Positions 1 to 64,000 of a stretch of DNA of 64,000 nt are shown piece by piece (position 1 is the stretch's first letter; every line of letters begins with the position of its first letter). The notes below the pieces were generated by a model, which was not told where the DNA came from, did not search any database, and was given only the letters and a program-made list of their open reading frames with translations. This DNA comes from an uncultured Candidatus Actinomarina sp. (GTDB lineage: Bacteria; Actinomycetota; Acidimicrobiia; Actinomarinales; Actinomarinaceae), in contig CACPJC010000001.1 in NCBI GenBank assembly GCA_902634185.1, positions 96,001 to 160,000 of the forward strand, written 5' to 3'. The translations under genes were made by a program, and so were the position numbers.

Positions 1-222
1 AACAATATTTATCTTCAATTGATAGATGAAAAAGATGAAAACACTTTTATAAATTTAGATACTGGAGAAATTACAAAAGATCTTTCTCACAATAATTATG
101 GATTGATAATAAAAATGTCTATTCAAACATTTAACGAATTAAAAAATAATGAAAAACATCCAGAAGATTTAATGTTTGAAGAGAAAATTAAGATTTCTGG
201 CGATCTCAAGTTATTACAGTAA
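1..222 (+). CDS. Partial (5'-truncated) SCP2/sterol-carrier-like domain protein
   Basis: Frame open from base 1 (NNIYLQLIDEK...); C-terminal 'IKMSIQTFNEL...PEDLMFEEKIKISGDLKLL' resembles the end of SCP2 domains. Confidence 0.55.
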   Translation, partial: NNIYLQLIDEKDENTFINLDTGEITKDLSHNNYGLIIKMSIQTFNELKNNEKHPEDLMFEEKIKISGDLKLLQ

Positions 223-250
223 AAAGAAAAGACGGCTATGCCGTCTTTTC
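221..250. terminator. Intrinsic terminator between convergent SCP2-like gene and hup
   Basis: GAAAAGACGGC-TAT-GCCGTCTTTTC perfect 11-bp inverted repeat (226-250) with A-run at 221-225. Confidence 0.85.
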
Positions 251-269
251 AAATGATTAAAATCAAGAA

Positions 270-542
270 TTAGTTCAAACTATCTTTTAATCCTTTTGCA
301 GCTTTAAAAGCTGGTGCATTTTTTGCAGCAATCTGGATTGTTTCTCCAGTTGCTGGATTTCTACCCTGTCTAGCAGCCCTGTATCTTGACTCAAACTGTC
401 CAAATCCAGCAATACTTACTTTATCGCCATTCTTCATACCGTTTGTTATGCCATCAAAAACTGCGTCAACAGCTGCTTTTGCGTCTGATTGTGACAATCC
501 TACTTCTGATGCCACTACGCTTGCCAATTGGTCTTTATTCAT
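270..542 (-). CDS. hup: DNA-binding protein HU
   Basis: MNKDQL...GFGQF...RQGRNPATGETIQI...PAFKA HU signature. Confidence 0.97.
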   Translation of the reverse strand: MNKDQLASVVASEVGLSQSDAKAAVDAVFDGITNGMKNGDKVSIAGFGQFESRYRAARQGRNPATGETIQIAAKNAPAFKAAKGLKDSLN

Positions 543-647
543 AGCTGTTTTGCCTTTCTTTAATATTCTTAAGGCAATTATAGTTTTTTTATTAAAAATA
601 TCTTAAAAATACAATAAATATTGGGTTTTTTTTGAAAAAGACTGATT

Positions 648-1586
648 TTATTGATTTTTTATGTTATTGAGCTCTTCAACCTTAGCTTTTACAGCGTTTG
701 ATGCATCAATTAGTGCATTTTTTTCATGTTCGGTAAGTTCAAATTCTACTACTTCCGTGACCCCATCCTTGCCTAGTTTTGCAGGCACTCCTAGATATAC
801 GTTATCAATACCGTATTGACCTTCAAGCCAAGCACAAACAGGAAATATTTCATCTGAATTGTTTATTATTGATTTAACCATGACTGCCGCTGAAGAAGCA
901 GGAGCAAAATATGCACTCCCAGTTTTCAGCAATCCAACAATTTCAGCACCTCCATTAGAAGTTTTCTCAACCAGCTCATTTATATCAGATTCACTCAAAA
1001 TATCTATAAGAGGTTCTCCTTTCACCGTACAAAGTGATGGAACAGGGACCATTGTTTCTCCGTGACTTCCTAAGGTTAGTGCGTATACATCAGAGGTATC
1101 AACAGAAAGCTTTTCAGCGATAAAATATGCGAACCTCGATGAATCTAAAATTCCTGCTTGTCCCATGACTTTATTTTTAGGCAAACCAGAAACATCTGAA
1201 GCAAGAGTAGTCATTTGATCAAGTGGATTCGTCACAACAACGATTGAAGGGTTGTCAGAATACTTTAATATTTCCTCAGTCACACCTTCAACAATTTTTG
1301 CATTTACCTCTAACAAATCCATTCGAGACATTCCTGGCTTACGTGGTAAACCAGCAGTTATAACGACTACATCACTTCCTTCTGTGTCCTTATAATCATT
1401 AGTTCCTATTAGTTTTGTGTTGAATTGTTCAACAAATCGTGACTGATTGATATCAAGGGCAAGCCCTTGAGGAAGGCCTTCAACAATATCTGTCATTACA
1501 ACTTCTTGTACAATATCGTACTCAGCTATTCTTAACGCTGTCATCGATCCATACTTTCCAGCTCCAACAACTGTAACCTTATTCAT
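648..1586 (-). CDS. mdh: Malate dehydrogenase (LDH-like)
   Basis: GAGxxG Rossmann motif, TAGLPRKPGMSRMDL, NPLD, LDSSR, GSHG. Confidence 0.95.
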   Translation of the reverse strand: MNKVTVVGAGKYGSMTALRIAEYDIVQEVVMTDIVEGLPQGLALDINQSRFVEQFNTKLIGTNDYKDTEGSDVVVITAGLPRKPGMSRMDLLEVNAKIVEGVTEEILKYSDNPSIVVVTNPLDQMTTLASDVSGLPKNKVMGQAGILDSSRFAYFIAEKLSVDTSDVYALTLGSHGETMVPVPSLCTVKGEPLIDILSESDINELVEKTSNGGAEIVGLLKTGSAYFAPASSAAVMVKSIINNSDEIFPVCAWLEGQYGIDNVYLGVPAKLGKDGVTEVVEFELTEHEKNALIDASNAVKAKVEELNNIKNQ

Positions 1587-1589
1587 TTA

Positions 1590-2837
1590 CTACTTCTCCT
1601 TTTTTGAAGTTTTCATATTACTGATTAAAGCATTTGCAAATTCTGATGAAGAGAGAATTTTTTTGACACTTCTTCCTCGAGCAAGATCATAAGTTACTTT
1701 TCCTTCGAGAATTGTTTTCTCCATTGAGTTAACAATTAGATCAGCAGCACTATTCCAACCCATATATCGAAACATCATTACTCCTGACAAAATTAATGAT
1801 CCTGGATTTGTTTTATCTTGACCAGCATATTTAGGAGCAGTACCATGTGTTGCTTCAAAAACCGCTTTTCCATTTTCATAGTTTATGTTTCCTCCAGGAC
1901 TGATACCAATGCCTCCTATTTGAGCTGCTAAGGCGTCAGAAGCATAATCTCCATTGAGATTCGTTGTAGCAATTACATCAAACATTTGTGGTTTAATTAG
2001 GATTTGCTGTAAAAATGCATCTGCAATAACATCTTGTACTAATATTTTATCTCCAGGATCACCACCACAATCCTCCCATGAAACTGCAACATCTGAAAAC
2101 TCCGACTTTACAAGGTCGTAACCCCATTTTCTAAATGCACCTTCAGTAAACTTCATAATGTTTCCTTTATGCACTAAAGCAACATTTTTTTTATCATTTT
2201 CTACGGCATAATTAAGTGCTGCTCTTATCAGCCTTTCAGAAGCAGTCTGAGATATTGGTTTTATTCCAATCCCGCTGTCTATTCTTATATCCCATCCAAA
2301 TTCCTGTTTTAAAAAATTATTAAGTTTTTCAACATCTTCTGAGGAATTTTCTAGTTCTTTTCCTGCGTAGACATCTTCGGTATTTTCTCTAAATAATGTT
2401 ATATCTACATCTTGTGGGTTTTTTGTAGGAGTTTGAATGCCTTTGAAATATTTGATAGGCCTCAAGCAAACATATAAATCAAGTTCTTGTCTTATTGCAA
2501 CATTGATAGATCTTATTCCTTCACCTACAGGTGTAGTTAATGGACCTTTTATACCCACACCATATTCATTAAATGTTTCTAAAGTTTTATCTGGAAGCCA
2601 CTCAGAAGTTGTATCATAAGCTTTTTGTCCTGCTAAAACTTCTATCCAATTAATCTTTCTATCATTTTTGTAAGTTTTTTCGACTGCAGCATCAAAAACT
2701 TTTTTTGCAGCTGGCCAAATATCGATACCAATTCCATCCCCCTCAATGAAAGGAACAGTAGGATTGTCAGTATCAAAAGATTTTCTTGTCTCCTCAATAG
2801 CATTAATTAGATCTGTTCTTTTTAAATTTTCAGCCAT
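1590..2837 (-). CDS. icd: NADP-dependent isocitrate dehydrogenase (homodimeric, E. coli/Bacillus type)
   Basis: [55 protein letters not shown]. Confidence 0.95.
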
Positions 2838-3705
2838 TTATAACATCTTTCATTGCTTTTCCTATTTCAGTTGGCGTCTTAACAACTATTGCACCAGCAT
2901 CAGTTAAAGCTTGAATCTTTGCTTCTGCGGTGCCTTTGTTTCCTGAAACAATTGCTCCAGCATGGCCCATTTTTTTACCAGGAGGTGCCGTTACTCCAGC
3001 TATATATGACACAACAGGTTTTGTGACATTTTGTTTAATAAAATCTCCTGCTTCTTCTTCAGCTGTACCACCAATCTCTCCAATCATAACGATACCTTCT
3101 GTTTCACTATCTGCTTGAAATTTCTCAATTACATCTATGAATGACATTCCAGGTACTGGATCTCCACCAATACCTATACACGTTGATTGTCCAATATTAA
3201 GATTTGTTAACTCATGAACAGCTTGATAAGTCAAAGTTCCTGACCTTGAAACTACTCCTATATTTCCCGGTAATGTAATTTCGTGAGGCATAATTCCAAC
3301 ATTTGCCTTACCCGGTGATATTAAACCTGGACAATTTGGACCTAAAAGAGAGGCTTTTGTTTCTTTTTTCAGAATGTCATACATTTCAGCTTCATCTTTT
3401 GCTGGTATTCCTTCAGTTATACATACTATTAATTCACATCCACCAAATGCAGCTTCTAAAACTGCATCTTTTGCAAATGCAGGTGGGACAAAGGTGAGAG
3501 CAACATTAGCATTTGTTTCACTGACAGCTTTTTCAACATCATCAAATATAGGAATGCCTTCAACATTTTCCCCACCTTTTCCTGGTCTTGTTCCAGCTAC
3601 AATTTTGGTTCCATAATCTCTATTTCTCAGAGCATGAAATTGGCCTTCTCTACCGGTCAGACCTTGTACTACAACTTTTGTATTTTCATCTATGAGAATT
3701 GACAT
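2830..3705 (-). CDS. sucD: Succinyl-CoA synthetase alpha subunit
   Basis: [33 protein letters not shown] phospho-His motif. Confidence 0.97.
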
Positions 3706-4839
3706 TTAAAGACCTTTCTGAACTGCCAATTTTGCAGCTGAATCCATTGACTCTTCTATGAATATTTTTTCATTAGGGTTTGCTCTTAATATCTCTAGTC
3801 CTTCTAAAGAATTCGTTCCGTCTAGCCTAATGATAATTGGCCATACAAGTTCTTTTCCTTTAGTTGCCTCGATTATTCCTTCAGCAACTAAATCACACCT
3901 TGTTATTCCACCAAATATATTTATCAATACTGACTTTACATTTTGATCAGCCTCTAAAACTTCAAGAGCGGAACTTACAGTCTCAGCTTTTGCTCCGCCA
4001 CCAATATCAAGAAAGTTGGCTGCTTTACCTCCATTTTCAGCAACAACATCAAGTGTAGACATTACTAAACCTGCGCCGTTTCCAATAATTCCAACAGACC
4101 CATCAAGTTTTATAAAATTTAAACCTTTTTCTTTCGCATTTTTCTCGGATTCAGGAATTGGTATTTCTTGTTCAAAATCATCAAAATATGGATGTTTATA
4201 TTTTGCATTCATATCTAATGTTACTTTTGAGTCAAGTGCCATTACACCATTGTCTGTAATTGCAAGAGGATTGACCTCTACAAGATCACAATCTCCTTCT
4301 GTGAACATCAAATACAAGTTTTCTATTATTTCTGAAAGACTTTCTTCATGATCTTTATTCAAATTAGCTTTGTGAATTAATTCGGAAATAGTTGATGACG
4401 TTAATTTTTCTGATGGACTTACATGAAACTTAACTAAGTCATCTGGATTTTCCTCTGCAACTTGTTCAATGTCCATACCTCCTTTAGCACTCAACATAAT
4501 TAGATATTTTTTTTCTGACCTGTCTAAAGTAAACGAGATGTAGTATTCCTCTAAAATATTTGATGCTTCCTCTAAGAGAAGAATTTCTACCTTGTGGCCT
4601 TTTATATTCATACCTAATATTTCTTCAGAATGTTGTGTTAACTCGTTAATGTCTTTAGCTACCTTGATACCCCCCGCTTTTCCTCTTCCCCCAACTTGTA
4701 CCTGGGCTTTCACAACAACGGGAAAATTAAGATTAATTGGGTCATTTAAATCATTTAGGTTTTTAATTAGTTTTGAATTGGGATGATTTATATTAAATTT
4801 TTGATATAAAGATTTTCCTTGATATTCAAATAAGTCCAT
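3706..4839 (-). CDS. sucC: Succinyl-CoA synthetase beta subunit
   Basis: MDLFEYQGK, KAQVQVGGRGKAGG, GNGAGLVMSTLD, NIFGGITRCD; SD GGGGGAG. Confidence 0.97.
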   Translation of the reverse strand: MDLFEYQGKSLYQKFNINHPNSKLIKNLNDLNDPINLNFPVVVKAQVQVGGRGKAGGIKVAKDINELTQHSEEILGMNIKGHKVEILLLEEASNILEEYYISFTLDRSEKKYLIMLSAKGGMDIEQVAEENPDDLVKFHVSPSEKLTSSTISELIHKANLNKDHEESLSEIIENLYLMFTEGDCDLVEVNPLAITDNGVMALDSKVTLDMNAKYKHPYFDDFEQEIPIPESEKNAKEKGLNFIKLDGSVGIIGNGAGLVMSTLDVVAENGGKAANFLDIGGGAKAETVSSALEVLEADQNVKSVLINIFGGITRCDLVAEGIIEATKGKELVWPIIIRLDGTNSLEGLEILRANPNEKIFIEESMDSAAKLAVQKGL

Positions 4840-4886
4840 TACTCCCCCAAAAGATTATATATTACCAAGTTCAAATATTAAAGATA

Positions 4887-7019
4887 TCATTCAAATATTA
4901 TTGGGGCCCATTCAATATCTAAATGTTTGATTCCATGCTCTCCACCAAAGTTAACTGTGATCTCATTACCATTCACTTCTTCAACAATTCCCGAACCATA
5001 TTTTTCATGTATCACTTTCTTTCCGAGAGAACCTACAGAATTACTTTTGTTATCGGTTGATTCTTGATGAATTTTAATTTCTTTCAAATAGGGTTTAGCT
5101 TCATCGATGAATCTGCTTGGAAGATAATAGTTTGTTCCTCCCCACATAGTTCTGGTATTTGAATATGTTAAATAAAGCTTTTTTTCAGCCCTCGTCATCC
5201 CAACATAACAAAGTCTTCTTTCTTCTTGTATTTCAAAATCAGTTTCAGATCTTTGACTAGGAAATATATTTTCCTCCATTCCAGTCATGAATACTACCGG
5301 GAACTCCAATCCTTTAGCATTATGTAGTGTCATAAGCAGAATTCTATCTTCTTTGTCTACATCGTCTGAATCTGTGAAAAGTGCAATTGATTCTAAATAT
5401 TCTCTAAGAACTGTAAATGGATCTTCTATGTCTTCTTCATATAAATTTTCAAATTCAAATGCTGAAGTAAGTAATTCATCAAGATTTTCTAATCTCATTT
5501 GAGAGTCTAAAGTTCCTTCTTTAACTAATTCATCTTTGTAGCCTGTTAATTCTAAAGTTTTTGAAATTGTTTCTGAAGGGCCCTGCAATGCAAAGGATTT
5601 CAAGTCATTAATTATCTCTTTGAAATTATTTATTTGTTTTTTTACCCTGTCAGATAAATTATTGATTTCATCCAGGTTTTCTATAGATTTTGATAAAGAA
5701 ATCTCATTTTTGTTTGCGTAATCTCTTAATTTCTGAAGTGTTGACTCCCCAATTCCTCTTTTGGGAACATTTAATATTCTCTCAAATGAGACTGTATCTT
5801 CAGGATTTATTAAGTAATTTAAATATGCAAGAATATCTTTAATCTCCTTCCTGTCGTAAAATCTCACATTACCAACAACCTTATAACTTAAACTTAATTT
5901 TCTTAACTCTTCTTCAAAGAGTCTTGATTGATTATTTGTTCTATAAAAAATAGCAATTTCAGTAAACGCTTTATCTTCTAAAAGTTTATTTATTTGTTCA
6001 GCTATCCATCTTGATTCATCTCTTTCAGAGTTGAATTCAACTAAATTTACATCTGATCCTTCGTCATTATCAGTCCATAATTTTTTATCTTTTTTTCTTG
6101 GATTGTTTGATATTACCGCATTTGCAATATCTAAAATTTTTTGGGAAGACCTATAATTTTTTTCTAAAGATATAACTTTTGCATTTTTAAAGTCACTTTC
6201 AAACTCTTCAATATTTCTAATATCCGCACCCCTAAATGCATATATGCTTTGATCAGAATCCCCAACAACACAGATATTCTTATGTTTTGATGCAAGTAGT
6301 TCAACAAGACGATATTGCACCATATTAGTATCTTGATATTCGTCGATCATTATGTATTGAAATTTTGAAGACCAGTAATTTAGTGACTTGTCACTAGTCT
6401 CAAGAAGTTCTACTGCTTTAATTAGTAAGTCATCAAAATCCATTGAGTTAGCTAGCATAAGTTTTTTCTGATACGATGAATAAATCTCTGCGACTTTTAC
6501 ATCAAAAAACGATTGTGCAAATTCAACAGCTTCTCCAGGTAAGATCCTTTGATTTTTTAAAGATGAGATGTGTGCTTGTATTCTTTTTGGAGAATATTGT
6601 TTTGTGTCAATATCTGAATCTCGCATACAATTACGAACTAATTTTGTAGAGTCGCTTTGGTCGTAAATAGTAAAATTATTATTAAAGCCAATCAGATGGC
6701 CATGTATTCTTAACATTTTGACACAAAGACTATGAAACGTAGATATCCATTTCGGAGACAACTCAAGATTTAGTAAATCACTTATTCTATCTTTCATTTC
6801 ATTTGCAGCTTTATTTGTAAATGTAATAGCCAACACATTTTCAAAATTTATCCCATATGTTTTTATTAAATGTGCATATCTGTAAGTTAAGACTCTTGTT
6901 TTACCTGAACCTGCCCCAGCAATAATGAGTAAAGGACCATTAACATTTTCAATCGCTTCTTTTTGTTCATTATTTAGCAATCCTGACCATTCTTCAGGAA
7001 GTGGTTTTAATTTATTCAT
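4887..7019 (-). CDS. pcrA: ATP-dependent DNA helicase PcrA/UvrD
   Basis: AGAGSGKT, DEYQDTN, VGDSDQSIYAFRGA, TLHNAKGLEF, EERRLCYVGMTRA; C-terminal Tudor-like domain. Confidence 0.95.
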   Translation of the reverse strand: MNKLKPLPEEWSGLLNNEQKEAIENVNGPLLIIAGAGSGKTRVLTYRYAHLIKTYGINFENVLAITFTNKAANEMKDRISDLLNLELSPKWISTFHSLCVKMLRIHGHLIGFNNNFTIYDQSDSTKLVRNCMRDSDIDTKQYSPKRIQAHISSLKNQRILPGEAVEFAQSFFDVKVAEIYSSYQKKLMLANSMDFDDLLIKAVELLETSDKSLNYWSSKFQYIMIDEYQDTNMVQYRLVELLASKHKNICVVGDSDQSIYAFRGADIRNIEEFESDFKNAKVISLEKNYRSSQKILDIANAVISNNPRKKDKKLWTDNDEGSDVNLVEFNSERDESRWIAEQINKLLEDKAFTEIAIFYRTNNQSRLFEEELRKLSLSYKVVGNVRFYDRKEIKDILAYLNYLINPEDTVSFERILNVPKRGIGESTLQKLRDYANKNEISLSKSIENLDEINNLSDRVKKQINNFKEIINDLKSFALQGPSETISKTLELTGYKDELVKEGTLDSQMRLENLDELLTSAFEFENLYEEDIEDPFTVLREYLESIALFTDSDDVDKEDRILLMTLHNAKGLEFPVVFMTGMEENIFPSQRSETDFEIQEERRLCYVGMTRAEKKLYLTYSNTRTMWGGTNYYLPSRFIDEAKPYLKEIKIHQESTDNKSNSVGSLGKKVIHEKYGSGIVEEVNGNEITVNFGGEHGIKHLDIEWAPIIFE

Positions 7020-7029
7020 ACCCTAGGAA

Positions 7030-8001
7030 CTAAACTCCAACAACTGCGCTTACTTCATCCATTGTTTTTTTTGCAGAATTTTTAACATCATCAAGATTAT
7101 CTTTAATCAAAGAGGCAACATCTCCTTCACTTAATGAGTCATATCTTTCTTTAATTGGCTCTAAATAACTTACTACGCTTTCTCCAACCTCAATCTTAAA
7201 TTCACCATATGACGAATTTTTAAATTTATTTTCAACATCTGCATGAGTAAGTTCATGTAGTGTTGAATAAATATCAATTAAGTTGCTAATACCTTTTTTG
7301 GTTTCGTTATCAAATTTTATTTCATTTTCAGAGTCAGTAACTGAAGACTTGAACTTCTTAATAATCTCATCTTTTGAATCATCAAAATATATTGTTCCAT
7401 TTATATCATCTTTGCTTTTTGACATTTTGTTATCTGGGTGGCGTAAAGACATCAATCGAGCTCCTACTTTGCCAGTTGTTCTTTCAGGTAAAGGAAAAAT
7501 TTCACCATAAGAATTATTAAATCTTTCAACAATGTTTCTAGTTAGTTCTAAATGCTGAGTTTGATCGTCTCCAACAGGTACTTCATTAGCTTTGTGGATT
7601 AATATATCAGCAGCCATCAACACAGGATATGTAAGTATTCCAGCGTGGCTACCCAATTGATCTGCTTTTTCTTTAAATTGCGTCATTCGTTGCAGCTCTC
7701 CAATTTGGCAAAAGTTTGATAGGATCCAAGAAAGTTGTACATGCTCAGGAACATTACTTTGGATGTAAATGTTAGAATTTTTTTGATTAATTCCTGAAGA
7801 AATAAGGACTTTTATAGTTTCATTAATATTTTCTTGCATTAATGAAGGGTCTGGATGTGTAGTTAAAGAATGAAGATCGACAACACAAAAATAGTTTTTA
7901 TTTTCCTCATTTGATAAATGTACCCAATTATTTATAGCGCCTAATAAGTTTCCTAAATGCACTTTACCAGTGGGTTGAATTCCTGAAAAAACAGTTTTCA
8001 T
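7030..8001 (-). CDS. trpS: Tryptophan--tRNA ligase
   Basis: FSGIQPTG.VHLGN, RMTQFKEK, YPVLMAADIL, VPVGDDQTQHLEL, KMSKS. Confidence 0.97.
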   Translation of the reverse strand: MKTVFSGIQPTGKVHLGNLLGAINNWVHLSNEENKNYFCVVDLHSLTTHPDPSLMQENINETIKVLISSGINQKNSNIYIQSNVPEHVQLSWILSNFCQIGELQRMTQFKEKADQLGSHAGILTYPVLMAADILIHKANEVPVGDDQTQHLELTRNIVERFNNSYGEIFPLPERTTGKVGARLMSLRHPDNKMSKSKDDINGTIYFDDSKDEIIKKFKSSVTDSENEIKFDNETKKGISNLIDIYSTLHELTHADVENKFKNSSYGEFKIEVGESVVSYLEPIKERYDSLSEGDVASLIKDNLDDVKNSAKKTMDEVSAVVGV

Positions 8002-8060
8002 ATCTGCTATTCTAATAAACTAAATCGAAATGGAGTAATTTTATAAAATCCAAGTACACA

Positions 8061-8948
8061 ATGTCACCTTATGCAGGTTTAAGAAATATAGTTCTAATTG
8101 GTTTCTTATTTGGGTTTCATGGGTTACTAAATAGAAGTTTACTCATTGATAATGTAAGTGAAATTTTTATTGTAACTGCAAGAATTACAATCGTAACTGT
8201 TTTACTAGGAATATATTGTGGAAAAGAATTTTTAAGAGAAATTAATTTAAATTTTTTTTTGAAAGGTAGTTTAACCGGAACACTTGCTATTTTTATTCCT
8301 GGTTGGACCTTTATTTATGCATTAAAGAATATATCTTCTGGCTTACAAAGTATATTCATTTCTACAATTCCATTGTTTACAGTGTTTTGGGTTCTATTAC
8401 TTTTTAAAGAAGAAAAAATAACAAGATTAAAAATTATTTCAGTTCTAATAGGACTTATTGGATTAATAGTCTTATTCATGTCTGGTGCTACTGGTTTGTC
8501 AGGTGAGGGTGATTTACTTACAGGAGGAATCTTAGCTTTAGTAGGGGTTCAAGGATTAGCACTCAGTAACATAACAAATAAAAAAGACTCACAATATATT
8601 CCAGCTAAAACATACCTTTTTACTCAATGGCTATGTGGAAGCCTGATTTCAATGGTTTTATTTTTTGCTCTTGGTGGAGAAATTGAACCACTTAATTCGT
8701 CGGCAAACCTCAGACTTATGGGTCTCGTATTCATAGATATATTCAATTATTCACTCTTTTTCTACACAATAAAAAGACTCTCAGCAACTTTTACAACAAT
8801 GGTAGATTATGTCGTACCAATCACTGGAATTACCCTTGGTTATATCTTTTTAGATGAAATTGTAAATAATGTTTTTTACCCTACACTGCTGTTAATTTTT
8901 GTGTCTTTATACTTGGCTGTAAAAGATGAGGCAAATAATTTATACTAA
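8061..8948 (+). CDS. EamA/DMT family transporter
   Basis: About 10 hydrophobic segments in two repeats; 'ISSGLQSIFISTIPLFTV...FKEEKIT', 'LGYIFLDE'. Confidence 0.8.
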   Translation: MSPYAGLRNIVLIGFLFGFHGLLNRSLLIDNVSEIFIVTARITIVTVLLGIYCGKEFLREINLNFFLKGSLTGTLAIFIPGWTFIYALKNISSGLQSIFISTIPLFTVFWVLLLFKEEKITRLKIISVLIGLIGLIVLFMSGATGLSGEGDLLTGGILALVGVQGLALSNITNKKDSQYIPAKTYLFTQWLCGSLISMVLFFALGGEIEPLNSSANLRLMGLVFIDIFNYSLFFYTIKRLSATFTTMVDYVVPITGITLGYIFLDEIVNNVFYPTLLLIFVSLYLAVKDEANNLY

Positions 8949-9449
8949 ATTAACTCCAAGTAGCGCTCTTGTCATGTAAGCTGTTGCACCCCATAGGATT
9001 TGGTCTTGAAAATTAAAAATCCAATCATTTTCATAATTTCCTCGATAGATCCAATTATCCGAATTCTCTAAGTCTTCAATTTTAAGAAAATAAATGTCTT
9101 GAACTTCGTTCTCATTAAATCTATCTGGTTTGTCAGAGGTTTCACAAATTATTGGAAAGACTTTAAAAGCATACTCTACAGTATCAACATGATTTAAACT
9201 TCCAAGTGGTTTAATTGATGACTGTTTAATAAAAAGTTCTTCTTCTGCCTCTCTCAGTGCTGTTTCAACAATATTTTTATCTGAATTCTCTTTTTTACCA
9301 CCAGGAAAAGCAATATGACCTTTATGAGTCGGCAAATTTTCCGATCTTTTTATAAATAGGATCTCCTTATCGTCAACTATCAGAATTGCAACAGATGCAT
9401 AATCCTCCGAAAAAGAAGGGTATGGTTGAATTAATTTATCAAATTTCAA
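8940..9449 (-). CDS. Nudix hydrolase, CoA pyrophosphatase-like
   Basis: KRSENLPTHKGHIAFPGG...TALREAEEE Nudix box; ILWGATA; TTG start. Confidence 0.88.
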   Translation of the reverse strand: MKFDKLIQPYPSFSEDYASVAILIVDDKEILFIKRSENLPTHKGHIAFPGGKKENSDKNIVETALREAEEELFIKQSSIKPLGSLNHVDTVEYAFKVFPIICETSDKPDRFNENEVQDIYFLKIEDLENSDNWIYRGNYENDWIFNFQDQILWGATAYMTRALLGVNLV

Positions 9450-9451
9450 TC

Positions 9452-10183
9452 TTAACCAGAAGATTTTTCAGCAACAAAGTCTATTTCTATTCCGATTGGG
9501 TTTAATACCTCCCATGCATTGAATTTAGTTGGGGCGTCGAAACCAAACCAGGTCGTATCAACTTCAGTTATTCCTGAAATAAAAATATTATCGTCTTGCA
9601 TATATGCTGTAATCGAAAACGGTATATTAACTTCAATGTTTCTTATTGTTAAAACACCAACAACTGTTTCATCTATTTTTGAATCGAAATTATTGTTAGG
9701 CAAAACTAGTTCATCAATTTTATATATTGCACTAGGAAATAATTTTGACTCTAACCATTGATTTTTAATTGCACCATCTCTTATAGAGTTACCACTTTTT
9801 AAAGTGGATAAATCAACTGAAATGAGTAAATTTGAGATAAACAAACATGAATCAGCTTGATCACAATCATCTAAAGTCAATTCGAACCCGCCAACAATTT
9901 CATTGGTTGTGCCCCTGACGATCTCTAAATTTGAGTTTAAAAAGTCTTTTGGTGCAAGATAACTAGCTGTACTTTTTTCTTGGTTTATTGTATATAAATT
10001 ATCACTAAATTTTTCAATTTGCTCAACTTCTACTGTACTGGAGGTATAATTGCTCTCTTCATTTTCTACTTGTGTAGTAGTTACTTCTTCAGACGTTTGA
10101 TTTTCTTGATTTACTGGCTCTGCTTGTTGTGAACAGAATGTAACAAAAATCGCTAAGACTAAATATTTTGTTTTTCGAATCAT
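9452..10183 (-). CDS. YceI-like (lipid/polyisoprenoid-binding) lipoprotein
   Basis: Signal peptide ending FVTF-C, low-complexity linker, 'VDLSTLKSGNSIRDGAIKNQWLESKLFPSA', 'GVLTIRNI'. Confidence 0.75.
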   Translation of the reverse strand: MIRKTKYLVLAIFVTFCSQQAEPVNQENQTSEEVTTTQVENEESNYTSSTVEVEQIEKFSDNLYTINQEKSTASYLAPKDFLNSNLEIVRGTTNEIVGGFELTLDDCDQADSCLFISNLLISVDLSTLKSGNSIRDGAIKNQWLESKLFPSAIYKIDELVLPNNNFDSKIDETVVGVLTIRNIEVNIPFSITAYMQDDNIFISGITEVDTTWFGFDAPTKFNAWEVLNPIGIEIDFVAEKSSG

Positions 10184-10223
10184 ATACTTTTATTTTAACT
10201 TCTACAAAATGTTAGATTAAATT

Positions 10224-10808
10224 ATGTCGTTGGTTGCAAGAAAATATTTACAAGCAATCCTAGGAATTACTCTAATTGGTGTAGGTGTTGCTTGTAACTA
10301 TACAGCTAATTTAGGCCTTGGTCCTTGGGGTGTTTTCCATGATGGTATCTCGAAAACTATCGGTGTAACTTATGGCCAAGCTGGAATCCTAACTTCTTTG
10401 ATAACACTTTTTTTGTGGATTCCATTAAAACAGAAACCAGGAATTGCTACAGTCTTCGATGCTTTTTGGATAGGCTTAACTGCAGATTTTGTAATAAATA
10501 TAATAAGTTTCCCAAATCAAGTATTTATCCAATATTTAACACTTTTTTTTGGTATTACGCTCATTGGATTAGGAACAGCTATATATGTAGGTGGGGACCT
10601 TGGCGCTGGGCCAAGAGATGGTGTAATGGTTGGGTTAGAACAAAAAGGTCTAAAAATAGGTACTGCAAGAACAATAATTGAAGCTGTTGCTTTTTCATGT
10701 GGCTTTTTACTGGGCGGAAAAATAGGAATTGCGTCAATAATTATTGTATTTTCAGTTGGAAGAGTCGTTCAGTATTTTATTCCATTTTTTGATTTGAGAA
10801 AAAAGTAA
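10224..10808 (+). CDS. YczE/YyaS/YitT-like membrane protein
   Basis: LGLGPWGVFHDG, PGIAT, LGAGPRDG, LLGGKIGIA motifs. Confidence 0.85.
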   Translation: MSLVARKYLQAILGITLIGVGVACNYTANLGLGPWGVFHDGISKTIGVTYGQAGILTSLITLFLWIPLKQKPGIATVFDAFWIGLTADFVINIISFPNQVFIQYLTLFFGITLIGLGTAIYVGGDLGAGPRDGVMVGLEQKGLKIGTARTIIEAVAFSCGFLLGGKIGIASIIIVFSVGRVVQYFIPFFDLRKK

Positions 10809-10849
10809 TATAAATTCATTTCTAAATTTCAATATTATAAACTGAGCTT

Positions 10850-11578
10850 ATGAATCCCGTAAGTTTTGGAACAAAATTAAAAACACTTTTTATGTTTCCA
10901 TTATTCCTAATTATATTTAGCTTTTTAATAATTCTTATAATACTTACGGTCTTTATTCCAAATGGAAAGTTATTAGCTACAAAATATTACAAATTTTTTG
11001 GATGGCTAGGATTAAGAATGGTTGGGATTAATTTAACCGTTTCTGGTTTAGAAAATATTGATACCGACAAAAGTTACGTTGTAGTATCTAATCACCCATC
11101 AACTCTTGATATATTTACCCACATTTATGGGTTACCAATATCTGTAAGATTCCTAACTAAAACTGAACTTTTTCGTATTCCTTTCTTTAGTAGAGTATTA
11201 AAGATTCTGGGTCTTCCAAGAATTGATAGAGGTAGTTCATCATTAGATCTTGATAAAATTAATAATTCGATACAAAGTGTTATAGATGATGGTAATTCAA
11301 TAATGATATTTCCAGAAGGTAAAAGAAGTAATCAAAAAAATCTTTTGGAATTTAAAAAAGGAGCTGCACATATTGCTAAAAAATTCAATTTATCTGTTCT
11401 GCCAGTTGTTACACACAATGCCCATAAATTAATGATTAAAGGTAAAGTTTGGTTTTTATCTGGTGATATACATATGGATGTTTTGAAACCTATTGACGAT
11501 ATACATAAGTATGAAGTTGATGAATTAACAAATCTATTTTTTGAAAAAATAAATGAGGTTTTAACTACGAAGAAATGA
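10850..11578 (+). CDS. plsC: 1-acyl-sn-glycerol-3-phosphate acyltransferase
   Basis: NHPSTLD (HX4D), FPEGKRS, FKKGAAHIA. Confidence 0.88.
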   Translation: MNPVSFGTKLKTLFMFPLFLIIFSFLIILIILTVFIPNGKLLATKYYKFFGWLGLRMVGINLTVSGLENIDTDKSYVVVSNHPSTLDIFTHIYGLPISVRFLTKTELFRIPFFSRVLKILGLPRIDRGSSSLDLDKINNSIQSVIDDGNSIMIFPEGKRSNQKNLLEFKKGAAHIAKKFNLSVLPVVTHNAHKLMIKGKVWFLSGDIHMDVLKPIDDIHKYEVDELTNLFFEKINEVLTTKK

Positions 11579-12100
11579 TTCTATATAGCTGAAGAAGTCT
11601 TTACTTTTGGAATCATCAGTTAGTAAATCATCAACTTTATCTTCTTCATTAAATAAATAAAAATTTTCGTATACGTTTAATCCATAATTGCTAAGTTGAG
11701 CGCCAAGTAAATTAAATGCATTCTTTGCATTGTTGCCCTTACCGTCAACTGAACTAATAATTGCAACATCCTTATCTTTAAACAATTCATTGTAAGAATA
11801 GTTATCGAAACTTATTGAAAGCCAATCGAGTAAATTTTTCAAATGGGAGACATAACCTCCATTGAAAACAGGACTAAATATTATTATTTTAGAAGTTTCA
11901 ATTAAATCATCTCTTACTTTTATGACATATTCAGGTTGTTCATCATTGTAATCTCGGAGAAAAGGAACATTTTCATAAAAATCATCATATAGATTACAAG
12001 ATATCTCTAAATCACTTAGGTAGCTATTTACGATACCTGCGGCTTTATTATTTTTTGATTCTGGTCTTGTTCCAGCCGATAAAAGCAAAATTTTTGACAT
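11561..12100 (-). CDS. NADPH-dependent FMN reductase family flavoprotein
   Basis: GTRPESKN, SPVFNGGYVSHLKNLLDWLS, FKDKDVAI. Confidence 0.85.
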   Translation of the reverse strand: MSKILLLSAGTRPESKNNKAAGIVNSYLSDLEISCNLYDDFYENVPFLRDYNDEQPEYVIKVRDDLIETSKIIIFSPVFNGGYVSHLKNLLDWLSISFDNYSYNELFKDKDVAIISSVDGKGNNAKNAFNLLGAQLSNYGLNVYENFYLFNEEDKVDDLLTDDSKSKDFFSYIESFLRS

Positions 12101-12130
12101 AGGTTAATTATGTTATAAGATACTTTTTAT

Positions 12131-12463
12131 ATGGATAGTAATGTTGAAAATTTTGCAAACCTAGACATAAGAGTTGGTCAAATTTTATCAGCTGAAGTTT
12201 TTGAAGAGGCAAAAAAACCTGCATACATTTTAAAAATAGATTTTGGAAATGATATAGGTGAAAAAAAAACAAGTGCTCAAATTACAAATTATCAGCTAGA
12301 TGAACTGATTGGAGTTAGATGTATTGGAGTAATCAATCTTGGTGACAAACAAATTGGTCCGATAATTAGTCAATGTTTAATTCTTGGATCGATCAACGAT
12401 AATGGGGATGTTTTACTGCTTCAACCCAGTCCAGAAGCTGATTTAGGTGACAAAGTTTCTTAA
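12131..12463 (+). CDS. csaA: CsaA/Trbp111-like tRNA-binding OB-fold protein
   Basis: FANLDIRVGQI, KKPAYILKIDFG, TSAQIT, NLGDKQIGP.SQCLILG. Confidence 0.88.
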   Translation: MDSNVENFANLDIRVGQILSAEVFEEAKKPAYILKIDFGNDIGEKKTSAQITNYQLDELIGVRCIGVINLGDKQIGPIISQCLILGSINDNGDVLLLQPSPEADLGDKVS

Positions 12464-12933
12464 CTAACCAAAGAGTCAAACTTCTCAACATTAAAAGTAC
12501 CGACCCTTTTATAAATTTTATCTCCATGTTTGTCTACAAGAACATATGTTGGTGTATATTTAAGATTATATTTTTCAATAGTCTCAAGATAATCTTTTTT
12601 TGAAGCATTTACGGATACAATTGGTATTTCTTCATGCTTTTTTTTGAATTCATTAACTATGAATTTTGAAGCAGTACAACCTAGTCAATAGTCAGAGTAA
12701 AATTCAATTATTGTATATTCAAAGTTTGAAAAATTATGATTATCAACAACTAAACCTCGCTTTGAATTAAATAAATACAATCCAAAAAAAGAACCTATTA
12801 CAAAAAAACTTAATATATATAGAACGATTGAAGGCTCAAATGCGATAAAAAATATCACTAAGCCAAATATCCAGCCCAAAGGTAAGTAAATAAGGCTGTA
12901 TCTATTGATAAACTTTAAAAGAATTTTTTTCAT
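12460..12933 (-). CDS. Predicted selenoprotein: membrane-anchored thioredoxin-fold protein with UxxC motif (157 aa, Sec83)
   Basis: In-frame TGA at 12685-12687 within IIEFYSDY-U-LG-C-TASK; frame stays open for 74 more codons to TAA at 12460-12462 and includes YNLKYTPTYVLVDKHG (Trx cis-Pro region); two N-terminal TM helices; SECIS-like hairpin downstream. Confidence 0.85.
12647..12665 (-). promoter_or_regulatory. Candidate bacterial SECIS element
   Basis: mRNA AAUUCAU-AGUUA-AUGAAUU: 7-bp stem with GU at loop positions 2-3; 26 nt between UGA and loop. Confidence 0.65.
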
Positions 12934-12968
12934 ATATTTACATTCTTTTCACAAATTATACTTTAATT

Positions 12969-13379
12969 ATGGATCTGATTAATAAACTCAGAGATAATGG
13001 TAATCGTATTACTGAGTCTAGAAGTACAATTTGTAAAATTCTTGAGGAAGCAGGTCATGAGCATTTTACAGCAGATGAACTATACAAACTAGCCTTAAAC
13101 AGGGTTCAAGACATTGATTTAGCAACCGTATATAGAACACTAGAAATTCTTGAGTCATTAGATCTCGTAGAACATTCACACCAGCAACATGGTTCAGGAA
13201 TTTATTATCTTAAAAACCAAGAAAGAACTGCTCATATAGTTTGTAACAGTTGTAAAAAGATTAAAGACATTTCAAAAAACGTCATCAACGCTGTCGAAAA
13301 AATTATTGCAAAAGAATCAAATTTTAATTTAATTGACAATCATTTCGTGTATGCGGGAGTTTGTAATAAATGTAAATAA
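12969..13379 (+). CDS. nur: Fur-family regulator, Nur (nickel uptake regulator)-like
   Basis: ATVYRTLEILE helix, CxxC pairs; LVEHSHQQHG and DNHF match the Streptomyces Nur Ni-site segments (LVSHAHLGHG, MKHF) as recalled; adjacent to ECF Ni/Co genes. Confidence 0.75.
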   Translation: MDLINKLRDNGNRITESRSTICKILEEAGHEHFTADELYKLALNRVQDIDLATVYRTLEILESLDLVEHSHQQHGSGIYYLKNQERTAHIVCNSCKKIKDISKNVINAVEKIIAKESNFNLIDNHFVYAGVCNKCK

Positions 13380-13386
13380 CTATTTT

Positions 13387-13411
13387 TATTGCAAATTGAT
13401 TGCATTAAAAT
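13387..13411 (+). promoter_or_regulatory. Nur-box-like operator and -10 of leaderless cbiQ promoter
   Basis: TTGCAA-ATTGA-TTGCAT (13389-13405) fits tTGCaa-N5-ttGCAA; abuts TAAAAT (13406-13411), which lies 6 nt before the ATG. Confidence 0.7.
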
Positions 13412-13417
13412 ATTGTC

Positions 13418-14182
13418 ATGTATCCTACAAGCCACCAACATCATTTATCAATTCATGAAAATTCTGAATTAAAGAATATTAAACCCCAGCAAAAAGTATT
13501 AGGTTGCTTTTTAATTGTTTTGTCTATTGCATTTTCTGATGTAAGAGATCTATTTCAAATATTCATGCATATATTTTTAGTTTTTTATATTTTATCACTG
13601 ACAAAAATTCCAACTAAAACTTATTTAAAGAGATTAACTTTAGATATACCTTTTATTTTATTTGCATTATTCCTTCCATTCCTTAGCAGTGAGAATAATG
13701 ACAAAATATTTGAAATTTTTTCATTTAATGTTTATCAAACAGGTGTAAATGATATGTTTACAATTTTATTCAAAGCAACTTTAGGTTTGACCGTTGGAAT
13801 AATTCTTACGGGAGTAACTTCAAGCATGGAAATAATTTATGGTCTCCAAAAATTAAAAATTCCAAATATCATTATTGCGATCATGTCCTTCACGATACGA
13901 TATATTGATGTATTCATTGATGAGTTCAAACGAGTTAAAATTTCAATGGCATCAAGAGGTTATGTTGAAAAAGGTTTAAAAACCTTAATACCTATTGCGT
14001 TTGCATCTGGAGCCCTATTAATTCGAGGATATGAAAGAGGTGAAAGAGTTTATTTATCCATGATATCAAGAGGGTTCAATGGAAATATAGATTTCAAATC
14101 TCGAAATTACGAAATTTCTAACAAATTTAACTTTTGTGTTATTTTATCAATCATAACTTTATTGTTGGACAAGATACTATGA
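13418..14182 (+). CDS. cbiQ: ECF Co/Ni transporter T component (CbiQ/NikQ)
   Basis: His-rich N-terminus, IPFILFALFLPF, RYIDVFIDE.KR...MASRG, RGYERGERVYLSMISRGF. Confidence 0.88.
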   Translation: MYPTSHQHHLSIHENSELKNIKPQQKVLGCFLIVLSIAFSDVRDLFQIFMHIFLVFYILSLTKIPTKTYLKRLTLDIPFILFALFLPFLSSENNDKIFEIFSFNVYQTGVNDMFTILFKATLGLTVGIILTGVTSSMEIIYGLQKLKIPNIIIAIMSFTIRYIDVFIDEFKRVKISMASRGYVEKGLKTLIPIAFASGALLIRGYERGERVYLSMISRGFNGNIDFKSRNYEISNKFNFCVILSIITLLLDKIL

Positions 14183-14925
14183 CTAAATATTTAGAAGTTA
14201 ATAATTTAAGTTATTCCTATCCAGACGGTCATGAAGCATTAAAAGATATAAGCTTTGATCTTGACAACAAAGAGTCATTGGCAATATTAGGGCCTAATGG
14301 TGCAGGAAAAACTACTTTGATTCTTCACTTAAATGGGATTTTAGGAAATCTAGACAAAGATATAAAAGTAAGTAATTTTGAATACACAGATGAAAATATC
14401 GCAGATATTAGAAAGACTGTAGGTGTGGTTTTTCAAGATCCTGATGATCAATTATTTATGCCAACAGTAATAGAAGATGTTATGTTTGGACCAAAAAATT
14501 TTGGATACAATGATACAGAATCTGAAGAACTTGCAATCGATGCACTAAAACAAGTTAATATGATTGATTTCTTAGATAGACCACCACACCACTTAAGTTA
14601 TGGACAAAAACGTAAAGTTGCTATTGCAAGCGTTTTAGCATCAAAACCAAAATTATTAGTTCTTGATGAGCCAGGATCAAATCTCGATCCATCATCTCGT
14701 AGGGATTTAATTGAAATACTCAATGATCTAGAAGTTTCAAAAATTCTTGTGACCCATGACTTGCCTATGGCATTAGAAATCTGTGAAAGAAGTATTGTTT
14801 TAAATGATGGAAAAATAACTCGTGATGACAATACATTAAATATTTTAAAAGATGAAACTTTTATGAAAAATAATAGACTAGAGCTTCCATATGGATTTGC
14901 ATTTCATCATTTAGGTGAAGAATAA
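14179..14925 (+). CDS. cbiO: ECF Co/Ni transporter ATPase (CbiO/NikO)
   Basis: GPNGAGKTT, FQDPDDQLF, LSYGQKRK, LDEP; likely ATG at 14179 overlapping the cbiQ stop (ATGA). Confidence 0.9.
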   Translation: MTKYLEVNNLSYSYPDGHEALKDISFDLDNKESLAILGPNGAGKTTLILHLNGILGNLDKDIKVSNFEYTDENIADIRKTVGVVFQDPDDQLFMPTVIEDVMFGPKNFGYNDTESEELAIDALKQVNMIDFLDRPPHHLSYGQKRKVAIASVLASKPKLLVLDEPGSNLDPSSRRDLIEILNDLEVSKILVTHDLPMALEICERSIVLNDGKITRDDNTLNILKDETFMKNNRLELPYGFAFHHLGEE

Positions 14926-15905
14926 GAATTATCCTTTACAAATGAAACAATCTTCTCTCTAGCCTCTTGGGATTCTTGAATTGGAAAAAATTGCCATCCA
15001 TGCCATAAATTTTCCCATGTTTGCAGCTCATAAGGAATATTATTTTTTTCTAACTTTTTACAAAACTCAATTGCGTCATTGTATAGAAGTTCATCAGAAC
15101 AAACTTGGATAAGAGTATTTGGAAATGTTTCAATCTCTGCAAAAACTGGAGACAAAATCGGATTTGTAACTCCATATTCTCCAGCATAATATTCGCCAAT
15201 ATTTTTAACACCATCTATTGCCAATAAGATATCTTTGTTTTTAAGATATTTTCTATCTTTATTCTCATCTGATAAATCTAACCAGGGTGACATTAGAATT
15301 AATTTATCAGGGCTTATATCAAATGTTTTATCAACCAATATACCGGTAGCTAGTCCACCTCCTGCTGAGTCTCCCATCCAAATTGTTTGTTTACTAGTTT
15401 CAAGTTTACTTATGATTTCAACAGCTTTTTTTGCATCTTCGTGTGCTGCAGGAAATAAAAATTCTGGAGTTAATGAGTATTCAAAGTAATACATTGGAAT
15501 CTGAAGCTCATAAGTAAATTGAGAAACAATATTTTTGTATGCTGTAATGCTTCCGTTGTAATATCCACCTCCATGAAAATAAATCCCGAAAGTATCCTCC
15601 TGAGAATTGTTAGGAGTAAATTTATAAATATCCATCTCACTGGTAGCAATTTTCTCAAAATGAACATTGTCATTAAATTTATTTAATCTTGAACCTGTAT
15701 AGTCATAACCTATTCTGGCAGTCCTGGCGAAATCAATTCTATCCTGAAACGACTGTTGACTTTTTGGTTTATTTAGTAGAACTTTATCTTTTAACTTTCT
15801 GATTGGAAGAATATTTTTATAAAGTTGTGTTCTTAATCCAATAGGAAGACTTGGAATATAATCAAGCGTAAACTTTTCCAAAATTTTTAATAATATATTT
15901 ATCAC
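14907..15905 (-). CDS. Alpha/beta hydrolase (HSL-family esterase/lipase)
   Basis: YFHGGGY oxyanion motif, GDSAGGGL nucleophile, SPWLDL, LWHGWQ; GTG start. Confidence 0.9.
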   Translation of the reverse strand: MINILLKILEKFTLDYIPSLPIGLRTQLYKNILPIRKLKDKVLLNKPKSQQSFQDRIDFARTARIGYDYTGSRLNKFNDNVHFEKIATSEMDIYKFTPNNSQEDTFGIYFHGGGYYNGSITAYKNIVSQFTYELQIPMYYFEYSLTPEFLFPAAHEDAKKAVEIISKLETSKQTIWMGDSAGGGLATGILVDKTFDISPDKLILMSPWLDLSDENKDRKYLKNKDILLAIDGVKNIGEYYAGEYGVTNPILSPVFAEIETFPNTLIQVCSDELLYNDAIEFCKKLEKNNIPYELQTWENLWHGWQFFPIQESQEAREKIVSFVKDNSYSSPK

Positions 15906-15956
15906 ATATCAATTATACAATTTTTCAAGAATGAATAAATACCTATAATAGTTTCT

Positions 15957-17042
15957 ATGCAAGAAGTAAATGGTTCAATTGCAATACTTGGTTCTGGAGA
16001 AACAAGTCCTAATTTAGTTTCTGTGCATAGAAATTTGATAAATAAAATTGATGGTGAAGTAATTGCTTCCTTAATAGATACGCCTTTTGGATTTCAAGAA
16101 AATGCTGATCAGTTAGTTGATAAATTGATTGAATTTTATGATGTAAGTCTAAATTTAGAAATAAACTTGGCTAGCTTTAGAAATAAAAAGTATTTTAAAT
16201 CGGTTGAATACTTTGAGTTTTTAAAAAAAATTCAAAGTTCAAATTTTATATTTTCAGGACCAGGTAGTCCAAGCTACGCAACAAAAAATTGGATAGATAC
16301 AGATGTACCAGAAATTTTTAAGGAGAGACTTTGCTCTGGAAGTAGCTTAATATTTGCCAGTGCAGCAGCATCGACTTTAGGTATTAGAACAATTCCAGTC
16401 TATGAAATATACAAGGTTGGGATTGACCCCTACTGGGAGAAAGGTATAAATCTTCTTGAAGTTTTTGATATTGATTGTGTAGTTGTTCCACACTTTAATA
16501 ATAAAGAAGGTGGAAACCATGACACAAGCATAAGTTATCTTGGTGCTAAAAGAATGGAGATTCTACAAGAGATTCAACCAACTAATATATTAGGTATTGA
16601 TGAGCATACGGCTCTAATAATTGATGCAAAAGAAAACCTTTTTGAAGTTGAAGGGTTAGGACAAGTCACTGTCATTAATCAAAATGAAACTCAAAACTTT
16701 AAGAATGGAGAAAAATATAGTTTAGATTATCTCAGAAAGTTATTAGAAAATACTGAAACAAAATCAATTAAAGAAAGTGCTGACAATGATCAAAATTCTC
16801 AAGATGAACAAATTGAAGATGTTTTAAGAAAAGAAATAGCTGAGTTAAGACTGGAAATTGAAAAGAATAATAAAAATTCAGAAAATATAAATAATTTAAT
16901 CAATAAATTAATTTCTTATCGGATAGAACTTAGATCATCTCAAAAATATGAAGAATCAGATATCGTCAGAGATTTTCTCACAGAATCAAATATAGAAATT
17001 GAGGATGATAAGAATTCATCTAGCTGGAAGTTTAAAGATTAA
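15957..17042 (+). CDS. Peptidase S51/cyanophycinase-like protein fused to a CysRS C-terminal-like domain
   Basis: LGSGET, FSGPGSPSY, FASAAA nucleophile elbow, VVPHFNN, GIDEHTA; C-terminal R...R...KYEESDIVRDFL...IEIED...SSW. Confidence 0.7.
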   Translation: MQEVNGSIAILGSGETSPNLVSVHRNLINKIDGEVIASLIDTPFGFQENADQLVDKLIEFYDVSLNLEINLASFRNKKYFKSVEYFEFLKKIQSSNFIFSGPGSPSYATKNWIDTDVPEIFKERLCSGSSLIFASAAASTLGIRTIPVYEIYKVGIDPYWEKGINLLEVFDIDCVVVPHFNNKEGGNHDTSISYLGAKRMEILQEIQPTNILGIDEHTALIIDAKENLFEVEGLGQVTVINQNETQNFKNGEKYSLDYLRKLLENTETKSIKESADNDQNSQDEQIEDVLRKEIAELRLEIEKNNKNSENINNLINKLISYRIELRSSQKYEESDIVRDFLTESNIEIEDDKNSSSWKFKD

Positions 17043-17847
17043 TTGATCCGTATTCACCCAAAATTTTAAATTCTTTGGCTACTTGGCTAAGATTATCCAT
17101 TAAAAGTTGGTCAATTTTTTTGTCAGTATTCTGATAATCTACGTAAAACTTGTATTCCCAAGGAGACCCCAGAATTGGTCTTGATTCTAATTTTATAAGA
17201 TTTAATTTTAGAACATCGAAGACAGTTAAAGCCTTAAGTAAGGAACCAGGCTCATCCGCTGCTACAAGAATTGCAGAGCGAATATTTTTTTCTTCAGAAA
17301 TTTCAAATGGTTTTATTCCTGTTAAAAAAAATCTTGTGTAATTTTCTTCGTGATTAGATATATTTTTCTCAATTATTGTAAACCTTTCATCATTAGCAAA
17401 ATGATCACCTGCTATAGCCCCAATATCAATTGATTTAGTCTCTAATAAGCTAATTACACTTCCTGCAGTATCAAACACTGGTTGTAGTTCAACATCTAAA
17501 TCATTTAAATATTTACTACATTGTTGGAGTGCTTGTGGATGAGATATAACTTTTTTTATATCTTCTTTTTTTGTTCCTTTAATACCAATTAGGGCATGGT
17601 TTATCTTCTTTTTTATCTCTAAATATATTTCTAAATTGTGTTCAATTAAACTTTCATAAGCTTCTATTACTGTTCCAACAAGAGAATTTTCAACTGGTAA
17701 AAGCCCAAATCCTTCTTGAGTCGTATTTTTAGAAACCTCTTGAAAGGTTTTGCAAGAGACTAATTCGTAATCTGGAAATAATTCTAATAATACAGATTCA
17801 GAGTATGAGCCTTTTGATCCCTGGTAAAAAATTTTTTCATTTTTCAT
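17032..17847 (-). CDS. pheA: Prephenate dehydratase with ACT domain
   Basis: QGSKGSYS, LPVENSLVG, SHPQALQQC, NYTRF, LIKLESRP. Confidence 0.93.
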   Translation of the reverse strand: MKNEKIFYQGSKGSYSESVLLELFPDYELVSCKTFQEVSKNTTQEGFGLLPVENSLVGTVIEAYESLIEHNLEIYLEIKKKINHALIGIKGTKKEDIKKVISHPQALQQCSKYLNDLDVELQPVFDTAGSVISLLETKSIDIGAIAGDHFANDERFTIIEKNISNHEENYTRFFLTGIKPFEISEEKNIRSAILVAADEPGSLLKALTVFDVLKLNLIKLESRPILGSPWEYKFYVDYQNTDKKIDQLLMDNLSQVAKEFKILGEYGSINL

Positions 17848-18268
17848 TTATATAATCAATTCCTTTTTTGTAACCCTCAATACCCAAACCTACAAATGAC
17901 TCTTCACATACATCATAAATTAAATTTGTTTTTCTAAAGTTTTCCCTTTTTCTAATATCTGTCATATGTACTTCCACGATAGGTAAATTTAGAAGTAGTA
18001 ATGAATCTCTTATTGCCACACTTGTGTGTGTATATCCCCCAGGATTAATTATCAAACCGTCAATCGTTTCATTATTAAAAATGTTTTGGATAAATTCACA
18101 AATTTCTCCCTCATGATTGGATTGATAAAAAATTAATTCATCCTTATTGTTCGTGTAGTCTTCAAGTTCAGAAATTAATTCCTTATAAGTAGTTGTTCCA
18201 TATTTATCAATTTCTCTTTGCCCAAGAAAATTTAAATTTGGACCATTGATGATTACAATTTTACCCAT
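17837..18268 (-). CDS. aroQ: Type II 3-dehydroquinate dehydratase
   Basis: NGPNLNFLGQRE..YG, QSNHEG, INPGGYTHTSVAIRD, VEVH. Confidence 0.95.
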   Translation of the reverse strand: MGKIVIINGPNLNFLGQREIDKYGTTTYKELISELEDYTNNKDELIFYQSNHEGEICEFIQNIFNNETIDGLIINPGGYTHTSVAIRDSLLLLNLPIVEVHMTDIRKRENFRKTNLIYDVCEESFVGLGIEGYKKGIDYINEK

Positions 18269-19262
18269 TAATTAAAACCTCCAATAGATCGTTTATGTGT
18301 AAATCAATCAGAATAGGTTTTTCAATATCTTCTATTAATACGAATTTAATTATGTCATTTGATACTTTTTTATCATTTGAAATTATCTCTTTGAGATAAT
18401 TGTTGTCATTTGAAAATTTATAATCTGTTTTTAGTGATTTTTTATTCAAAAAATCTTCAAACTGATGTTTCACACTACTATCAAGATGGTACTTTTTCTC
18501 AGCTATTTCAAGGCCTTTAAGAATTCCAATAGCTACAGCCTGTCCGTGGGAAACACTGTAATCCGAATCTTTTTCAATTAGATGTCCTATTGTATGTCCT
18601 AAGTTTAGAAACATTCTTTCATTACTTTCTTCAATATCATCGTGTAATATGCTATTTTTCACTTTTACACTTTTTTTTATTATTTCGTCGATATTTTTCA
18701 TAAAATTATCAACATATATCAAATCAAGTATTGTTCTATCCCCTAAAAGGCCAGCCTTAATCGATTCAATTATTCCATTATTAAGTTCATTTTCAGAAAG
18801 GGAATCTAAAAATTCTGAGCAAATCAATATTTTTTCTGGAATAAAAAAGGTTCCAATCTGATTTTTACCATAGTCGTTGTTAAAACCATTCTTACCTCCA
18901 TGAGCGGCATCTACCATCCCCAGCAACGTCGACGGTATTAAACATAGTTTTGCCCCACGTTTGAATGTACTAGTTGCAAAACCCACTAAATCACTGAGTA
19001 CACCTCCACCAATCCCAATAACTTTAGAATTTCTATCTAAAGATTGATCAAACATAATTGACCAGAGCTTTTGTATAGTCTCTAAGCCCTTGGTTGATTC
19101 ATTTATATCAATTTCAAAAATATTTAAATTCTCATCTAGGTTGAGAATTGATGAAAGATTAGAGTCAAGAAATACCACATGATTATCAGTATTTATATAA
19201 TTTTTTAGATCTATATCTAGATCATTAAAGTTATTTGAGTAATCTATTTCAGATAACTTCAT
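18261..19262 (-). CDS. aroB: 3-dehydroquinate synthase
   Basis: GGGVLSDLVGF, PSTLLGMVDAAHGGKNG, LNLGHTIGH, HGQAVAIG. Confidence 0.93.
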   Translation of the reverse strand: MKLSEIDYSNNFNDLDIDLKNYINTDNHVVFLDSNLSSILNLDENLNIFEIDINESTKGLETIQKLWSIMFDQSLDRNSKVIGIGGGVLSDLVGFATSTFKRGAKLCLIPSTLLGMVDAAHGGKNGFNNDYGKNQIGTFFIPEKILICSEFLDSLSENELNNGIIESIKAGLLGDRTILDLIYVDNFMKNIDEIIKKSVKVKNSILHDDIEESNERMFLNLGHTIGHLIEKDSDYSVSHGQAVAIGILKGLEIAEKKYHLDSSVKHQFEDFLNKKSLKTDYKFSNDNNYLKEIISNDKKVSNDIIKFVLIEDIEKPILIDLHINDLLEVLING

Positions 19263-19758
19263 TTTTTAACCACGTATTTTGAATAATTGTTTCCGCTATT
19301 ATTTTCTCTTTTTTATTTTTGATATCGATAATATGTTTTGACTGATTATATAAATTTTCGCGCAATTTATAAAGTTCTGATATCTCTTCTTTACCTTTTT
19401 TTACAAGTGGGCGCTCTGAATTTGAAATTCTTTTCCATAAATTTTCAAATGTATCTTTTAGATAAAAACTAAGTTCTGAATTTTTGACCTCATCTAGAAT
19501 ATGTGAGACTTCAAGAGAGCCTCCTCCAAGAGCAATTACGGTATCGTTATCTGGCAATGCTTGAAAAGTTTCAAGTTCAATATTACGAAAATATTTTTCA
19601 CCTTTTGTTTGAAAGATTTTATTTATACTTCCATATTTTTTTTCAATATTTTCATCTAGGTCAATTGTATTTGCATTTACTATCTGTTTTATTTTTTTGA
19701 GAATCGATGTTTTACCAGAACCCATGAATCCAACTAAATAGATATTATTCTGTTTCAT
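19249..19758 (-). CDS. aroK: Shikimate kinase
   Basis: VGFMGSGKT, DLD, GEKYFR, ALGGG, RPL. Confidence 0.93.
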   Translation of the reverse strand: MKQNNIYLVGFMGSGKTSILKKIKQIVNANTIDLDENIEKKYGSINKIFQTKGEKYFRNIELETFQALPDNDTVIALGGGSLEVSHILDEVKNSELSFYLKDTFENLWKRISNSERPLVKKGKEEISELYKLRENLYNQSKHIIDIKNKKEKIIAETIIQNTWLKNEVI

Positions 19759-20923
19759 AGTTCATTTTCCAAGTCTGATTGTCCATGTCAAAATCATCAA
19801 CATTCAATTTTGAAATACTATTAAAGTTTTTTACAATTTCTTTTTTGCTGTCCCCTCCAGTTTTAAGTAATAAATTTCGTAAAATTTCAAATGCCATTGC
19901 GCTTTCGAAAATTGGGACAGCCCTTGGTACCGCACATGTATCAGAACGTTCGTAAACTGTCTTTGTTTCCTCCTTTGACGATAAATTTACGCTCTTTATC
20001 GGAGTTAATGTCGTACTAATTGGTTTTAAATATGCTTTAACTATAATTTCTTCTCCGTTAGTCATTCCACCTTCAAAACCTCCAAGATTATTGGATTCTT
20101 TTTTGATAGATCCATCTTGTAAAACATATTGATCTTGAACATCTGTTCCAAAGTTTTTTGAAGCTTCTATTCCATTACCTATTTCAACAGCTTTTACACT
20201 TTGTATTGACATAAATATTCTGGCAAGATTCGCATCTAACTTTCTATCCCAATGTACAAAACTTCCTAATGTAGGAGGTACTCCTGATGCTATTGTTGTG
20301 ATTGATCCACCAAGTGTATCTTTCCTTTTTCTTGCTTCAAGTATCTCATTCTCCATATCTTTCCCAGCTTTTTCATCGGGACAAGATACTGGTGAGTCGG
20401 TGACTTTTGATTGTAGATCTTGTAAATCAATTATTTTTTCTTGCACATAATCAACTTTTCCAATTCCAGAAACATATCCACAAATATTGATTTCAAAACT
20501 TTCTAAAATTTGAGCCGCTATTGCTCCTAGAGCACATCTCATAGCTGTTTCCCTTGCGCTTGATCTTTCGAGTACTAATCTGATGTCCGAACTATTATAT
20601 TTCGCAGTTCCTATCAAGTCAGCATGTCCGGGCCTTGGTACTACATAAGGTTCAATATCTTTATCTTTCCAATTTTTCCAATCATTATTTTTTATTTTTA
20701 ATGTGATTGGCCCGCCAGTAGTTAAATTGTTTATTATTCCCGAGGTTATCTCAACTTCATCACTCTCAATATTCATTCTTCCACCTGAACCTTGGCTTTT
20801 TTGTCTTCTTTTAAGAAAACTATCAATATAGTCTTTTGTTACGTTAAATCCGGCAGGTAGGCCTTCAATGATACCTGTTAACTCAGGCCCATGGCTTTCA
20901 CCGGCAGTTAAGAATCTAATCAT
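19745..20923 (-). CDS. aroC: Chorismate synthase
   Basis: TAGESHG, PRPGHAD, ERSSARETA, NNLGGFEGGMTNG, ERSD.CAVP. Confidence 0.97.
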   Translation of the reverse strand: MIRFLTAGESHGPELTGIIEGLPAGFNVTKDYIDSFLKRRQKSQGSGGRMNIESDEVEITSGIINNLTTGGPITLKIKNNDWKNWKDKDIEPYVVPRPGHADLIGTAKYNSSDIRLVLERSSARETAMRCALGAIAAQILESFEINICGYVSGIGKVDYVQEKIIDLQDLQSKVTDSPVSCPDEKAGKDMENEILEARKRKDTLGGSITTIASGVPPTLGSFVHWDRKLDANLARIFMSIQSVKAVEIGNGIEASKNFGTDVQDQYVLQDGSIKKESNNLGGFEGGMTNGEEIIVKAYLKPISTTLTPIKSVNLSSKEETKTVYERSDTCAVPRAVPIFESAMAFEILRNLLLKTGGDSKKEIVKNFNSISKLNVDDFDMDNQTWKMNYETE

Positions 20924-21704
20924 TTTGACTTTCTAGTAATTTGTATAACTCATCATATATATCTAAAACTTGTAAGTTAAGACTTGTCCAAATGTTAAAA
21001 GACAATACTGCTTGGCAAATAAGCATCCCTATACCATCGTAGGACTCAAATTCTGAAATAAATTTTTCAAAAAAAGAATTTTTATAACCATATCCAATAT
21101 TTAAAAATAATTCTAGATTTGTAAATTGATTTGTATCTAAATCAAGTAATTCCGAAGATAAATGAGACATCCCAACTGGTGTAGTATTAATCACTAAATC
21201 AATTTCAGGAGCAAGTTCTTTTGCATTTACATATGAAATTGTCTCATCCGTTTGATTTCTACTTACAACATGAGTTTTTGTTTTATGAGTTGATAAAGCA
21301 TATTTAATTGCTTTGGAACTTCCACCACTTCCCAAGATTAATATATTTTTTTTGTTCAAATCATATCCAATTTTTTTCAAAAATAGTGTAAAACCTTCAA
21401 AGTCAGTATTGAAAAGTTCAATTTTATCGTCTGTTCTTTTTACAGTATTCGTAGATCCTATTTTTTGGACATGTTCATCAATAGTAAAATCTATATCTAA
21501 ATTTAGTATTTTTTCTTTGTGTGGAATAGTTATATTGAATCCATTAAGATCAGCAATTAATGTATCAACCGATTCTGTTGTTAAATTCTCAATTTTAAAT
21601 GGTTGATATTTACTATCCAGATTGTTCATATTAAACAAATAGTTCTGAATAATTGGAGAATAAGTTTTTTCAAGTGGCCATCCAATAATTCCATAATTAC
21701 TCAT
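20916..21704 (-). CDS. aroE: Shikimate dehydrogenase
   Basis: GFNITIPHK, NTDFEGF, LGSGGSS, INTTPVGM, DGIGMLICQA. Confidence 0.9.
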   Translation of the reverse strand: MSNYGIIGWPLEKTYSPIIQNYLFNMNNLDSKYQPFKIENLTTESVDTLIADLNGFNITIPHKEKILNLDIDFTIDEHVQKIGSTNTVKRTDDKIELFNTDFEGFTLFLKKIGYDLNKKNILILGSGGSSKAIKYALSTHKTKTHVVSRNQTDETISYVNAKELAPEIDLVINTTPVGMSHLSSELLDLDTNQFTNLELFLNIGYGYKNSFFEKFISEFESYDGIGMLICQAVLSFNIWTSLNLQVLDIYDELYKLLESQND

Positions 21705-22971
21705 TTATTTCACCTCCTAATAGCTTTATATCTTCAAAAAAAGAAGGATAAGAATCATTTATACACTCAAAATTATCTGGAATTATTTTTTTATTTAGTC
21801 CTATGTTTGCAACTATCGCCGTCATAGCGATTCTATGATCATCAAGTGTTTCAATTTTTCCTTTTTTTAATTTTTGGATACCTTGAATCTCAAACCCATC
21901 ATCAAGCAACTTAATTTCACCACCTAAATTAAGAATAAAATTTTTCATCGCATCTAATCTATTTGATTCTTTAACTTTTAGCTCTTCCGCGCCAACTACT
22001 TTTGTCAATCCTTTGGCTTGTGAGGCAAGTAAAGTAAAAATTGGAATTTCGTCTATTAAATCCGGAATTTCGTCTTTACTAACTGTTGTTCCATTAAGTA
22101 TTGACTTATTTATTTTTATATCACCTATTACTTCATTGTTTTCTTCTCTAATATTTAACATCTCAATTTTTGCTTCCATTCTTTTTAAGACTTTTATAAA
22201 TCCCAGTCTTCTTTCATTAATTAGCATGTTGGAAAGAATTATTTCTTTACCTCTTAATAAACCGAGAGCAATTAAAAAAGCACCTGATGATATATCACCA
22301 GGAATAGTAATGGTCAATGGTTCTAACTTAGTTGTTGGTGGAATAGTTAATGTATTTCCAAGCCTCAATATATCCACACCCATAGCTACAAGCATTCTCT
22401 CAGTATGGTCTCTAGTAGGAACGGTTTCTTCAATAAGGGTTGGTTCATTATGATATAGAGAAGCAAGAATTAATGCGCTTTTGACTTGGGCACTTGGTAC
22501 TTTGGTATTTTGATAACTGAATGAGTATTCTTTTGGGTTAAAATTTATTGGTAAAAAATTATTTTTTATTTTCATATCAGCTCCATGATCAACCAGCAAA
22601 TTAGCAATTCTATTCATTGGTCTTTTATTTAATTGAGTGCTGCCAATTAATGTTGACGAAAATTTTTGTTTAGATAATAATCCTATGAGCAATCTAGCAG
22701 TTGTTCCAGAATTCTTGGCATTAAGCTCATTTTTTGGTTTTTTTAATCCATTTATTCCCTGACCAGTTATTGAAACTTTATCCTGGATTTTTACATCAGC
22801 CCCCATTTGTTCAACGATTTCTAAAGAGGCTTTTGTATCTTCGCTAATTAATAAATTCTTAATTACAGATGTGCCCTCAGCTAAAGCAGAAAACAAAATT
22901 GCTCTATGGGATATAGATTTATCTCCAATCACTTGAACTGTTCCGGATAACCCTCGATTAATTAATTTCAA
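21697..22971 (-). CDS. aroA: EPSP synthase
   Basis: GDKSISHRA, NSGTTARL, SAQVKSA, RDHTERML, KESNRL, DHRIAM; likely TTG start at 22971 overlapping the tyrA stop. Confidence 0.94.
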   Translation of the reverse strand: MKLINRGLSGTVQVIGDKSISHRAILFSALAEGTSVIKNLLISEDTKASLEIVEQMGADVKIQDKVSITGQGINGLKKPKNELNAKNSGTTARLLIGLLSKQKFSSTLIGSTQLNKRPMNRIANLLVDHGADMKIKNNFLPINFNPKEYSFSYQNTKVPSAQVKSALILASLYHNEPTLIEETVPTRDHTERMLVAMGVDILRLGNTLTIPPTTKLEPLTITIPGDISSGAFLIALGLLRGKEIILSNMLINERRLGFIKVLKRMEAKIEMLNIREENNEVIGDIKINKSILNGTTVSKDEIPDLIDEIPIFTLLASQAKGLTKVVGAEELKVKESNRLDAMKNFILNLGGEIKLLDDGFEIQGIQKLKKGKIETLDDHRIAMTAIVANIGLNKKIIPDNFECINDSYPSFFEDIKLLGGEINE

Positions 22972-23801
22972 CTTAATGGTCTCTCTCCAAACTTTTCTGA
23001 TAAAGCTCTTCTCCACTCAACTGACGAGGTAAGGTATTCTATTAACTGATTTTTCTCCTGAAGTGACATTAATGAGGATATTTCATCAATTAGTGAAATA
23101 AGAAATTTATTTATATTTTCAGAGTTTGTGTTGTACATGTCTATTATCATTTCTGGATTTGTTCTTGTTAGCCTTGTTGCTCCATCGAATCCACCAGCTG
23201 CTAAACCCATAATTTCATCTATTTCATAATCTTTTTTAGCTATCCCGACCAATGCTGAGCTTATTAAATGTGGCAAATGACTGGTAATAGATAATATTTC
23301 ATCATGTTTTTTTCGATCTATCCACACTTCTTTGCAGTTCAATATGTTCACTAAATCTCTGGCAATTTTTTTTGAATTGTCATTCATAGATTCTGTTTCA
23401 CAGAGTAAAAATGTTGCATCATCGTACATTTCAGGTGTAGGTTCCCAGATTCTATTATCAGCTAAACCACACAAAGGATGGCCACCTATAGAAGGTATCT
23501 TGGAGCTATCCATAAGATTGCAAATTGATTCTTTAGTACCACCAATATCAATTAATAATTTGGAATCATCAATTTCATTACCCTCTGATAGAAATGACAC
23601 TATATTATTTATCGGCATAGATAGAACTGTCACATCATAACTTTCCTCTTTAGATTTTGTATCAATACCAAATTTTTCAGCCCTATTTTCAGCTTCCTTA
23701 TCAACGTCCTGACCAAAAACATCTATACCTTTACTTTTTAAATTGATTCCAAGATTCGCACCCATCAATCCAAGGCCAATTATTTTTACTTTGTTAATCA
23801 T
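22968..23801 (-). CDS. tyrA: Prephenate/arogenate dehydrogenase
   Basis: IGLGLMG, DIGGTK, GGHPL.G, HD...TSHLPH, GGF...TRL. Confidence 0.9.
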   Translation of the reverse strand: MINKVKIIGLGLMGANLGINLKSKGIDVFGQDVDKEAENRAEKFGIDTKSKEESYDVTVLSMPINNIVSFLSEGNEIDDSKLLIDIGGTKESICNLMDSSKIPSIGGHPLCGLADNRIWEPTPEMYDDATFLLCETESMNDNSKKIARDLVNILNCKEVWIDRKKHDEILSITSHLPHLISSALVGIAKKDYEIDEIMGLAAGGFDGATRLTRTNPEMIIDMYNTNSENINKFLISLIDEISSLMSLQEKNQLIEYLTSSVEWRRALSEKFGERPLS

Positions 23802-24817
23802 ATTTTTAATGACCTACCAACTACTTCAGCCATTGAACTTACTTTTTTCCCTAAGTCAGTAAGTTCTGGTGGAGTTAAAGCTTGTGGCCCATCACATAAT
23901 GCTTCATCTGGCCTTGGATGTATCTCGATAAGAAGACCGTCTGCTCCTGCAGCAATAGCTGCTAAAGCAATTGGAGCAACTAAATTATTTGCCCCAGTCC
24001 CATGGCTTGGATCAGCAATAACTGGTAAATGTGTATTCATTTTCAAATAAGGAATAGCATTTATATCAAAAGTATTTCTTGTGGCTGTCTCAAAGGTTCT
24101 GATACCTCTCTCACATAAAATAACATCTTCATTACCTCTCATAAGGATATATTCGGAAGCTAAAAGTAGCTCTTCAAGGGTTGCGCTCATTCCTCTTTTT
24201 AATAAAACTGGAAGTTTTGATTCTCCAACAGCTTCCAAGAGTTTAAAGTTTTGCATATTTCTTGCTCCGATTTGAAGTACATCAACATATTTTTCCATCA
24301 TTTCAAGATGCTGAACATCCATAATTTCACTGAATAATGGTAAATTATGTAAATCTGCAGCTTCTTTAAGCAACACTAGACCTTCTTCACCAAGACCTTG
24401 AAAACTGTATGGAGAGGTTCTTGGTTTGAACGCACCGCCTCTTAATCCATTTCCTCCAGCTTGAACAACAGCTTCAGCTGTTTCTAACGTTTGTTCTTGA
24501 TATTCTGCGCTATCTGGCCCAGCTATAAATGCAAGTTCTTTACCTCCCACAACTAAATCTTTGATTTTTACTTCTGTGTTTGACTCTTTATAGGTTTTAC
24601 TTGCAAGCTTGTAAGATCTTCCGATTGGAATAACCTGATGAACGTTATCTAACAATCGCATAACTCCACGATTATCTTCAATTACCTTTCCATGGACAGC
24701 AACTACAGTCCTTTCAACTCCATAAAGAACTTTTGGCTCATGACCTTGTTCAATTGCCTTTGCCTTTACCTTTTCAATGTCTTCCTCAGAAGCAGCTTGC
24801 TTCATTACTACGATCAA
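23798..24817 (-). CDS. aroF: DAHP synthase type I-beta with N-terminal regulatory domain
   Basis: RGGAFKPRTSPYSFQG, QIGARNMQN, LLKRG, CERGIRTF, DPSH; TTG start at 24817 with AGGAGG SD 6 nt upstream (the ORF-track start lies inside the attenuator). Confidence 0.94.
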   Translation of the reverse strand: MIVVMKQAASEEDIEKVKAKAIEQGHEPKVLYGVERTVVAVHGKVIEDNRGVMRLLDNVHQVIPIGRSYKLASKTYKESNTEVKIKDLVVGGKELAFIAGPDSAEYQEQTLETAEAVVQAGGNGLRGGAFKPRTSPYSFQGLGEEGLVLLKEAADLHNLPLFSEIMDVQHLEMMEKYVDVLQIGARNMQNFKLLEAVGESKLPVLLKRGMSATLEELLLASEYILMRGNEDVILCERGIRTFETATRNTFDINAIPYLKMNTHLPVIADPSHGTGANNLVAPIALAAIAAGADGLLIEIHPRPDEALCDGPQALTPPELTDLGKKVSSMAEVVGRSLKI

Positions 24818-24829
24818 TTTGTTCCTCCT

Positions 24830-24857
24830 AAAAAAAAATCGGGCTTTTGCCCGATTT
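24830..24857 (-). terminator. Attenuator terminator upstream of aroF
   Basis: mRNA AAAUCGGGC-AAAA-GCCCGAUUU running into a 9-nt U tract, immediately before the aroF SD. Confidence 0.9.
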
Positions 24858-24881
24858 GACACAACGTTACTTTAGGGCAGC

Positions 24882-24923
24882 TTATATGTGCGCTCTAAAG
24901 TAAAAGTATGTGTTAATTTTCAT
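24882..24923 (-). CDS. Leader peptide MKINTYFYFRAHI (Tyr/Phe attenuation)
   Basis: 13-codon ORF with tandem TAC-TTT-TAC-TTT; overlaps one arm of a 9-bp hairpin; extended -10 TGGTATTAT 7 nt upstream of the ATG. Confidence 0.88.
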   Translation of the reverse strand: MKINTYFYFRAHI

Positions 24924-24964
24924 TGTGGTAATAATACCATGTATTACAGATTTGCAAATAGTTT

Positions 24965-25306
24965 TTATCTATCTGGTCTTAAATTCTTAGCTTCACCTAA
25001 ATAGGTATGAGTTACTTCAATTTCATCCTTGTAAGTTACTAAAACTCTTATACAACCTTCAAGGTCATTAACTACGTTTGGTGCCTTTGTATCAATTGCA
25101 GATAATTGATGGTGACCAAGTTCTCTGAGAGCCTTTGCTGGGAAAGCGGCATCAAGATCATTAGTAACAGTAAAAATTACAGAAACTATTTTTGAAATAT
25201 CAAGGTTGTTATTTTCTACAATCGTATTAAATAATTCTTTTGTAGATTTTAATATATCGTTTTCTGTGTTTTCTACAGTAGCAATTGCTCCTCTTATTCC
25301 ATTCAT
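24965..25306 (-). CDS. aroH: AroH-type chorismate mutase
   Basis: GIRGA, SVIFTVTNDLDAAFPAKA, CIRVL, YLGEAKNLRPD; likely ATG at 25306. Confidence 0.92.
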   Translation of the reverse strand: MNGIRGAIATVENTENDILKSTKELFNTIVENNNLDISKIVSVIFTVTNDLDAAFPAKALRELGHHQLSAIDTKAPNVVNDLEGCIRVLVTYKDEIEVTHTYLGEAKNLRPDR

Positions 25307-25319
25307 GACAACTAATGAT

Positions 25320-25355
25320 AAAAAAAAAGAGTGGACATTGTCCACTCTTTTTTTT
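25320..25355 (-). terminator. groEL intrinsic terminator
   Basis: A-run-GAGTGGACA-T-TGTCCACTC-T-run long inverted repeat just after the groEL stop. Confidence 0.88.
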
Positions 25356-25369
25356 AAAAAATGTATGTT

Positions 25370-27007
<1,638 letters not shown>

Positions 27008-27010
27008 CTA

Positions 27011-27304
27011 TTATTTTCCGACTACTGCGAGTATATCTCTACTTGATAAAATCAAATACTCTTCGCCGTCAACTTTAATTTCTGTTCCACCATATTTTGA
27101 ATAAACAACTTTGTCACCCTTTTTAACGTCAGGTTTAATTTTTTCTCCATTGTCATTAGTTTCTCCAGGTCCTACAGCAACAACCTCTCCTTCTTGGGGT
27201 TTCTCCTTCGCCGTATCAGGTATATAAATTCCCGATGGAGTTTTCATATCTTCTTCAGACAGTGGCTTTACAACAACTCTATCTCCCAGTGGTTGAAGAT
27301 TCAT
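27011..27304 (-). CDS. groS: Co-chaperonin GroES
   Basis: [40 protein letters not shown]. Confidence 0.99.
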
Positions 27305-27383
27305 GTTTAATTCCTTTCTAAAATTTTCTACGTTTTGAATTTAATATAGTTATGTTTATAAAGGTATTTATTTTCTTAAATTG

Positions 27384-28385
27384 TTAGGAAATTATTGAAG
27401 ATAACCTTATATCGTCAATATTCATTTTATTTGTAATAAGCTCATTTTTTGCAGCAACGCAAATCATTGCTGCATTATCAGTTGATAATCTTGGTGATGG
27501 TAAATAAAGGTTTTTATTATTATTTTCGGAAAAAAATACAATTTTTTCACGTAACCTAGAATTTGCCATGACTCCACCTCCACCTGATATATTGTTAACA
27601 CCGGTTTCTTTAATCGCATTGACAAAAATTTCCATTAAGGAATCGACTATTGCCTCTTGGTATGAGGCAGCAAAATCCTTTTTTAATAGTTGATCCTCTT
27701 CTGAAAGTTTCTGTAGAAAATAAACTGCTGCTGTCTTCAATCCAGAAAAAGAATAGTCAAATTTGTTTGAGGTTTTAGGTCGAGGAAGATCTACTTTTTT
27801 TGGATCACCACCCTCTGATATTTTTTGTATTGCTGGACCCCCAGGAAAACCAAATCCACAAAATCTTGATAATTTGTCAAAAGCTTCACCTGCAGCATCA
27901 TCAATGGTTGAACCTAAGAGATTATATTTACCCCATTCTTCAACTAAAACAATTTGTGTATGTCCTCCAGAGACAAGTAATGATAAAAATGGAGGCTCCA
28001 TATTTGGATGCTCAATAAGAGGTGCGCTTAAATGTCCGACCATATGATCTACTGCATAAAATGGCTTTTCAAGAGCCCATGCCACAGATTTTGCAAAATT
28101 GTAGCCTACAACAAGACTACCTGCCAGACCAGGACCATCAGTACTGGCAACAATATCAATTTCACTTAAATCTATACCACATTCATTGATAGAGGAATGA
28201 AAAAGATTTCTTATCATTTCAGCGTGTGCTCTGGATGCTACTTCAGGTACTACTCCACCAAATTTCTCATGAATTTCAACTTGTGATGAAATTTTGTTAA
28301 TTAAGAGGTTGTCACCTTTCATTAAAGCTATCGCTGTCTCATCACAACTTGTTTCAAAACCTAAAATGATTTTTTCACTCTGCAT
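27384..28385 (-). CDS. tsaD: tRNA N6-adenosine threonylcarbamoyltransferase
   Basis: ETSCDET, GGVVPEVASRAH, H..GH, VSGGHT, DDAAGEAFDK, TDNAAMI. Confidence 0.97.
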   Translation of the reverse strand: MQSEKIILGFETSCDETAIALMKGDNLLINKISSQVEIHEKFGGVVPEVASRAHAEMIRNLFHSSINECGIDLSEIDIVASTDGPGLAGSLVVGYNFAKSVAWALEKPFYAVDHMVGHLSAPLIEHPNMEPPFLSLLVSGGHTQIVLVEEWGKYNLLGSTIDDAAGEAFDKLSRFCGFGFPGGPAIQKISEGGDPKKVDLPRPKTSNKFDYSFSGLKTAAVYFLQKLSEEDQLLKKDFAASYQEAIVDSLMEIFVNAIKETGVNNISGGGGVMANSRLREKIVFFSENNNKNLYLPSPRLSTDNAAMICVAAKNELITNKMNIDDIRLSSIIS

Positions 28386-28821
28386 ATGCTTTTTCCTTTA
28401 TAAAAATATCTGCATCTTCAGTGACATAATATTTTTTTCTTTTACCAAAATGTTTAAAGTTGTATTTTTTATACAAACTCTGAGCAGATTTATTAGATTC
28501 ACGAACTTCCAAGATAATTTTTTCATATTTTGAAACTTCAAAATAACTTATTAATTCGTCCATAAGTTCGGTTGCTACACCTTTTTTTCTGTATTCTTCC
28601 AATACACCAATTCCTAGAATCTCAATATCGTGATGTATAAATTGGATACCCAAATAACCTATAATTTCATCTTCATTTTGGTAAATCCAATATTTAAAAC
28701 TTTTATTATTAATTTTTTGCTCAATAATACTGGCATCCCATGACATAGAAAATAAATTCTGCTCTAAGTTAGACAACTTAAGTGCTGTCTCAGAAGAACA
28801 AGATTTTAAACTTTTAATCAT
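28375..28821 (-). CDS. rimI: RimI-like N-acetyltransferase
   Basis: YRKKGVA, LEVRESN..AQSLY, RKKYY..EDA; tsaB-rimI-tsaD context. Confidence 0.9.
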   Translation of the reverse strand: MIKSLKSCSSETALKLSNLEQNLFSMSWDASIIEQKINNKSFKYWIYQNEDEIIGYLGIQFIHHDIEILGIGVLEEYRKKGVATELMDELISYFEVSKYEKIILEVRESNKSAQSLYKKYNFKHFGKRKKYYVTEDADIFIKEKAYAE

Positions 28822-29509
28822 AAAACTTCACATTCCCACTCAAAGTATCTTTTGATAATGTCACGTCAGGTTCTCTCATATATTCAAGATTTATTTCATT
28901 GAAGTTGGGATAGTCTTTTATTTTTTCACCAACGTTATAAATATTTTCAGCTGTCACAAATCTTGGCTCAGCTAATTTAGTATTACTATCAGTAAGAATT
29001 TTTTTATTTTCTATAAGATCCCAATTACCTACTAATAATTTTTTATCGGCATCATCAGAAAGTTTAATTTCTAAGTTTTCAACTGAAATTACTTGAGGAT
29101 CTGACTTTCGTGTTACTCCACCAGGAACAGGCATATATTCGCAATAAGCAAACTCATTTCGTTTGATATCGATTAACGAACATATTTTTCTGTGACTTGT
29201 ATGTGCTGCAAACGCAAGAGCGTCGAGACCATTTACTGGAATTATAGGTATGCCTAAAACTGCACCAAGTCCTTGGGAAACTGATAGACCGATTCTAAGT
29301 CCAGTGTAATATCCCGGTCCAACATCGAGATAAAGTGCATTAAGATCATTTCTACTTGCCTTTGTTTTATCAAATAATTCATTTATTTGATTTAGCAATA
29401 TTCCAGTTGAGCCTTTATTAGTTTTTGAAACAAAACTAGCAAGTAATTTTTCCTCAAAAATTGCAGCAGAAACATATTCACCTGATGTAGAAATTGCTAA
29501 TTTATACAA
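28814..29509 (-). CDS. tsaB: tRNA threonylcarbamoyladenosine biosynthesis protein TsaB
   Basis: LAISTS, VGPGYYTGLRIG, LDALA, LEYMREPD; TTG start. Confidence 0.9.
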   Translation of the reverse strand: MYKLAISTSGEYVSAAIFEEKLLASFVSKTNKGSTGILLNQINELFDKTKASRNDLNALYLDVGPGYYTGLRIGLSVSQGLGAVLGIPIIPVNGLDALAFAAHTSHRKICSLIDIKRNEFAYCEYMPVPGGVTRKSDPQVISVENLEIKLSDDADKKLLVGNWDLIENKKILTDSNTKLAEPRFVTAENIYNVGEKIKDYPNFNEINLEYMREPDVTLSKDTLSGNVKFYD

Positions 29510-29510
29510 T

Positions 29511-29939
29511 TTAAAACCTTATCTTTCTTGTTGAATTATCAATTATATCAATATCAATAATTGTCCAATTGCTTAGGTTTGTATTAGGAAGTTGGTTTGA
29601 CCATTCAACAAAAAATAAAGTATTTTCTTCAAACAAAGGAAGATCTAGGTCAATAAATTCTTGGAATGATGAAAGTCTATAGAGATCAACATGGTAAATA
29701 CTTAAATCTTCTTTGAGATAATTTTTTACAATATTAAATGTTGGAGAAGTTACATTATCTTCGATACCAAGGTGATAAATTATCTTTTTAATTATTGAAG
29801 TTTTACCAGCTCCCAAACTTCCGTTGAATCCAATTACTGAAGGAATTGATAATTTTGTTACGAAATCTTTTGCGAATTCATCTAAATCTGATTCTTTAAT
29901 CTCGATCTCATTCAATTTCAACCCTTTCAAGTCGTTCAT
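29511..29939 (-). CDS. tsaE: t6A biosynthesis ATPase TsaE (true start may be a downstream TTG near 29915)
   Basis: GSLGAGKT, VTSPTF, HVDLYRL, VEWS. Confidence 0.93.
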   Translation of the reverse strand: MNDLKGLKLNEIEIKESDLDEFAKDFVTKLSIPSVIGFNGSLGAGKTSIIKKIIYHLGIEDNVTSPTFNIVKNYLKEDLSIYHVDLYRLSSFQEFIDLDLPLFEENTLFFVEWSNQLPNTNLSNWTIIDIDIIDNSTRKIRF

Positions 29940-30990
29940 TTATATTTGTAAGGATCTCCCATTCAATAGTCTTATTCCATTTTGCAATATCGAAAACTGT
30001 AATTTTAAGTTCATTGTTCTCAGAATTTCCCAAAAGAACAACTTCATCATTAATATTTGCCTCCACATCTGTGATGTCATATAAAATTTGATCCATAGTT
30101 ACTCTTCCTATCAAATTGCAATATGTATTGTTAACTATGACTTTTCCATCAGGAAATGTACTCCATGGATATCCATCGCCATATCCAACAGGTGATACAC
30201 CAACAGTTGTATCTCTTTCTAAAGTTAGTGCTTTTCCATAAGAAACGGCTTCACCCTTTTTTCTATGGTGAATATTTGATATTCTTGTTTTTATTGCCAT
30301 CGTAGGTTTCAGATCTTGAACAACTTCTGCGGGTGTTATATTGCACCCATATACTGCGAGACCAACTCTTGACAGGTTAAACGTAGGATCAAAATTATAA
30401 AATGACGATCCAGAATTATCAGCATGTAATAGTAAATTATCTGTATCTACATCCTTGATTGTTTGTTTGAACAATTCGATGGATTCTTCTGTAGGCTCTA
30501 TCTCTTCGTCAGCTAATGGAAAATGGGTGCATATACCAGCAAGATTTATGGTTTTAGAGCTTGTTATTTTTTCATAAAGGTTTTTAAAATCTTCTGGTTC
30601 ACAACCAACTCTGTGCATACCAGTATCTATTTTTATATGGGTATTGAATGCTTTACCGGATTTTGCTAGACCATCAATAAAAAAATCATTATAAACTGTT
30701 AAGTCGATATTATATTTTTCTATATTGTCTATCTCACCAAGTGATGGCTCGGTAAGCAACAATACCCTTAGTTCATCAGATTGTGCTCGAACTTTTTTTG
30801 CTTCACTAATAGCTGCTACTGCAAACCATTTGATTCCAGCTTCCATAGCTGTTTTAACAGTCCATTCAATGCCGTGACCATAACCATTGGCTTTGACAAC
30901 CAAGCAAAGTTCTTTGTCTGATAGTTGTTTTAATACTTCTATATTGTGTAAATAATTTGTCTTATTTACATATACGTAACCTCTATCCAT
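29908..30990 (-). CDS. alr: Alanine racemase
   Basis: VVKANGYGHG PLP lysine, HIKIDTGMHRVG, GYGDG, GRVTMDQ. Confidence 0.95.
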   Translation of the reverse strand: MDRGYVYVNKTNYLHNIEVLKQLSDKELCLVVKANGYGHGIEWTVKTAMEAGIKWFAVAAISEAKKVRAQSDELRVLLLTEPSLGEIDNIEKYNIDLTVYNDFFIDGLAKSGKAFNTHIKIDTGMHRVGCEPEDFKNLYEKITSSKTINLAGICTHFPLADEEIEPTEESIELFKQTIKDVDTDNLLLHADNSGSSFYNFDPTFNLSRVGLAVYGCNITPAEVVQDLKPTMAIKTRISNIHHRKKGEAVSYGKALTLERDTTVGVSPVGYGDGYPWSTFPDGKVIVNNTYCNLIGRVTMDQILYDITDVEANINDEVVLLGNSENNELKITVFDIAKWNKTIEWEILTNINERLERVEIE

Positions 30991-30995
30991 ATTAT

Positions 30996-32792
30996 TTATT
31001 CTACAGTAACTGACTTTGCAAGGTTTCTTGGTTGATCAATCGATTGGCCATTCTTGTTAGCTACGTGATAGGCAATAAATTGTAGAGGTATAATCGAGAT
31101 CACAGTAGTTAGTATTTCATTACTATCTGGTAGTGTGACATAATCATTTGATATATTTTCAAGCTTTTCTGACTCACTATCTCCAATAGCAATTACATAT
31201 GCTCCCCTGGCAATAACCTCTTGTACATTACTGGTCGTCTTATCAAGTAGATGATTTTGACTGGCAGTAACTATTACAGGGGTTCCTTTTTCTATTAAAG
31301 CTAGCGTACCGTGTTTAAGCTCTCCTGCTGCTAATGCCTCAGCATGCAGATAGGAAATTTCCTTTAATTTTAAGGCACCTTCAGCTGCCAAAGCATAATC
31401 CAATCCTCGACCAATAAAATAGATATCATTCTTTTTATAGATTTTTTCAGATATTTCTTTTATTTGCCCTTCACAAGCCATAGTGTGGTCTATTAGCTTT
31501 GGGAGTTCTGCAATTTCATCAAATGAGACATCTAACTTATTTTCAGCGTCCCAGTGTTTTGCTATGACAAGCTGAGAAACAAGCATGCCTAAATAAGCTT
31601 TGGTAGAAGCTACCCCTATCTCTGGCCCTACATGTAGATAAAATACACTATCAGCCATTCTTGCTAATGAACTACCAACCACATTTACTAAAGCAAGAAC
31701 ATGTGAACCATTTTCCTTTAATAATTCTGTAGCAGCAATAGTGTCCATGGTTTCTCCGGACTGGGAAATTACAATACCTAAATCGTTTTTTCCCACGATT
31801 GGTTCTCTATATCTGAACTCTGAAGCAAGCTCAACACTTACCGGAACTCCAAGAACTTTCTCAAATAGATCTTTCCCAAACAAACCAGCATGATAGGCTG
31901 TTCCGCATGCAACAATCCAAATTTTTTCAAATTTTGAAGCCTCGTCTAACTTAATTGGGATTTCATCTGAAGATGCTTCAAGCCTTCCAGATAAAGTTCT
32001 TTCTATTACCTCAGATTGTTCAAGGATTTCTTTATACATAAAATGGTCATACCCTGACTTCTCTGCTTCAGATACCTCCCAATCGATTTCTTGAATTTCT
32101 CTCTGGATTTCATTTAATTCAGAATCGAACAACTTATATTTACCATTTTTAATTTCTACAAAATCACCATTTTCAAGAAATATCATTTTCTTTGTATGTT
32201 CTAAGATTGCTGCTGAATCAGATGCTAGAAAAACCTCATTATCACCAACTCCAAGGACTAGAGGACTCATTAATCTTCCTGCAACAATAGTGCCCTCTTC
32301 TTTTGTTGTAGTCACAACAAGGGCATATGTTCCCTCAAGTGTTTTTGCTACATTCACCACTGTTTTTAAAAGATTTCCATTCCATTTTCTGCTTAACTCT
32401 ACAGCTACGACTTCCGTGTCAGTGTCTGAATTAAATTTAAATCCATCGTTTGTAAGATCTTTCTTGATTTCTGCATAATTCTCAATAATGCCATTGTGAA
32501 TGATTGCAAATTCATCATTGTTGTCTGAATGTGGGTGTGCATTCACATCATTCGGTACTCCATGAGTTGCCCATCTTGTATGACCAATCCCTATATTTCC
32601 TAAAATTTGCTTATCTTCTAAATGTTCTTTTAAGACATCGAGTTTACCCTCTTTTTTTTCAATCGTTATTTTGCTTCCATCAGAAATTGCTATTCCTGCT
32701 GAATCATATCCTCGATATTCCAAACGAGAGAGACCATTGATTAAGATTGGTAAAGGTTCTTTAGGGCCTGAATACCCTACAATTCCACACAT
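30996..32792 (-). CDS. glmS: Glutamine--fructose-6-phosphate transaminase
   Basis: MCGIVG, LEYRGYDSAG, GHTRWATHG, SQSGET, PRNLAKSVTVE. Confidence 0.98.
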   Translation of the reverse strand: MCGIVGYSGPKEPLPILINGLSRLEYRGYDSAGIAISDGSKITIEKKEGKLDVLKEHLEDKQILGNIGIGHTRWATHGVPNDVNAHPHSDNNDEFAIIHNGIIENYAEIKKDLTNDGFKFNSDTDTEVVAVELSRKWNGNLLKTVVNVAKTLEGTYALVVTTTKEEGTIVAGRLMSPLVLGVGDNEVFLASDSAAILEHTKKMIFLENGDFVEIKNGKYKLFDSELNEIQREIQEIDWEVSEAEKSGYDHFMYKEILEQSEVIERTLSGRLEASSDEIPIKLDEASKFEKIWIVACGTAYHAGLFGKDLFEKVLGVPVSVELASEFRYREPIVGKNDLGIVISQSGETMDTIAATELLKENGSHVLALVNVVGSSLARMADSVFYLHVGPEIGVASTKAYLGMLVSQLVIAKHWDAENKLDVSFDEIAELPKLIDHTMACEGQIKEISEKIYKKNDIYFIGRGLDYALAAEGALKLKEISYLHAEALAAGELKHGTLALIEKGTPVIVTASQNHLLDKTTSNVQEVIARGAYVIAIGDSESEKLENISNDYVTLPDSNEILTTVISIIPLQFIAYHVANKNGQSIDQPRNLAKSVTVE

Positions 32793-32828
32793 TATATCTC
32801 CATTCCAACGAGCAGGTTAAAATAAAGA

Positions 32829-32962
32829 CTGCTTTAAATTGTCTCTGTTCAGAAATTTCTCTCTGTTTTTAAACAATTTATATCGACTGCAGAGCCGAGT
32901 ATGCATCCGCCGAATTTTTCGATAACATACTTCCTCGTCACCTCGTAAAAGGCCAGGCGCTA
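32829..32962 (-). ncRNA. glmS riboswitch-ribozyme
   Basis: A^GCGCCUGG...UGACGAGG...UUAUCGA...UUCGGCGG core; P2 AGUAUG/CAUACU, P3 CGGCU/AGUCG, P3.1 CUGC/GCAG, P4 UAAAUUGUUU/AGACAAUUUA, P4.1 with GAAA tetraloop; in the glmS 5' UTR; predicted cleavage between 32961 and 32960. Confidence 0.95.
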
Positions 32963-32998
32963 TATTGCTCGTTATAAAGAGTATATCGATAAGTATGG

Positions 32999-34303
32999 TT
33001 AATTTAGGTATTTATTAATTTTTGTAATAAGCTCATCTGAAAAATCTTCCATAGCTTCATTACTTTTAGCCTCTACAAGTACACGCAATAATGGCTCTGT
33101 CCCTGAATTACGTATTAAATATCTTCCGTCTAAATCTTTTTTTATTGACATGTCCAAAGCTATCTGATTTATGTATTCTAATTCTTCGTCATTTAATTTA
33201 TTTTTTAATTCTAAGTTTGTCAGTTGTTGTGGGTATTCATAAAGATTCTCTTTCTTAAAATCACTCAAAGCTACACCAAAGTATTGCATAGCTTTCAAAA
33301 CATAGATTAATGTAACTAGACCGTCACCAACTGGTAATAGGTCAGAAATAATGATATGACCAGACTGTTCTCCCCCTAAAGCAGCGTTATATTTTTTCAT
33401 TGCCTCTGCAACATATTTATCACCAACTGGAGTTTCAATAAGATCAAAATTAAATTTTTCTATGGCTTGTTTAAAGCCATAATTTGACATTACCGTACTA
33501 ACAACAATGTTATTAGTAAGCTGATTTACTTCTGATAAATATTTTGAAAGAATTGTTAGTATCAGATCTCCATTTACAATATCTCCGTTTTCATCAACCA
33601 TTATCAATCTATCGGCATCACCGTCAAAAGATGCACCAATTTCACCCTTTTTAATATTTTTTTGTAGATTTTCAGGGACTGTTGCTCCACAGTCTTTATT
33701 AATATTTAGGCCATCCGGTTGATTGTTAATTATTCTGTAATTTGCATTTTTTTTATCAAACAACTCTTTTATGACAGTTGAAGCTGATCCGTTTGCTGCA
33801 TCGATGAGTATTTGAAAATGACTAAAATCAATATCTGTAACCTCATCAAGAAAATTCAGATATTCAAGATGTCCATCACTTAAATTAATTATTTCAGCAT
33901 GTTGATTTGGTAGTTCTAAGCTATCAATATTTTTTTCAATTGATATTTCAACATCATCATCTAATTTTGATCCGTTTTCTTGAATTAACTTTATGCCGTT
34001 ATATTCAGCAGGATTATGTGAAGCAGAAATTATAATTCCAAGATCGTAATTAAATTTTTTCAAAATTATAGGCATTGAGCCAGAAGGTAAAACTCCATGA
34101 TTATAAATGTTTACTTTACTTGAAAATCCTATGGAAATCCATTTCAGAATTTCATCTGAGGATGAACGTGTATCTGAAATAACACCAATATTTTTAGGAT
34201 TTATATGCTGTTCAACAGATGCGGATATTTTGGATATAAGATCTTGACTTAAAGTATCGTTAGGTATCCCCCTAATACCATCAGTACCAAAATACTTCTT
34301 CAA
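32999..34303 (-). CDS. glmM: Phosphoglucosamine mutase
   Basis: YFGTDGIRG, ISASHNP, FDGDADR, VGDKYV, GGEQSGH, SGTEPLLRV; TTG start. Confidence 0.95.
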   Translation of the reverse strand: MKKYFGTDGIRGIPNDTLSQDLISKISASVEQHINPKNIGVISDTRSSSDEILKWISIGFSSKVNIYNHGVLPSGSMPIILKKFNYDLGIIISASHNPAEYNGIKLIQENGSKLDDDVEISIEKNIDSLELPNQHAEIINLSDGHLEYLNFLDEVTDIDFSHFQILIDAANGSASTVIKELFDKKNANYRIINNQPDGLNINKDCGATVPENLQKNIKKGEIGASFDGDADRLIMVDENGDIVNGDLILTILSKYLSEVNQLTNNIVVSTVMSNYGFKQAIEKFNFDLIETPVGDKYVAEAMKKYNAALGGEQSGHIIISDLLPVGDGLVTLIYVLKAMQYFGVALSDFKKENLYEYPQQLTNLELKNKLNDEELEYINQIALDMSIKKDLDGRYLIRNSGTEPLLRVLVEAKSNEAMEDFSDELITKINKYLN

Positions 34304-34310
34304 TGAATTA

Positions 34311-34700
34311 TTATCTTTTAGTAAATTGCTCTGCTCTACGGGCTTTCTTTAGTCCGTATTTTTTTCTTTCAACTTTACGAGCATCTCTAGTGAGAAGACC
34401 TGCTTTTTTTAGTTTTGGTCTAAGTTCTGGATCAAATTGAATTAATGCTCTGGAAATACCTAAAGCTACAGCATCAGCTTGGGCAGATAAACCACTTCCA
34501 TTCACATTAACTTTTAAATTAAACTTTTTTTCCATCCCCACTACGTTAAATGGTTTGTTGATTGTCATCCTCATTGATGGGCTTGGAAAATAGTCTTCGA
34601 TTGTTTTACCATTGAATTCAAAATTTCCCTCACCTTCACTTAACATAACTCTTGCTACAGATGTCTTTCTTCTTCCAGTTCCTAAAATTGTTTTACTCAT
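34311..34700 (-). CDS. rpsI: 30S ribosomal protein S9
   Basis: GTGRRKTSVARV, RDARKVERKKYG, QFTKR. Confidence 0.98.
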   Translation of the reverse strand: MSKTILGTGRRKTSVARVMLSEGEGNFEFNGKTIEDYFPSPSMRMTINKPFNVVGMEKKFNLKVNVNGSGLSAQADAVALGISRALIQFDPELRPKLKKAGLLTRDARKVERKKYGLKKARRAEQFTKR

Positions 34701-35155
34701 TATTCAACTACTTTCTTTATATCAAAACTTAGTTCAGATGGATTTTGAGCACCATGTGGATGAGTTTCATTTCTATAAACATATAATTTCTTTAAAATTG
34801 ATCTTCCTAGTCTATTTTTTGGAAGCATTCCCCACACTGCGCGTTCTATTATTTTTTCTGGTTTTCTTTTTTTCAACGAATTAAATGATTCTTCTTTTAA
34901 ACCACCAGGATAACCAGAATGATCGTAATACATTTTTTGCTCAGGTTTTTTTGAAGTAGCCTGAATTTTTGATGCATTGATTACTACAACATAGTCTCCT
35001 ACATCTAAGTGAGGAGCAAATTGTGGTTTATGCTTTCCTCTTAATATTTGGGCTATCTCACTAGCTAATCTACCTACAGGTAGTCCACTTGCATCAACTA
35101 AATGCCAATTTCTTTCAGATGACTCAACACCATCAAATGTCGTTTTTGTACTCAT
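34700..35155 (-). CDS. rplM: 50S ribosomal protein L13
   Basis: WHLVDA...GRLAS, RGKHKP, HSGYPGG, GMLPKN. Confidence 0.98.
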   Translation of the reverse strand: MSTKTTFDGVESSERNWHLVDASGLPVGRLASEIAQILRGKHKPQFAPHLDVGDYVVVINASKIQATSKKPEQKMYYDHSGYPGGLKEESFNSLKKRKPEKIIERAVWGMLPKNRLGRSILKKLYVYRNETHPHGAQNPSELSFDIKKVVE

Positions 35156-35213
35156 AAAACCTTAAAGAATCGTAACGAAACTTAAGTATAAATTGTATTC
35201 ATATTTATGGAAA

Positions 35214-35939
35214 CTAGTATTTGATTTTCCATAAATGCAGCCCACTACTTGGAACCATAAATCTGTGCCTGGTATCATTTGGATTCATTAATGACTTTTT
35301 GAGCTCTTTGATTGAAATTTTTCCATCGATAACTGCAAGCTGGCACCCAACAATAGATCTAACCATATTATGAAGGAACGAGTTTCCCTCGATTGTGTAT
35401 ATAAATTTTGAATTCTGAACTGACCACTTGCTTAATGAAATTTTTCTCAATGGTTTCTGATTAGTTCTTAATTTAGAGAAATTTTGAAAATTTTTTTCAC
35501 CCAAAAAAATTTTTGAAATATTATTAAGTTGTTCAAGTTCAAAGTTTTTTTCAATGTAATAGACATAATCTTTTGAAAAAGGTAATTCCTTAGAATTATT
35601 AAGAATAAAATACTTATAAACCCTTAATTTTGCATCAAATCTCGGATTAAATTCGTCTTTTACTTTACTCAATTTATTCATTCTTATCTCATTTGTTATT
35701 AAGGAATTAAACGAGTGTACAAATTTACTATTTAGTTCATGTTGCGAACGAACAGATATTATTTGTGACTTTGCATGAACACCAGAATCTGTTCTTCCAG
35801 AATAATTAAGCTCATAATTATCAATAAGTCTGTCAAGAACTTCTAATATTTCACCCTGTATAGTTCTATTTTTTGGCTGTTGTTGAAAACCATGAAAATT
35901 GGTTCCATTGTAGGAAATGTCTATTTTATAGGTAGGCAA
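35214..35939 (-). CDS. truA: tRNA pseudouridine(38-40) synthase
   Basis: Y.GTNFHGFQ.Q, SGRTDSGVHA, FLHNMVRSIVG; TTG start. Confidence 0.95.
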   Translation of the reverse strand: MPTYKIDISYNGTNFHGFQQQPKNRTIQGEILEVLDRLIDNYELNYSGRTDSGVHAKSQIISVRSQHELNSKFVHSFNSLITNEIRMNKLSKVKDEFNPRFDAKLRVYKYFILNNSKELPFSKDYVYYIEKNFELEQLNNISKIFLGEKNFQNFSKLRTNQKPLRKISLSKWSVQNSKFIYTIEGNSFLHNMVRSIVGCQLAVIDGKISIKELKKSLMNPNDTRHRFMVPSSGLHLWKIKY

Positions 35940-35940
35940 T

Positions 35941-36489
35941 TTAAATTATGATTTTTAATGGATCGGATGTCCAAAAAAGTATAAAAATAAATATTGCTGA
36001 TGCAACTCGCGTATTTCTTTTTTCAATAAAAAATCCCGATTCAAGCGATTTTGAAACAGTCATATAAATCCAAAATATTATCAAAAGAATAAATACTTGA
36101 TTAATTCTTTCTCCAAAATTCATTAATGAACTTTGAATAACATACCAAAGTGCGACAAAACCAATTAGGCCGTGAGAGTATCCTGTAATTGTTACGACTG
36201 CGTTCAAATCTATGTTTTCTTTAAATATTCTTCCAAGGGCAAACCACATTACAAGACTTGAGAATACCCAAGAAAATGTTCCATCAAGAACTCCAAAAAA
36301 TATTAAATCAAAAATATTGCTTAAATTTGAATTTAAGAAAATTGGAGCATAAAGAGCAAGAAGGCTAATTGTGACAACTAGAAATGCATTACCAGTCTCA
36401 TATCTGTCTTGGCTTATTTTTAAAATTGTTTCAGAATCAAATCTGATAAATAGTTTGAATTGTTTCCAAACGTCTTTGAAGGTATTCAA
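35941..36489 (-). CDS. Membrane protein, possibly Yip1-like
   Basis: About 5 hydrophobic segments; inserted between rplQ and truA; TTG start. Confidence 0.55.
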   Translation of the reverse strand: MNTFKDVWKQFKLFIRFDSETILKISQDRYETGNAFLVVTISLLALYAPIFLNSNLSNIFDLIFFGVLDGTFSWVFSSLVMWFALGRIFKENIDLNAVVTITGYSHGLIGFVALWYVIQSSLMNFGERINQVFILLIIFWIYMTVSKSLESGFFIEKRNTRVASAIFIFILFWTSDPLKIII

Positions 36490-36490
36490 G

Positions 36491-36841
36491 TTAGACTAAC
36501 TCAAGTACTGCGAGTTCAGCCCCATCACCTTTTCTATAACTTGTTCTAGTTATTCTGGTATACCCACCATCTCTATCTTGATATTTTGGACCTATCTCAT
36601 CGAAGAGCTTTGCTACAACTGCTTTATTTTGGATAAATTTTAGAACTTGTCTTCTATCATGAAGTGAGCCCTTTTTAGCTTTTGTAATTACCTTATCAGC
36701 ATAAGGCTTTGTAACTTTGGCTTTTGTAAGAGTCGTCTCTATTTTCTCAAATTCAATTAACGATGCAATCAAATTGCCAATGATTTGATCTTCATGAGAG
36801 GATGACCCCCCAAGCAACTTGCCTCTTCTAGGTTTAGGCAT
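36491..36841 (-). CDS. rplQ: 50S ribosomal protein L17
   Basis: IETTLTKAK, RDGGYTRI, RKGDGAEL. Confidence 0.97.
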   Translation of the reverse strand: MPKPRRGKLLGGSSSHEDQIIGNLIASLIEFEKIETTLTKAKVTKPYADKVITKAKKGSLHDRRQVLKFIQNKAVVAKLFDEIGPKYQDRDGGYTRITRTSYRKGDGAELAVLELV

Positions 36842-37793
36842 CTGAGTTATCGTCCGAATTCAAGTCAGAGCTTGTAGGCAAGCTGAGACCAAGTTCATCT
36901 AATTTTGCTACAAGTTCATCCAAACTTTTTTGTCCAAAGTTTGTAAGGTTTAACAAGTCATCTTCTGTGTATTCTAAAATTTGACCAACTGTTGTTATAT
37001 TTTCCCTACCCAAACAATTTCTAGGTCTCTCAGACAAATCTAATGCATCTACTGATAATGACAAGTCTGGTGAGCTACCCTCTGAAATGGTAAGTTCACC
37101 TAATTCAAGTCCAACTCCTTCATCAATATCTGCAAACAGTTTCCACAATTCACCTAAAGTTTTACCGACGGAAGAAATTGCTTCACTAGGTTCAATTGAG
37201 CCATCAGTTTCAACATCCAAGCTCAATTTATCGTAGTTGGTAACTTGACCAACTTGGGTTGGTGATACAGCGTAGCTTACTTTTACAACTGGTGAAAATA
37301 TAGAATCTATTGGAATAAAACTTGAATCACTTGTTTTATTTTTATCAGCTAAGCGATACCCAACTCCATGAGCTATAGAAACTTCCATATCTAATGTTGA
37401 ATCGTTTGAAAGGGTACAAATTTTTAGATCTGTGTTCACAACTTCAACACCAGCTGGACATTGAATTTGTGCAGCTTTCACCTCTCCTGGGCCTTTAGCT
37501 TTTACTGTCAATGTATGGCTTTCTTGATCGTCTACCTTCAAGACTAATCTTTTTAGGTTCAGTAAGATATCAAGGACATCTTCAACAACACCTGGAACAG
37601 AAGTAAATTCATGGTTCACTCCATCAATTTTTACTCCAGTTACAGCAACACCTGGGACTCTTGATAATAAAGCCCTTCTCATTGTATTACCTAGGGTTAA
37701 ACCAAAACCTGGTTCGAGTGGTTCAATAACAAAATTTGCTCTTGACTTTCCAAGATCCTCTTGTGATATTTCAGGTCTTTGTAAAATTAACAC
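36834..37793 (-). CDS. rpoA: RNA polymerase alpha subunit
   Basis: IEPLEPGFG.TLGN..RR, HEF...GVVEDV, IDSIFSPV, NFGQKSL. Confidence 0.98.
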   Translation of the reverse strand: MLILQRPEISQEDLGKSRANFVIEPLEPGFGLTLGNTMRRALLSRVPGVAVTGVKIDGVNHEFTSVPGVVEDVLDILLNLKRLVLKVDDQESHTLTVKAKGPGEVKAAQIQCPAGVEVVNTDLKICTLSNDSTLDMEVSIAHGVGYRLADKNKTSDSSFIPIDSIFSPVVKVSYAVSPTQVGQVTNYDKLSLDVETDGSIEPSEAISSVGKTLGELWKLFADIDEGVGLELGELTISEGSSPDLSLSVDALDLSERPRNCLGRENITTVGQILEYTEDDLLNLTNFGQKSLDELVAKLDELGLSLPTSSDLNSDDNSDA

Positions 37794-37814
37794 TTTTTGC
37801 TCCTCTCCTATATT

Positions 37815-38429
37815 CTATTTCGAATAAAGTTCTACTATTAATTGTTCTTCAATTTGTTGACTTGCGTCATTTCTTGTAGGTTGGTTTAAAACTTCAATAT
37901 TTTTCTTCTTTTCATCAACTTTTAGCCATGATGCAGGTTCTCTGTCTTGTCCAGTATCAATGGTATGTTGAACAATTATTAAATCATTGCTTTGATCTTT
38001 TAGCTCAATTTTATCTCCTGGCTTGACCTGTATAGATGGAATATCTACAAGGTTCCCATTCAATTTAAAATGCCTATGAGAAACTAGCTGTCTAGCTTGC
38101 GGTCTAGTAGACGCAAATCCAGCTCTATAGATAACATTATCGATTCTAGATTCTAAAAGTACCAACAAGTTTTCACCGGTAATTCCTGGCATTCGAGTAG
38201 CTTCTTTATAATAATTTCTGAACTGTTTTTCCATTACACCGTACATGTATCTGACTTTTTGTTTTTCCTTTAACTGAGTTCCGTAATCTGTTTCACGCAT
38301 ACGTTTCTTACCATTTTCACCTGGTGGGTATGGTCTATCTTGAAGTGCTTTGTCACCTTTTCTATTCTCAAAAACATTAAATCCAATTCTTCTAGAAACT
38401 CTTACTCTAGGACCTGTATATCTAGCCAT
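37815..38429 (-). CDS. rpsD: 30S ribosomal protein S4 (cysteine-free form)
   Basis: MARYTGP, QLKEKQK, LESRIDNVIYR, QLIVELYSK. Confidence 0.98.
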   Translation of the reverse strand: MARYTGPRVRVSRRIGFNVFENRKGDKALQDRPYPPGENGKKRMRETDYGTQLKEKQKVRYMYGVMEKQFRNYYKEATRMPGITGENLLVLLESRIDNVIYRAGFASTRPQARQLVSHRHFKLNGNLVDIPSIQVKPGDKIELKDQSNDLIIVQHTIDTGQDREPASWLKVDEKKKNIEVLNQPTRNDASQQIEEQLIVELYSK

Positions 38430-38812
38430 TAGTTTCTTCTCCTCTTTTTAGGACGACATCCATTGTGTGGGGTTGGTGTTATGTCTTTGATAGTTCCTAC
38501 GTCCATTCCCATATTTTGAAGAGTTCTTACTGCTGTTTCTCTACCTGCACCTGTACCACTAATGATTATATCTAATTTGTGTATACCAAATTCTGTTGCT
38601 CGTCTAACAGCCTCTTCTGCTGCAACTTGGGCAGCATATGGAGTTGATTTTCTAGAACCCTTAAATCCAACAGAACCACCAGATGTCCATACAACTGTTT
38701 CACCGTTTGTATCAGAAATATTTATTATAGTGTTGTTAAAACTTGCTTTTATATGCGCTACGCCTGAAGGAATATTTTTTTTATTTTTTTTCTTTGATTT
38801 TTGTTCAGCCAC
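38429..38812 (-). CDS. rpsK: 30S ribosomal protein S11
   Basis: [27 protein letters not shown]. Confidence 0.98.
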
Positions 38813-39189
38813 TATTTCATAACTTTCTTCTTACCTGCAATAGCAAATCTTGGACCTTTTCTTGTTCTTGCATTAGTGTGAGTTCTTTGACCTCTTACAG
38901 GTAATCCCGTTCTATGTCTAATACCTTGGTAAGTTCCAATTTCAGTTTTTCTTCTTATGTTTTGTGAAACATCTCTTCTCAAATCACCTTCAACTCTAAA
39001 ATTTGATTCTATATATTTTCTTATCTTTGCAATCTCATCATTTGTAAGATTGTTTACTCTTGTGTCAGGATTTATTTCGAGATCACTACAAATGTCTTCT
39101 GCTCGTTTTGTGCCAATACCGTGTATGTATCTGAGTGAAGCTATAACTCTTTTTTCTCTTGGTATATCAATACCTGAAATTCTAGCCAA
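38812..39189 (-). CDS. rpsM: 30S ribosomal protein S13
   Basis: [34 protein letters not shown]; TTG start. Confidence 0.98.
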
Positions 39190-39191
39190 AC

Positions 39192-39308
39192 TTAACCTTG
39201 CCTTTGCTTATGTCTTGGGTTCCTTTTATTGATAACATATAGCTTGCCTTTACGACGAACTATTTGATCGTTAGGACCTCTTTTTTTTATACTCGCTTTT
39301 ACTTTCAT
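39192..39308 (-). CDS. rpmJ: 50S ribosomal protein L36, cysteine-free (C-) form; not in the ORF track
   Basis: Translated by hand: [38 protein letters not shown]; ATG overlaps the infA stop. Confidence 0.96.
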
Positions 39309-39529
39309 TTATGTCTCCAAGTAATCCTACCTCTTGTAGGATCATATGGTGATACTTCCATCTCTACTACATCACCAGGTAGAATTCGAATATACTTCAT
39401 TCTCATTTTTCCTGATACATGTGCTAAGATTTCTGCTCCACTCTCAAGCTTGACCTTAAATGAGGCGTTTGGAAGAGTTTCAGTTACAGTCCCCTGTACT
39501 TTAATTATGTTCTTTTCTTTTTCTACCAA
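39305..39529 (-). CDS. infA: Translation initiation factor IF-1
   Basis: [36 protein letters not shown]. Confidence 0.98.
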
Positions 39530-39600
39530 AATTACCTGATTTTAAGACCGATTAACTAGATTAGTCTGATTATGAACTATTACCAACAAATTTTGAAAAA

Positions 39601-40347
39601 TTACAATTCTGAAAAAATACATACTTCATCCTCCATTATTCCTATTACGTGTTCCCAGTGAGCGGATTTTTTTCCATCAGCAGTCCTTACAGTCCATCCA
39701 TCTGCATCAACTTTTGTATCTCCGGTACCTAAATTGAACATTGGTTCAATGCAGATTGCCATACCTTTTTTTAACTTAAATCCTTTATTTTTGATACCGT
39801 AATTTGGTACTTGTGGATCTTCATGCATTTCTAGTCCAATCCCATGACCAACATATTCTCTGACAACTCCGTAAGAATTTTTCTTACCAATTTTTTCAAT
39901 TTTATTACCAATAGTCCCTAGCTTTTGACCATCCTTTACAAGTTTTATTGCCTCGTAAAGGGCTTTTTTTGTAACATCGATTAACTTCTGATCTTCACTA
40001 GAAATTTGTCCTATTCCATAAGTGAGAGCTGCGTCTGCATGAAACCCATTTACAGTACAACCAACATCAATTGATAATATATCACCCTCTTCTATAACAA
40101 AATTTTTTGGAATTCCATGAACAATAACATCATTGGGTGATGCACAAATGTATGAAGGAAATCCTCTGTAATTTAGGAAATTTGAGACTGCATTTGATTT
40201 TTTAATTATCTCTTCTGCCTTTTTGTCTAATGTTTCTATTTTTGTTCCGGGTAAAGAAATATTTTGTAATTCTGCATGAATGGTGGCAACTATTTTTCCC
40301 GCTTTTTTCATATTCATAAAATCTTCATTTGATTTGAAAGTAATCAT
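39601..40347 (-). CDS. map: Methionine aminopeptidase type I
   Basis: SPNDVIVHGIP, DVG...GFHAD, GHGIG..MHEDP, IEPM, SAHWEH. Confidence 0.97.
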   Translation of the reverse strand: MITFKSNEDFMNMKKAGKIVATIHAELQNISLPGTKIETLDKKAEEIIKKSNAVSNFLNYRGFPSYICASPNDVIVHGIPKNFVIEEGDILSIDVGCTVNGFHADAALTYGIGQISSEDQKLIDVTKKALYEAIKLVKDGQKLGTIGNKIEKIGKKNSYGVVREYVGHGIGLEMHEDPQVPNYGIKNKGFKLKKGMAICIEPMFNLGTGDTKVDADGWTVRTADGKKSAHWEHVIGIMEDEVCIFSEL

Positions 40348-40889
40348 AATTTCATATACTTTGAAATTTCATTGAATATGTCATCAATCTCACCAAATGC
40401 ATTTACAGAATTTAGAACTCCCTTGTTGCTGTAATAGTCAACCAATGGAGCAGTCTCTTTTTTATAAACTTCAAATCGTACTTTTATGGATTCTTCAGTA
40501 TCATCTTCTCTTCCACGATCCAACATACGCTTAACTAATTCTTCTTCATTAACCTCAAATAAAATTACGTTTTTAATTTTCAAGTCATCAATCTCAAGAC
40601 TTTCTGCCTGAGCGATTGTCCTGGGAAATCCATCTAATATAGCTCCGTTATCACAATCAGGTTTTCCTATCCTTTCAATCAACATTGCCGTGACTAAATC
40701 ATCAGATACAAGATTACCTTTGTTTAAAATGTCTTTAGCTATGAGACCTAGTTCCGTTTCATTTTCAACATGATCTCTTAACATTACCCCAGTAGATATA
40801 TGGGGAAGCTTAAAAGTTTCAGATAATTTTTCAGCCTGAGTTCCTTTTCCTGCACCTGGTGGTCCAAGAAAAATAGTGATATTTGTCAA
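40344..40889 (-). CDS. adk: Adenylate kinase (short LID)
   Basis: GPPGAGKGTQA, HISTG, LDGFPRT, RGREDD. Confidence 0.97.
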   Translation of the reverse strand: MTNITIFLGPPGAGKGTQAEKLSETFKLPHISTGVMLRDHVENETELGLIAKDILNKGNLVSDDLVTAMLIERIGKPDCDNGAILDGFPRTIAQAESLEIDDLKIKNVILFEVNEEELVKRMLDRGREDDTEESIKVRFEVYKKETAPLVDYYSNKGVLNSVNAFGEIDDIFNEISKYMKL

Positions 40890-42199
40890 TCAATAAATCC
40901 TTCGTAATTTCTCATACTTAATTGACTCTCTATTTGTTTCATTGTTTCTAGTGCTACACCTACGGTAATGAGTATTGATATACCACTGAAGCCCAAAGGA
41001 ATATCCCAAATCGCTGACGCAATTGATGGTAAAACAGCTACAGATGCAAGGAAAACTGATCCAGGAAGAGTAATTCTGCTAATTATGTGTGATAAATAAT
41101 TTGTTGTTGATATACCTGGACGAACACCAGGAACAAAACCTCCCTGTCTTCTTATCATGTCTGATTGTCTGACTGGATCAAATTGGATAGTGGTATAAAA
41201 ATATGTAAAGAATATTATCAACATTCCTAAAAAGAAAATATAAAACCAGCTAGTACCTTGTGAATTAGCTAGGTTGACATCAATCCAGTTTCTAATTCCT
41301 GCAGTAATTGAGTTATCTTGGGGAAGAGAAGTTGCAATAAGTGCTGGAAAGAAAAGTACACTGGTTGCAAAAATAACAGGAATGACACCAGCACTGTTGA
41401 CCTTTAAAGGTATGTATGTACTTTGACCTCCCATAACTTTTCTACCTCTTACTCTTTTAGCAAATTGAATTGGAATTCTTCTTTGACCCTGCTCTACATA
41501 AATTATTCCAACAATCATGAGGAAAAACATAAGTACTAAAAAGCTAAATTGACCTATCCTACCTTGTCCAGCAGTCACTTGATATGCACCACCAAAGCTA
41601 GCTGGTAATTGGCTTATGATACTTGCAAAAATAATTAAAGACATTCCATTTCCTATGCCTCTTTGAGAGATTAATTCTCCCAACCACATGATGAATGCTG
41701 TTCCAGCAGTCATTGTTAGAACAATTAATCCGACCCTAGACGGCGTATAGTTTGGTATTAAAGATATACCTCCAGTTAAACTTCCACGAGAAAATATATA
41801 AGTTAAACCTGTAGATTGTAACAATGCAAGAACAACTGTAATATATCTTGTCCATTGTGTGATTACTTTTCTTCCTGATTCTCCCTCTTCCTGAAGCTTT
41901 TGCAACCTTGGAATTACAACTGTTAATAATTGCAAAATAATACTTGAAGTGATGTAAGGCATAATACCTAATGCAAAAACTGAAAATGTCTCTAATGCTC
42001 CCCCAGAAAACAAATTTAGTAGTCCATAAATACCTGCTTGAGAACCTGAGTCGGTCAGTCTTTGAACAGCTTCTAAATCAACCCCTGGTACAGGAACTGC
42101 TGCTCCTAATCGATAAACTCCGAACATTAACAAAGTGAAAATAATTCTTTTTCTTAGATCAGGAATTTTAAACATGTATTTGAAAATCGAAAGCTTCAT
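40886..42199 (-). CDS. secY: Preprotein translocase SecY
   Basis: FALGIMPYITSSII, GIGNGMSLIIF, VIPVIFA, PGVRPG. Confidence 0.98.
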   Translation of the reverse strand: MKLSIFKYMFKIPDLRKRIIFTLLMFGVYRLGAAVPVPGVDLEAVQRLTDSGSQAGIYGLLNLFSGGALETFSVFALGIMPYITSSIILQLLTVVIPRLQKLQEEGESGRKVITQWTRYITVVLALLQSTGLTYIFSRGSLTGGISLIPNYTPSRVGLIVLTMTAGTAFIMWLGELISQRGIGNGMSLIIFASIISQLPASFGGAYQVTAGQGRIGQFSFLVLMFFLMIVGIIYVEQGQRRIPIQFAKRVRGRKVMGGQSTYIPLKVNSAGVIPVIFATSVLFFPALIATSLPQDNSITAGIRNWIDVNLANSQGTSWFYIFFLGMLIIFFTYFYTTIQFDPVRQSDMIRRQGGFVPGVRPGISTTNYLSHIISRITLPGSVFLASVAVLPSIASAIWDIPLGFSGISILITVGVALETMKQIESQLSMRNYEGFID

Positions 42200-42200
42200 A

Positions 42201-42650
42201 TTAAATCTCTATAACTTCTACAGTACCACCAGCATCTTCAATTTTCTTCTTCGCAGATTCACTTACAGCGTGTGCTTTTACGTTGACACTATTTGTAATT
42301 TCACCGTTACCAAGAATTTTTACAAATCCCTTTTTTCTTGTTAATCCATTTTTCTGAAGTATTTCTGGATCAATATCACCTTTAAGGTTTTTATCTTGTA
42401 AATCAGAAACATTTACAACCACATACGACATTTTAGGAGTATTTTTTAGTCCCTTAAGTTTTGGGATTCTTCTATAGAGTGGAATTTGTCCGCCTTCAAA
42501 GTATGCAGGTACTGTTTTTCTTGCTCCTGTTCCTTTTGTCCCTCTTCCAGCAGTTTTTCCTCTTTTTCCAGCTTCTCCTCTTCCTTTGCGAATTTTTGAT
42601 TTAGTTGAACCTGGGGTTGGCTTTAAATGATGAAATTTAATTTTACTCAT
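42201..42650 (-). CDS. rplO: 50S ribosomal protein L15
   Basis: GKTAGRGTKG, FEGGQ.PLYRR.PK, KILGNGE. Confidence 0.98.
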   Translation of the reverse strand: MSKIKFHHLKPTPGSTKSKIRKGRGEAGKRGKTAGRGTKGTGARKTVPAYFEGGQIPLYRRIPKLKGLKNTPKMSYVVVNVSDLQDKNLKGDIDPEILQKNGLTRKKGFVKILGNGEITNSVNVKAHAVSESAKKKIEDAGGTVEVIEI

Positions 42651-42829
42651 TTAATTTCCTCTGTTTCTACAAGGTGTGCAACTTTATTAAGCATCCCTGT
42701 AAGACTTTCGTCAACATCTCTTTCAACTGAAGAATTGATTTTTTTTAATCCAAGAGACTTTATAGTTTCTTTTGCTTTAAAACCTTGTCCAATAAGTGAC
42801 CTTCTAAGTGTAATTTTAACCTTTGGCAT
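42647..42829 (-). CDS. rpmD: 50S ribosomal protein L30
   Basis: [27 protein letters not shown]. Confidence 0.96.
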
Positions 42830-43367
42830 CTTCCTTTAACTTTCTTTCGGCTTTTGTATTTTCATATGCATCAACTAAACCTTTTGGAGCAATTTCCATA
42901 ACATTCTTACCTCTTAATTTAGCTACTTCATCTGGTGTTCTTTGACCTAATAATCCATTAAGAGTTGCTTTCGCAACATTCAAATGAGTAGGAGATCCTA
43001 AAGACTTAGCAAGAATATCTTTAATTCCTGCTGCCTCAAGAACTTGTCGAACTGCACCACCAGCAATTACACCTGTACCGGGAGCAGCTGGTTTTAACAA
43101 AACCTTAGAAGAGCCATGTTCTCCAGTAGTAGTATGTACTATCGTTGATCCAGCCATAGGTATAGGATGAATGTTCTTTTTTGCGTTTTCAATAGCTTTC
43201 TGTATTGCAAGCGGAACTTCCGAACCTTTTCCGTAACCTATTCCAGCATTACCGTTTCCATCACCAACAGCAACTAAAGCAGTAAATGCAAAGTTTCGAC
43301 CACCTTTAACTACTTTTGCTACTCTATTTATGTGAATAACGTTTTCTTGTAATTCTATTTCAGCCAT
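42816..43367 (-). CDS. rpsE: 30S ribosomal protein S5
   Basis: [22 protein letters not shown]. Confidence 0.98.
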
Positions 43368-43714
43368 TAGAACTTTATACCTTTTTCTCTTATACCATCA
43401 GCTAAAGCTTTGACTCTACCATGGTAAATATATCCTCCACGATCAAAAACTGCTTCTTTGATGTTGTTCTTGTTAAGAATGTCGCCCATTAATTCTCCAA
43501 CTTTTTTTGCAGTATCAATACTTAAATTATCACTCTTAAGCTCTTTTGATAATGTACTTGCTGATCCAATAGTTGTTTGATTTAAATCATCAATTGCTTG
43601 TACATATATATTTTTATTGCTCTTATATACAGCTAAACGCGGCTTACTTGCATCACCATACACTTTCTTTCTGATTCTAATTTTTCTTTTTGATCTTGAA
43701 TCTAAACTTTTCAC
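43367..43714 (-). CDS. rplR: 50S ribosomal protein L18
   Basis: [26 protein letters not shown]. Confidence 0.97.
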
Positions 43715-43715
43715 T

Positions 43716-44270
43716 CTACGCTCCTGTAGTTGCTACTGCTGCTTTACCAGCTTTTCTTCTTACATATTCGTCTTGATATCTGATGCCTTTACCTTTATAA
43801 GGTTCAGGTGGTTTAATTGATCTAATATCCGCTGCGACTTGCCCAACCAAAGCTTTATCAATGCCCGAGACATTGATTGTATTTTGATCTGGTACATCAA
43901 ATGTAATATTTTCTACTTTTTTAAATATAACTGGATGTGAAAAGCCACAAAGTATCTCTAGATCATTACCTTTTAATGTAACCCTGTGTCCAACACCTTG
44001 TAGTGTAAGAGTCTTTGAATATCCTTCGCTAACCCCGACAATATTATTTGCTACTAATGATCTATATAAACCATGTAAACTTTTTACTTGCTTCTCATCT
44101 GACTCTCTTGTGAATTGAAGTACATTATCAGATATTTCAAACTTTATTTTTTCTTCAAGCACCTCAGTAACCAGTTCACCTTTTGGACCTTTGACGTTGA
44201 TTTTGTTTCCATTAATATTGATTTCAACTTTCTCGGGTATCTCAATTGGTTTATTACCAATTCTGCTCAT
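43716..44270 (-). CDS. rplF: 50S ribosomal protein L6
   Basis: MSRIGNKPI start at 44270; PEPYKGKGIRY. Confidence 0.98.
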   Translation of the reverse strand: MSRIGNKPIEIPEKVEININGNKINVKGPKGELVTEVLEEKIKFEISDNVLQFTRESDEKQVKSLHGLYRSLVANNIVGVSEGYSKTLTLQGVGHRVTLKGNDLEILCGFSHPVIFKKVENITFDVPDQNTINVSGIDKALVGQVAADIRSIKPPEPYKGKGIRYQDEYVRRKAGKAAVATTGA

Positions 44271-44665
44271 GACCAAACCTCACAAATAAGTTCTCCCCCA
44301 AGCTTTCTTTTTCTTGCTTCTGAATCAGATAATAGACCTCTTGAAGTAGAAACTACAACAGTACCTAAGCCTCCGTTGTTTCTTGGGAGTTTGTCAAAAG
44401 AAGAATAAACCCTTCTCCCTGGTTTAGATAATCTATTTAAACCAGCAATTACAGATTTTCCTTCATCTGAAAATTTGATAGTCAAATTTAAAACTTTTTT
44501 TGCTCCATCGCTTTTTACTTCTACGTCACTTATATAACCTTCATCTTTAAAAAGTTTTGCGAGCTCAAATTTGAAATTTGAGTGTGGAATCTCAACATTT
44601 GATTTTGACACAAGTGTTGCATTTCTAACCCTTGTTAAAAAATCTGAAATAGGATCATTTACCAT
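44267..44665 (-). CDS. rpsH: 30S ribosomal protein S8
   Basis: DPISDFLTRVRNA, SKPGRRVY, STSRG, GGELIC. Confidence 0.98.
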   Translation of the reverse strand: MVNDPISDFLTRVRNATLVSKSNVEIPHSNFKFELAKLFKDEGYISDVEVKSDGAKKVLNLTIKFSDEGKSVIAGLNRLSKPGRRVYSSFDKLPRNNGGLGTVVVSTSRGLLSDSEARKRKLGGELICEVWS

Positions 44666-44667
44666 CT

Positions 44668-44973
44668 TTACCACGAAGCTTTCTTTATCCCTGGAAGCTC
44701 TCCTTTGAGTGCCAAGTCGCGAAAAGTATTTCGTGACATTCCAAATTTTCTTAAATTACCCCTAGGTCGTCCTGTTACTTGGCACCTATTACGATGACGT
44801 GTTGCGGATGCATCTCTAGGCATCTTTGCAATCTTTTTTTGTGCTTCCCTTTTCTCATCATAAGTAGATTCAGGGTCACGAATTACAGCTAATAATTCTT
44901 TTCTCTTTGATGAATAAAAATTTGCTGTTTCTTCTCTTTTATTATTTTTAACTATTTTACTTTTTTTAGCCAT
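44668..44973 (-). CDS. rpsN: 30S ribosomal protein S14, long zinc-independent (C-) form
   Basis: 101 aa; MAKKS...[14 protein letters not shown]...[10 protein letters not shown]; a single Cys. Confidence 0.97.
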
Positions 44974-44975
44974 AA

Positions 44976-45521
44976 TTAATTCTCCCTAAACGGAAAGCCA
45001 AGTGAGTTAAGTAACTCATATCCGCCTGAATTATCTTTTGCAGTAGTACAAATTGTTATATTCATTCCTCTGATATCTCTGACTTTATCATATTCAACTT
45101 CTGGAAATACCAGTTGCTCGTTCAGCCCAAGAGAAAAATTACCATTACCATCAAATGATTTTTTACTAAATCCTCTGAAATCTCGAATTCTTGGGACTAC
45201 TACCTGTACAAACCGATCATAAAATTCCCACATTCTATTTCCTCTAAGTGTCACAGAAACCCCTATTGGCATTCCTTCACGAATTTTAAAACCCGCGATT
45301 GATTTTTTAGCTCTTTTTATAACTGGTTTCTGACCTGATATTGCAGTTAGTTCATCAACCATTGATTCAAGTGCTCTACCATCTGTAGCAGCTTTTCCAT
45401 CACCGATATTTATAACAATTTTTTCTAGTTTTGGAACAGCATTAGTGTTTTCAATATTTAATTGTTTCTTTAGTTCGTCAATTAATTGAGTTCTATATTG
45501 ATCTTTAAGCCTCGGAATCAT
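44976..45521 (-). CDS. rplE: 50S ribosomal protein L5
   Basis: [25 protein letters not shown]. Confidence 0.98.
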
Positions 45522-45820
45522 GCTTCATCTCCAGTTTGTGCTAAAACCCTAAATTTATTTCCATTTTTATCAAACTTATATCTTACTCTTCCACTCTTTT
45601 TTTTGACAACCAGTGCAACATTTGAGGCATCTATTGGCATACTTTTATCAATAACTCCTCCTTGCATCGTTTGGCCTTGAGGTTTTTGATGTTTTTTATT
45701 TACATTTATCCCTTCAACTAAAACTTGATTCTTTTTTGGAAATACTTGCAAAACTTTACCTTCTTTACCATTGTCTTTTCCAGAAATAATTTTTACTGTA
45801 TCACCTTTTTGTATTTTCAT
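45518..45820 (-). CDS. rplX: 50S ribosomal protein L24
   Basis: KGDTV..ISGKD.GK.GKV KOW motif, SNV. Confidence 0.97.
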   Translation of the reverse strand: MKIQKGDTVKIISGKDNGKEGKVLQVFPKKNQVLVEGINVNKKHQKPQGQTMQGGVIDKSMPIDASNVALVVKKKSGRVRYKFDKNGNKFRVLAQTGDEA

Positions 45821-46188
45821 TACAAAACCTCCGGTGCAAGTGATACTATTCTCATAAATTTCTTCTCTCTTAATTCTCTACCAACTGGTCCAAAGATTCT
45901 TGTTCCTCTTGGTTGATCTTGATCGTTTAAAATCACGCATGCATTTTCATCAAACCTAATATAAGTACCATCTTTACGTCTTGTTTCTTTACTAGTTCTG
46001 ACAACAACAGCTTGTACAATATCACCTTTTTTTATCTGGCCACCAGGAACAGCATCTTTTACGGTTGCTGTAAAAACATCTCCCAAACCTGCATATCTAA
46101 TTTTTGAACTGCCTTTTACCTTTATGCATAACACCTCTTTTGCGCCAGAGTTGTCAGCAACTTTTAATCTTGATTCTTTTTGTATCAT
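45820..46188 (-). CDS. rplN: 50S ribosomal protein L14
   Basis: [23 protein letters not shown]. Confidence 0.98.
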
Positions 46189-46448
46189 CTTGCTCTCTCA
46201 ACAATCTCAGTAACTCTCCACATTTTTGTTTTAGATATTGGCTTAGTTTCAGTTATTTTTACAGTGTCCCCAACTTTTGCATCAAAACTCTCATCATGGG
46301 CATGAAGCTTTCTTGTTTTTTTAACAATTTTTCCGTACTTTGGATGTTGAAATTGTAATTCAATAGACACGGTAACTGTTTTGTCTCTTTTATCAGAAAC
46401 AACGACTCCTGTTCTTACTTTTCGAGATGCTCTTGGTTCACTACTCAT
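46185..46448 (-). CDS. rpsQ: 30S ribosomal protein S17
   Basis: [26 protein letters not shown]; likely ATG at 46448. Confidence 0.97.
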
Positions 46449-46656
46449 TATTCTCTTCCGCATTCATGTCATTGATTTTTTGATTTAATATTGTGTTTGC
46501 CTGTGCAATTTCTTTCTTTATTTTTTTAAATACTGAAGTGTCTTCGATTTGACTCGTTGCTAACGCAAATCTTGAGTCCATTAATTCTTTTTTAAGATCT
46601 AAAATTTTATTTTCAAGTTCCATAATGGATAATTCTCTCAAATCATTTATGCTCAT
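46441..46656 (-). CDS. rpmC: 50S ribosomal protein L29
   Basis: DLRELS..EL...LKKEL...RF...Q..., IKKEIA; position between rplP and rpsQ. Confidence 0.93.
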
Positions 46657-47063
46657 ATATTCCTCTTTACAAATTTTGTTTTAATTGGCAATTTATGTCC
46701 TGCTTTTCTCATTGCTTCTTTTGCAATTTCTTCAGAAACACCAGATATTTCAAAAATTATTTTTCCCGGTTTTACAACTGCTACGTAGTACTCAACGTTA
46801 CCTTTTCCTGATCCCATACGAACTTCAGCGGGTTTTTTTGTAATTGGTTTGTGAGGAAAAATGTTTATCCAAACCTTTCCCCCTCTTTTCATTGTTCTTG
46901 TAATCGTTATTCTTGCAGCCTCAATTTGACGTGCTGTTATATATGAAGTCTCAACAGCTTGAAGTCCATAATCACCAAATGTCACTTCATTACCACCTTT
47001 TGAAAGACCTCTTCTTCTACCTCTATGTGATTTTCTATGTTTTGTCTTTTTTGGCATTAACAT
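46653..47063 (-). CDS. rplP: 50S ribosomal protein L16
   Basis: [22 protein letters not shown]. Confidence 0.98.
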
Positions 47064-47065
47064 AT

Positions 47066-47956
47066 TTATTCTTCTTCCATTATTGATTTTTCTTGTTCAA
47101 ATTGCTCTGTTGCCTCATTAGGTCTAATCCGATTACCCCCACCTGCCTCAACAATCTTTGATGATGATTCATTTGCTTTTTTACCACCACCAGCTTCAAG
47201 AATTCGTGATTTTTTAGTCTCACCTACGGCAGCTTCAACACGAGATTTAACAGATTTAACTCTTCCAGTAGCAGGTCCTCCACTTGCTAAATTAGCTTCA
47301 GCTGCAATTTTATCTTGTCTTAGTTTGTTTGAACCTACGACATCACCTTTGTAAACCCAAACTTTTACTCCAATTGAACCTACGGTTGTTTGAGCTGCTG
47401 CTCTTCCAAAATCAATATCGGCACGTAAAGTGTGTAATGGGACTCTGCCTTCACGGTACCATTCTCTTCTACCCATCTCTGCGCCACCGAGTCGTCCAGA
47501 ACATTCAACTCTTACACCTTCGGCTCCAGCTTTAAGAGCACCTGTTACAGCTCTTTTCATTGCTCTTCTAAATGCAACTCTGTTTTCTAATTGGTCTGCA
47601 ACAGCTCTTGCTAATAATTGGGCGTCAAGTTCAGGCTCTCTAACTTCAATAATATTTAGTTTTACAGGTTGGCTAGATAATTCTTCGAGTCCTTTTCTCA
47701 ACCTATCTGCTTCTGCACCTTTTCTACCAATTACAACACCGGGTCTAGCTGTATGTATGTCAACTTGGACCTTGTCCCTTGTTCTTTCTATATCTATTCG
47801 AGAAACTGCACCTTTAATTAACTGCGAAGACAAGAACTCTCTAATTCTATAATCTTGATTAACCAGTTTTGTGTATTCTTTATCACTAAACCAACGTGAC
47901 TTCCAGTCATTAACAATTCCAATTCTAAATGCGTAAGGATGTGTTTTTTGTCCCAT
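47066..47956 (-). CDS. rpsC: 30S ribosomal protein S3 with C-terminal extension
   Basis: [33 protein letters not shown]. Confidence 0.98.
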
Positions 47957-48309
47957 TACAATTCTCCGTCTGCTGTAGTTAGTTCGATTACCAAGTGAGA
48001 TGTTCTTTTATTTATCCTTCCGGCTCTACCTCTAGCCCTTGGTCTAAATCTTTTTAGAGTAGGTCCTTCATCTGCAGTAGCTTTTGAAATATAAAGATCA
48101 CTTGAGCTTAAACCAAAATTATTCTCAGCATTTGCGATTGCGCTTTCGACAACTTGTGATATCTCATCAGCTGCTCTTCGTTTTGTAAATTTAAGAATAT
48201 CTAAGGCTTCAGAAACAGGCAGTCCTCTAATTAGATTCAATACTAACCTCAATTTGTAAGGTGATTGCCTTACATATTTACTTTTTGCAGTTACTGTTTG
48301 ATTTTCCAT
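47956..48309 (-). CDS. rplV: 50S ribosomal protein L22
   Basis: [22 protein letters not shown]. Confidence 0.98.
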
Positions 48310-48572
48310 TAGCTTTGTCCTGGGTGTCCTTTAAATGTTCTTGTCGGAGCAAATTCACCTAGTTTATGACCAACCATTGCTTCCGTTACAAAAACTGGAA
48401 TGTGTTGTCGACCATTATGAATTGCAATTGTTAAACCTACCATCTCGGGGACTATTGTAGATCTTCTACTCCATGTTTTAATTACACTTTTGTTACCACT
48501 GTTTTGTGCTTCTTCAACTTTCACTAAGAGATGATTGTCTACAAATGGTCCTTTTCTTAAGCTTCTTGACAT
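48309..48572 (-). CDS. rpsS: 30S ribosomal protein S19
   Basis: [26 protein letters not shown]. Confidence 0.98.
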
Positions 48573-48574
48573 GA

Positions 48575-49408
48575 TTAATTTCTACCTTTTTGAGATCTTC
48601 CTCTAACAATTGATTTATTGCTATATTTTTTCTTTTTTCTTGTTTTTGCTTCCGGCTTTCCCCATGGGCTTACAGGAGTTCTACCACCAGATGACTTTCC
48701 TTCTCCACCTCCGAGTGGGTGATCAACTGGATTCATAGCAACACCTCTTGTTTGAGGCCTCACACCTTTCCATCTTTTTCTTCCAGCTTTTCCAAGTTTT
48801 GTTAATTCAGCTTCTGCGTTTCCAACGCTTCCAACTGTTGCTCTACAATCCATTGAGACTGTTCTCATCTCTCCAGATGGGAGTCTTAACAGTGCAAGAC
48901 CCGATTCTTTACTCATAAGCTGAACTGATGATCCAGCAGACCTTGCCATCTTAGCTCCACCACCAGGTCTTAGTTCAACTGCATGTACAAATGTACCTGC
49001 AGGAATGTTCCTTAATGGTAAACAATTTCCATCTTTTATCTCAGCTTTAGGTCCAGACTCTACCATGCTGCCTTCATAAACCCCTTCAGGTGCAATAATG
49101 TAACTTTTTTCGCCATCAACATAATGAAGTAAAGCAATTCTGGAATTTCTGTTTGGGTCATATTCTATTCCAGCAACCTTTGCCGGTATACCGTCTTTGA
49201 CTCTCTTAAAATCGACTACTCTATATTTTTGTTTATGTCCACCTCCTCTGTGTCGAGATGTAATTCTTCCTTTATTGTTTCTACCACCGGTTGACTTTTT
49301 TGATTGTAAAAGTTTTTTTTCAGGTTTTGATTTAGTAATTTCACTAAAATCACCTGTTACATGTCCTCTCATTCCTGGAGTAATTGGTCTAATTTTTTTT
49401 GATCCCAT
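48575..49408 (-). CDS. rplB: 50S ribosomal protein L2
   Basis: [30 protein letters not shown]. Confidence 0.99.
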
Positions 49409-49410
49409 AC

Positions 49411-49698
49411 CTATACTCCAAATGCCTCAATAGTTTGTCCATCTTGTAAAGTAACAATTGCTACTTTTCTTGTACTTTGTTGACCAATAACATAACCAAA
49501 TCTTTTCTTTTTTCCTTTTTTATACATTGTGTTGACAGATACAACTTCAACATCAAAAATTTCTTCAACTGCTTTCTTAATTTCAGGCTTTGTCGCACTT
49601 GTGTGCACAAAAAAAGTGTATGAATTTGAGTTAGCAATTCTGTCATATGACTTTTCAGAGATAAGAGGAGCTATAAGTATATCTTCTAAATACTTCAT
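49411..49698 (-). CDS. rplW: 50S ribosomal protein L23
   Basis: [24 protein letters not shown]. Confidence 0.96.
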
Positions 49699-50315
49699 CT
49701 TTGCTCCAAAAATGTATTTATAGCGTTTTCACTAAAAACTAAGGCTTCATTTGAAATAACATCATAAGTTGAAAGTTTTGTTACGGAAGTAAGCTTTGAA
49801 TTTGAAAGATTTCTGAATGACTTTACAAGGGAATCGTCATTTTCTCCGTAAACAAAAACAAAGGATTTGGAAATTGATAATTCTTTTATTGCATTTGATG
49901 CTGCTTTTGTTGAAGGTGTATCAAGTCCAGCTCCATCTACAACAAAAACTGACTCTTCTAATACTCTGTTTGATACAGACATATATAATGATTTCTTTTT
50001 CATTTTCTTAGGTGTTCTGTCTTTGTACACTCTTCCGCCTGGACCGTGAGCTATTCCTCCACCTACAAAAATAGGAGATCTTAAAGACCCGTGTCTTGCT
50101 CTACCAGTTCCTTTCTGTACCCAAGGTTTTGCACCTGTTCCAGAGACTTGTGATCTTGTTTTAACACTCGCAGTATTATTTCTTGCATTTGTTCTGTTAG
50201 CTTTAGTAACTTGGTGTAAAAGACCTGTATTCATCTCTTCGTTTAGTTCAAAGTCATATTGTTTATTTGAGGTCTTGTTATCTTTTAAAGAAAATGATTT
50301 CAACTTAATACTCAT
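49695..50315 (-). CDS. rplD: 50S ribosomal protein L4
   Basis: KTRSQVSG.GAKPW.QKGTGRAR.GS.RSP. Confidence 0.97.
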   Translation of the reverse strand: MSIKLKSFSLKDNKTSNKQYDFELNEEMNTGLLHQVTKANRTNARNNTASVKTRSQVSGTGAKPWVQKGTGRARHGSLRSPIFVGGGIAHGPGGRVYKDRTPKKMKKKSLYMSVSNRVLEESVFVVDGAGLDTPSTKAASNAIKELSISKSFVFVYGENDDSLVKSFRNLSNSKLTSVTKLSTYDVISNEALVFSENAINTFLEQR

Positions 50316-50944
50316 GACGAAACCTTTATAGCTGAGCTGATTTGAACGATATTTCCTTTGTTGCCTGGTACTGATCCGTTCACAAGTAAATAATTTTTTT
50401 CTTCATTTATTGCAACTACAGTTACTGATTGAATAGTTCTTTTCTGATTACCCATTCTTCCTGACATTTTTGTTCCTTTAAATACATGGCCTGGATAAGA
50501 GGCATTACCAATTGACCCTCCAGCTCTGTGAACTTTATGAACACCATGGCTTGCTTTTTGTCCTGAAAAATTATGTCTTTTCATAACACCTGAGTAACCT
50601 TTTCCTTTTGAAAATCCGGTTATGTCTACTTTTTGACCAACTTCAAAAAAATCATTAATTTTTATTTCTTTACCTGATTCAAGTGGGGATTCTTCATCAA
50701 AAGGTACTTCGAAAAGTCCTTCCCCCGGTTCAACATTGTACTTTTTATAATGTTCTGCAAGAGGTTTGGCTACATTTTTTGCAGAACCAATAGTTAATTG
50801 TGCGGCACTGTATCCATCTTTCTCGTTAGATTTTATTTGAACCACTCTGCAACCTGAAACATCAAGCACAGTTACACCCATTGAAATTGAATTTTCATCA
50901 AATAGCTGGGTCATGCCTACTTTTTTTGCAATAATTGATTTCAT
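50312..50944 (-). CDS. rplC: 50S ribosomal protein L3
   Basis: [31 protein letters not shown]. Confidence 0.98.
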
Positions 50945-51255
50945 AATTTGATCTCAACTTCTACACCAGCTGGTAAATCTAACCTCATAAGAGAATCAAC
51001 GGTCTTCGGGGTTGGTTCGACAATATCAATTAACCTTTTATGAATTCTCATTTCAAAATGTTCTCTCGATTTTTTATCTACATGGGGAGAACGAATAACA
51101 CAATAACGATGGATTTGAGTAGGTAAAGGGATCGGTCCTTTCACTTTTGCTTGTGTTTTCATCACTGTTTCGGCAATTTTACGAGCAGACTCGTCTACAA
51201 CATAATTGTCATATGCTTTTAACTTTATCCTTATCTGCTGTTCTTGCTTTGCCAT
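50941..51255 (-). CDS. rpsJ: 30S ribosomal protein S10
   Basis: [28 protein letters not shown]. Confidence 0.99.
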
Positions 51256-51264
51256 TTTTTCCCC

Positions 51265-51298
51265 AAAAAAAACCGGGAGTAGAATTCTACTCCCGGTT
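51265..51298 (-). terminator. Intrinsic terminator after tuf
   Basis: AACCGGGAGTAG-AATT-CTACTCCCGGTT palindrome followed by a U tract on the minus strand. Confidence 0.85.
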
Positions 51299-51307
51299 AA
51301 GTTTTAA

Positions 51308-52492
51308 TTACTCTATAACTTTTGTCACCTGTCCTGCTCCAACAGTTCTTCCACCTTCTCTAATCGCAAATTTTACGCCCTCTTCCATTGCAATTGGAGA
51401 TATAAGTTCTACAGAGATTGGAACATTATCACCAGGCATGACCATTTCAGTACCATCAGCTAGAGAAACTTCTCCCGTAACATCAGTGGTTCTAAAATAG
51501 AACTGTGGCCTATATCCTTTAAAGAATGGATTGTGTCTTCCACCTTCTTCTTTTGTAAGAACATATACCTCAGCCTCAAATTTTGTATGAGGTGTTATGG
51601 AGCCAGGAACAGCAATAACCTGTCCTCTTTCCACATCATCTTTATCAATACCTCTTAAAAGTAAACCAACGTTGTCTCCAGCTCTACCCTCATCAAGGAG
51701 TTTCCTGAACATTTCAACACCAGTACAAACTGATTTGGTAGTTTCACGAATACCAACAATTTCTACTTCATCGTTTACATTTACAATACCTTGTTCAATT
51801 CTTCCAGTAACAACTGTTCCTCTACCAGTAATTGAAAAGACGTCTTCAACTGGCATTAAGAAAGGCTTGTCTACTACTCTCACAGGCTCTTCTATATATG
51901 AATCAACCTGTTCCATTAATTGAAGAACAGCATTTACACCATCTTCTTTTCCTTCAAGAGCTGCTAACGCAGAACCTTTCACGACTGGAACATCATCTCC
52001 TGGGAAATCATACTCATTTAAAAGTTCTCTAACTTCCATTTCGACAAGATCTAATAATTCATCGTCGTCAACTTGATCAACTTTGTTGAGGAAAACAGCA
52101 ATTGCTGGTACACCAACTTGTCGCGCAAGTAGAACGTGCTCTCTTGTCTGAGGCATAGGTCCATCAGCTGCTGAAACCACAAGAATAGCTCCATCAACCT
52201 GGGCAGCACCAGTGATCATGTTTTTAACATAATCTGCGTGACCTGGCATATCTACGTGAGCATAGTGACGGTTTTCTGTCTCGTACTCAACGTGTGCTAT
52301 CTGAATGGTGATTCCTCTTTCTTTTTCTTCTGGTGCTTTATCAATTTCATCGAAAGCAGTTGCCTCACCCGCACCAGCATCAGCCAAAACTTTTGTTATT
52401 GCGGCCGTCAATGTTGTTTTTCCATGGTCAATGTGGCCCATTGTACCAATGTTCACATGAGGCTTGCTTCGGTCAAATTTCTCTTTTGACAT
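51308..52492 (-). CDS. tuf: Elongation factor Tu
   Basis: [26 protein letters not shown]. Confidence 0.99.
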
Positions 52493-52532
52493 ATTTTCTC
52501 CTTCTTTAAAAGTTTAAACTCTGAAACAAAGT

Positions 52533-54623
52533 TTAAACTTCAACCTCTACTCCACGAACACTTGCAGTTATCTCCTTTGTTATAGCGTCTGGGACGTCCT
52601 CATAACTATCAAACTGCATCGTGAATGTTGCACGGCCTTGTGTTCTGGAACGCAAATCTGTTGCGTAACCGAACATTTCTGATAATGGAACCTTTGCACT
52701 GACAACTTTTGCCGATCCTCTTTGTCCCATTTCAGCTATCTTTCCTCTTCTTGAAGAAAGATCTCCGACAACATCTCCCATAAAATCTTCAGGGGTTACT
52801 ACTTCTACAGTCATAATAGGCTCCAGTAGTTTTACTCCAGCTTTTTTTGCTCCATCTTTTAACGCCATGGACCCTGCGATTTTAAAAGCCATTTCTGAAG
52901 AGTCAACATCATGATATGTCCCATCTTTTAGTGTTGCTCTCATATTTACAAGCGGATATCCAGCTAGAACACCTGATTCCATTGCAGCTTCAACTCCTGC
53001 ATTTACTGATGGAATATACTCCTTTGGAATTCTTCCACTTTTAATTAAATCTACAAATTCATATCCATCTTCAATAGGTTCAAGTTCCATAATTACATGT
53101 CCATATTGACCTCGACCACCACTTTGTCTAATATATTTTGCCTCAATATCAGTCTTCTTTTTGAGTGCCTCTCTATATGCCACTTGAGGTTTACCAATAT
53201 TTGCCTCTACTTTAAATTCCCTTTTTAGACGATCTACAAGAATATCAAGATGCAATTCTCCCATTCCTGAAATGATTGTTTGACCAGTCTCTTCATCAGA
53301 GTTAACTTTGAAGGTAGGGTCTTCTTCAGCTAACTTTTGTAAACCCTCTGATAACTTTTCTTCATCAGCTTTTGATTTTGGTTCGATTGCAACTGAGATA
53401 ACAGGTTCAGGGAACGTCATTGATTCTAGTTGAATAGGGCTTCCTGAATCAGATAATGTATCTCCTGTTTTTGCATTTTTAAGACCAACTCCCGCAACAA
53501 TATCCCCAGTAGAAATAAAATCTATGTCCTCTCTTGAGTTTGAATGCATTCTCAATATTCTTCCAAGTCTTTCGTCTTTTCCTGTTGTCGTATTAACAAC
53601 TTTGTCACCTTTATTTAAGGTACCGGAATAAACCCTAAAATAAGTTAACTTTCCTACATGTGGATCACTTACAACCTTAAATGCAAGTGCAGAAAATGGT
53701 TCTTCGTCAGAATGCTCTCTGCTAATTTCATCTTCTTCTTTACCAGGTGTAAATCCTGATACTGGTTCTATATCTAGAGGTGAGGGAAGATAATCAACAA
53801 CTGCATCCAATAGAAGTTGTACACCTTTGTTTTTAAAAGCACTACCTGCAAGAACTGGTACAAATAATCCTGAAAGAGTTCCTGTTCTAATTGCTTTTTT
53901 TATTTCAGCAACTGAAAGCTCTTCATCTCCAAGATATTTCTCAAGTACTTCATCATCTGCTTCAGCTACGACATCCAAAAGTTCTGCCCGTTTTGTATTT
54001 GCTTCCTCAAGTCGATCCTCTGGTATATCTGCAATATCCCATTCAGATCCGTCATCTTTTGTCCAGGTGTGTGCTTTCATTTCAACAAGATCAATTACTC
54101 CAACAAAATCTGCTTCAGATCCTATAGGAATTTGAAGAACAGCTGGTTTTGCTTCAAGTCTTTCGATGATTGACTGTACGTCATCATCAAAGTTTGCACC
54201 CGTTCTATCAAGTTTGTTGATAAAACAAATTCTTGGTACGTTATATTTGTCAGCTTGTCTCCAAACTGTCTCTGACTGTGGTTCAACTCCTGCAACACCA
54301 TCAAATACAGCTACAGCACCATCTAATACTCTAAGAGACCTTTCAACCTCAACTGTAAAATCAACGTGACCGGGAGTATCAATAATATTAATTGTGTGGT
54401 CATTCCAGCTACATGTAGTAGCAGCAGATGTAATAGTTATTCCACGCTCTTGCTCTTGTTCCATCCAGTCCATAACAGCTGCTCCATCATGAACTTCACC
54501 AATCTTGTATGTTTTACCTGTGTAATACAAAATTCTCTCTGTTAAGGTAGTTTTTCCAGCGTCTATATGAGCCATAATTCCAATATTTCTTAGGTTTTTG
54601 AGATCTACTGTTCTAGTTGACAT
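52533..54623 (-). CDS. fusA: Elongation factor G
   Basis: [30 protein letters not shown]; likely start MSTRTV at 54623. Confidence 0.99.
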
Positions 54624-54627
54624 ATTG

Positions 54628-55095
54628 TTACCACCTGTAATGAGCGAAAGCTCTGTTCGATTCAGCCATTTTATGTACATCTTCTTTTTTCTTGACTGCA
54701 GCTCCAGTATTGTTACTTGCATCCAAAAGTTCACGTCCTAATCTATCAGACATTGACTTTTCTCCTCTTTTTCGAGCAGCATCAACAATCCACCTTATTG
54801 CAAGTGTGGTACTTCTTCTATGTGGAACTTCCATCGGAACTTGATAGTTAGTACCACCGACCCTTCTGGATTTTGTTTCAATTTGAGGTTTAACATTTTC
54901 AAATGCAGCTTTTAATACATTCAATGGATCTCCACCAGCTTGTTTTTCAACAAGTTCTAATGATTTATATACAATACTTCGTGCAACGTCTTTTTTTCCA
55001 TCTAATAAAACTTGATTTGTTAATTGTGATACAAGAACGCTATTGAAAAGAGGGTCTGCTTCAGGCTTTCTTTTAAGTGATGGTCCTCTTCTCAT
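54628..55095 (-). CDS. rpsG: 30S ribosomal protein S7
   Basis: [24 protein letters not shown]. Confidence 0.98.
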
Positions 55096-55100
55096 GATGG

Positions 55101-55469
55101 TTAGCCTCTCTTACTTCCATATCTAGATCTTGCTTGTTTTCTGTCAGTCACACCTGCTGTATCTAGAGCACCCCTAATCACTTTATATCTAACACCAGGA
55201 AGATCTTTTACCCTTCCACCTCTTACTAAAACAATTGAATGTTCTTGTAAATTGTGTCCTTCTCCTGGAATGTATGCTGTAACTTCAGTACCAGTTGATA
55301 GCCTCACTCTGCAAACTTTTCTTAAAGCTGAGTTTGGTTTTTTTGGTGTAACTGTATATACACGCGTGCAAACGCCCCTCCTTTGTGGAGACCCCTTGAG
55401 ACCAGGTGTTTTCTCTTTCATCACCTTGGACTTACGTCCTTTTCTCACTAGTTGCTGTGTTGTAGGCAT
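55101..55469 (-). CDS. rpsL: 30S ribosomal protein S12
   Basis: [22 protein letters not shown]. Confidence 0.99.
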
Positions 55470-55501
55470 AAAAATTCCAATCTAAAAAAGTTAATTTTTT
55501 A

Positions 55502-55543
55502 TTACCGAAAAAGAAGTATATGACAGATTTGAACTTACAACAA
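55502..55543 (-). promoter_or_regulatory. Putative housekeeping promoter of the str operon
   Basis: TTGTTG-N17-TATACT followed by TCTTTTTCGGTAA. Confidence 0.55.
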
Positions 55544-55561
55544 TGAATTCTTTATAAGTTT

Positions 55562-58500
55562 TTACTCTGTATCTTCATCTCCCTCTTCGCCTAACATAGC
55601 TAGCCATTGTGCTGGATTTGGTAGACCATCGTTATCTGATTCTTCTGATTCTGATGGTGCTGTCGCAAATCCTATTTCAGATACCTCTTGAGCGCCAGGT
55701 AAGGTAGGAGCTAATTTTTGATAAGCTTCTGAACCAGTACCAGCAGGAATTAAAGTACCTATGATTACATTCTCTTTTAATCCTGACAATGCATCAGTAC
55801 TCTTTTTCATTGCTGCCTCAGTTAATACCCTTGTTGTTTCTTGAAAAGATGCTGCAGATAACCATGAATCTGTCGCTAAGCTAGCTTTTGTGATACCCAT
55901 CAGTTCAGGTCTACCTTCGGCAGGTGTTTTACCATCTTTTACAAGTCCTTGATTGATGGTTCTAAATAAAGTTGCATCAATCAATTCGTTTGGTAAGAAG
56001 TCTGAATCGTTAGGTCTAACAATTCTTACCCTTCTTAACATTTGTCTTACAATCATTTCAACGTGTTTATCATGAACTTCAACTCCTTGATCACGATAAG
56101 TTTTTTGTACTTCGTCTACCAAATATTCTTGGCATGTGCGAACTCCGTTGATTTGTAAGACTTCTTTTGGATCTTTTGGACCAGTTGTTAATGCTTGTCC
56201 AGCTTCAACACTGTCTCCTTGATTAACGAGAAGAGTTTGTCTTCTCAAAACTAATAATTCAATTTCTTCTTTCTCATTTTGAATAGTAAGGATTCTGTTG
56301 CCTTCTTCAGTTTGATCAATAGATTTGATTTTTCCATTAATGAGTGATAAAACGGATTTACCTTTTGGTGTTCTAGCTTCAAAAAGCTCAACAATTCTTG
56401 GGAGGCCAGAGGTAATATCCAAACCAACAACACCACCAGTGTGAAAAGTTCTCATTGTAAGCTGAGTTCCAGGCTCTCCAATTGATTGAGCAGAAATTAT
56501 TCCAACAGCTTCACCTTCTTCAACAGGTTTTCCAGTTGCAAGGCTGAAACCATAACATAGTGGATCCATAGATTCAGGATCGAGTGAATTGAAAGGTGTA
56601 AGAACATTTACTGATTCAACTCCAGACTTACCAATTACATCTAGAGCTTCTGCATCAATATAAGTACCTTTAGTTAACTTTTTACCATCTCCAAACTCTA
56701 TTGCTTTTTTATCCTTTTTGACGTCCTCGCTAAGCACTCTTCCAAATAATGTTGAATGTAAATATTTGCTAGGCCTTCCTTCTTTATCAACCGTAGATTT
56801 GGTTGTACCGCGCCAGTCAATGTTTTCATCACCCTTATTTTGTACTACAATACCTGCAGCAACATCAACTAGTCTTCTTGTTAAATAACCAGAGTCTGCA
56901 GTTCTTAACGCTGTATCTGCAAGTCCTTTTCTAGCACCGTGTGTTGAAATGAAATACTCAAGAACAGACATCCCTTCCCTAAAATTACTTTTTATCGGCC
57001 TTTCAATGATGTCACCTTTTGGATTAGCAACAAGACCTCTCATGCCTGCAAGCTGTCTTACTTGCATCATATTACCTCGAGCTCCAGATTTAACCATCAT
57101 ATCAACAGGATTGAATCTTTCAGATTCTAATTCTGCACTCATCGCATACTGAACTTGGTCTGTAGCTTCATTCCATATTTCGATAATTTTTTGTTTTCTC
57201 TCAGTCTCAGTAATAATGTCATCAAGATAAAGCTTTTCTACTTTTTCGGCTTCATTTTCATACTTTTCAAGAATTTGATTCTTTGTTGGTGGTGTTTTAA
57301 CATCTGTCATCGCAACGGACAACCCAGCTTTTGCACCAAAATTAAAACCAACTTTTTTCATTGAATCTAAGAACTGTCTCAATTCAGCTTTATTATATGT
57401 TTCAATAACCTCTGAAATGATTTTTTTCATTTCTGGTTTTCTTACTGATGCCTCAATATATGGAAAGTCATCAGGCAATATAGAGTTGAAATGCATTCTT
57501 CCTAATGTTGTGTTAGTTAATGTGTCACCAGAAACATATTCGGAAGTAAGTAGTTCAGAAAATCTATTTTTTATCTTATTATATATGTCTTCAGATCCAG
57601 CTAAATTTCCAACCCTTACTTTGATTGGTGTTTGTAAAGAAATATGTCCTGCTTCATAAGCTAGCTGCGCTTCGTATAAGTCAGCAAATGCATACTCAGC
57701 AGTATCTAGCTCGTCATGACACTCTGTAATATAATAAAGACCTATTACCATATCTTGGCTTGGAGATACTATAGGATTACCCGAAGCTGGTGATAAAACG
57801 TTGTTTGTAGCTAGCATCAAAACTCTGGCTTCTGCTTGAGCTTCAGCTGATAAAGGAACATGAACTGCCATTTGGTCACCATCAAAATCAGCATTAAATG
57901 CTTCGCAAACCAACGGATGGACTTGAATAGCTTTACCTTCTACAAGGATTGGCTCAAATGCTTGAATTCCAAGCCTATGTAAAGTAGGAGCTCTGTTTAG
58001 TAATACCGGGTGCTCTTCAATTACTTCTGCAAGGACATCCCATACTTGAGCACGAGATCTTTCAACCATTCTTTTTGCAGATTTAATATTTTGAGCAAGA
58101 CCAAGTTCAACTAGCCTTTTCATAACAAATGGCTTGAATAACTCAAGTGCCATCATTTTAGGCAATCCACATTGTTGTAAATCTAAATGCGGACCGACTA
58201 CAATAACTGACCTTGCAGAGTAATCAACTCTCTTTCCAAGAAGGTTTTGTCTAAATCTTCCTTGCTTTCCTTTCAACATATCAGAGAGTGACTTCAGACC
58301 TCGTCCACCTGCCCCTGCGACTGCTCTACCTCTTCTTCCGTTATCAAAAAGAGCATCAACAGATTCTTGCAGCATTCTTTTTTCGTTGCTAATGATTATG
58401 TCTGGGGCACCCAGTTCAATTAATTTTTTTAATCTGTTGTTACGATTAATTAATCTTCTATATAAATCGTTGAGATCGGAAGTAGCAAATCTACCACCAT

Positions 58501-59485
58501 CTAGTTGAACCATTGGACGCAACTCTGGAGGTATAACTGGTATCACTTCTAAAATCATTGCTTCAGGTGGGTTTTTTCCGTCAGCGAAAGGTTTTATAAC
58601 TTTCATTCTTTGTATAGCTCTTTGTCTACGTTGTGCTGATTTTGAATCTAGATCACTTTTAAGTTTTTCCATTTCAGCTTTAAGATCTACTAATTGGACA
58701 AGCTCTCTAACTGCTTCAGCTCCCATTCCACCTGTAAAATACTCATCATATTTATCAATCATTTCACGCCAAAGAGTATCATTTTCAATTAAGGTTTTTG
58801 GCTTTAAAGTTTTCAAGGTAGAAAATGCTTCTTGGATAACTTTTATTTCAGCATCGGATTTTGCTTGCTTTTGTTTGATCTCTTTTTCAATCTCTTTAGT
58901 TCTTAACTGGATCTCAGCCTCTGGAACTTTTGCGTTTTCCATAGCCTTAATCTCAACTTTCATTTGCTTAAGTCTTTTAACTTCCCATTCAGTAAACTCT
59001 TCTTCTACAATTTCTACTTCTGCTTCAACAGCTTCTTCAATCTCAGATAAATCTTTTGTTCTCTTTTTGTCATCGACCGATACAACAAGATATGCTGCAA
59101 AGTAAATTACTTTTTCTAATTCTTTTGGTGACATGTCAAGAAAGTAACCTAATCTGCTTGGAACACCTTTGAAGTACCAAATATGAGTTACTGGTGCAGC
59201 TAACTCTATATGACCCATTCTTTCTCTTCGAACTTCACGTCTTGTAACTTCAACACCGCATCTTTCGCAGACAATACCTCTATATCGAATTCTTTTATAT
59301 CTTCCACAAGAACATTCCCAGTCCTTAGTTGGACCAAAAATTCTCTCATCAAAAAGGCCTTCTTTTTCAGGTTTTAAAGTTCTGTAATTTATTGTTTCAG
59401 GTTTTTTTACTTCTCCAAAAGACCAACTTCTCATTTGATCAGATGTAGCAAGACTTATGCTTAATTCGTCAAAAATTTTTTCCAT
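55562..59485 (-). CDS. rpoC: RNA polymerase beta' subunit
   Basis: NADFDGD active site, N-terminal CxC...CxxC zinc ribbon, actinobacterial coiled-coil insertion, SAASFQET. Confidence 0.99.
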
Positions 59486-62400
59486 TATAGTTCAGCCTCA
59501 TCTTCCTCAGGTCTTGTCATATCGATACCCAATGTTTCAGCTGTTTTGACATATTCGTCACTGATATCTTTCATAGAAATTTCTTCACCAGCAGATAAGA
59601 TTTCAACATTTAGACATAAACTTTGCATTTCTTTTAATAAAACCTTAAATGACTCTGGTATCCCTGGTTCTGGAATATTGTCACCTTTTACAATAGATTC
59701 GTAAACCTTTACTCTTCCGACTGTATCGTCAGATTTTATTGTTAAAAGTTCTTGAAGTGCGTAACTTGCACCGTAAGCTTCAAGAGCCCATACTTCCATT
59801 TCACCAAATCTTTGACCTCCAAATTGAGCTTTTCCTCCGAGTGGTTGTTGTGTAATCATTGAATAAGGGCCAGTTGAACGAGCATGGATCTTTTCATCTA
59901 CTAAATGAATGAGTTTTAATATATATGTGTATCCAACTGTAATTTTTGAATCAAACTTTTCACCAGTTCGACCGTCATATAGATCGGCTTTTCCATTTTC
60001 ATCAACAAGTAATTTACCATCCCTATTTGGGTTTACATTTCTCAAAATTTCATGAATTTCATTTTCATCTGCCCCATCAAATACTGGAGTTGAGACTAAC
60101 GTTCCTGGTTTAGCTCCATCTGATGCTTTAGATTTTCCTTTAAAATCTTGCCAACCTTCGTTTGCTGCCCAACCGAGGTGTGTTTCTAAAATTTGACCAA
60201 GATTCATTCTGCTTGGTACACCTAAAGGTGATAGCAATATATCTACAGGTGTACCATCTTCTAAAAATGGCATATCTTCTACTGGATTAATTTTTGAAAT
60301 TACTCCTTTGTTACCATGACGTCCTGAAAGCTTGTCCCCGACTTGAATTTTTCTTTGTATAGCTACGTAGACTCTTACTTTTTGATTTACACCAGGTGGA
60401 AGATCTGCTCCATCATCTCTTCTTAATATCTGTACATCGATAACCTTTCCTCTTTCACCATGAGGAACTCTTAAAGAAGTATCTCTAACTTCTCTTGCTT
60501 TTTCACCGAATATTGCTCTTAACAGTCTTTCTTCAGGAGTTAACTCTGTTTCTCCTTTTGGAGTAACTTTTCCTACCAAATAATCACCAGGTGTTACTTC
60601 CGCACCAATCCTAACGATTCCCATTTCATCAAGATCCATCAATACTTCTTCTGCTACGTTTGGAATATCTCTAGTTATCTCTTCTTCTCCAAGTTTTGTA
60701 TCTCTGGCTTCAATTTCATGTTCTGCAATATGTACAGAAGTTAATACATCCTCTTTAACTAAACGCTCTGAAATCACTATTGAATCTTCAAAGTTGTATC
60801 CATCCCATGGCATATATGCAACTAGTAAATTTTTGCCTAATGCAAGTTCTCCACCTTGAGTGCTTGGGCCATCAGCGAGTACATCACCTGGTTTTACTTT
60901 TAGGCCCGCTTTTACCAATGGTTTTTGATTTACGGAAGTAGCTTGATTTGATCTTTTAAATTTTCTGACTTCAAAAGTATGTTTTTTATTTGTCTCTTGT
61001 TCTTTAACAACTATTTCATCACCAGTTACTGACATTACTTCACCAGAAATTGGAGAAATTAAAGCTTCACCTGAATCTCGTGCAACGTTCTCTTCCATAC
61101 CAGTTCCAACATATGGTGCCTCTGTAGTTACCAATGGCACGGCTTGTCTCTGCATATTGGAACCCATCAAAGCTCTGTTTGCATCATCATGTTCAAGGAA
61201 AGGGATTAATGCAGTTGTAACAGAACAAATTTGTTTCGGACTCACATCCATGTAATCAATTTCTTTATCACTAACGAAAGAGACTTGTCCCCCATTTTGT
61301 CTTGATAAGACTCTTTTGTTTTTAAAAGTTCCATCATCATTTAAAGGAGCATTTGCTTGAGCAATTGTATATTCATCTTCTTGAGAAGCAGTGAGATAAA
61401 CTGCGTTGTTAGTTTTTACGATTCCATTCTCTACTTTCCAATAAGGAGTTTCGATAAATCCAAATCTGTTAACCCTACCATATGTAGCAAGTGTGCCTAT
61501 AAGCCCAATATTTGGTCCTTCAGGTGTTTCAATAGGACACATTCTTCCATAGTGAGAAGGGTGAACATCTCTAACTTCAAACCCTGCTCGTTCTCTAGAT
61601 AACCCACCTGGACCCAAAGCTGAAAGCCTTCTTCTGTGAGTTAAAGCTGCAATTGGATTAGGTTGATCCATAAACTGACTCAATTGACTTGTACCAAAGA
61701 ATTCTTTCAAAGAGGCTTGGATTGGTCTTATGTTAATTAATGATTGAGGTGTTATTGCTTCTGGTTCCTGAGTAGTCATTCTCTCCCTAACTACTCTTTC
61801 TAATCGACTTAGGCCAACTCTAACTTGATTTTGAACAAGTTCTCCAACTGTTCTAATTCTTCTATTTCCAAAATGATCAATATCATCAAGCCTTACAGGA
61901 ATTGTTCTTCCAAGTTTGTTTTCAAATGATTCTTCCCCTGCATGTAAAGCTATAACATATTTGATGGTGTCAATAATATCCTCGATCTGTAACATACCTT
62001 CAACTTCAGTCGAATAGGTCTCAGCATCCTTTTCTCCATAATCTCTTCCAAGCTTTTGCTCAACTTTATACCTGCCAACTTTTGTTAAGTCATATCTCTT
62101 TGGAGTGTAAAACATTTGCTTTACAAGATTTCTTGCAGATTCAACAGTAGCTGGTTCACCAGGTCTTAGTTTTCTATAAAGATCAATTAAGGCAGCTTCA
62201 GAGGTAGTGTCTGGGTCTCTTTCAATTGTATTTTGAATTGATGGGTAATCACCAAATAGTTCAATAGCTTCTTCTTTTGTTTCAATGACTCCTAAAGCTC
62301 TTAAGAAAGCAGTTATATGTTGTCTTCTTTTTCTGTCAACTCTTACACCAACAGTGTCTCTTTTATCTGTATCAAATTCAAGCCAGGCACCTCTTCCAGG

Positions 62401-62877
62401 GATCATTTTTCCTATGAATATCTCTTTATCTGAAGTTTTATCTATTTCTTGGGAGAAATAAACACCTGGTGATCTCACAAGTTGACTTACAATTACCCTT
62501 TCAGTTCCATTTATAATAAATGTTCCTGTGTCTGACATTATTGGAAAATCTCCAAGAAAAACGGTTTGTTGTTTAATCTGACCAGTTTCACGATCCAAAA
62601 ATTGTGCAGTCACATATAAGGGTTGTGAATAAGTAGAGTCTGTTATTTTACATTCTTCAAGACTTTTAAGTGGTTCTTCAAAGAAATGGTTTAAAAATTC
62701 AAGTGAAAATCTCCCAGAAAAATCTTCAATAGGAGAAATTTCATCTAAAATTTCTTTTAATCCTTCTTCAATAAACCATTTAAACGAATCTTTTTGGACA
62801 ATTAATAAATCTGGAATATCTAGAACTTTGGGAATTTTTGCAAACGAAAGCCTAGAATTCTGAACAGCGGACAACAA
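59485..62877 (-). CDS. rpoB: RNA polymerase beta subunit
   Basis: [38 protein letters not shown]; TTG start with GAGGAGG SD. Confidence 0.99.
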
Positions 62878-62901
62878 GCCTCCTCAAAAATGTTAAATGT
62901 G

Positions 62902-62944
62902 TTACCGAAAGATTCAGTATATTAGTACTTAATATTTAAGTAAA
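62902..62944 (-). promoter_or_regulatory. Putative rpoBC promoter
   Basis: TTTACT-N17-TATACT followed by GAATCTTTCGGTAA. Confidence 0.55.
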
Positions 62945-62959
62945 CAAATAAGTTAAAAA

Positions 62960-63346
62960 TTATTTAAGTTCTACAGTTGCGCCAGCACCCTCAAGGGCTT
63001 CTTTAGCTTTTTCAGCATCTTCTTTAGAAGCACCTGTGAGAATATCTGATGGAGCACCGTCAACAAGTTCTTTTGCCTCTTTTAGGCCAAGGCTAGTTAA
63101 TCCTCTAACTTCCTTGATAACTTGTATTTTTTGTCCACCAGCATCTGCTAAAACAACATCAAAAGAATCTTTTGCTTCGTCTCCTCCAGCAGCTTCACCG
63201 CCACCAGCAGGTGCTGCAGCAACCGCAACTGGTGCAGCAGCTGTGACATCAAATTTTTCTTCAAAAGCGTCCAAGAACTCTTTAAGCTCAAGAACAGACA
63301 TTTCTTCAAAAACGCCTAATATTTCTTCTGTTGTCATTTTTGCCAT
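62960..63346 (-). CDS. rplL: 50S ribosomal protein L7/L12
   Basis: [32 protein letters not shown]. Confidence 0.99.
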
Positions 63347-63891
63347 TATTCCTCCTCTTTACTAATTTCTTCGCCAGACTCTTTTTTTTCAATAAGAGCC
63401 TGTAAAGCAAAACTTGTTTTGTTTGTAAGACCTTTCAAAGCATATGCAAATTTATTCAATGGAGCATTAAATCCGCCAGCAATTTTTGCAAGTAAAACTT
63501 CTTTTGGTTCGATTGATGCCAGTACATTAAGTTGATCAATAGAAAGTGGCTTTTGATCCATTAACCCACCTTTAACGACAAATGACTCATTGTCACTTGA
63601 AAAATCTCTTAATACTTTTGCTGCTTCAACTGGATCTGACTCAATAACAGTAACTGCCGTTGGTCCTGAAAAATAATCTAAGATATCATCAAACCCAACA
63701 TTATACGCAGCTCTTTTTGCAAGACTCATCTTGACAACATTAAAAGAAGCTCCCGCTTTTTTCAGGTTTCTTCTTAATTGTGTTTGTTGACTTACAGTCA
63801 GTCCTCTATATTCTGATAGTATAAGAGTGTTTGCTTCCTGAAATAAGGCCTCAAGCTCTTTTACTTTATCTTTTTTATCTTTTCTTACCAT
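63346..63891 (-). CDS. rplJ: 50S ribosomal protein L10
   Basis: EYRGLTV...LRR.L, VVK..LAK, GPTA; likely start MVRKDK at 63891. Confidence 0.97.
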
Positions 63892-63907
63892 AAAAAAATC
63901 CTTGCAA

Positions 63908-63966
63908 CCAAGGACCATCTTTTTACCTGCGATAGAAATTAAGGCAAGCCACTATCGGTCTTTGGT
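63908..63966 (-). promoter_or_regulatory. L10 leader (r-protein autoregulatory RNA)
   Basis: mRNA CCAAAGACCGAUAG...CUUAA...CUAUCGCAGG...GGUCCUUGG, matching the L10-leader architecture directly upstream of rplJ. Confidence 0.8.
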
Positions 63967-64000
63967 TTTAATTGTTATTGAAGTATATATGTTAATGCAA

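Follow-up and report, generated by a model that had tools for sequence, protein, structure and literature searches.

A selenocysteine-encoding Trx-like 3 gene with a conserved SECIS-like hairpin and a predicted membrane anchor in Candidatus Actinomarina

Does an in-frame TGA end a short membrane peptide, or is it read as selenocysteine (Sec)? The question arises from the window analysed here, a stretch of 64,000 nt from an uncultured Candidatus Actinomarina genome, in which a TGA closes an 82-aa ORF at 12685-12933. All features of the gene lie on the minus strand. When TGA is translated as U, 74 further codons follow up to a TAA at 12460-12462, which yields a gene of 157 codons plus stop (12460..12933) and a product of 157 aa. 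The Sec codon (UGA83; 12685..12687, located by its alignment column) lies in the sequence ...EFYSDY-U-LGCTASK... and specifies the opening residue of a U-L-G-C active site, with Cys86 (TGT; 12676..12678) as the putative resolving cysteine. The ORF list holds no other ORF of at least 40 aa at 12463-12684 in the frame of this gene, and the stop codon overlaps that of csaA (12461-12463) by 4 nt in the palindrome TTAA. The end of the ORF at the TGA, the open frame beyond it and the overlap with csaA are all as the original prediction, made from the letters of the DNA, had described them. We put the probability at about 93% that this is a Sec-encoding member of the Trx-like 3 family, in which UGA83 is decoded with the help of a downstream hairpin and which is predicted to be a membrane-tethered selenol/thiol oxidoreductase.

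The original prediction presumed an actinobacterium that decodes Sec, and the genome indeed contains tRNA-Sec, selA, selB and selD. The tRNA-Sec scored 74.6 bits and was called SeC(tca) by ARAGORN. Profile searches recovered selA (373.9 bits), selD (371.4 bits), which has an in-frame TGA of its own, and a full-length selB adjoining selA in divergent orientation; selB scored 208.3 bits, below the NCBIfam cut-off of 242.25, in a match that covers positions 2-572 of the 581 in the profile. This content agrees with the Sec machinery reported in a preprint on the genus (bioRxiv 10.64898/2026.04.03.716425), which, in the portion of its text available to us, describes, for each of 84 complete Actinomarina genomes, selC, selA, selD and a selB in divergent orientation, as well as a Sec form of selD and about five selenoproteins per genome predicted by deep-Sep; its deep-Sep candidate table has 69 entries. 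A genome-wide reading of TGA as Trp or Gly (code 4 or 25), by which residue 83 would not be Sec, could account for the W at position 83 of many public 157-aa entries (17 of the 17 full-length family entries fetched), but its probability is negligible: TGA is a normal stop that terminates 170 of the 690 genome ORFs of at least 200 aa, including cbiQ in the window, the anticodon UCA occurs on tRNA-Sec alone while tRNA-Trp has CCA, neither a tRNA-Trp(UCA) nor widespread in-frame TGA in conserved genes was seen in the genome, and distant homologues pair Cys, not Trp, with the TGA column. Since the contigs behind the W entries are short, low-GC and metagenomic, gene calling with table 4 is the likely origin of the W.

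Orthologues were found in 29 of the 33 other genomes of the genus, each full-length and with exactly one TGA. Together with the gene in the window, all 30 orthologues carry the TGA in the same column, down to 51% identity; the alignment itself comprises 29 sequences, all with TGA there. Over the same range the motif EFYSDY-U-LGCTAS is unaltered in 29 of the 30; among the orthologues, C86 is replaced by Phe in L043 (U-L-G-F), and the corresponding motif 'DYULGF' had no match in the supplement of the 2008 GOS study. The dN/dS ratio was 0.233 after the UGA and 0.224 before it (Nei-Gojobori method, calculated as ratios of means; 378 and 281 of the 406 pairs were used, those with saturated or near-zero dS having been excluded). 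In a wider alignment (A2), 17 distant homologues of about 160 aa and the same architecture have Cys at the Sec column (CxxC), and the column of Cys86 is invariant. Hence the TGA/Cys pairing with conservation on both sides, which the original prediction had proposed to look for, is present, the TGA is not peculiar to this assembly, and purifying selection continues beyond it.

These data bear directly on the idea of a broken gene, in which a nonsense mutation or an assembly error would have reduced the product to a membrane peptide of 82 residues and left the 3' part dead. Gene calling with table 11 yields the 82-aa ORF only, and fragments of this kind are found among the database entries (P0062, P0063, P0068). 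In contrast, the shared TGA column and the dN/dS past the TGA, which matches that of the upstream part, leave this idea very little probability, and on the conservation data we regard it as already refuted. Moreover, the string 'YSDYU' occurs 193 times among the independent GOS reads in supplementary file 3 of Zhang and Gladyshev (2008, PLoS Genet, PMC2398784). Contigs from RNA libraries bridge the TGA unchanged in three of four runs, with no variant at 12685..12687. Their cover of the gene gives a weak hint of transcription, as such libraries can hold DNA.

The hairpin that had been claimed downstream of the UGA is present at 12647..12665 (AAUUCAU-AGUUA-AUGAAUU), within the codons K-F-I-V-N-E-F of helix alpha1. 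It has a 7-bp stem and an AGUUR loop that starts 26 nt after the UGA. Each of the 30 sequences retains all seven pairs; pair 25-39 is UA in 25 of them, CG in three and UG in two. Synonymous divergence is halved in codons 84-98 (dS 0.74, versus 1.43 in the remaining C-terminal part), although constraint on the protein and on the RNA is hard to separate here because the stem codons encode conserved residues. Within the genus alone one pair covaries, a count of covarying pairs that was reached by 262 of 500 shuffles. Four high-GC actinobacterial relatives (L048-L051), which share no neighbour gene with the window (gene context was read for L048 and L049), carry CCCGU-GGUCG-ACGGG at the homologous codons. 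With these four included, 99.4% of the cells in the hairpin alignment pair, 16 cells are double-changed, double changes fall in four of the seven pairs, and none of 500 shuffles reaches the score. The covariation suggested as a check thus emerged once the four relatives were added, in the form of pairing kept by compensatory changes.

Thermodynamically the structure is weak. A 71-nt fold of the region has an energy of -6.9 kcal/mol (z = -0.04), with 85 of 200 shuffles folding as well or better, and the alifold energy of the hairpin is only -4.0 kcal/mol. The bSECISearch criteria place the loop 16-37 nt from the UGA and a G in the apical loop, and the hairpin agrees with both. In the SECIS element of Escherichia coli fdhF, the hairpin lies directly 3' of the UGA and SelB binds a G-U in the apical loop. 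The hairpin described here resembles it in its position inside the reading frame, a short distance 3' of the UGA, and in its invariant loop G-U (AGUUR, and GGUCG in the high-GC relatives), but it differs in a stem that is nearly all A-U and in that no bulged U is evident. A second Trx-fold selenoprotein gene of the genome has the same loop (AGUUG). Conserved loop guanosines are also marked in the legend of Figure 7 of the GOS study (PMC2398784). A search of Rfam with positions 12400-13000 gave no match at E values up to 10, and Rfam SECIS models likewise found nothing in Actinomarina according to the available portion of the preprint (10.64898/2026.04.03.716425). Given its conservation, we consider the hairpin a well-supported prediction of a SECIS element. 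A covariance model for use on low-GC marine genomes could be built from it.

Trx-like 3 is a selenoprotein family of the GOS marine selenoproteome (PMC2398784). Under the entry '#Trx-like 3' in supplementary file 3 of that study, JCVI_READ_208383 is identical by eye to the 157-aa product, including U83, and the last 37 residues of the product occur in eight reads of the same file. Judged by its sequence, the gene in the window is a member of this published family, whose 2008 description already included this protein as a selenoprotein; the finding is correct yet ordinary. Table 2 of the study lists Trx-like 3 with a UxxC motif, 183 Cys homologues and 212 selenoprotein sequences from 33 samples. 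The study also reports an enrichment of Trx-like 3 in marine samples. Its main text does not contain the words 'membrane' or 'transmembrane', mentions 'Actinobacteria' 0 times and assigns no organism. The preprint calls most Actinomarina selenoprotein families uncharacterised, and the word 'thioredoxin' has 0 occurrences in its main text as far as that was available (10.64898/2026.04.03.716425). The original prediction had raised the possibility of a poorly described two-helix, UxxC thioredoxin family that annotation pipelines truncate. Truncation, or misreading of the codon as Trp, does occur, but novelty does not hold for a family known since 2008. What is added here is the host Actinomarina, the membrane anchor, the covariation of the hairpin, the synteny with a Fur-family gene and a charge pattern that suggests opposite orientations in the membrane.

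The AlphaFold2 model (pLDDT 90.5, pTM 0.81) shows two membrane helices, at residues 13-31 (12841..12897) and 36-57 (12763..12828), followed by a thioredoxin fold. They are preceded by a Lys/Arg-rich N-terminal helix (12898..12933) with an N-x-Y-S motif, of which N10 is invariant and S13 nearly invariant across alignment A2. The thioredoxin-fold domain comprises residues 72-157 (12463..12720), as delimited from Pfam, AlphaFold2 and Foldseek, in the order beta-alpha-beta-alpha-beta-beta-alpha. The Pfam Thioredoxin profile (PF00085) scored 28.2 bits, against a gathering cut-off of 23.5, in a match that spans the TGA from residue 72 to residue 152. The best Foldseek matches are classical thioredoxins (target-normalised TM 0.72-0.77 for the top hits); over the matches to classical thioredoxin, TM is 0.69-0.77 and E 7.5e-7 to 1e-5. 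In the domain, as in classical thioredoxin (TrxA; PDB 2trx, 1v98, 9ncl), helix alpha1 begins with the redox motif and strand beta3 is preceded by a conserved Pro (P128). Unlike TrxA, the domain has Y-U-L-G-C instead of W-C-G-P-C, consists of four strands, lacks the N-terminal beta-alpha unit and is fused to a two-helix membrane anchor. Identity with TrxA itself is ruled out by the Y-U-L-G-C motif and by the score for the NCBIfam thioredoxin equivalog TIGR01068 (28.8 bits versus a cut-off of 96.8).

Weak profile matches were obtained with dsbE (E 0.0046), NF038096 (E 0.0067), seleno_TsoB (E 0.0086) and the C-terminus of DsbD (E 0.028). NF038096, which represents slr1796 and is related to cd02950, scored 16 bits against a cut-off of 140. 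A weak similarity of Trx-like 3 to cd02950 (TxlA) was reported in the GOS study (PMC2398784). TxlA/slr1796, DsbD gamma, TsoB and TlpA/ResA/DsbE share with the Actinomarina protein a CxxC or UxxC Trx-fold domain at the membrane, but every one of the matches falls far short of its family cut-off, and these reductases have an outward orientation, in contrast to the inward one predicted for the Actinomarina protein. Identity with TlpA/ResA/DsbE was rejected on the dsbE score (16.6 versus 123 bits) and on the charge bias, which predicts an inward domain.

A gene for a Fur-family regulator lies next door and is divergently transcribed, a synteny that is kept across the genus. The regulator scored at best 92 bits against a cut-off of 220 when compared with Fur, PerR and Zur, too little to place it with any of the three. 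An FMN reductase is also encoded nearby. The two genes have in common a 35-bp divergent intergenic region (12934..12968, no strand assigned), which in the upstream regions of 28 loci contains the genus-conserved element AAGTATAAT / AAGTATATTATA, recognised by eye as a -10-like box. This element may act as a promoter; a consensus promoter scan of the 35 bp gave no promoter and no terminator. A separate genome-wide scan for read-through ORFs returned 403 candidates, mostly in antisense frames, and a stricter filter left 50, among which the gene in the window was recovered and selD was missed.

The orientation of the domain is suggested by the charges that flank the two helices. In 11 of 11 rows of the Actinomarina clade in A2, the N-terminal tail carries 3-5 K+R versus 0-1 in the inter-helix loop, and 1-3 K+R follow directly after helix 2; the tail of the protein in the window has four. 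The cytoplasm-facing domain of the original prediction fits this pattern, and on the positive-inside rule, the only basis of the assignment, the Actinomarina domain most likely faces the cytoplasm. The same selenoprotein might instead hold its Trx domain outside, as an extracytoplasmic reductase of the TlpA/ResA/DsbE type that receives electrons via a CcdA-type membrane protein. Seventeen of the 21 non-Actinomarina rows of A2 show the opposite charge pattern (0-1 K+R in the N-terminal tail, 1-4 in the loop between the helices), which predicts an outward domain. There is a weak resemblance to the C-terminal domains of DsbD and TsoB, and another selenoprotein of the genome, a ResA/TlpA-like lipoprotein, is evidently exported. 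Furthermore, a search of 38 genomes of the genus recovered DsbD_TM/CcdA in 27; the present assembly yielded no CcdA, an absence that is uninformative at 83% completeness. We nevertheless consider an outward domain the less likely reading, as the charges are reversed in all rows of the Actinomarina clade, the dsbE and DsbD models remain far below their cut-offs, and cytoplasmic-type thioredoxins rank top in Foldseek.

For the favoured Sec-encoding, inward-facing protein, the following course of events is proposed. tRNA-Sec and SelB would read UGA83, guided by the AGUUR-loop hairpin 26 nt downstream. In the predicted product, the Lys/Arg-rich N-terminal helix would be followed by a membrane hairpin of two helices and then by a minimal thioredoxin fold, with the U83-L-G-C86 active site at the start of helix alpha1; the protein would act as a membrane-tethered selenol/thiol-disulfide oxidoreductase. 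Sec83 would attack a substrate disulfide or sulfenate, and Cys86 would resolve the selenenylsulfide. With the domain facing the cytoplasm, recycling could proceed by the thioredoxin reductase of the genome (TrxB, 414.5 bits) with NADPH. The two charge patterns can also be combined in a broader proposal, which we advance tentatively and as somewhat less probable than its alternatives together: Trx-like 3 would occur in two opposite orientations, with the anchor flipped in Actinomarina to give a Fur-linked, inward-facing seleno-thioredoxin whose task is the repair of oxidised membrane proteins or lipids. As part of this proposal, the charges suggest that in most relatives, in both Cys and Sec forms, the redox site lies outside the cell.

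The biological gain is small, as the family has been in print since 2008 and the use of Sec by Actinomarina was reported in 2026. Yet a family that ranks among the ten most abundant of the marine selenoproteins now has a host, and the selenoprotein could be recognised from raw sequence by a first-pass reader, while public annotation still truncates the gene or puts Trp at the Sec codon. If the proposed reading is true, compensatory changes have maintained a hairpin in the helix alpha1 codons across a range from about 33% to about 70% GC, and a sunlit, rhodopsin-bearing cell would hold a selenol close to the membrane at its cytoplasmic face. An anchor orientation that differs between lineages is a testable hint for the family.

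The gene lies on the minus strand at 12460-12933. Its ORF starts with an ATG at 12933 and, as conventionally read, ends after 82 codons at a TGA (12685-12687). With this TGA read as selenocysteine (Sec, U), the frame continues for 74 more codons to a TAA at 12460-12462, and translation yields a product of 157 residues with the active-site stretch ...IIEFYSDY-U-LGCTASKFIVNEF.... The stop codons of csaA and of the selenoprotein gene share 4 nt, inside the palindrome TTAA. The original prediction had described this frame, including the 82-aa ORF, the 74 further codons and the 4-nt csaA overlap, and all of it was reproduced on the minus strand. The Pfam Thioredoxin model covers residues 72-152, across the TGA, with 28.2 bits versus a cut-off of 23.5. 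Genome-wide reassignment of TGA can be excluded, because TGA is common as a stop (170 of the 690 ORFs of at least 200 aa in the 974-kb genome, next to 416 with TAA and 104 with TAG) and because, of the 39 tRNAs found by ARAGORN, only tRNA-Sec carries the anticodon UCA (tRNA-Trp has CCA). The cbiQ gene in the window also terminates with TGA, as expected from the earlier remark that TGA is a normal stop elsewhere.

All four Sec genes named in the original prediction were found in the assembly (G000; 16 contigs, 83% complete), the selB-like gene below its cut-off. The tRNA-Sec scored 74.6 bits against Rfam RF01852 and was called SeC(tca) by ARAGORN, selA scored 373.9 bits, and selD, which itself contains one in-frame TGA, 371.4 bits. 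The selB-like gene (560 codons) directly follows selA and spans profile positions 2-572 of 581, with a score of 208.3 bits, under the cut-off of 242.25. According to the available part of the preprint 'Actinomarina, resolved', selC, selA, selD and a divergent selB occur in 84 of 84 complete genomes, with about five predicted selenoproteins per genome, mostly uncharacterised; the word thioredoxin is not used in that part.

Two other selenoprotein genes were seen in G000. One is selD itself (GAG-U-ACK; contig C7:19506-20429, plus strand, TGA at 19536), where the hairpin downstream of the TGA is richer in GC and differs in shape. The other encodes a second Trx-fold selenoprotein, WADY-U-GIC (contig C5:13575-14033, plus strand; extracted locus L072:1354-1809); its 152 aa include a lipoprotein-like signal (LLLLLSFCSSGS), and ResA/TlpA/DsbE are the closest models. 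The hairpin of this gene, GGGAGG(A)-AGUUG-CCUCUC(U), has 7 bp and lies 16 nt after the UGA, and the AGUUG loop is common to this gene and the gene studied. In the available supplement of the 2008 GOS study (PMC2398784), the WADYUGIC sequence is listed under 'Trx-like 1', with 106 occurrences.

Searching 58 related genomes in all six frames recovered the gene in 29 of the 33 other genomes of the genus, and in none of the 24 from other families in the class. Completeness is 60-80% for the four genus genomes that lack it. Counting G000, all 30 matches contain a single internal TGA. In 29 translated sequences ...SDY-U-LGC... is unaltered, at identities down to 51%, and in a codon alignment of 29 sequences the Sec column is TGA in 29 of 29. 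The dN/dS ratio (Nei-Gojobori, ratio of means) was 0.224 before the UGA versus 0.233 after it; of 406 pairs, 281 were usable before and 378 after the UGA, once pairs with saturated or near-zero dS had been dropped. The conserved TGA column and the similar ratios, which answer the proposed check for conservation on both sides, indicate at the sequence level that the region 3' of the UGA is translated and as constrained as the region 5' of it. The thirtieth orthologue (L043:1501-1971, plus strand, in genome G030) reads U-L-G-F-A-A-S, with Phe in place of the resolving Cys. Either a genuine monoselenol variant or an error in the MAG, which is 72% complete, may account for this; the U-L-G-F motif had no matches in the available 2008 GOS supplement.

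The predicted hairpin, AAUUCAU-AGUUA-AUGAAUU, was located at 12647-12665 on the minus strand, with its loop 26 nt past the UGA, as originally described. Folded alone it is unremarkable (71 nt, -6.9 kcal/mol, z = -0.04; 85 of 200 shuffles at least as stable), and the region had no match in Rfam. Judging from the alignments, its support comes from conservation and not from folding energy. The seven pairs are kept in 30 of 30 sequences, pair 25-39 being U-A in 25, C-G in three and U-G in two. The loop bases AGUU do not vary either, nor do the third, synonymous positions in the hairpin's Phe, Ile and Val codons, and dS was 0.74 over codons 84-98 versus 1.43 for the remaining C-terminal part.

Covariation inside the genus is thin: in an 8-pair version, the single covarying pair was matched in number by 262 of 500 shuffles and in score by two of 500. 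Four high-GC relatives carry CCCGU-GGUCG-ACGGG at the homologous codons, K-P-V-V-D-G-L. We added them to 19 of the 30 genus rows, the 11 omitted rows being identical or nearly so over the hairpin stretch. In this extended alignment 99.4% of cells pair, and the covariation check suggested earlier gave compensatory changes on both sides of four of the seven pairs (16 cells), although these represent few independent events, since the added relatives come from two families only. None of 500 shuffles matched the pairing, cell-count or covariation values, and sliding the partner by 1-3 columns reduced pairing to 14-53%. The number of covarying pairs (matched by 43 of 500 shuffles) and the further pair types (432 of 500) were not significant. 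Among loci from other Actinomycetota (L052-L066), many signal-peptide or lipoprotein-type Trx-like genes have an in-frame TGA (e.g. W-U-P-A-C, T-U-P-A-C) and a hairpin on the helix alpha1 codons K-P-I/V-V-D-x-L, with loops GUC or GUCGA. Trx-fold selenoprotein genes seem, in general, to let helix alpha1 double as SECIS.

A word-indexed protein search with the 157-aa product gave 65 matches, every one from this family. Full-length family members made up 17 of the 20 entries fetched, and all 17 have W at position 83, probably from table-4 (Mycoplasma-type) calls of TGA on short low-GC contigs. Public collections (P0002-P0060) hold many such 157-aa versions with Trp83; others end at residue 82, which bears out the suspicion that pipelines truncate the gene. 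One entry (P0066, 249 aa) has residues 1-47 of the selenoprotein fused with an ABC-transporter permease (PF00528) and is probably a chimeric metagenome contig. An exhaustive search gave 208 matches at E ≤0.001, among them proteins of about 160 aa that align almost end to end with the 157-aa product; a thioredoxin domain, two hydrophobic helices and an N-x-[YHF]-S motif are common to them. In a 32-row alignment of the product and 31 relatives, N10, S80, C86 and P128 are invariant; the Sec column shows CxxC in 17 distant members, the anticipated TGA/Cys pairing, and W in four. The Pfam and NCBIfam models available for these proteins were all generic thioredoxin ones. When this alignment was used for a six-frame search across the phylum, members with the full architecture and a single in-frame TGA turned up in other actinobacterial families (G259, G173, G121 and G079; 48-71% GC); most remaining matches cover the thioredoxin domain alone and are uninformative. 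No conclusion drawn here depends on those genomes of this search that are flagged as unpublished.

AlphaFold2 with the same alignment gave a mean pLDDT of 90.5 and a pTM of 0.81. The model comprises an N-terminal helix (2-11), membrane helices 13-31 and 36-57, and a domain with beta 73-79, alpha 84-99, beta 105-109, alpha 113-121, beta 129-134, beta 139-144 and alpha 149-156. Foldseek against PDB ranked classical thioredoxins first (9ncl, 1v98, 2yzu; E near 1e-6, target-normalised TM 0.72-0.77). Sec83 is placed where helix alpha1 begins, as is the first Cys in thioredoxins. Thiol-disulfide oxidoreductase chemistry is the most likely prediction, in which Sec83 would be the attacking nucleophile and Cys86 the resolving residue.

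Lys and Arg number 3-5 in the N-tail, 0-1 in the inter-helix loop and 1-3 after helix 2 in all 11 Actinomarina-clade rows. By the positive-inside rule, both ends and the redox domain would lie in the cytoplasm, as originally proposed; we give this orientation a probability of about 0.6-0.65. Of the 21 other rows, 17 show the opposite distribution (0-1 in the N-tail, 1-4 in the loop), and their redox domain is accordingly predicted to face outward. The K/R-rich N-tail with acidic loop also occurs in rows P0072, P0101 and, more weakly, P0076; the uncharged N-tail with K/R-rich loop includes both Cys and W forms. The two charge classes thus predict opposite membrane orientations. G000 has a thioredoxin reductase (414.5 bits) and one classical thioredoxin. 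A CcdA/DsbD_TM gene was not found in the 83%-complete assembly, but it is present in 27 of 38 genus genomes, including the near-identical G027, and probably falls within the missing 17%; the gene is accordingly no guide to which orientation applies.

The order acyltransferase, FMN reductase, csaA, selenoprotein, Fur-family regulator, cbiQ, cbiO (window 10850-14925) was found in 29 of 30 genus loci (L017-L046), with neighbour identities down to 44-50%; at the remaining locus a short contig breaks off within the selenoprotein gene. The regulator could not be typed as Fur, PerR or Zur. The start codons of the selenoprotein and regulator genes flank a divergent 35-bp region (12934-12968) with a conserved AAGTATAAT / AAGTATATTATA element. 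This could be overlapping -10 boxes for both directions, leaving the regulator mRNA nearly leaderless; a consensus promoter scan of the region called none.

Among the matches listed, 12 studies contributed 19 runs containing the stretch; every run is a marine or seawater metagenome, and six are RNA libraries. Contigs bridged the TGA with at least 31 nt on each side in three of the four RNA-library runs examined (four studies). The contigs of these four runs had no reported variant at 12685-12687, and the differences at neighbouring 12682 and 12688 read as synonymous. This is a weak hint of transcription, since RNA libraries may contain DNA.

The observation and the selenoprotein interpretation in the original prediction were correct. 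Its novelty was not borne out, as the finding is a rediscovery of a family published in 2008, Trx-like 3 (Zhang and Gladyshev; PMC2398784). In the available parts of that paper, Trx-like 3 has a UxxC motif, a cd02950 match at e>0.001, 212 selenoprotein sequences from 33 GOS samples and 183 Cys homologues, and is marine-enriched. In its supplement, JCVI_READ_208383 under '#Trx-like 3' reads identical to the 157-residue product, U83 included; in supplementary file 3, 'YSDYU' occurs 193 times and the last 37 residues of the product eight times. Neither 'membrane' nor 'Actinobacteria' appears in the available main text, and our literature search on Trx-like 3 selenoproteins and membrane-anchored Sec thioredoxins found no characterisation after 2008. 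Modestly new are the host assignment of Trx-like 3, its two-helix anchor with the N-x-Y-S motif, covariation of the hairpin between the extremes of GC content, the conserved pairing of the selenoprotein gene with a Fur-family regulator, and a possible orientation flip within the family.
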